Shown: piece after piece, positions 1-10,062 of the stretch
Layout: each line of letters opens with the position of its first letter
How positions within the stretch are numbered: the first letter of the stretch is position 1
Assembly (NCBI GenBank): GCA_000004985.1
Contig: GG739030.1
Source of the DNA: Naegleria gruberi
Taxonomy: Eukaryota
Reading direction: 5' to 3' (one strand)
DNA length: 10,062 nt
The notes under the pieces: generated by a model
Told to the model about the DNA's origin: nothing
Seen by the model: only the letters and a program-made list of their open reading frames with translations
Database searches by the model: none
Position numbers and translations under genes: made by a program

Positions 1-3
1 TAG

Positions 4-1452
4 TCTTTTGATTATATTATTAGTATAATCTTCGGTGTTTATATTTCATTTAAAATTATTCAACCATTCTATGAGTTGATTTTCAATTTTAGTGAAGTTT
101 CTGAAATGAAATTGGAAGGATTAGAATTTAGAAATTCATTGTTCAGAGAAATTGTCATTCTTCAAGGACACTTTAAGGGGATGGTTGACAGGATTAGGCT
201 TTACAGATGGTAAGTTATCACTAAGTTTCAACATGACTAAACAATTTTTGAAATAGCTTTATTCCAAGCCACTTGATTTCAAAGATTGATGGAGGTGAAG
301 AAGTTGATAAAAGTAGAAGATCAAAAGATTCCCAACCCCAATCTAAAAGTGCTTACTCTATTGGAAAACTAGTTAAGGAAGAAATTTCTAGCAGTTTTTC
401 AAGTATTGGAAGTACTACGAAAAAACAATCTCAAACTCAACAACCAATTGATATTTTAGCAAGATTTGCCCTTCATTTGGATAAAAGAAAAGTTGGTTTT
501 GCTTGCTTACATATTGAAGGAATGAGCGCATGTATTGCCAACAATTCTTACTCTGAAACTGTTACTGTTTTAAGTGAAATTTTCAAATATGTATATGATA
601 TGAGTAAGATACATGGAGGTTCTGTTGGTAATTTTGATAATGAGACTATCACTATTTCATTCAATTCTAATATTGACACAGCAGCCCCAGAAAAGAAATC
701 TATAACATTTGCTTATGCTATTGTTAGAAAGCTTAATGGTTTATTACCATTAAAGAAGGCCATTAATCCAGAAGCGACCGATAAGGCACAAACTTTTAGA
801 GTTGCAGTTCTCTCCCAAGCTGTTTGTTGTGGTAACTTGGGTACTAATGATTTTAAGAATTTTACAATTGTTGGTAGCTTCCAAAGAAATATACTTTCCA
901 TGTTGGATCTTGCTGTTAATTTGAACATTGAAATTGTAGTCTCTGAAGAAATTAAGGCAAAAACTCATAATTTCTATCAACACAGATTTATCGATACACT
1001 TAATTTCTTAACGGAACAACAATATGGAATTCCTGAGCTAGACAAGTCGCTTAACAAGAATTGGGCATTCTTAAAGTCACCAGAGTATGGTAACAACATT
1101 CCAGAAAGTTATACTCCTTTGTCCTCAAAGCAAATTACTGAAGTGAATGTTTATGAATTTGGAGATTTTATGGAAGTTAAAGAAGATGGTAAGTATATTT
1201 TAAAATTCACTCGAAATTAATCAAATATTAGAATGGATGTATGAATTGGAGGAAAAGAAGAAGAGAAATCTTTGGCAATCCTATGGAGCTGCTTGTAATT
1301 TATTCTTTGACAAGAAATATGAAGAAGCATGTGGATTGTTGAATGAATTCTTGGATAGAACAATTCAAAATGGAATGGCAGATTTACCAACCATCAATCT
1401 ATTAGAAAAGCTTAAGAAATTACAAGAAAGAGAAAAACTAGAGCAATTGTAA
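4..1452 (+). CDS. 5'-partial receptor-type class III nucleotidyl-cyclase homology-domain protein (probably catalytically divergent). Model: exon up to 209, intron 210-256, exon 257-1188, putative intron 1189-1231, exon 1232-1452 with TAA stop at 1450-1452.
   Basis: Frame 1 is open from nt 4 to 209 (...IISIIFGVYISFKIIQPFYELIFNF...MKLEGLEFRNSLFREIVILQGHFKGMVDRIRLYR) and stops at 211-213 just inside a GTAAGT donor (210-215). Frame 0 opens at 252, just before acceptor AAATAG (251-256). Splicing gives TG+C=Cys and continues FIPSHLISKIDGGEE..., matching the 273-1220 ORF. In my manual alignment, residues about 60-230 of that ORF (VGFACLHIEGMSA...GSVGNFDNETITISF...FRVAVLSQAVCCGNLGTNDFKNFTIVGSFQRNILSMLDLAVNLNIEIVVSEE) match the class III adenylyl/guanylyl cyclase catalytic-domain consensus (FxDIxGFT...TIGDAYM...RIGIHxGxVVAGVVG...PRYCLFGDTVNxASRMES...KIxVSE). 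Codon usage matches the other genes. Confidence 0.8.
210..256 (+). other. Spliceosomal intron, 47 nt (GTAAGT...AAATAG), joining the linker exon to the cyclase-domain exon.
   Basis: Canonical GTAAGT donor at 210-215. ACTAA-type branch candidates (tcACTAAg, tgACTAAa). Only frame-compatible AG is at 255-256. The upstream frame closes at 211 and the downstream frame opens at 252. Confidence 0.75.
1189..1231 (+). other. Putative 43-nt 3' intron of gene 1 (GTAAGT...ATATTAG). It would fuse the 273-1220 ORF in frame to the 1237-1452 ORF.
   Basis: GTAAGT sits at 1189-1194 in the same AGATGgtaagt context as the first intron donor (205-215). The only AG before nt 1237 is TAG at 1229-1231. Exon 2 ends in phase 1 (G at 1188) and exon 3 starts AA|TGG|ATG, giving ...MEVKED-E-W-MYELEEKKKRNLWQSYGAACNLFFDKKYEEACGLLNEFLDR...KLEQL* with no frame break. 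Without splicing, the protein ends KFTRN* at 1220. Confidence 0.55.
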
Positions 1453-1461
1453 ATAATTCAA

Positions 1462-1491
1462 AATAAACCAAGGATTTTCAACAAAAATAAA
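1462..1491 (+). promoter_or_regulatory. Two AATAAA hexamers (1462-1467, 1486-1491) in the 88-bp spacer after gene 1. Possible 3'-end/polyadenylation signals.
   Basis: Sequence motif only. The AT-rich context makes chance occurrence likely. Confidence 0.2.
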
Positions 1492-1539
1492 TTTAGTAAA
1501 TCAACTTGATTAATCCAAGTAAGTGGTTGACACAAAAAA

Positions 1540-3025
1540 ATGAGTAAACGAAGCATGCTCAAGATTTTGAAAAGCAATTTCGGATCAAAAAAAAGAAAAC
1601 GAAAAAGAAAAAACTTGTGCTCCAAGAAATATTTTCAGATGATGTTTGTTTTGAAATAATTTCCATGATTGATGATTCGTGGTTTATTTTGAATAATTGT
1701 TCTTTGATTTCAAAACAATTCTTTCATGTGATCAAGGAACGTTCAAAACTTGTTATTGAATTTAACAAAAAATTTACAGAGAAAAGAATTAAATTATTCA
1801 TGAAAAGTCAATTTATGAATAGTATTGTTAATGTTAAATTTTCGAGAAGGTTGCTTGACTCTATAGATGAAAATGGAATTGGTGATGAAGGAGCTAAATT
1901 CATAAGTGGAATGAAACAATTAATATCACTTACTATTGGTGAAAATGAAATTGGTGATGAAGGAGCCAAATTCATAAGTGAAATGAATCAATTAACATCA
2001 CTTGATATTAGTGGAAATCGAATTGGTGATGAAGGAGCCAAATTCATAAGTGAAATGAAACAATTAAAATCACTTGATATTGGTGGAAATCAAATTGGTG
2101 ATGAAGGAGCCAAATCAATTTGTGAAATGAAACAATTAACATCACTTACTGTTTCTTACAATCAAATTGGTGATGAAGGAGCCAAATTCATAAGTGAAAT
2201 GAATCAATTAAAATCACTTAATATTGGTGGAAATCAAATTGGTGATGAAGGAGCCAAGTCAATAAGTGGAATGAAACAATTAAAATCACTTAGTGTTTAT
2301 AACAATCGAATTGGTGATGAAGGAGCCAAATTCATAAGTGGAATGAATCAATTAACATCACTTGATATTGGTGAAAATCTAATTGGTGTAGAAGGAGCCA
2401 AATCAATAATTGAAATGAAACAGTTAACATCACTTAGTATTTATAACAATCGAATTGGTGATGAAGGAGCTAAATTCATAAGAGGAATGAATCAATTAAC
2501 ATCACTTAGTGTTTTTTGCAATCAAATTGGTGATGAAGGAGCCAAATCAATAATTGAAATGAAACAATTGACATCACTTGATATTGGTGAAAATCAAATT
2601 GGTGATGAAGGAGCCAAATCAATAATTGAAATGAAACAATTGACATCACTTGATATTTATTTCAATCAAATTGGTGATGAAGGAGCCAAATCAATAAGTG
2701 AAATGAAACAGTTAACATCACTAAATATTGGTGAAAATGAAATTGGTGATGAAGGAGCCAAATCAATAAGTGAAATGAAACAATTGACATCACTTAATAT
2801 TGGTCAAAATGAAATTGGTAATGAAGGAGCTAAATTCATAAGTGGAATGAAACAATTAACATCACTTAGTGTTTATAGCAATCTAATTGGTGATGAAGGA
2901 GCCAAATCAATAAGTGAAATGAAACAATTGACATCACTTAATATTGGTGAAAATGAAATTGGTGATGAAGGAGCTAAATTCATAAGTGGAATGAAACAAT
3001 TAACATCACTTAGTGTTTATAACAA
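1540..3025 (+). CDS. F-box / leucine-rich-repeat protein (ribonuclease-inhibitor-like LRRs of 24 aa), 3' end lost in the assembly gap. The 5' end is uncertain: ATG 1540 plus a short intron is the proposed model, and the long ORF proper begins at 1617 in frame 0.
   Basis: The N-terminus FSDDVCFEIISMIDDSWFILNNCSLISKQFFHVI aligns to the F-box consensus (LPxEILxxIFSYLDxxDLLRLxxVCKxWRxL). From about 1869 onward there are 16 consecutive 24-aa units IGDEGAK[F/S]ISEMKQLTSL[D/N/S]IGENx, matching the LxxLxLxxNxIGDEGAxxL signature of RNI/NLRC3-type LRRs. The ORF is uninterrupted from 1617 to the first N at 3026. There is no in-frame ATG before the F-box (first is 1665, inside the F-box), so the start lies upstream. 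Confidence 0.85.
1869..3025 (+). repeat. Tandem array of at least 16 near-identical 72-bp units (coding 24-aa LRRs), truncated by the gap.
   Basis: Direct reading shows the motif attggtgatgaaggagc(c/t)aaat(t/c)(c)ataagtgaaatgaaacaatt(a/g)acatcactt... recurring every 72 nt with roughly 85-95% nucleotide identity. F/S variants (aaattc / aaatca) partly alternate. Confidence 0.9.
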
Positions 3026-6000
3026 NNNNNNNNNNNNNNNNNNNNNNNNNNNNNNNNNNNNNNNNNNNNNNNNNNNNNNNNNNNNNNNNNNNNNNNNNNN
3101 NNNNNNNNNNNNNNNNNNNNNNNNNNNNNNNNNNNNNNNNNNNNNNNNNNNNNNNNNNNNNNNNNNNNNNNNNNNNNNNNNNNNNNNNNNNNNNNNNNNN
3201 NNNNNNNNNNNNNNNNNNNNNNNNNNNNNNNNNNNNNNNNNNNNNNNNNNNNNNNNNNNNNNNNNNNNNNNNNNNNNNNNNNNNNNNNNNNNNNNNNNNN
3301 NNNNNNNNNNNNNNNNNNNNNNNNNNNNNNNNNNNNNNNNNNNNNNNNNNNNNNNNNNNNNNNNNNNNNNNNNNNNNNNNNNNNNNNNNNNNNNNNNNNN
3401 NNNNNNNNNNNNNNNNNNNNNNNNNNNNNNNNNNNNNNNNNNNNNNNNNNNNNNNNNNNNNNNNNNNNNNNNNNNNNNNNNNNNNNNNNNNNNNNNNNNN
3501 NNNNNNNNNNNNNNNNNNNNNNNNNNNNNNNNNNNNNNNNNNNNNNNNNNNNNNNNNNNNNNNNNNNNNNNNNNNNNNNNNNNNNNNNNNNNNNNNNNNN
3601 NNNNNNNNNNNNNNNNNNNNNNNNNNNNNNNNNNNNNNNNNNNNNNNNNNNNNNNNNNNNNNNNNNNNNNNNNNNNNNNNNNNNNNNNNNNNNNNNNNNN
3701 NNNNNNNNNNNNNNNNNNNNNNNNNNNNNNNNNNNNNNNNNNNNNNNNNNNNNNNNNNNNNNNNNNNNNNNNNNNNNNNNNNNNNNNNNNNNNNNNNNNN
3801 NNNNNNNNNNNNNNNNNNNNNNNNNNNNNNNNNNNNNNNNNNNNNNNNNNNNNNNNNNNNNNNNNNNNNNNNNNNNNNNNNNNNNNNNNNNNNNNNNNNN
3901 NNNNNNNNNNNNNNNNNNNNNNNNNNNNNNNNNNNNNNNNNNNNNNNNNNNNNNNNNNNNNNNNNNNNNNNNNNNNNNNNNNNNNNNNNNNNNNNNNNNN
4001 NNNNNNNNNNNNNNNNNNNNNNNNNNNNNNNNNNNNNNNNNNNNNNNNNNNNNNNNNNNNNNNNNNNNNNNNNNNNNNNNNNNNNNNNNNNNNNNNNNNN
4101 NNNNNNNNNNNNNNNNNNNNNNNNNNNNNNNNNNNNNNNNNNNNNNNNNNNNNNNNNNNNNNNNNNNNNNNNNNNNNNNNNNNNNNNNNNNNNNNNNNNN
4201 NNNNNNNNNNNNNNNNNNNNNNNNNNNNNNNNNNNNNNNNNNNNNNNNNNNNNNNNNNNNNNNNNNNNNNNNNNNNNNNNNNNNNNNNNNNNNNNNNNNN
4301 NNNNNNNNNNNNNNNNNNNNNNNNNNNNNNNNNNNNNNNNNNNNNNNNNNNNNNNNNNNNNNNNNNNNNNNNNNNNNNNNNNNNNNNNNNNNNNNNNNNN
4401 NNNNNNNNNNNNNNNNNNNNNNNNNNNNNNNNNNNNNNNNNNNNNNNNNNNNNNNNNNNNNNNNNNNNNNNNNNNNNNNNNNNNNNNNNNNNNNNNNNNN
4501 NNNNNNNNNNNNNNNNNNNNNNNNNNNNNNNNNNNNNNNNNNNNNNNNNNNNNNNNNNNNNNNNNNNNNNNNNNNNNNNNNNNNNNNNNNNNNNNNNNNN
4601 NNNNNNNNNNNNNNNNNNNNNNNNNNNNNNNNNNNNNNNNNNNNNNNNNNNNNNNNNNNNNNNNNNNNNNNNNNNNNNNNNNNNNNNNNNNNNNNNNNNN
4701 NNNNNNNNNNNNNNNNNNNNNNNNNNNNNNNNNNNNNNNNNNNNNNNNNNNNNNNNNNNNNNNNNNNNNNNNNNNNNNNNNNNNNNNNNNNNNNNNNNNN
4801 NNNNNNNNNNNNNNNNNNNNNNNNNNNNNNNNNNNNNNNNNNNNNNNNNNNNNNNNNNNNNNNNNNNNNNNNNNNNNNNNNNNNNNNNNNNNNNNNNNNN
4901 NNNNNNNNNNNNNNNNNNNNNNNNNNNNNNNNNNNNNNNNNNNNNNNNNNNNNNNNNNNNNNNNNNNNNNNNNNNNNNNNNNNNNNNNNNNNNNNNNNNN
5001 NNNNNNNNNNNNNNNNNNNNNNNNNNNNNNNNNNNNNNNNNNNNNNNNNNNNNNNNNNNNNNNNNNNNNNNNNNNNNNNNNNNNNNNNNNNNNNNNNNNN
5101 NNNNNNNNNNNNNNNNNNNNNNNNNNNNNNNNNNNNNNNNNNNNNNNNNNNNNNNNNNNNNNNNNNNNNNNNNNNNNNNNNNNNNNNNNNNNNNNNNNNN
5201 NNNNNNNNNNNNNNNNNNNNNNNNNNNNNNNNNNNNNNNNNNNNNNNNNNNNNNNNNNNNNNNNNNNNNNNNNNNNNNNNNNNNNNNNNNNNNNNNNNNN
5301 NNNNNNNNNNNNNNNNNNNNNNNNNNNNNNNNNNNNNNNNNNNNNNNNNNNNNNNNNNNNNNNNNNNNNNNNNNNNNNNNNNNNNNNNNNNNNNNNNNNN
5401 NNNNNNNNNNNNNNNNNNNNNNNNNNNNNNNNNNNNNNNNNNNNNNNNNNNNNNNNNNNNNNNNNNNNNNNNNNNNNNNNNNNNNNNNNNNNNNNNNNNN
5501 NNNNNNNNNNNNNNNNNNNNNNNNNNNNNNNNNNNNNNNNNNNNNNNNNNNNNNNNNNNNNNNNNNNNNNNNNNNNNNNNNNNNNNNNNNNNNNNNNNNN
5601 NNNNNNNNNNNNNNNNNNNNNNNNNNNNNNNNNNNNNNNNNNNNNNNNNNNNNNNNNNNNNNNNNNNNNNNNNNNNNNNNNNNNNNNNNNNNNNNNNNNN
5701 NNNNNNNNNNNNNNNNNNNNNNNNNNNNNNNNNNNNNNNNNNNNNNNNNNNNNNNNNNNNNNNNNNNNNNNNNNNNNNNNNNNNNNNNNNNNNNNNNNNN
5801 NNNNNNNNNNNNNNNNNNNNNNNNNNNNNNNNNNNNNNNNNNNNNNNNNNNNNNNNNNNNNNNNNNNNNNNNNNNNNNNNNNNNNNNNNNNNNNNNNNNN
5901 NNNNNNNNNNNNNNNNNNNNNNNNNNNNNNNNNNNNNNNNNNNNNNNNNNNNNNNNNNNNNNNNNNNNNNNNNNNNNNNNNNNNNNNNNNNNNNNNNNNN

Positions 6001-7203
6001 NNNNNNNNNNNNNNNNNNNNNNNNNNNNNNNNNNNNNNNNNNNNNNNNNNNNNNNNNNNNNNNNNNNNNNNNNNNNNNNNNNNNNNNNNNNNNNNNNNNN
6101 NNNNNNNNNNNNNNNNNNNNNNNNNNNNNNNNNNNNNNNNNNNNNNNNNNNNNNNNNNNNNNNNNNNNNNNNNNNNNNNNNNNNNNNNNNNNNNNNNNNN
6201 NNNNNNNNNNNNNNNNNNNNNNNNNNNNNNNNNNNNNNNNNNNNNNNNNNNNNNNNNNNNNNNNNNNNNNNNNNNNNNNNNNNNNNNNNNNNNNNNNNNN
6301 NNNNNNNNNNNNNNNNNNNNNNNNNNNNNNNNNNNNNNNNNNNNNNNNNNNNNNNNNNNNNNNNNNNNNNNNNNNNNNNNNNNNNNNNNNNNNNNNNNNN
6401 NNNNNNNNNNNNNNNNNNNNNNNNNNNNNNNNNNNNNNNNNNNNNNNNNNNNNNNNNNNNNNNNNNNNNNNNNNNNNNNNNNNNNNNNNNNNNNNNNNNN
6501 NNNNNNNNNNNNNNNNNNNNNNNNNNNNNNNNNNNNNNNNNNNNNNNNNNNNNNNNNNNNNNNNNNNNNNNNNNNNNNNNNNNNNNNNNNNNNNNNNNNN
6601 NNNNNNNNNNNNNNNNNNNNNNNNNNNNNNNNNNNNNNNNNNNNNNNNNNNNNNNNNNNNNNNNNNNNNNNNNNNNNNNNNNNNNNNNNNNNNNNNNNNN
6701 NNNNNNNNNNNNNNNNNNNNNNNNNNNNNNNNNNNNNNNNNNNNNNNNNNNNNNNNNNNNNNNNNNNNNNNNNNNNNNNNNNNNNNNNNNNNNNNNNNNN
6801 NNNNNNNNNNNNNNNNNNNNNNNNNNNNNNNNNNNNNNNNNNNNNNNNNNNNNNNNNNNNNNNNNNNNNNNNNNNNNNNNNNNNNNNNNNNNNNNNNNNN
6901 NNNNNNNNNNNNNNNNNNNNNNNNNNNNNNNNNNNNNNNNNNNNNNNNNNNNNNNNNNNNNNNNNNNNNNNNNNNNNNNNNNNNNNNNNNNNNNNNNNNN
7001 NNNNNNNNNNNNNNNNNNNNNNNNNNNNNNNNNNNNNNNNNNNNNNNNNNNNNNNNNNNNNNNNNNNNNNNNNNNNNNNNNNNNNNNNNNNNNNNNNNNN
7101 NNNNNNNNNNNNNNNNNNNNNNNNNNNNNNNNNNNNNNNNNNNNNNNNNNNNNNNNNNNNNNNNNNNNNNNNNNNNNNNNNNNNNNNNNNNNNNNNNNNN
7201 NNN
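3026..7203. other. Assembly gap (4,178 N).
   Basis: Uninterrupted run of n characters immediately after the high-identity 72-bp tandem array. Consistent with repeat collapse or scaffolding. Confidence 0.99.
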
Positions 7204-7486
7204 ACCAACTAAAAGACCATATTATGACTTGTTTTTCTCATGTTTTGTTTTCAATGAATAATTAGATGCAAATCCAATTGAAACTTTGATTTTGTAAATG
7301 GTGATCACTCTTCAATAACTTGCGAATTGATTGCTAATGAGCCCATACAGTGGATTATAGACACTAGCTTCCCATGACTTAAACTTCTTTCCTTACTCTC
7401 TCAATCAGTTGCTAATTTAGATTGTTTGTAAAATGAAATCGACTTGTTTAAATTGGTTTACAACAGAAGGATTGATTACTTGCAAG

Positions 7487-7492
7487 TATAAA
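7487..7492 (+). promoter_or_regulatory. TATAAA element about 190 bp upstream of the AKR ATG. A second TTTAAAAA lies at about 7604-7611. The A-rich leader runs 7630-7680.
   Basis: Motif only. gtataaacagtataacc followed by the A/C-rich leader aaaacaataaaaaaacaaacaaacaacacaatcagaagaaacgtaagATG, which is typical of fungal or protist 5' UTRs. Confidence 0.25.
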
Positions 7493-7680
7493 CAGTATAA
7501 CCAACTAACAATTGAACAAATGGATGACATCTAACTTATTGACAAAGTACGAGTACATTTTCCAAAAGACCCTCGCTCGCACTTTCGTACAAATTCTCTT
7601 TCCTTTAAAAAGAAACTCTAGAGTACAATTAACAAAACAATAAAAAAACAAACAAACAACACAATCAGAAGAAACGTAAG

Positions 7681-8799
7681 ATGAAGTATGAAAATTTGGG
7701 TAACACTGGCATGAAAGTCTCCAAAATCTGTCTCGGATGCATGAGTTTCGGCTCACCAAAATGGTTTGATTGGGTTTTGGAAGAACCAGAATCAATGATC
7801 ATTCTCAAGAAGGCCTGGGAGTTGGGTATTAACTTCTTCGACACTGCCAACCTTTATTCGAATGGTGAAAGTGAGAGAATTTTGGGTAAATTCATTAGGG
7901 AGAATAACATTCCGAGAGAGGAAGTTGTTATTGCTACTAAGGTTTTTGGTCCGGTTGACAAGAGTGGAGAACAAAGGTACCTACCGTTGAGTGATGATAA
8001 GAAGGTGAATACTCATGGATTGTCGAGAAAGCATATTATGCATGCTGTTGAGGAATCATTGGAAAGATTGGGAACAGATTGTAAGTATTGTTGAAAATTG
8101 CAAAGTTCAGTTGACTGAATATTGTAAACAGACATTGATTTATATATTATTCATCGTTGGGATCCAGACACTCCTATTGAAGAAACCATGGAAACTTTAC
8201 ATGATTTGGTAAAATCTGGAAAGGTCAGATATATTGGTGCCTCTTTAATGTTTGCTTGGCAATTTGCTAAAGCTCAACATTATGCTGATAAGAAGGGATT
8301 GACCAAGTTTGTTTCCATGCAAAATCTCTATCATTTACTGTATAGAGAAGAGGAAAGAGACATGATTCCAATGTGTTTGGATCAGGGAGTTTCCTTAACT
8401 CCATATAGTCCACTTGCTAAGGGAATTTTGGCAAGAGCTCACGAATTTGTCAACTCTGAGAAAACAAGCAATGATGAGGATGAGGATGAGAAATCCAAGA
8501 GAGCAAATTCAGATTTCATTCAAAAACAATTCCAAGAAACCATAACTGAAGGTGATAAGGAAAATTTGAGAAGAGTTTCAGAATTGGCTAATAAGAAGAA
8601 TGTCTCACCAGCTCAAATTGCTATTGCTTGGCTATTGAAGAAGCCAGGAGTTACCAGTCCAATTGTTGGTGCCACAAAAGTATCGAATATTGAATCGTCT
8701 ATTGCTGCTTTGGATATTGAACTCACCACTGAGGAAGTCAAATATTTGGATGAATCCTACACAGCCAAAGCACCTCATCCAGTTGGTGTTAGAAAGTAA
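7681..8799 (+). CDS. Aldo-keto reductase (aryl-alcohol dehydrogenase / K+ channel beta-subunit-like subfamily). Complete: join(7681..8080, 8132..8799), 355 aa.
   Basis: N-terminus MKYENLGNTGMKVSKICLGCMSFG fits the LGxSGLxVSxLxLGxMxFG start of the AKR family. Catalytic tetrad candidates are Asp (FFDTANLYSNGESE), Tyr (NLYSNG), Lys (VIATKVFG) and His (IIHRWD). Splicing 8080|8132 gives ...[45 protein letters not shown], matching the conserved AKR block LGxDYIDLYxxHxxDxxTPxEET...AL..L...GK.RYIG.S. ATG at 7681 with A at -3. TAA stop at 8797-8799. Confidence 0.93.
8081..8131 (+). other. Spliceosomal intron, 51 nt, phase 1 (GTAAGT...AACAG), within the AKR gene.
   Basis: GTAAGT at 8081-8086. Branch-like ttgaCTGAAt. 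AG at 8130-8131. T(8080)+AC(8132-8133) gives TAC=Tyr, restoring the conserved DYIDLY motif. The unspliced frame hits a stop after GTDCKYC. Confidence 0.85.
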
Positions 8800-9067
8800 T
8801 ATATACATTCGTTATCAAGAATCCTATCATGCTGGATTAAATATCATTTCGAACTGTTTATTATAATTTCAAAAGAAACAAAACCCATGACCAATTTTAA
8901 CAAATTTTCCATCATTTACATCTGAATTATCAAATAGCACTTCAATGAAGAGGATTATCACATTATTTTATTAAAAATTTTATTAATTATTAAATTAACT
9001 CTGTTAAAGCTTTAGTTTTAACACGAAAGGCAATAATATTCAGTATTAAGATTTTAAGGTATTGAAT

Positions 9068-9185
9068 GGCTACGGCCATATCACGATGAATGCACCTCAT
9101 CCCGTCCGATTTGAGAAGTTAAGCATCGTCGAGCCACATCAGTACTGAGGTTGGAGACAACTTGGGAACCTGTGGTGCTGTAGTC
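9068..9185 (+). rRNA. 5S ribosomal RNA gene (118 nt).
   Basis: GGCTACGGCCATATCACGATGAATGCACCTCATCCCGTCCGATTTGAGAAGTTAAGCATCGTCGAGCCACATCAGTACTGAGGTTGGAGACAACTTGGGAACCTGTGGTGCTGTAGTC aligns along its length to eukaryotic 5S (GCCTACGGCCATACC...CCCGTCCGATC...GAAGTTAAGC...GTTAGTACT...GGGAGAC...TGGGAA.ACC.GGTGCTGTAGGC). The 5' GGCTACGGC pairs with the 3' GCTGTAGTC (9 bp helix I including 2 G-U). An internal box A-like GAAGTTAAGC is present. Confidence 0.92.
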
Positions 9186-9192
9186 TTTTTTT
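9186..9192 (+). terminator. RNA polymerase III terminator (T7 run) immediately 3' of the 5S gene.
   Basis: ttttttt directly after the 5S 3' end. Pol III terminates at runs of at least 4-5 T (established). Confidence 0.8.
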
Positions 9193-9278
9193 CTTTCTGT
9201 TGCTGTAAAATAGAAACAAGTCGATCCTTGTTTTTCTATTAGATACTTCTAATTGTTTCACATATTATATACATTTAT

Positions 9279-10062
9279 TTATTGTTGAATATTCTCATTG
9301 TAAACTAACCGCCTCCTTTCTTCCTCCTCATCATTAATAGTTTGCTGCTGAGAAACTTTGGCCTTTCCAAATCTATTAATGAAAATTCTTTGATACCATT
9401 TCATTTTCCTCACTGGAAAAACTTGTTGCAACAAAATTGCCATCAACAATGAAGGAATCATTAAAATGGAAACTAAAACTGAACCAAAAAAAATTAATAA
9501 CCAAGTTGGGATGGAATCTGTTGCATGTGTTGCGTAATAATTGAGAATTTGATTGATTTCTTGTTTGGTTTGGGGTTCAGATAGTTTTGTAATGGTTGCA
9601 TTGATAATTTCTGAAACAATTGTGGAAAAGTCAATGTCATTTTGTTTGAGAGATGATTTGACAGTTTCAATAACTTGTTGATTAGTGAATTGTTGGGCCA
9701 TTTGATTAATGATTGGTTGGGAATACTGTAATGAGTTTTGGAATAATTGATTGAATGGAATATTATTGAGAAGTGTTGAAATATTTTGAGAGATTGCTGA
9801 CATGGCATTATTTGTTACTGCTGTGATTTGATTCTTGTTGAGTACGTCGATAATGGCTTGTGAAACTTGAAATCTAATATTTGTTGTTACATTGTTTACA
9901 ACATTTTCAATTGCTTGTTCCAATTTTTTGAAGAGTTTTTCGAAAATATTCGAATCAGCTAGAGAAGGAAGGGAAAACCTTTCGTCCACAGATCTTCCAC
10001 TGCCGGTGTGATGAGGATTATGATTAGGAAGGTGATTGTTAGGCTCGGAGAGTGCGGTTTTA
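9279..10062 (-). CDS. Hypothetical Q/N-rich membrane protein with a single C-proximal transmembrane helix. N-terminus lies beyond the window end.
   Basis: Minus-strand frame open from the window edge (10061) to TAA at 9281-9279, at least 260 codons. In-window translation: ...KTALSEPNNHLPNHNPHHTGSGRSVDERFSLPSLADS...PTWLLIFFGSVLVSILMIPSLLMAILLQQVFPVRKMKWYQRIF...EEEERRRLVYNENIQQ*. A 25-residue hydrophobic stretch is followed by a basic stop-transfer sequence (RKMKWYQR). Codon usage (caa, aat, att, ttg) matches the other genes. An open frame this long is unlikely by chance in 67% AT DNA. Confidence 0.65.
   Translation of the reverse strand, partial: KTALSEPNNHLPNHNPHHTGSGRSVDERFSLPSLADSNIFEKLFKKLEQAIENVVNNVTTNIRFQVSQAIIDVLNKNQITAVTNNAMSAISQNISTLLNNIPFNQLFQNSLQYSQPIINQMAQQFTNQQVIETVKSSLKQNDIDFSTIVSEIINATITKLSEPQTKQEINQILNYYATHATDSIPTWLLIFFGSVLVSILMIPSLLMAILLQQVFPVRKMKWYQRIFINRFGKAKVSQQQTINDEEEERRRLVYNENIQQ

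What the first reader, a model, noticed from the sequence alone, without database searches (positions are those of the whole stretch)
273..1220. Cyclase-homology domain with substituted catalytic positions, flanked by a hydrophobic helix/linker exon and a TPR-like C-terminal exon (candidate pseudo-cyclase sensor)
My manual alignment to the class III nucleotidyl-cyclase consensus places the domain at about residues 60-230 of the ORF. Several catalytic positions appear substituted.

- **First metal-binding Asp.** LHIEGMSA sits where FxDIxGFT is expected.
- **Transition-state Asn/Arg block.** FGDTVNxASRMES reads VGSFQRNILSMLD.

Structural glycines and hydrophobics are kept (AVCCGNLG vs VVAGVVG, IEIVVSEE vs KIHVSE), and an Asp is retained in GNFDNETITISF (cf. 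TIGDAYM). That pattern is typical of pseudo-cyclase, regulatory or heterodimerising domains rather than an autonomous enzyme.

The upstream exon encodes a strongly hydrophobic segment (IISIIFGVYISFKII) followed by a helical linker. This resembles the signalling helix that precedes receptor-type cyclase domains. The probable last exon adds a TPR-like helix pair (LWQSYGAACNLFFDKKYEEACGLLNEFLD).
Basis: partly seen in the sequence, partly recalled or inferred. Interest (0 to 1): 0.55.

Follow-up and report, generated by a model that had tools for sequence, protein, structure and literature searches.

The report
Catalytically degenerate Naegleria receptor-type cyclase paralogue
The window holds the 3' two-thirds of an unannotated Naegleria gruberi gene for a membrane receptor whose intracellular "cyclase" domain has the right fold but lacks residues needed to make cAMP or cGMP; it is one more member of a large Naegleria family with the same defect, which is interesting but not surprising.

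Summary
The window is a complete 10,062-bp Naegleria gruberi scaffold. Its left end carries three exons (4-209, 257-1188, 1232-1452) of a gene cut off at the scaffold edge.

The spliced 452-aa product reads: end of a TM helix, HAMP-like domain, Ser-rich linker, class III cyclase-homology domain (CHD), DEWMYEL motif, one TPR-like hairpin.

The single sequence gets no Pfam hit. Other evidence settles the fold:
- Family profiles hit solved cyclases (CyaB, E=2.7e-15).
- hhalign to canonical cyclases gives 98% probability.

In register, metal Asp1 is His, metal Asp2 is Glu, the substrate Lys is Asn and the transition-state Arg is Met. The substrate Thr, the beta4 Arg and probably the Asn are kept.

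None of 42 close relatives has Asp1, the Lys or the Arg. They include proteins of N. gruberi, N. fowleri and N. lovaniensis, some auto-named "adenylate/guanylate cyclase".

The window protein keeps 85% of clade-consensus residues, so it is not decaying.

Best reading: a non-catalytic pseudo-cyclase receptor. Both half-sites are defective, so C1/C2-type complementation is unlikely. It is a new member of a known kind, of moderate interest.

The parts
1..3 (+). In-frame TAG at the very edge of the scaffold. It is either the last bases of an upstream intron (…TAG|exon) or a real stop. The 5' part of the gene (sensor ectodomain, first TM) is not on this scaffold.
   Evidence: Sequence. Relatives carry about 340 more N-terminal residues. 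The window is a whole 10,062-bp scaffold.
4..209 (+). Exon A. It encodes the C-terminal part of a TM helix (SFDYIISIIFGVYISF, about 4-51) and a HAMP-like domain (about 49-209, KIIQPFYEL…REIVILQGHFKGMVDRIRLYR).
   Evidence: Splice and frame check. A profile of this region from 30 relatives aligns over 54 residues with the NarQ HAMP (5iji 174-228) at E=0.007. Pfam HAMP is found in 1 of 63 relatives.
210..256 (+). Intron 1 (47 nt, GTAAGT…ATAG).
   Evidence: The junction restores the family-invariant LYRxFIPSHL.
257..1188 (+). In order it encodes the conserved FIPSHLISKID helix (258-290), a Ser/Lys/Gln-rich disordered linker (297-449) and the cyclase-homology domain (471-1169).
   Evidence: (pLDDT ~52-54 over the linker, above 90 in the domain core).
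471..1169 (+). Class III cyclase-homology domain (beta1 to beta8). It has a 41-residue low-confidence insertion between beta7 and beta8 (1011-1133), where canonical enzymes have the KGK loop.
510..521 (+). HIEG, equivalent to DIxG of canonical cyclases. His154 (CAT, 510-512) replaces metal-binding Asp1.
   Evidence: The same register is given by HMMER against CyaB, Cya2 and CyaC and by hhalign against two canonical cyclases.
630..644 (+). NFDNE, equivalent to KF(V/I)GD. Asn194 (630-632) replaces the substrate Lys. Glu198 (642-644) replaces metal Asp2. Asp196 sits at a position that is acidic in 39 of 42 clade members but hydrophobic in canonical enzymes.
798..800 (+). Arg250, the retained beta4 arginine. 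It lies 11 residues before the GNLG glycine, as in CyaB IRMGINTGYCTVGNFG.
   Evidence: alignment. R or K in 36 of 42 relatives.
831..902 (+). CGNLGTNDFKNFTIVGSFQRNILSM. GNxG is invariant. Thr272 (864-866) keeps the substrate-pocket Thr of class IIIb enzymes. Asn280 (888-890) is the probable transition-state Asn. Met284 (900-902) replaces the transition-state Arg.
1189..1231 (+). Intron 2 (43 nt, GTAAGT…TTAG). It splits the codon of Glu380 within the DEWMYEL motif.
   Evidence: The junction restores the family-invariant DEWMYEL.
1232..1452 (+). Exon C. It encodes the rest of DEWMYEL, one TPR-like helix hairpin (W394…F/L421, about 1273-1356), a helical tail, and the stop codon TAA at 1450-1452.
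   Evidence: The tail profile hits consensus TPR proteins and a designer PPR protein. Pfam TPR_2, TPR_1 and Fis1_TPR_C are found in a few relatives.

Best explanation
This is the 3' portion of an unannotated Naegleria gruberi paralogue of a genus-wide family of single-pass or bitopic receptor-like proteins. The family architecture is extracellular sensor, TM helix, HAMP, Ser-rich linker, class III cyclase-homology domain (CHD), then DEWMYEL plus one TPR-like hairpin.

The CHD keeps the cyclase fold and the dimer-type scaffold motifs (GNxG, K/R-x-F-T, beta4 Arg). It has lost the first metal Asp (His), the purine-binding Lys (Asn) and the transition-state Arg (Met).

**Inferred mechanism.** The domain does not make cAMP or cGMP. 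The protein most likely works as a pseudo-cyclase receptor:
- Ligand-induced HAMP rearrangement is passed to a CHD dimer.
- The CHD dimer serves as a conformational or ligand-binding module.
- Output is by protein-protein contacts, through the TPR-like tail and a possibly phosphorylated linker. Alternatively, the protein forms non-productive dimers with active cyclases.

**Shown:** gene structure, fold, residue register, family-wide loss of the catalytic residues, and absence of decay.

**Inferred:** lack of activity, dimerisation and the output mode.
For: - **Gene structure.** Three in-frame exons with canonical splice sites.
- **Organism.** The neighbouring AKR gene is identical to N. gruberi EFC35775.1, on a contig of 10,062 bp.
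- **CHD homology and fold.**
- **Residue register.** His154, Asn194, Glu198 and Met284 are consistent across four solved cyclases and two canonical sequences.
- **Family-wide loss.** In 42 close relatives the Asp1 column is Y/H/L/F/K and never D, the Lys column is never K, and the Arg column is L or M in 39 of 42 and never Arg. Only 3 of the 150 nearest representatives have Asp in the Asp1 column.
- **No sign of decay.** The window protein keeps 50 of 59 clade-consensus residues and ranks mid-field among 43.
- **Receptor architecture.** HAMP-like match to NarQ. NIT and PDC sensor domains in relatives. TPR-like tail.
- **Precedent.** An inactive class III cyclase-like ATP-binding protein exists in the PDB (6yii, listed).
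Against: - No activity, expression or binding data exist.
- Several pocket residues remain conserved: beta4 Arg250, Thr272 and Asn280. An acidic residue at 196 is present in 93% of clade members.
- His154, Glu156, Asp196 and Glu198 cluster at the former metal site in this subgroup. Nucleotide or metal binding, or even residual non-canonical catalysis, therefore cannot be excluded.
- The Asn assignment depends on a one-residue gap.
- The 5' end is missing and frame 1 is closed by TAG at bases 1-3, so an intact full-length gene is not demonstrated.
- The structural model is a monomer; dimerisation is assumed from the family.
Confidence: 0.6

Rival explanations
1. It is an active cyclase with a non-canonical active site. 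Glu156 and Asp196 (each shifted by two residues from the canonical Asp positions), Glu198 and His154 would rebuild a metal site. Asn194 and Thr272 would define an unusual substrate preference.
For: - Position 196 is acidic in 39 of 42 relatives, position 156 in 27 of 42, and position 198 in 29 of 42.
- Arg250, Thr272 and Asn280 are conserved.
- From my own knowledge, not tested here: mycobacterial cyclases with non-canonical substrate residues, such as Rv0386 and Rv1900c, are active.
Against: - No relative has the transition-state Arg; the column is always L, M, I or V.
- The Asp1 column is highly variable (Y, H, L, F, K), which argues against any metal role for it.
- The KGK phosphate loop is replaced by a 41-residue insertion.
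- From my own knowledge: no class III enzyme is known to work without the first metal Asp.
Confidence: 0.1
2. It is a heterodimer partner, like mammalian C1/C2 or sGC alpha/beta, that completes one active site together with a catalytically intact Naegleria cyclase.
For: - Naegleria encodes at least 81 cyclases, so partners are available (PMC9928731).
- The CHD scaffold and the dimer-arm motif GNLGxxxxKxFT are strongly conserved.
Against: - Complementation needs one subunit with both Asp residues and the other with Lys, Asp/Thr, Asn and Arg.
- This protein lacks Asp1 and also lacks Lys and Arg. Both composite sites with a canonical partner would be incomplete.
- A heterodimer would therefore be inhibitory at best, which merges into the pseudo-cyclase reading.
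- No complementary paralogue (Asp1-positive with Arg-negative, paired with the reverse) appears among the 150 nearest relatives.
Confidence: 0.12
3. It is a dead gene fragment or pseudogene on a small unplaced scaffold. It is truncated at the 5' end, unannotated, and possibly an assembly leftover or allelic scrap.
For: - In-frame TAG at bases 1-3.
- The gene has no protein in the collection.
- The scaffold is only 10 kb and carries a 4,178-nt gap.
- A near-invariant family His (40 of 42) is Pro213 here.
Against: - 452 codons are open across three exons with canonical GTAAGT…AG introns. The junctions restore family-invariant motifs.
- 85% of clade-consensus residues are kept, which is typical of annotated members.
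- TAG at 1-3 also reads as an intron acceptor.
Confidence: 0.12

Closest known systems
Naegleria receptor-like 'adenylate/guanylate cyclase' paralogues. Examples: N. gruberi P0001 and P0002 ('predicted protein'), EFC40623.1 ('adenylate/guanylate cyclase'), EFC37480.1; N. fowleri KAF0975674.1; N. lovaniensis KAG2382618.1 ('Guanylate cyclase domain-containing protein').
   Same: - Same architecture from the TM helix to the C-terminus: HAMP-like domain, LYRxFIPSHL, Ser-rich linker, degenerate CHD, DEWMYEL and a TPR-like hairpin.
- Full-length alignment at E=1e-67 to 1e-60.
- Same missing catalytic residues.
   Different: - At most 35% identical to any of them.
- Longer beta7-beta8 insertion.
- Glu rather than Asp at the Asp2 position.
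- Pro at the family His213.
- 5' sensor part unknown.
- Not annotated.
Canonical class IIIb homodimeric cyclases: P. aeruginosa CyaB (3r5g), Spirulina CyaC (1wc0/1wc1), Synechocystis Cya2 (2w01).
   Same: - Same GN(I/F)G…(R/K)x(Y/F)T motif.
- Thr at the substrate position, beta4 Arg and probably the Asn are shared.
   Different: - Asp1 is His.
- Asp2 is Glu.
- Lys is Asn.
- The transition-state Arg is Met.
- The KGK loop is replaced by an insertion.
- There is a 50-residue disordered insert between the N-terminal helix and beta1.
Known non-catalytic or half-degenerate CHDs: the P. aeruginosa class III adenylyl cyclase-like ATP-binding protein (PDB 6yii), and the degenerate second site of mammalian AC C1/C2 and of sGC alpha/beta.
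   Different: - Those are either soluble bacterial regulators or one half of an obligatory pseudo-heterodimer that still has one working site.
- Here both half-sites of a membrane receptor are defective.
- The defect is shared by a whole expanded eukaryotic clade.
HAMP-linked receptor cyclases of Euglenozoa and Heterolobosea (NCIII + HAMP + Cache/NIT subfamily described for Euglena gracilis and N. gruberi).
   Same: TM helix, HAMP, then a single CHD, with NIT or PDC/Cache-type ectodomains in relatives (PMC6366073).
   Different: That paper treats them as cyclases and does not examine catalytic residues. The clade here lacks them.

Membership tests
Class III nucleotidyl cyclase catalytic domain (CHD, Pfam PF00211) | The beta-alpha-alpha-beta-beta-alpha-beta palm-type fold of class III cyclases | tested here: met
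   [not shown]
Class III nucleotidyl cyclase catalytic domain (CHD, Pfam PF00211) | Significant sequence-profile match to the family | tested here: met
   The family profile hits CyaB at E=2.7e-15, plus 25 other cyclase chains. hhalign gives 98% probability. PF00211 matches 18 of 63 relatives at E<=0.01. The window sequence alone gets no PF00211 hit at E<=10.
Class III nucleotidyl cyclase catalytic domain (CHD, Pfam PF00211) | Two metal-binding aspartates (FxDIxGFT and KxxGD) | tested here: not met
   His154 and Glu198 occupy these positions in every alignment. Asp1 is absent in all 42 close relatives.
Class III nucleotidyl cyclase catalytic domain (CHD, Pfam PF00211) | Substrate-defining pair (Lys or Glu, plus Asp, Thr or Cys) | tested here: not met
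   The Lys position is Asn194. The Thr position is kept (Thr272)..
Class III nucleotidyl cyclase catalytic domain (CHD, Pfam PF00211) | Transition-state Asn and Arg (VNxASR) | tested here: not met
   The Arg position is Met284 by HMMER or Ser283 by ungapped hhalign. Asn280 is retained only if the one-residue gap is accepted. The Arg column is L, M, I or V in all 150 nearest relatives.
Class III nucleotidyl cyclase catalytic domain (CHD, Pfam PF00211) | Cyclase activity | not testable with these tools
   Needs an enzyme assay.
Naegleria HAMP-CHD-DEWMYEL/TPR receptor-like clade (unnamed) | Collinear full-length similarity and the clade motifs LYRxFIPSHL, FEN(D/E), CGNxG(T/S)xxxKxF(T/S), DEWMYEL and W..YN.A | tested here: met
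   E=8e-67 to P0001 over 91% of the query. 50 of 59 consensus positions are kept.
HAMP domain (PF00672) | About 50 residues directly after a TM helix: helix 1 with the conserved Pro, a connector, and helix 2 with E…F-x-x-M | tested here: inconclusive
   The family profile aligns over the whole NarQ HAMP (5iji 174-228), but only at E=0.007. Pfam HAMP hits 1 of 63 relatives at E=0.0029 and does not hit the window protein.
Tetratricopeptide repeat (TPR) | A 34-residue helix-turn-helix with the W/L-G-Y-A-F-A pattern, usually in tandem | tested here: inconclusive
   One unit only. The profile matches each repeat of consensus TPR proteins weakly (per-repeat E about 8; the summed 1.8e-8 is inflated by repetition). 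TPR_2 hits 3 of 63 relatives. The window protein gets no Pfam hit.

The most novel reading that the evidence does not exclude
The Naegleria clade is not simply dead. It has moved its carboxylates: position 196 is acidic in 93% of members, position 156 in 64%, and this subgroup also has His154 and Glu198. It keeps the beta4 Arg, the pocket Thr and the Asn. The CHD dimer would then bind a metal-nucleotide (ATP, GTP or a cyclic nucleotide) as a sensor, or catalyse a non-canonical reaction. A sizeable share of the roughly 80-100 'cyclases' counted in Naegleria genomes would in that case be nucleotide-sensing receptors rather than cAMP/cGMP producers.
Probability: 0.15. Interest if true: 0.6.

Novelty: new member of a known kind. 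Interest (0 to 1): 0.35.

Why it matters
- **Cyclase counts in Naegleria may be too high.** Published counts (at least 81; PMC9928731) and database names such as 'adenylate/guanylate cyclase' or 'Guanylate cyclase domain-containing protein' include proteins of this clade. All of them lack the first metal Asp, the substrate Lys and the transition-state Arg. cAMP/cGMP signalling capacity inferred from domain counts is therefore probably overestimated.
- **An untested group of receptors.** A whole group of receptor-like pseudo-cyclases, present also in the pathogen N. fowleri, awaits a functional assignment.
- **A missing gene model.** For this locus, the practical result is a new partial gene model missing from the N. 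gruberi annotation.

Tried and rejected
- **Single-sequence searches.** Pfam and phmmer against PDB sequences found nothing. The domain is only detectable with family profiles.
- **First AlphaFold run.** With a 3-sequence alignment it failed (pLDDT 36) and was discarded. The 63-sequence run was used instead.
- **Word-indexed homologue searches.**
  - The first search found the two founding homologues, P0001 and P0002.
  - The repeat with profile A2 returned only those same two.
  - The search with A4 returned P0081 plus the two canonical cyclases P0157 and P0158, which were then used for hhalign.
  - The exhaustive representative search was needed to see the family.
- **Recovering the 5' end or paralogue loci.** The look-up of encoding contigs found nothing for ORF 7681-8091, P0154 or P0001. 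The N. gruberi assembly is not in that index, so the upstream exons, intron conservation and gene neighbourhood of paralogues could not be examined.
- **AFDB fold search.** The library was unavailable.
- **Literature.** Searches for a described Naegleria pseudo-cyclase, or for 'cyclase-like ATP-binding protein', found nothing relevant.
- **C1/C2-type complementation.** Considered and rejected on residue logic.
Full report
**What the window is**

The sequence is AT-rich (about 30% G+C) with short GTAAGT…AG introns and a 4,178-nt run of N at 3026-7203.

The spliced aldo/keto reductase gene (7681-8080 plus 8132-8799) encodes a protein identical over all 355 residues to Naegleria gruberi EFC35775.1 / XP_002668519.1. 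The collection records that protein on a contig of exactly 10,062 bp. The window is therefore one entire small N. gruberi scaffold. The gene at its left end is cut by the scaffold edge. Its product is absent from the protein collection, so it is unannotated.

**Gene structure**

ORF 273-1220 is the middle exon of a three-exon gene.
- Exon A (4-209) ends …AGATG|GTAAGT.
- Exon B runs 257-1188, with acceptor …AAATAG| and donor …GATG|GTAAGT.
- Exon C runs 1232-1452, with acceptor …TATTAG| and stop codon TAA.
- The three exons join in frame to give 452 residues.
- Both junctions rebuild motifs that are invariant in the homologues: LYRxFIPSHL and DEWMYEL. This is independent support for the splicing.
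- Bases 1-3 are TAG in frame. This is equally consistent with the end of an upstream intron and with a stop. About 340 N-terminal residues present in relatives (ectodomain and first TM) are missing.

**Is it a cyclase-homology domain?**

The single sequence gives nothing against Pfam, even at E<=10, or against PDB sequences. Once homologues are used the evidence is clear.
- Two N. gruberi 'predicted proteins', P0001 and P0002, match at E=8e-67 and E=2e-63 and are 35% and 33% identical.
- P0001 has a faint PF00211 match at E=0.042.
- A profile of the three sequences hits the solved class III cyclase CyaB (3r5g) at E=5.9e-7, and also CyaC, Cya2 and AC9.
- An exhaustive search with this profile found 1,681 proteins at E<=1e-3, of which 59 are at E<=1e-30.
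- A 63-sequence profile raises the CyaB hit to E=2.7e-15 and adds photoactivated cyclases, mammalian AC5 C1, AC8, AC9 and RhoGC.
- hhalign against two canonical cyclases that carry PF00211 gives 98% (E=1.7e-13) and 97.6% (E=3e-12) probability.
- AlphaFold with the 63-sequence alignment gives pLDDT 80 and pTM 0.74, with the domain core above 90. The run with three sequences had failed.
- Foldseek against the PDB: the 50 best-listed matches are all class III cyclases, with CyaB at E=4.5e-11 and a target-normalised TM-score of 0.82.

The domain is real and spans about 471-1169.

**Catalytic register**

All alignments agree on the first half of the domain.

| Canonical position | Window residue | Codon |
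|---|---|---|
| Metal Asp1 (FxDIxGFT, here LHIEGMS) | His154 | CAT 510-512 |
| Substrate Lys (KF(V/I)GD, here NFDNE) | Asn194 | 630-632 |
| Metal Asp2 | Glu198 | 642-644 |
| beta4 Arg | Arg250 (kept) | 798-800 |
| Pocket Thr of class IIIb enzymes | Thr272 (kept) | 864-866 |
| Transition-state Asn | Asn280 (probably kept) | 888-890 |
| Transition-state Arg | Met284 | 900-902 |

- In the beta5-alpha4 segment the family has one extra residue. HMMER places a gap, so that Asn280 aligns with the transition-state Asn and Met284 with the Arg.
- hhalign leaves the segment ungapped, giving Arg279 for the Asn and Ser283 for the Arg. In either register the transition-state Arg is absent.
- I favour the gapped register, because Asn280 is N in 39 of 42 close relatives.
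- The canonical KGK loop between beta7 and beta8 is replaced by a 41-residue low-confidence insertion.

**The defect is a property of the whole clade**

Among the 42 relatives with E<1e-60:
- The Asp1 column is Y12, H10, L7, F5, K5 and never Asp.
- The Lys column is never Lys.
- The Arg column is L22/M17.
- Asp2 is D23, N7, E6, G5.

Among the 150 nearest representatives only three, all remote, have Asp in the Asp1 column. None has Arg in the transition-state column.

Named members include:
- N. gruberi EFC40623.1 'adenylate/guanylate cyclase', plus EFC46793.1, EFC43585.1, EFC47106.1, EFC46062.1 and EFC37480.1.
- N. fowleri KAF0975674.1.
- Three N. lovaniensis proteins that UniRef calls 'Guanylate cyclase domain-containing protein'.
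- A Pharyngomonas kirbyi transcript.
- Environmental contigs labelled 'class 3 adenylate cyclase'.

The family is thus already in the databases and is labelled as cyclase. I found no paper that notes the missing catalytic residues. The Euglena genome paper describes the TM-HAMP-NCIII architecture shared with N. gruberi (PMC6366073). The Naegleria pangenome paper counts 'at least 81 cyclases' (PMC9928731).

**Flanking modules**

*Exon A.* A profile of this region from 30 relatives aligns over 54 residues with the HAMP domain of NarQ (5iji 174-228). The Pro-x3-L, E-(V/L)-x-x-L and F-x-x-M positions match, but the E-value is only 0.007. Pfam HAMP hits one relative. I call this region HAMP-like.

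*Sensor domains in relatives.* These include NIT (3 members, E=1e-30) and MCP-like PDC (3 members). This fits a receptor.

*Linker.* Between the conserved FIPSHLISKID helix and beta1 lies a 51-residue Ser/Thr- and Lys/Arg/Gln-rich segment predicted to be disordered.

*Tail.* The tail profile (DEWMYEL…W..YN.A…F….Y.EA…F) matches consensus TPR proteins and a designer PPR protein. Each repeat matches weakly, and the small summed E-values are inflated by repetition. TPR_2, TPR_1 and Fis1_TPR_C hit a few relatives.

**Is the gene decaying?**

The window protein keeps 50 of 59 positions that are at least 70% conserved in the clade. It ranks in the middle of 43 members. Its departures include Pro213 for a His present in 40 of 42 relatives, and loss of a KW pair in the alpha3-beta4 loop. 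There are no stops or frameshifts in 452 codons. This argues against a pseudogene, although the missing 5' end leaves room for doubt.

**Mechanism**

*Shown:* a receptor-type architecture whose CHD lacks Asp1, Lys and the transition-state Arg.

*Inferred from established class III enzymology (two-metal catalysis; in a dimer the Asp residues come from one subunit and Lys, Asp/Thr, Asn and Arg from the other):*
- A homodimer cannot catalyse cyclisation.
- A heterodimer with a canonical cyclase would have two incomplete sites, so C1/C2-type complementation is unlikely. Any heterodimer would be inhibitory.
- I therefore favour a pseudo-cyclase receptor (confidence about 0.6). Its CHD dimer would act as a conformational or ligand-binding module. 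Its output would run through the TPR-like tail and linker, or through non-productive pairing with active cyclases.

*Rivals:*
- A relocated or non-canonical active site (0.10). This is prompted by the conserved acidic residue at 196, by Glu156, Glu198 and His154, and by the retained Arg250, Thr272 and Asn280.
- A complementing heterodimer partner (0.12).
- A pseudogene or assembly scrap (0.12).

The PDB already holds a precedent for an inactive class III cyclase-like ATP-binding protein (6yii).

**Verdict**

The gene is an unannotated, 5'-truncated paralogue of a known, database-annotated Naegleria family. That is a new member of a known kind. The clade-wide loss of catalytic residues is a useful but not startling point. 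Interest: 0.35.

Noticed in passing
window 9068-9186 (+): A complete 5S rRNA gene (Rfam RF00001, 105 bits, E=7e-23) followed by a T-run. It lies alone between protein-coding genes on this small scaffold.
   Followed up: partly
window 1540-3025 (+), continuing into the N gap 3026-7203: A large RNI-type leucine-rich-repeat gene. It has 15.9 tandem copies of a 72-bp (24-aa) unit, 'NxIGDEGAKxISEMKQLTSL', at 84% identity (LRR_6 E=2e-85). The repeat array runs straight into the 4,178-nt assembly gap, which probably exists because of it.
   Followed up: partly
window 1540-1660 (+): The only upstream ATG of the LRR gene (1540, MSKRSMLKILKSNFGSKKRKRKRK…) is in a different frame from the LRR ORF that opens at 1617. 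The shift falls in A-rich homopolymer runs. This suggests a homopolymer sequencing error, a real frameshift or a tiny intron.
   Followed up: no
window 7681-8799 (+), intron 8081-8131: An aldo/keto reductase gene (PF00248, E=3e-83) identical to N. gruberi EFC35775.1. A copy at least 90% identical (EFC38707.1) sits on a 290-kb scaffold, so this 10-kb scaffold may be a recent segmental duplicate or a divergent haplotype of that region.
   Followed up: partly
window 9279-9989 (-): A 236-aa ORF with a hydrophobic C-terminal segment, rich in Gln, Asn and Ile. It has no Pfam family and no exact entry in the protein collection. It may continue upstream beyond the ORF start.
   Followed up: no
relatives P0058-P0091 (environmental contigs, JGI 'class 3 adenylate cyclase' and 'ankyrin repeat protein/class 3 adenylate cyclase'): A more distant subgroup of about 700-1,200 aa carries a conserved (K/R)(L/F)PD(L/F/Y) motif where canonical cyclases have FxDIxGF. 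It shares the C-terminal TPR-like tail, which HMMER reports as a separate matched stretch in many of these proteins. Its organisms are unknown.
   Followed up: no

Follow-up and report, generated by a model that had tools for sequence, protein, structure and literature searches.

The window analysed in this study, a complete 10,062-bp scaffold of Naegleria gruberi NEG-M, probably holds an unannotated gene of a lineage-expanded F-box-like/LRR family. The part that is visible represents the 5' two-thirds or less of this gene. Protein type, repeat length and repetitiveness are all already known, and the gene is an ordinary member of a large N. gruberi family, whose proteins start with a short basic stretch, followed by a divergent F-box-like module of three helices, a pair of degenerate cap repeats and a solenoid of 24-residue leucine-rich repeats (LRRs) of the GALA/CC type. 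Its repeat array is unusually long and uniform through recent local duplications. Neither the gene nor the family overturns current understanding, and the locus flags a gene of the N. gruberi reference that is unannotated and broken by a gap and a one-nucleotide slip. The following features were delineated:

1540..1616, plus strand: probable true 5' coding end, with an ATG at 1540 that opens MSKRSMLKILKSNFGSKK..., one base out of frame with the remaining gene
1623..1751, plus strand: divergent F-box-like module (QEIFSDDVCFEIISMIDDSWFILNNCSLISKQFFHVIKERSKL), from paralogue alignment, profile searches and AF2
1749..1877, plus strand: linker with two degenerate cap repeats (strand 45-49, helix 55-62, strand 70-75), from AF2 and paralogue conservation
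1878..3025, plus strand: 16 tandem 72-bp units (24 amino acids each) of GALA/CC-type LRRs, the last unit cut by the gap
2742-2885 and 2886-3025, plus strand: most recent duplication, two 144-bp (two-unit) blocks with 137 of 140 positions identical (98%)
3026..7203, no strand: scaffold gap of 4,178 N, within which lie the remaining array and the gene's 3' end
7204..7680, no strand: right flank of the gap, covered by six-frame translation and an approximate search with the unit consensus

The array consists, as predicted, of 16 LRR units of exactly 72 bp. An ATTGGT..GAAGGAGC motif recurs at 1878, 1950 and onwards to 2958, always at a spacing of exactly 72 bp, unit 16 stops at 68 bp with the N run beginning at 3026, and TRF reports a single array (1868-3012, period 72, 15.9 copies, 84% matches, 0% indels, score 1527). 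The consensus of the units reads IGDEGAKFISEMKQLTSLNIGENQ. Individual units are 83-96% identical to their consensus, and the nucleotide identity of unit pairs averages 85.9% (median 84.7%, range 77.8-98.6%), so that the 85-95% given in the original prediction was a fair, if slightly optimistic, figure. Phenylalanine and serine share unit position 8 evenly (8:8) and in the order F F F S F S F S F S S S S F S F, which agrees with the partial alternation noted earlier; mean unit identity amounts to 88.8% at lag 2 versus 83.9% at lag 1. Three tight clusters (units 2, 3, 5 and 7; units 10, 12, 13 and 15; units 9, 14 and 16) reach 92-99% identity, with 99% for the pair 13/15 and 97% for the pair 14/16.

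That the units are related at the level of DNA and not only of protein, as had been proposed, is evident from these identities and from position-specific codons: GGT occupies position 2 and GGA position 5 in 16 of 16 units, TCA is likewise found in 16 of 16 and ATA in 15 of 16, whereas in the neighbouring genes these amino acids are encoded by a variety of codons. An environmental paralogous locus, L001, has the codon pattern in common with the array, and units compared across the two loci are 78.5% identical versus 86% within the array, in a DNA-level comparison that covers this locus only, the N. gruberi paralogues P0001 and P0002 having been compared as proteins. Because the position-specific codons recur in the paralogous locus, a large share of the DNA similarity is inherited and only part of it is recent, true recency applying to some of the unit clusters only. 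As the sole cause of the DNA identity, concerted evolution across the whole array is thereby rejected, and the suggestion of "very recent" homogenisation, which is appropriate for some unit clusters, was otherwise overstated. The array probably grew through tandem duplications that were local and kept a 72-bp or 144-bp register, via unequal crossing-over or replication slippage, and these left the positional clusters of near-identical units.

Comparison of synonymous and nonsynonymous change across the units, a check suggested at the outset, gave an overall dN/dS of 1.1, composed of 14 codons per unit with a pN of 0.009 versus a pS of 0.17 and 10 codons per unit with a pN of 0.33 versus a pS of 0.07, where the choice of the variable codons is circular and gene conversion violates the independence that pairwise dN/dS assumes. 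Amino-acid change is probably limited to about ten positions per unit around a constant structural core. Uniqueness of this repetitiveness was considered and rejected: many related LRR proteins show self-identities of 0.73-0.85 at their best period of 22-29 residues, and the N. gruberi kinase-LRR protein P0011 has 0.83 at lag 24.

The visible reading frame comprises 469 codons, all open. Its nominal start at 1617 is a GTG, a mechanical choice of the ORF finder; as assembled, no in-frame ATG lies upstream of the F-box-like region, and the first one falls inside helix 1. Paralogues P0001 and P0002 begin with MSKRS.../...KKKKLV..QEIFSDD, matching a start at the ATG at 1540. The A8 run at 1586-1593 is the likely slip site, and one A added to it yields MSKRSMLKILKSNFGSKKKKTKKKKLVLQEIFSDD..., after which the frame is open to 3025. 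On the other side, it is probably the long stretch of near-identical units that halted the assembler, which would account for the scaffold gap. Dividing its 4,178 positions by 72 gives 58, which confirms the arithmetic of the original prediction, with 58 additional units as an upper bound in which neither the absent 3' part of the gene nor intergenic DNA within the gap is allowed for. A 1,882-amino-acid ORF spanning the gap was rejected as an artefact of translated N, continuity across the gap being meaningless. Six-frame translation of 7204-7680 and the approximate search with the unit consensus revealed no LRR-like units and no long ORFs there, and this stretch is probably the intergenic or promoter region of the downstream AKR gene. 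Once spliced, the AKR agrees exactly with N. gruberi NAEGRDRAFT_44898, and two further copies of it, with 96% and about 98.5% identity, are found in the genome. GC content is 32%, similar to the flanking intron-containing eukaryotic genes.

Since no in-frame ATG precedes the module, either a pseudogene or a sequencing error at the slip site is conceivable. A pseudogene or assembly artefact would imply a leftover haplotig or collapsed repeat, in which either the slip is real or the sequence is a chimeric consensus of several paralogous arrays, possibly with two contigs joined by mate pairs that were misplaced within LRR repeats. We consider this unlikely. It would be in line with the one-nucleotide slip that puts the homologous ATG out of frame with the F-box-like module, with a scaffold of only 10,062 bp in total, with the overall dN/dS of about 1.1 and with the two other copies of the neighbouring AKR (96%, about 98.5%), which point to a duplicated or haplotypic region; moreover, no protein or gene model for this gene was found among the proteins retrieved by sequence search. 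However, 469 codons remain open in a genome of 32% GC and the array is free of any indel, 14 of the 24 codons per unit are under strong purifying selection (pN 0.009 vs pS 0.17), unlike those of a decaying pseudogene, and the positional order of the unit clusters is more readily expected of a real array than of a random chimera. One missing A in an A8 run is, furthermore, a common base-calling error.

The N-terminal module is most likely a divergent F-box, a reading that draws on family-level sequence evidence and that would give the protein an F-box plus LRR layout. Module (residues 3-45), cap repeats (45-87) and regular LRRs (from 88) follow each other in the F-box-linker-LRR order. The Pfam F-box check suggested for this copy failed, as neither the interval 1617-1877 nor the 80-residue module produced an F-box match even at E<=1 to E<=10, whereas its relatives and distant proteins speak for the proposed adaptor layout. 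The module is 83-84% identical to that of NAEGRDRAFT_66053 (P0001), NAEGRDRAFT_64117 (P0002) and the environmental P0012/L001, and 12 of the 15 N. gruberi paralogues fetched have kept it. Over 13 aligned modules, the Pfam F-box-like profile matched 11 at E<=10 and seven at E<=0.01 (best 1.4e-5), and the Pfam F-box profile five at E<=0.01. Among 1.84 billion representatives, the module profile recovered 134 matches, 112 of them outside the seed, and of these non-seed proteins 51 carry F-box-like and 40 F-box matches (E<=0.001); besides these, only LRR families recur. The Pfam F-box stretches of P0162 and of the N. gruberi protein P0165 fall within the part that the profile matches and score above the gathering cutoff, which P0165 exceeds for both F-box and F-box-like; XP_002673871.1 is an example of a Pfam-positive family member. 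Searched against PDB, the module profile matched no proteins other than FBXO42 and FBXO44, in both cases over the F-box and weakly (E 0.07 and 0.33). With the module alignment A1 as query, a word-index search produced no scored match, which reflects a limit of the index, as the exhaustive profile search gave P0002 at 2e-26; a word-index homologue search with the N-terminus and first unit likewise gave no word-sharing candidates.

AF2, run with 20 sequences, predicted three helices (pLDDT 71-85), which span residues 8-16, 22-31 and 33-42 when counted from the ORF start at 1617. The two fold searches were dominated by generic LRR solenoids and neither ranked F-box proteins first, so that this structural test does not discriminate. 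The Leu-Pro at the start of helix 1 is near-universal in F-boxes. Here it is replaced by Phe-Ser, with the Ser aligned to the Pro of FBXO42, and the conserved Pro is present in two of the 13 aligned modules. Within the alignment C28 is invariant, and D, E, L, S, Q and K are nearly so.

This substitution also enters into a second alternative, which we regard as quite improbable: the protein could be a LRR scaffold outside SCF complexes, whose F-box-derived module lost Skp1 binding (Leu-Pro to Phe-Ser) and now serves as an N-terminal cap or other interaction module, in a protein that would be a general scaffold for protein-protein interactions. Such a role would fit a copy that stays under the Pfam threshold, the scarcity of the conserved Pro (only two of 13 modules) and fold searches that do not single out F-box proteins. 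The 24-residue units are, in addition, attached to other domains in N. gruberi, as in the kinase-LRR protein P0011, and stand without any N-terminal module in P0084 and P0086. Yet the module is strongly conserved over many paralogues, with C28 invariant, which implies a maintained function; F-box is the sole non-LRR family that the module profile recovers, and the N. gruberi protein P0165 passes the Pfam gathering cutoff for F-box and F-box-like alike.

Analogy with the Ralstonia GALA/RipG effectors and with FBXL proteins suggests an SCF adaptor role for the divergent F-box: the docking site of the module would be Skp1 in an SCF (Skp1-Cul1-Rbx1) ubiquitin ligase, and the substrate would be bound by the LRR solenoid, with Skp1 binding, ubiquitin-ligase function and any substrate all inferred. 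The FBXL receptors of SCF ligases (Skp2, FBXL2, FBXL17, TIR1/COI1) show the same order of F-box three-helix module, linker or degenerate repeats and LRR solenoid, and the convex side of their solenoid is alpha-helical, as in the layout of this protein. However, their repeats are irregular and typically 26 residues long (CC-LRR), none of them has a long near-identical array, and their F-boxes clear the Pfam thresholds, unlike that of this copy.

The repeats are LRRs, with a Pfam LRR_6 match at E=1.7e-85 across 15 stretches, as anticipated, and 15 LxxLxLxxNxL motifs that are spaced by 24 residues in 14 of 14 cases. AF2 models the solenoid with a pLDDT above 95 and one strand plus one helix per unit. 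The repeats belong to the 24-residue GALA/CC-LRR class, which typically stands behind F-boxes, and not to the RNI type originally assigned: RI-like (RNI/NLRC3-type) LRRs comprise 28-29 residues with the pattern LxxLxLxx(N/C)xLxxxgoxxLxxoLxxzxxx (PMC5976695), while self-identity in this array is 0.05 at lags 28 and 29 versus 0.73 at lag 24. Nor is a unit of 24 residues unusual, as had been thought; the LRR_6 profile itself has 24 positions, and of 98 related repetitive proteins 64 have a period of 24, more than any other.

GALA and GL repeats form a 24-residue branch of the CC-LRR subfamily (PMC2244805, Kajava et al. 2008), and the GALA-LRR signature comprises N3, I-G-D at positions 5-7, Gly/Ala at 9, A10 and apolar residues at 13, 19, 22 and 24 (PMC2244805). 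The renumbered consensus x x N x I G D E G A K S I S E M K Q L T S L N I fits this signature, with N, I, G, G and A each conserved in 15-16 of 16 units and D in 14 of 16. The equivalent of GAxALA reads GAK[F/S]IS here, and position 16, which has no conserved residue in the GALA state and Leu in the GL state (PMC2244805), is Met in 16 of 16 units. With Met16 the units match the published description of neither state, GALA or GL, and are best called GALA-like. Backbone geometry resembles that of solved GALA LRR domains, the nearest structures being RipG4 and LegL1.

The GALA/RipG type III effectors of Ralstonia solanacearum likewise have an N-terminal F-box followed by 24-residue LRRs, and GALA/GL-LRR proteins have the unit signature N3, I5-G6-D7, G9, A10 and apolar 13/19/22/24 in common with the array. 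Unlike GALA/RipG, the present gene is eukaryotic and native and does not encode a secreted bacterial effector; besides the altered GAxALA motif and the invariant Met at position 16, its F-box is more divergent (FS for LP) and its units are far more alike in DNA. LegL1 of Legionella pneumophila ("Gala protein type 1, 3 or 4", PDB 4xa9), a Dot/Icm effector, has no F-box. That a GALA/LegL-like gene was acquired from an intracellular bacterium is highly improbable: although the closest solved structures (RipG4, LegL1) and many LRR proteins among the sequence matches are bacterial, the GC content of 32% is similar to that of the eukaryotic, intron-bearing genes on either side, no fewer than 16 paralogues are spread over different large N. 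gruberi scaffolds, structures of protist members have simply not been solved, and the inferred direction of GALA transfer is from eukaryotes to bacteria (PMC2244805).

The combination of F-box and GALA-type LRRs was previously described mainly in Ralstonia effectors and in a few plants and protists, GL-LRR plus F-box proteins being already recorded in protists (PMC2244805). Our results indicate that 24-residue GALA-type LRRs behind an F-box constitute a sizeable native family in a heterolobosean amoeba and that a divergent F-box, mostly missed by standard Pfam annotation, is present in the Naegleria "LRR_RI / predicted protein" family. This bears on the suggested eukaryotic origin of the bacterial GALA and LegL effectors. 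Literature searches returned nothing specific on a Naegleria F-box/LRR family or Naegleria Skp1. It is a speculative and rather doubtful idea that the F-box-like/GALA-type LRR family of this bacterivorous amoeba forms a rapidly diversifying intracellular recognition repertoire. If so, the family could target intracellular bacterial or viral proteins for ubiquitination, and new specificities could arise via 72/144-bp unequal crossing-over combined with diversifying selection at about ten positions per unit. This locus would then be among the most actively expanding members, with allelic variation in unit number expected between strains, and the bacterial GALA/LegL effectors would be mimics of this host family.

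The multigene family that had been postulated does exist: the best protein matches are all N. gruberi paralogues, with 62-71% identity, and paralogues with both the 24-residue unit and the module are found in this genome. The closest of them, P0001 and P0002, together with the environmental P0012/L001, have the MSKRS start, the 24-residue unit and the position-specific codons in common with this gene. They differ from it in having only about 4-7 units, with a lag-24 identity of 0.50-0.69 versus 0.84 in this gene, and in their neighbouring genes.

The leucine-rich repeat (LRR) gene of this window probably encodes an FBXL-like SCF substrate receptor, native to Naegleria, in which the LRR solenoid is of the GALA type; recent expansion of its array would have stalled the assembly. 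The protein type is already known; the gene itself is unannotated in N. gruberi. The features concerned are the following:

1-1452 (+): upstream gene, open at the scaffold 5' end, with an intron at about 1189-1231 and a 305-aa exon
1623-1751 (+): F-box-like N-terminal module, in an ORF listed from 1617
1878-3025 (+): LRR array
3026-7203: gap of 4,178 N
7681-8799 (+): aldo-keto reductase (AKR) gene, exons 7681-8080 and 8132-8799, intron 8081-8131, spliced product 355 aa
9068-9186 (+): solitary 5S rRNA gene between the AKR gene and the minus-strand ORF (Rfam RF00001, 105 bits, full length)
9279-9989 (-): ORF of 236 aa whose C-terminal segment is hydrophobic, listed start GTG at 9989
2086-2877 of a 4,116-bp contig in ENA metagenome ERZ929261: close relative on an environmental Naegleria-like contig (L001)

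As the original prediction held, the array comprises 16 tandem 72-bp LRR units: their starts lie at 1878, 1950 and so on to 2958, every spacing being exactly 72 bp, and TRF reports a single array of period 72 with 15.9 copies, 84% matches and zero indels. Pairwise nucleotide identity of the units averages 86% (range 78-99%), and each unit is 83-96% identical to the consensus; the unit consensus is IGDEGAKFISEMKQLTSLNIGENQ. At unit position 8 the predicted F and S variants are equally frequent (8:8), with alternation in stretches of the array. Unit 16 is interrupted by the gap, and a search to the right of the gap found neither an LRR unit nor a long ORF; the array end and the 3' end of the gene lie inside it. 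A 1,882-aa 'ORF' spanning the gap was rejected as an artefact of translated N.

Codon choice shows common descent of the units at the DNA level. Glycine is encoded by GGT in 16/16 units at position 2 and by GGA in 16/16 at position 5; Ser17 is TCA in all 16, and Ile9 (ATA) and Leu18 (CTT) are each fixed in 15/16, whereas both neighbouring genes use many codons for the amino acids fixed to one codon in the units. Together with the mean identity, these position-specific codons bear out the claim that the units are related at the DNA level and not only as protein. The L001 locus (GC 33%, adjoined by a eukaryotic gelsolin gene) encodes the same N-terminal module with only about four LRR units before the frame leaves the repeat, so that unit number varies widely in the subfamily. 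Its four units carry the same position-specific codons, and unit nucleotide identity is 78.5% between window and L001, compared with 86% among the window units and 74% among those of L001. To a large extent the units are thus alike by inheritance from the ancestral unit of the subfamily, and only the excess is recent. Very recent expansion or homogenisation had been proposed, and the part that stands is local: the unit clusters {2,3,5,7}, {10,12,13,15} and {9,14,16} share 92-99% identity inside each, mean unit identity rises from 83.9% at lag 1 to 88.8% at lag 2, and the final two 144-bp blocks are identical at 137/140 positions. Tandem duplication that proceeded stepwise, in registers of one and two units, is indicated by this pattern, rather than array-wide homogenisation. 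The array probably grew by unequal crossing-over or slippage, and its recent expansion would have stalled the assembly.

Overall dN/dS across units, a check proposed with the original prediction, is 1.1. Divergence is sharply divided between codons: fourteen per unit show pN 0.009 versus pS 0.17, and ten (unit positions 8, 10, 11, 13, 16, 19-22 and 24) show pN 0.33 versus pS 0.07. Two points weaken the estimate, namely that the variable codons were picked for being variable and that unit pairs are not independent under gene conversion. In the secondary structure predicted by AF2, positions 19-22 and 24 form the beta-strand end and ascending loop on the concave side, and positions 8-13 the helix end and descending loop. 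Such a distribution of variable positions is typical of LRR recognition surfaces.

A pseudogene or an assembly artefact is an unlikely alternative. The assembled sequence contains no in-frame ATG upstream of the module; an ATG at 1540 encodes MSKRSMLKIL..., homologous to the start of the paralogue P0001 (NAEGRDRAFT_66053; MSKRSRIRKIL...), but is one base out of frame. An extra A in the A8 run at 1586-1593 yields MSKRSMLKILKSNFGSKKKKTKKKKLVLQEIFSDD..., in agreement with P0001 (...KAKKKKLV...QEIFSDD), and this frame stays open to 3025. A 1-nt frame slip, probably located in this homopolymer, cuts the homologous start codon off from the rest of the gene; it may be either an error of base calling or a mutation that truly disables the gene. 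A long-dead pseudogene is disfavoured by the strong constraint on the unit core (pN 0.009 versus pS 0.17). A protein search retrieved no model of the LRR gene, the top match being only 68% identical.

The LRR identity of the units was confirmed with Pfam LRR_6, which matches the protein in 15 stretches (E=1.7e-85). An AF2 model of the N-terminus and six units forms a regular strand/helix solenoid (pLDDT >95), and the closest solved structures in a fold search are two GALA-type LRR domains, RipG4 (Ralstonia) and LegL1 (Legionella). The GALA-type signature consists of Asn3, Ile5-Gly6-Asp7, Gly/Ala9, Ala10 and apolar residues at 13, 19, 22 and 24; an F-box is present in about 600 of the updated CC-LRR subfamily's roughly 1,000 proteins, and protists have GL-LRR proteins with an F-box (Kajava et al. 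2008, PMC2244805). The renumbered window unit, xxNxIGDEGAKSISEMKQLTSLNI, agrees at all defining positions, but has GAK[F/S]IS where GALA has GAxALA, and carries an invariant Met at position 16. The earlier label 'RNI-type' is wrong, because RI-like repeats measure 28-29 residues (PMC5976695) while the window protein repeats at lag 24 (self-identity 0.73, versus 0.05 at lag 28/29). Nor is a 24-residue unit unusual, as had been supposed: the LRR_6 model itself has 24 positions, and 24 is the commonest period among related repetitive proteins (64/98).

The claimed F-box holds through homology with paralogues, and not through a Pfam match of this copy, whose 87-residue N-terminus alone gives no F-box match at E<=1, nor at the laxer E<=10; the Pfam check set out with the original prediction thus fails for this copy. 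Two N. gruberi paralogues, P0001 and P0002 (NAEGRDRAFT_64117), nevertheless share 83-84% identity with this N-terminus, and those of ten more paralogues can be aligned to it, with the common pattern F[SP]DD[IV]c[FY]EIlSFlD...nCxL[IV]SKQWxxVI. Among the 13 modules, 7 match Pfam F-box-like at E<=0.01, the best at 1.4e-5, and 11 do so when the threshold is relaxed to E<=10; for Pfam F-box the counts are 5 and 10. A module profile retrieved only FBXO42 and FBXO44 from the PDB, weakly (E 0.07 and 0.33) and aligned over their F-boxes, and 134 proteins at E<=0.001 from 1.84 billion representatives. The 112 non-seed matches include 51 with F-box-like and 40 with F-box at E<=0.001, and no recurring domain besides F-box and LRR families; in the proteins checked, the profile-matched stretch encloses the Pfam F-box stretch, which scores above the gathering cutoff for P0162 and for N. 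gruberi P0165 (XP_002673871.1). AF2, run on a 20-sequence alignment, predicts helices at residues 8-16, 22-31 and 33-42 (pLDDT 71-85), with two degenerate cap repeats after them. Against an F-box speaks the replacement of the canonical Leu-Pro by Phe-Ser, and fold searches do not single out an F-box, as the LRR part dominates. By homology the module is a divergent F-box with putative Skp1 binding; a scaffold protein, its F-box a relic that no longer binds Skp1, appears slightly less likely than a pseudogene or artefact.

At least 16 proteins of N. gruberi, encoded on different scaffolds, carry the module, which makes this a multigene family, a point that the original prediction had proposed to check. 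Within it, the window array is the most regular (lag-24 identity 0.84, all 14 spacings 24 residues; F-box-like paralogues 0.22-0.69). On a par with it is the N. gruberi protein P0011 (820 aa, lag-24 identity 0.83), in which the same 24-residue units, near-identical to one another, are joined to a protein kinase domain instead of the F-box-like module. Evidently the unit is a mobile building block in this genome. Best-period self-identity reaches 0.73-0.85 in many LRR proteins across the database.

The whole window is one small NEG-M assembly scaffold, made of contigs 1-3025 and 7204-10062 bridged by the N run. The window is eukaryotic: GC is 32% without the gap and GT-AG introns are present. 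A bacterial origin of the gene is very improbable. The 305-aa exon of the upstream gene has no Pfam match and no more than a weak PDB match, to the class III adenylate cyclase CyaB (E 0.041, residues 97-226); the gene may contain a degenerate cyclase-homology domain. For the minus-strand ORF a Pfam search gave nothing convincing, and its true start may lie further upstream, towards or past the scaffold 3' end. The spliced AKR protein is a 100% match to N. gruberi NAEGRDRAFT_44898 (XP_002668519.1). Since AKR has two more near-identical genomic copies, NAEGRDRAFT_73544 (96% identity, on a 290-kb scaffold) and NAEGRDRAFT_29714 (~98.5%, with a 14-aa deletion in an acidic loop, on a 1.0-Mb scaffold), the mini-scaffold lies in recently duplicated or haplotypic sequence; the copies point to either segmental duplication of recent date or diverged haplotypes.
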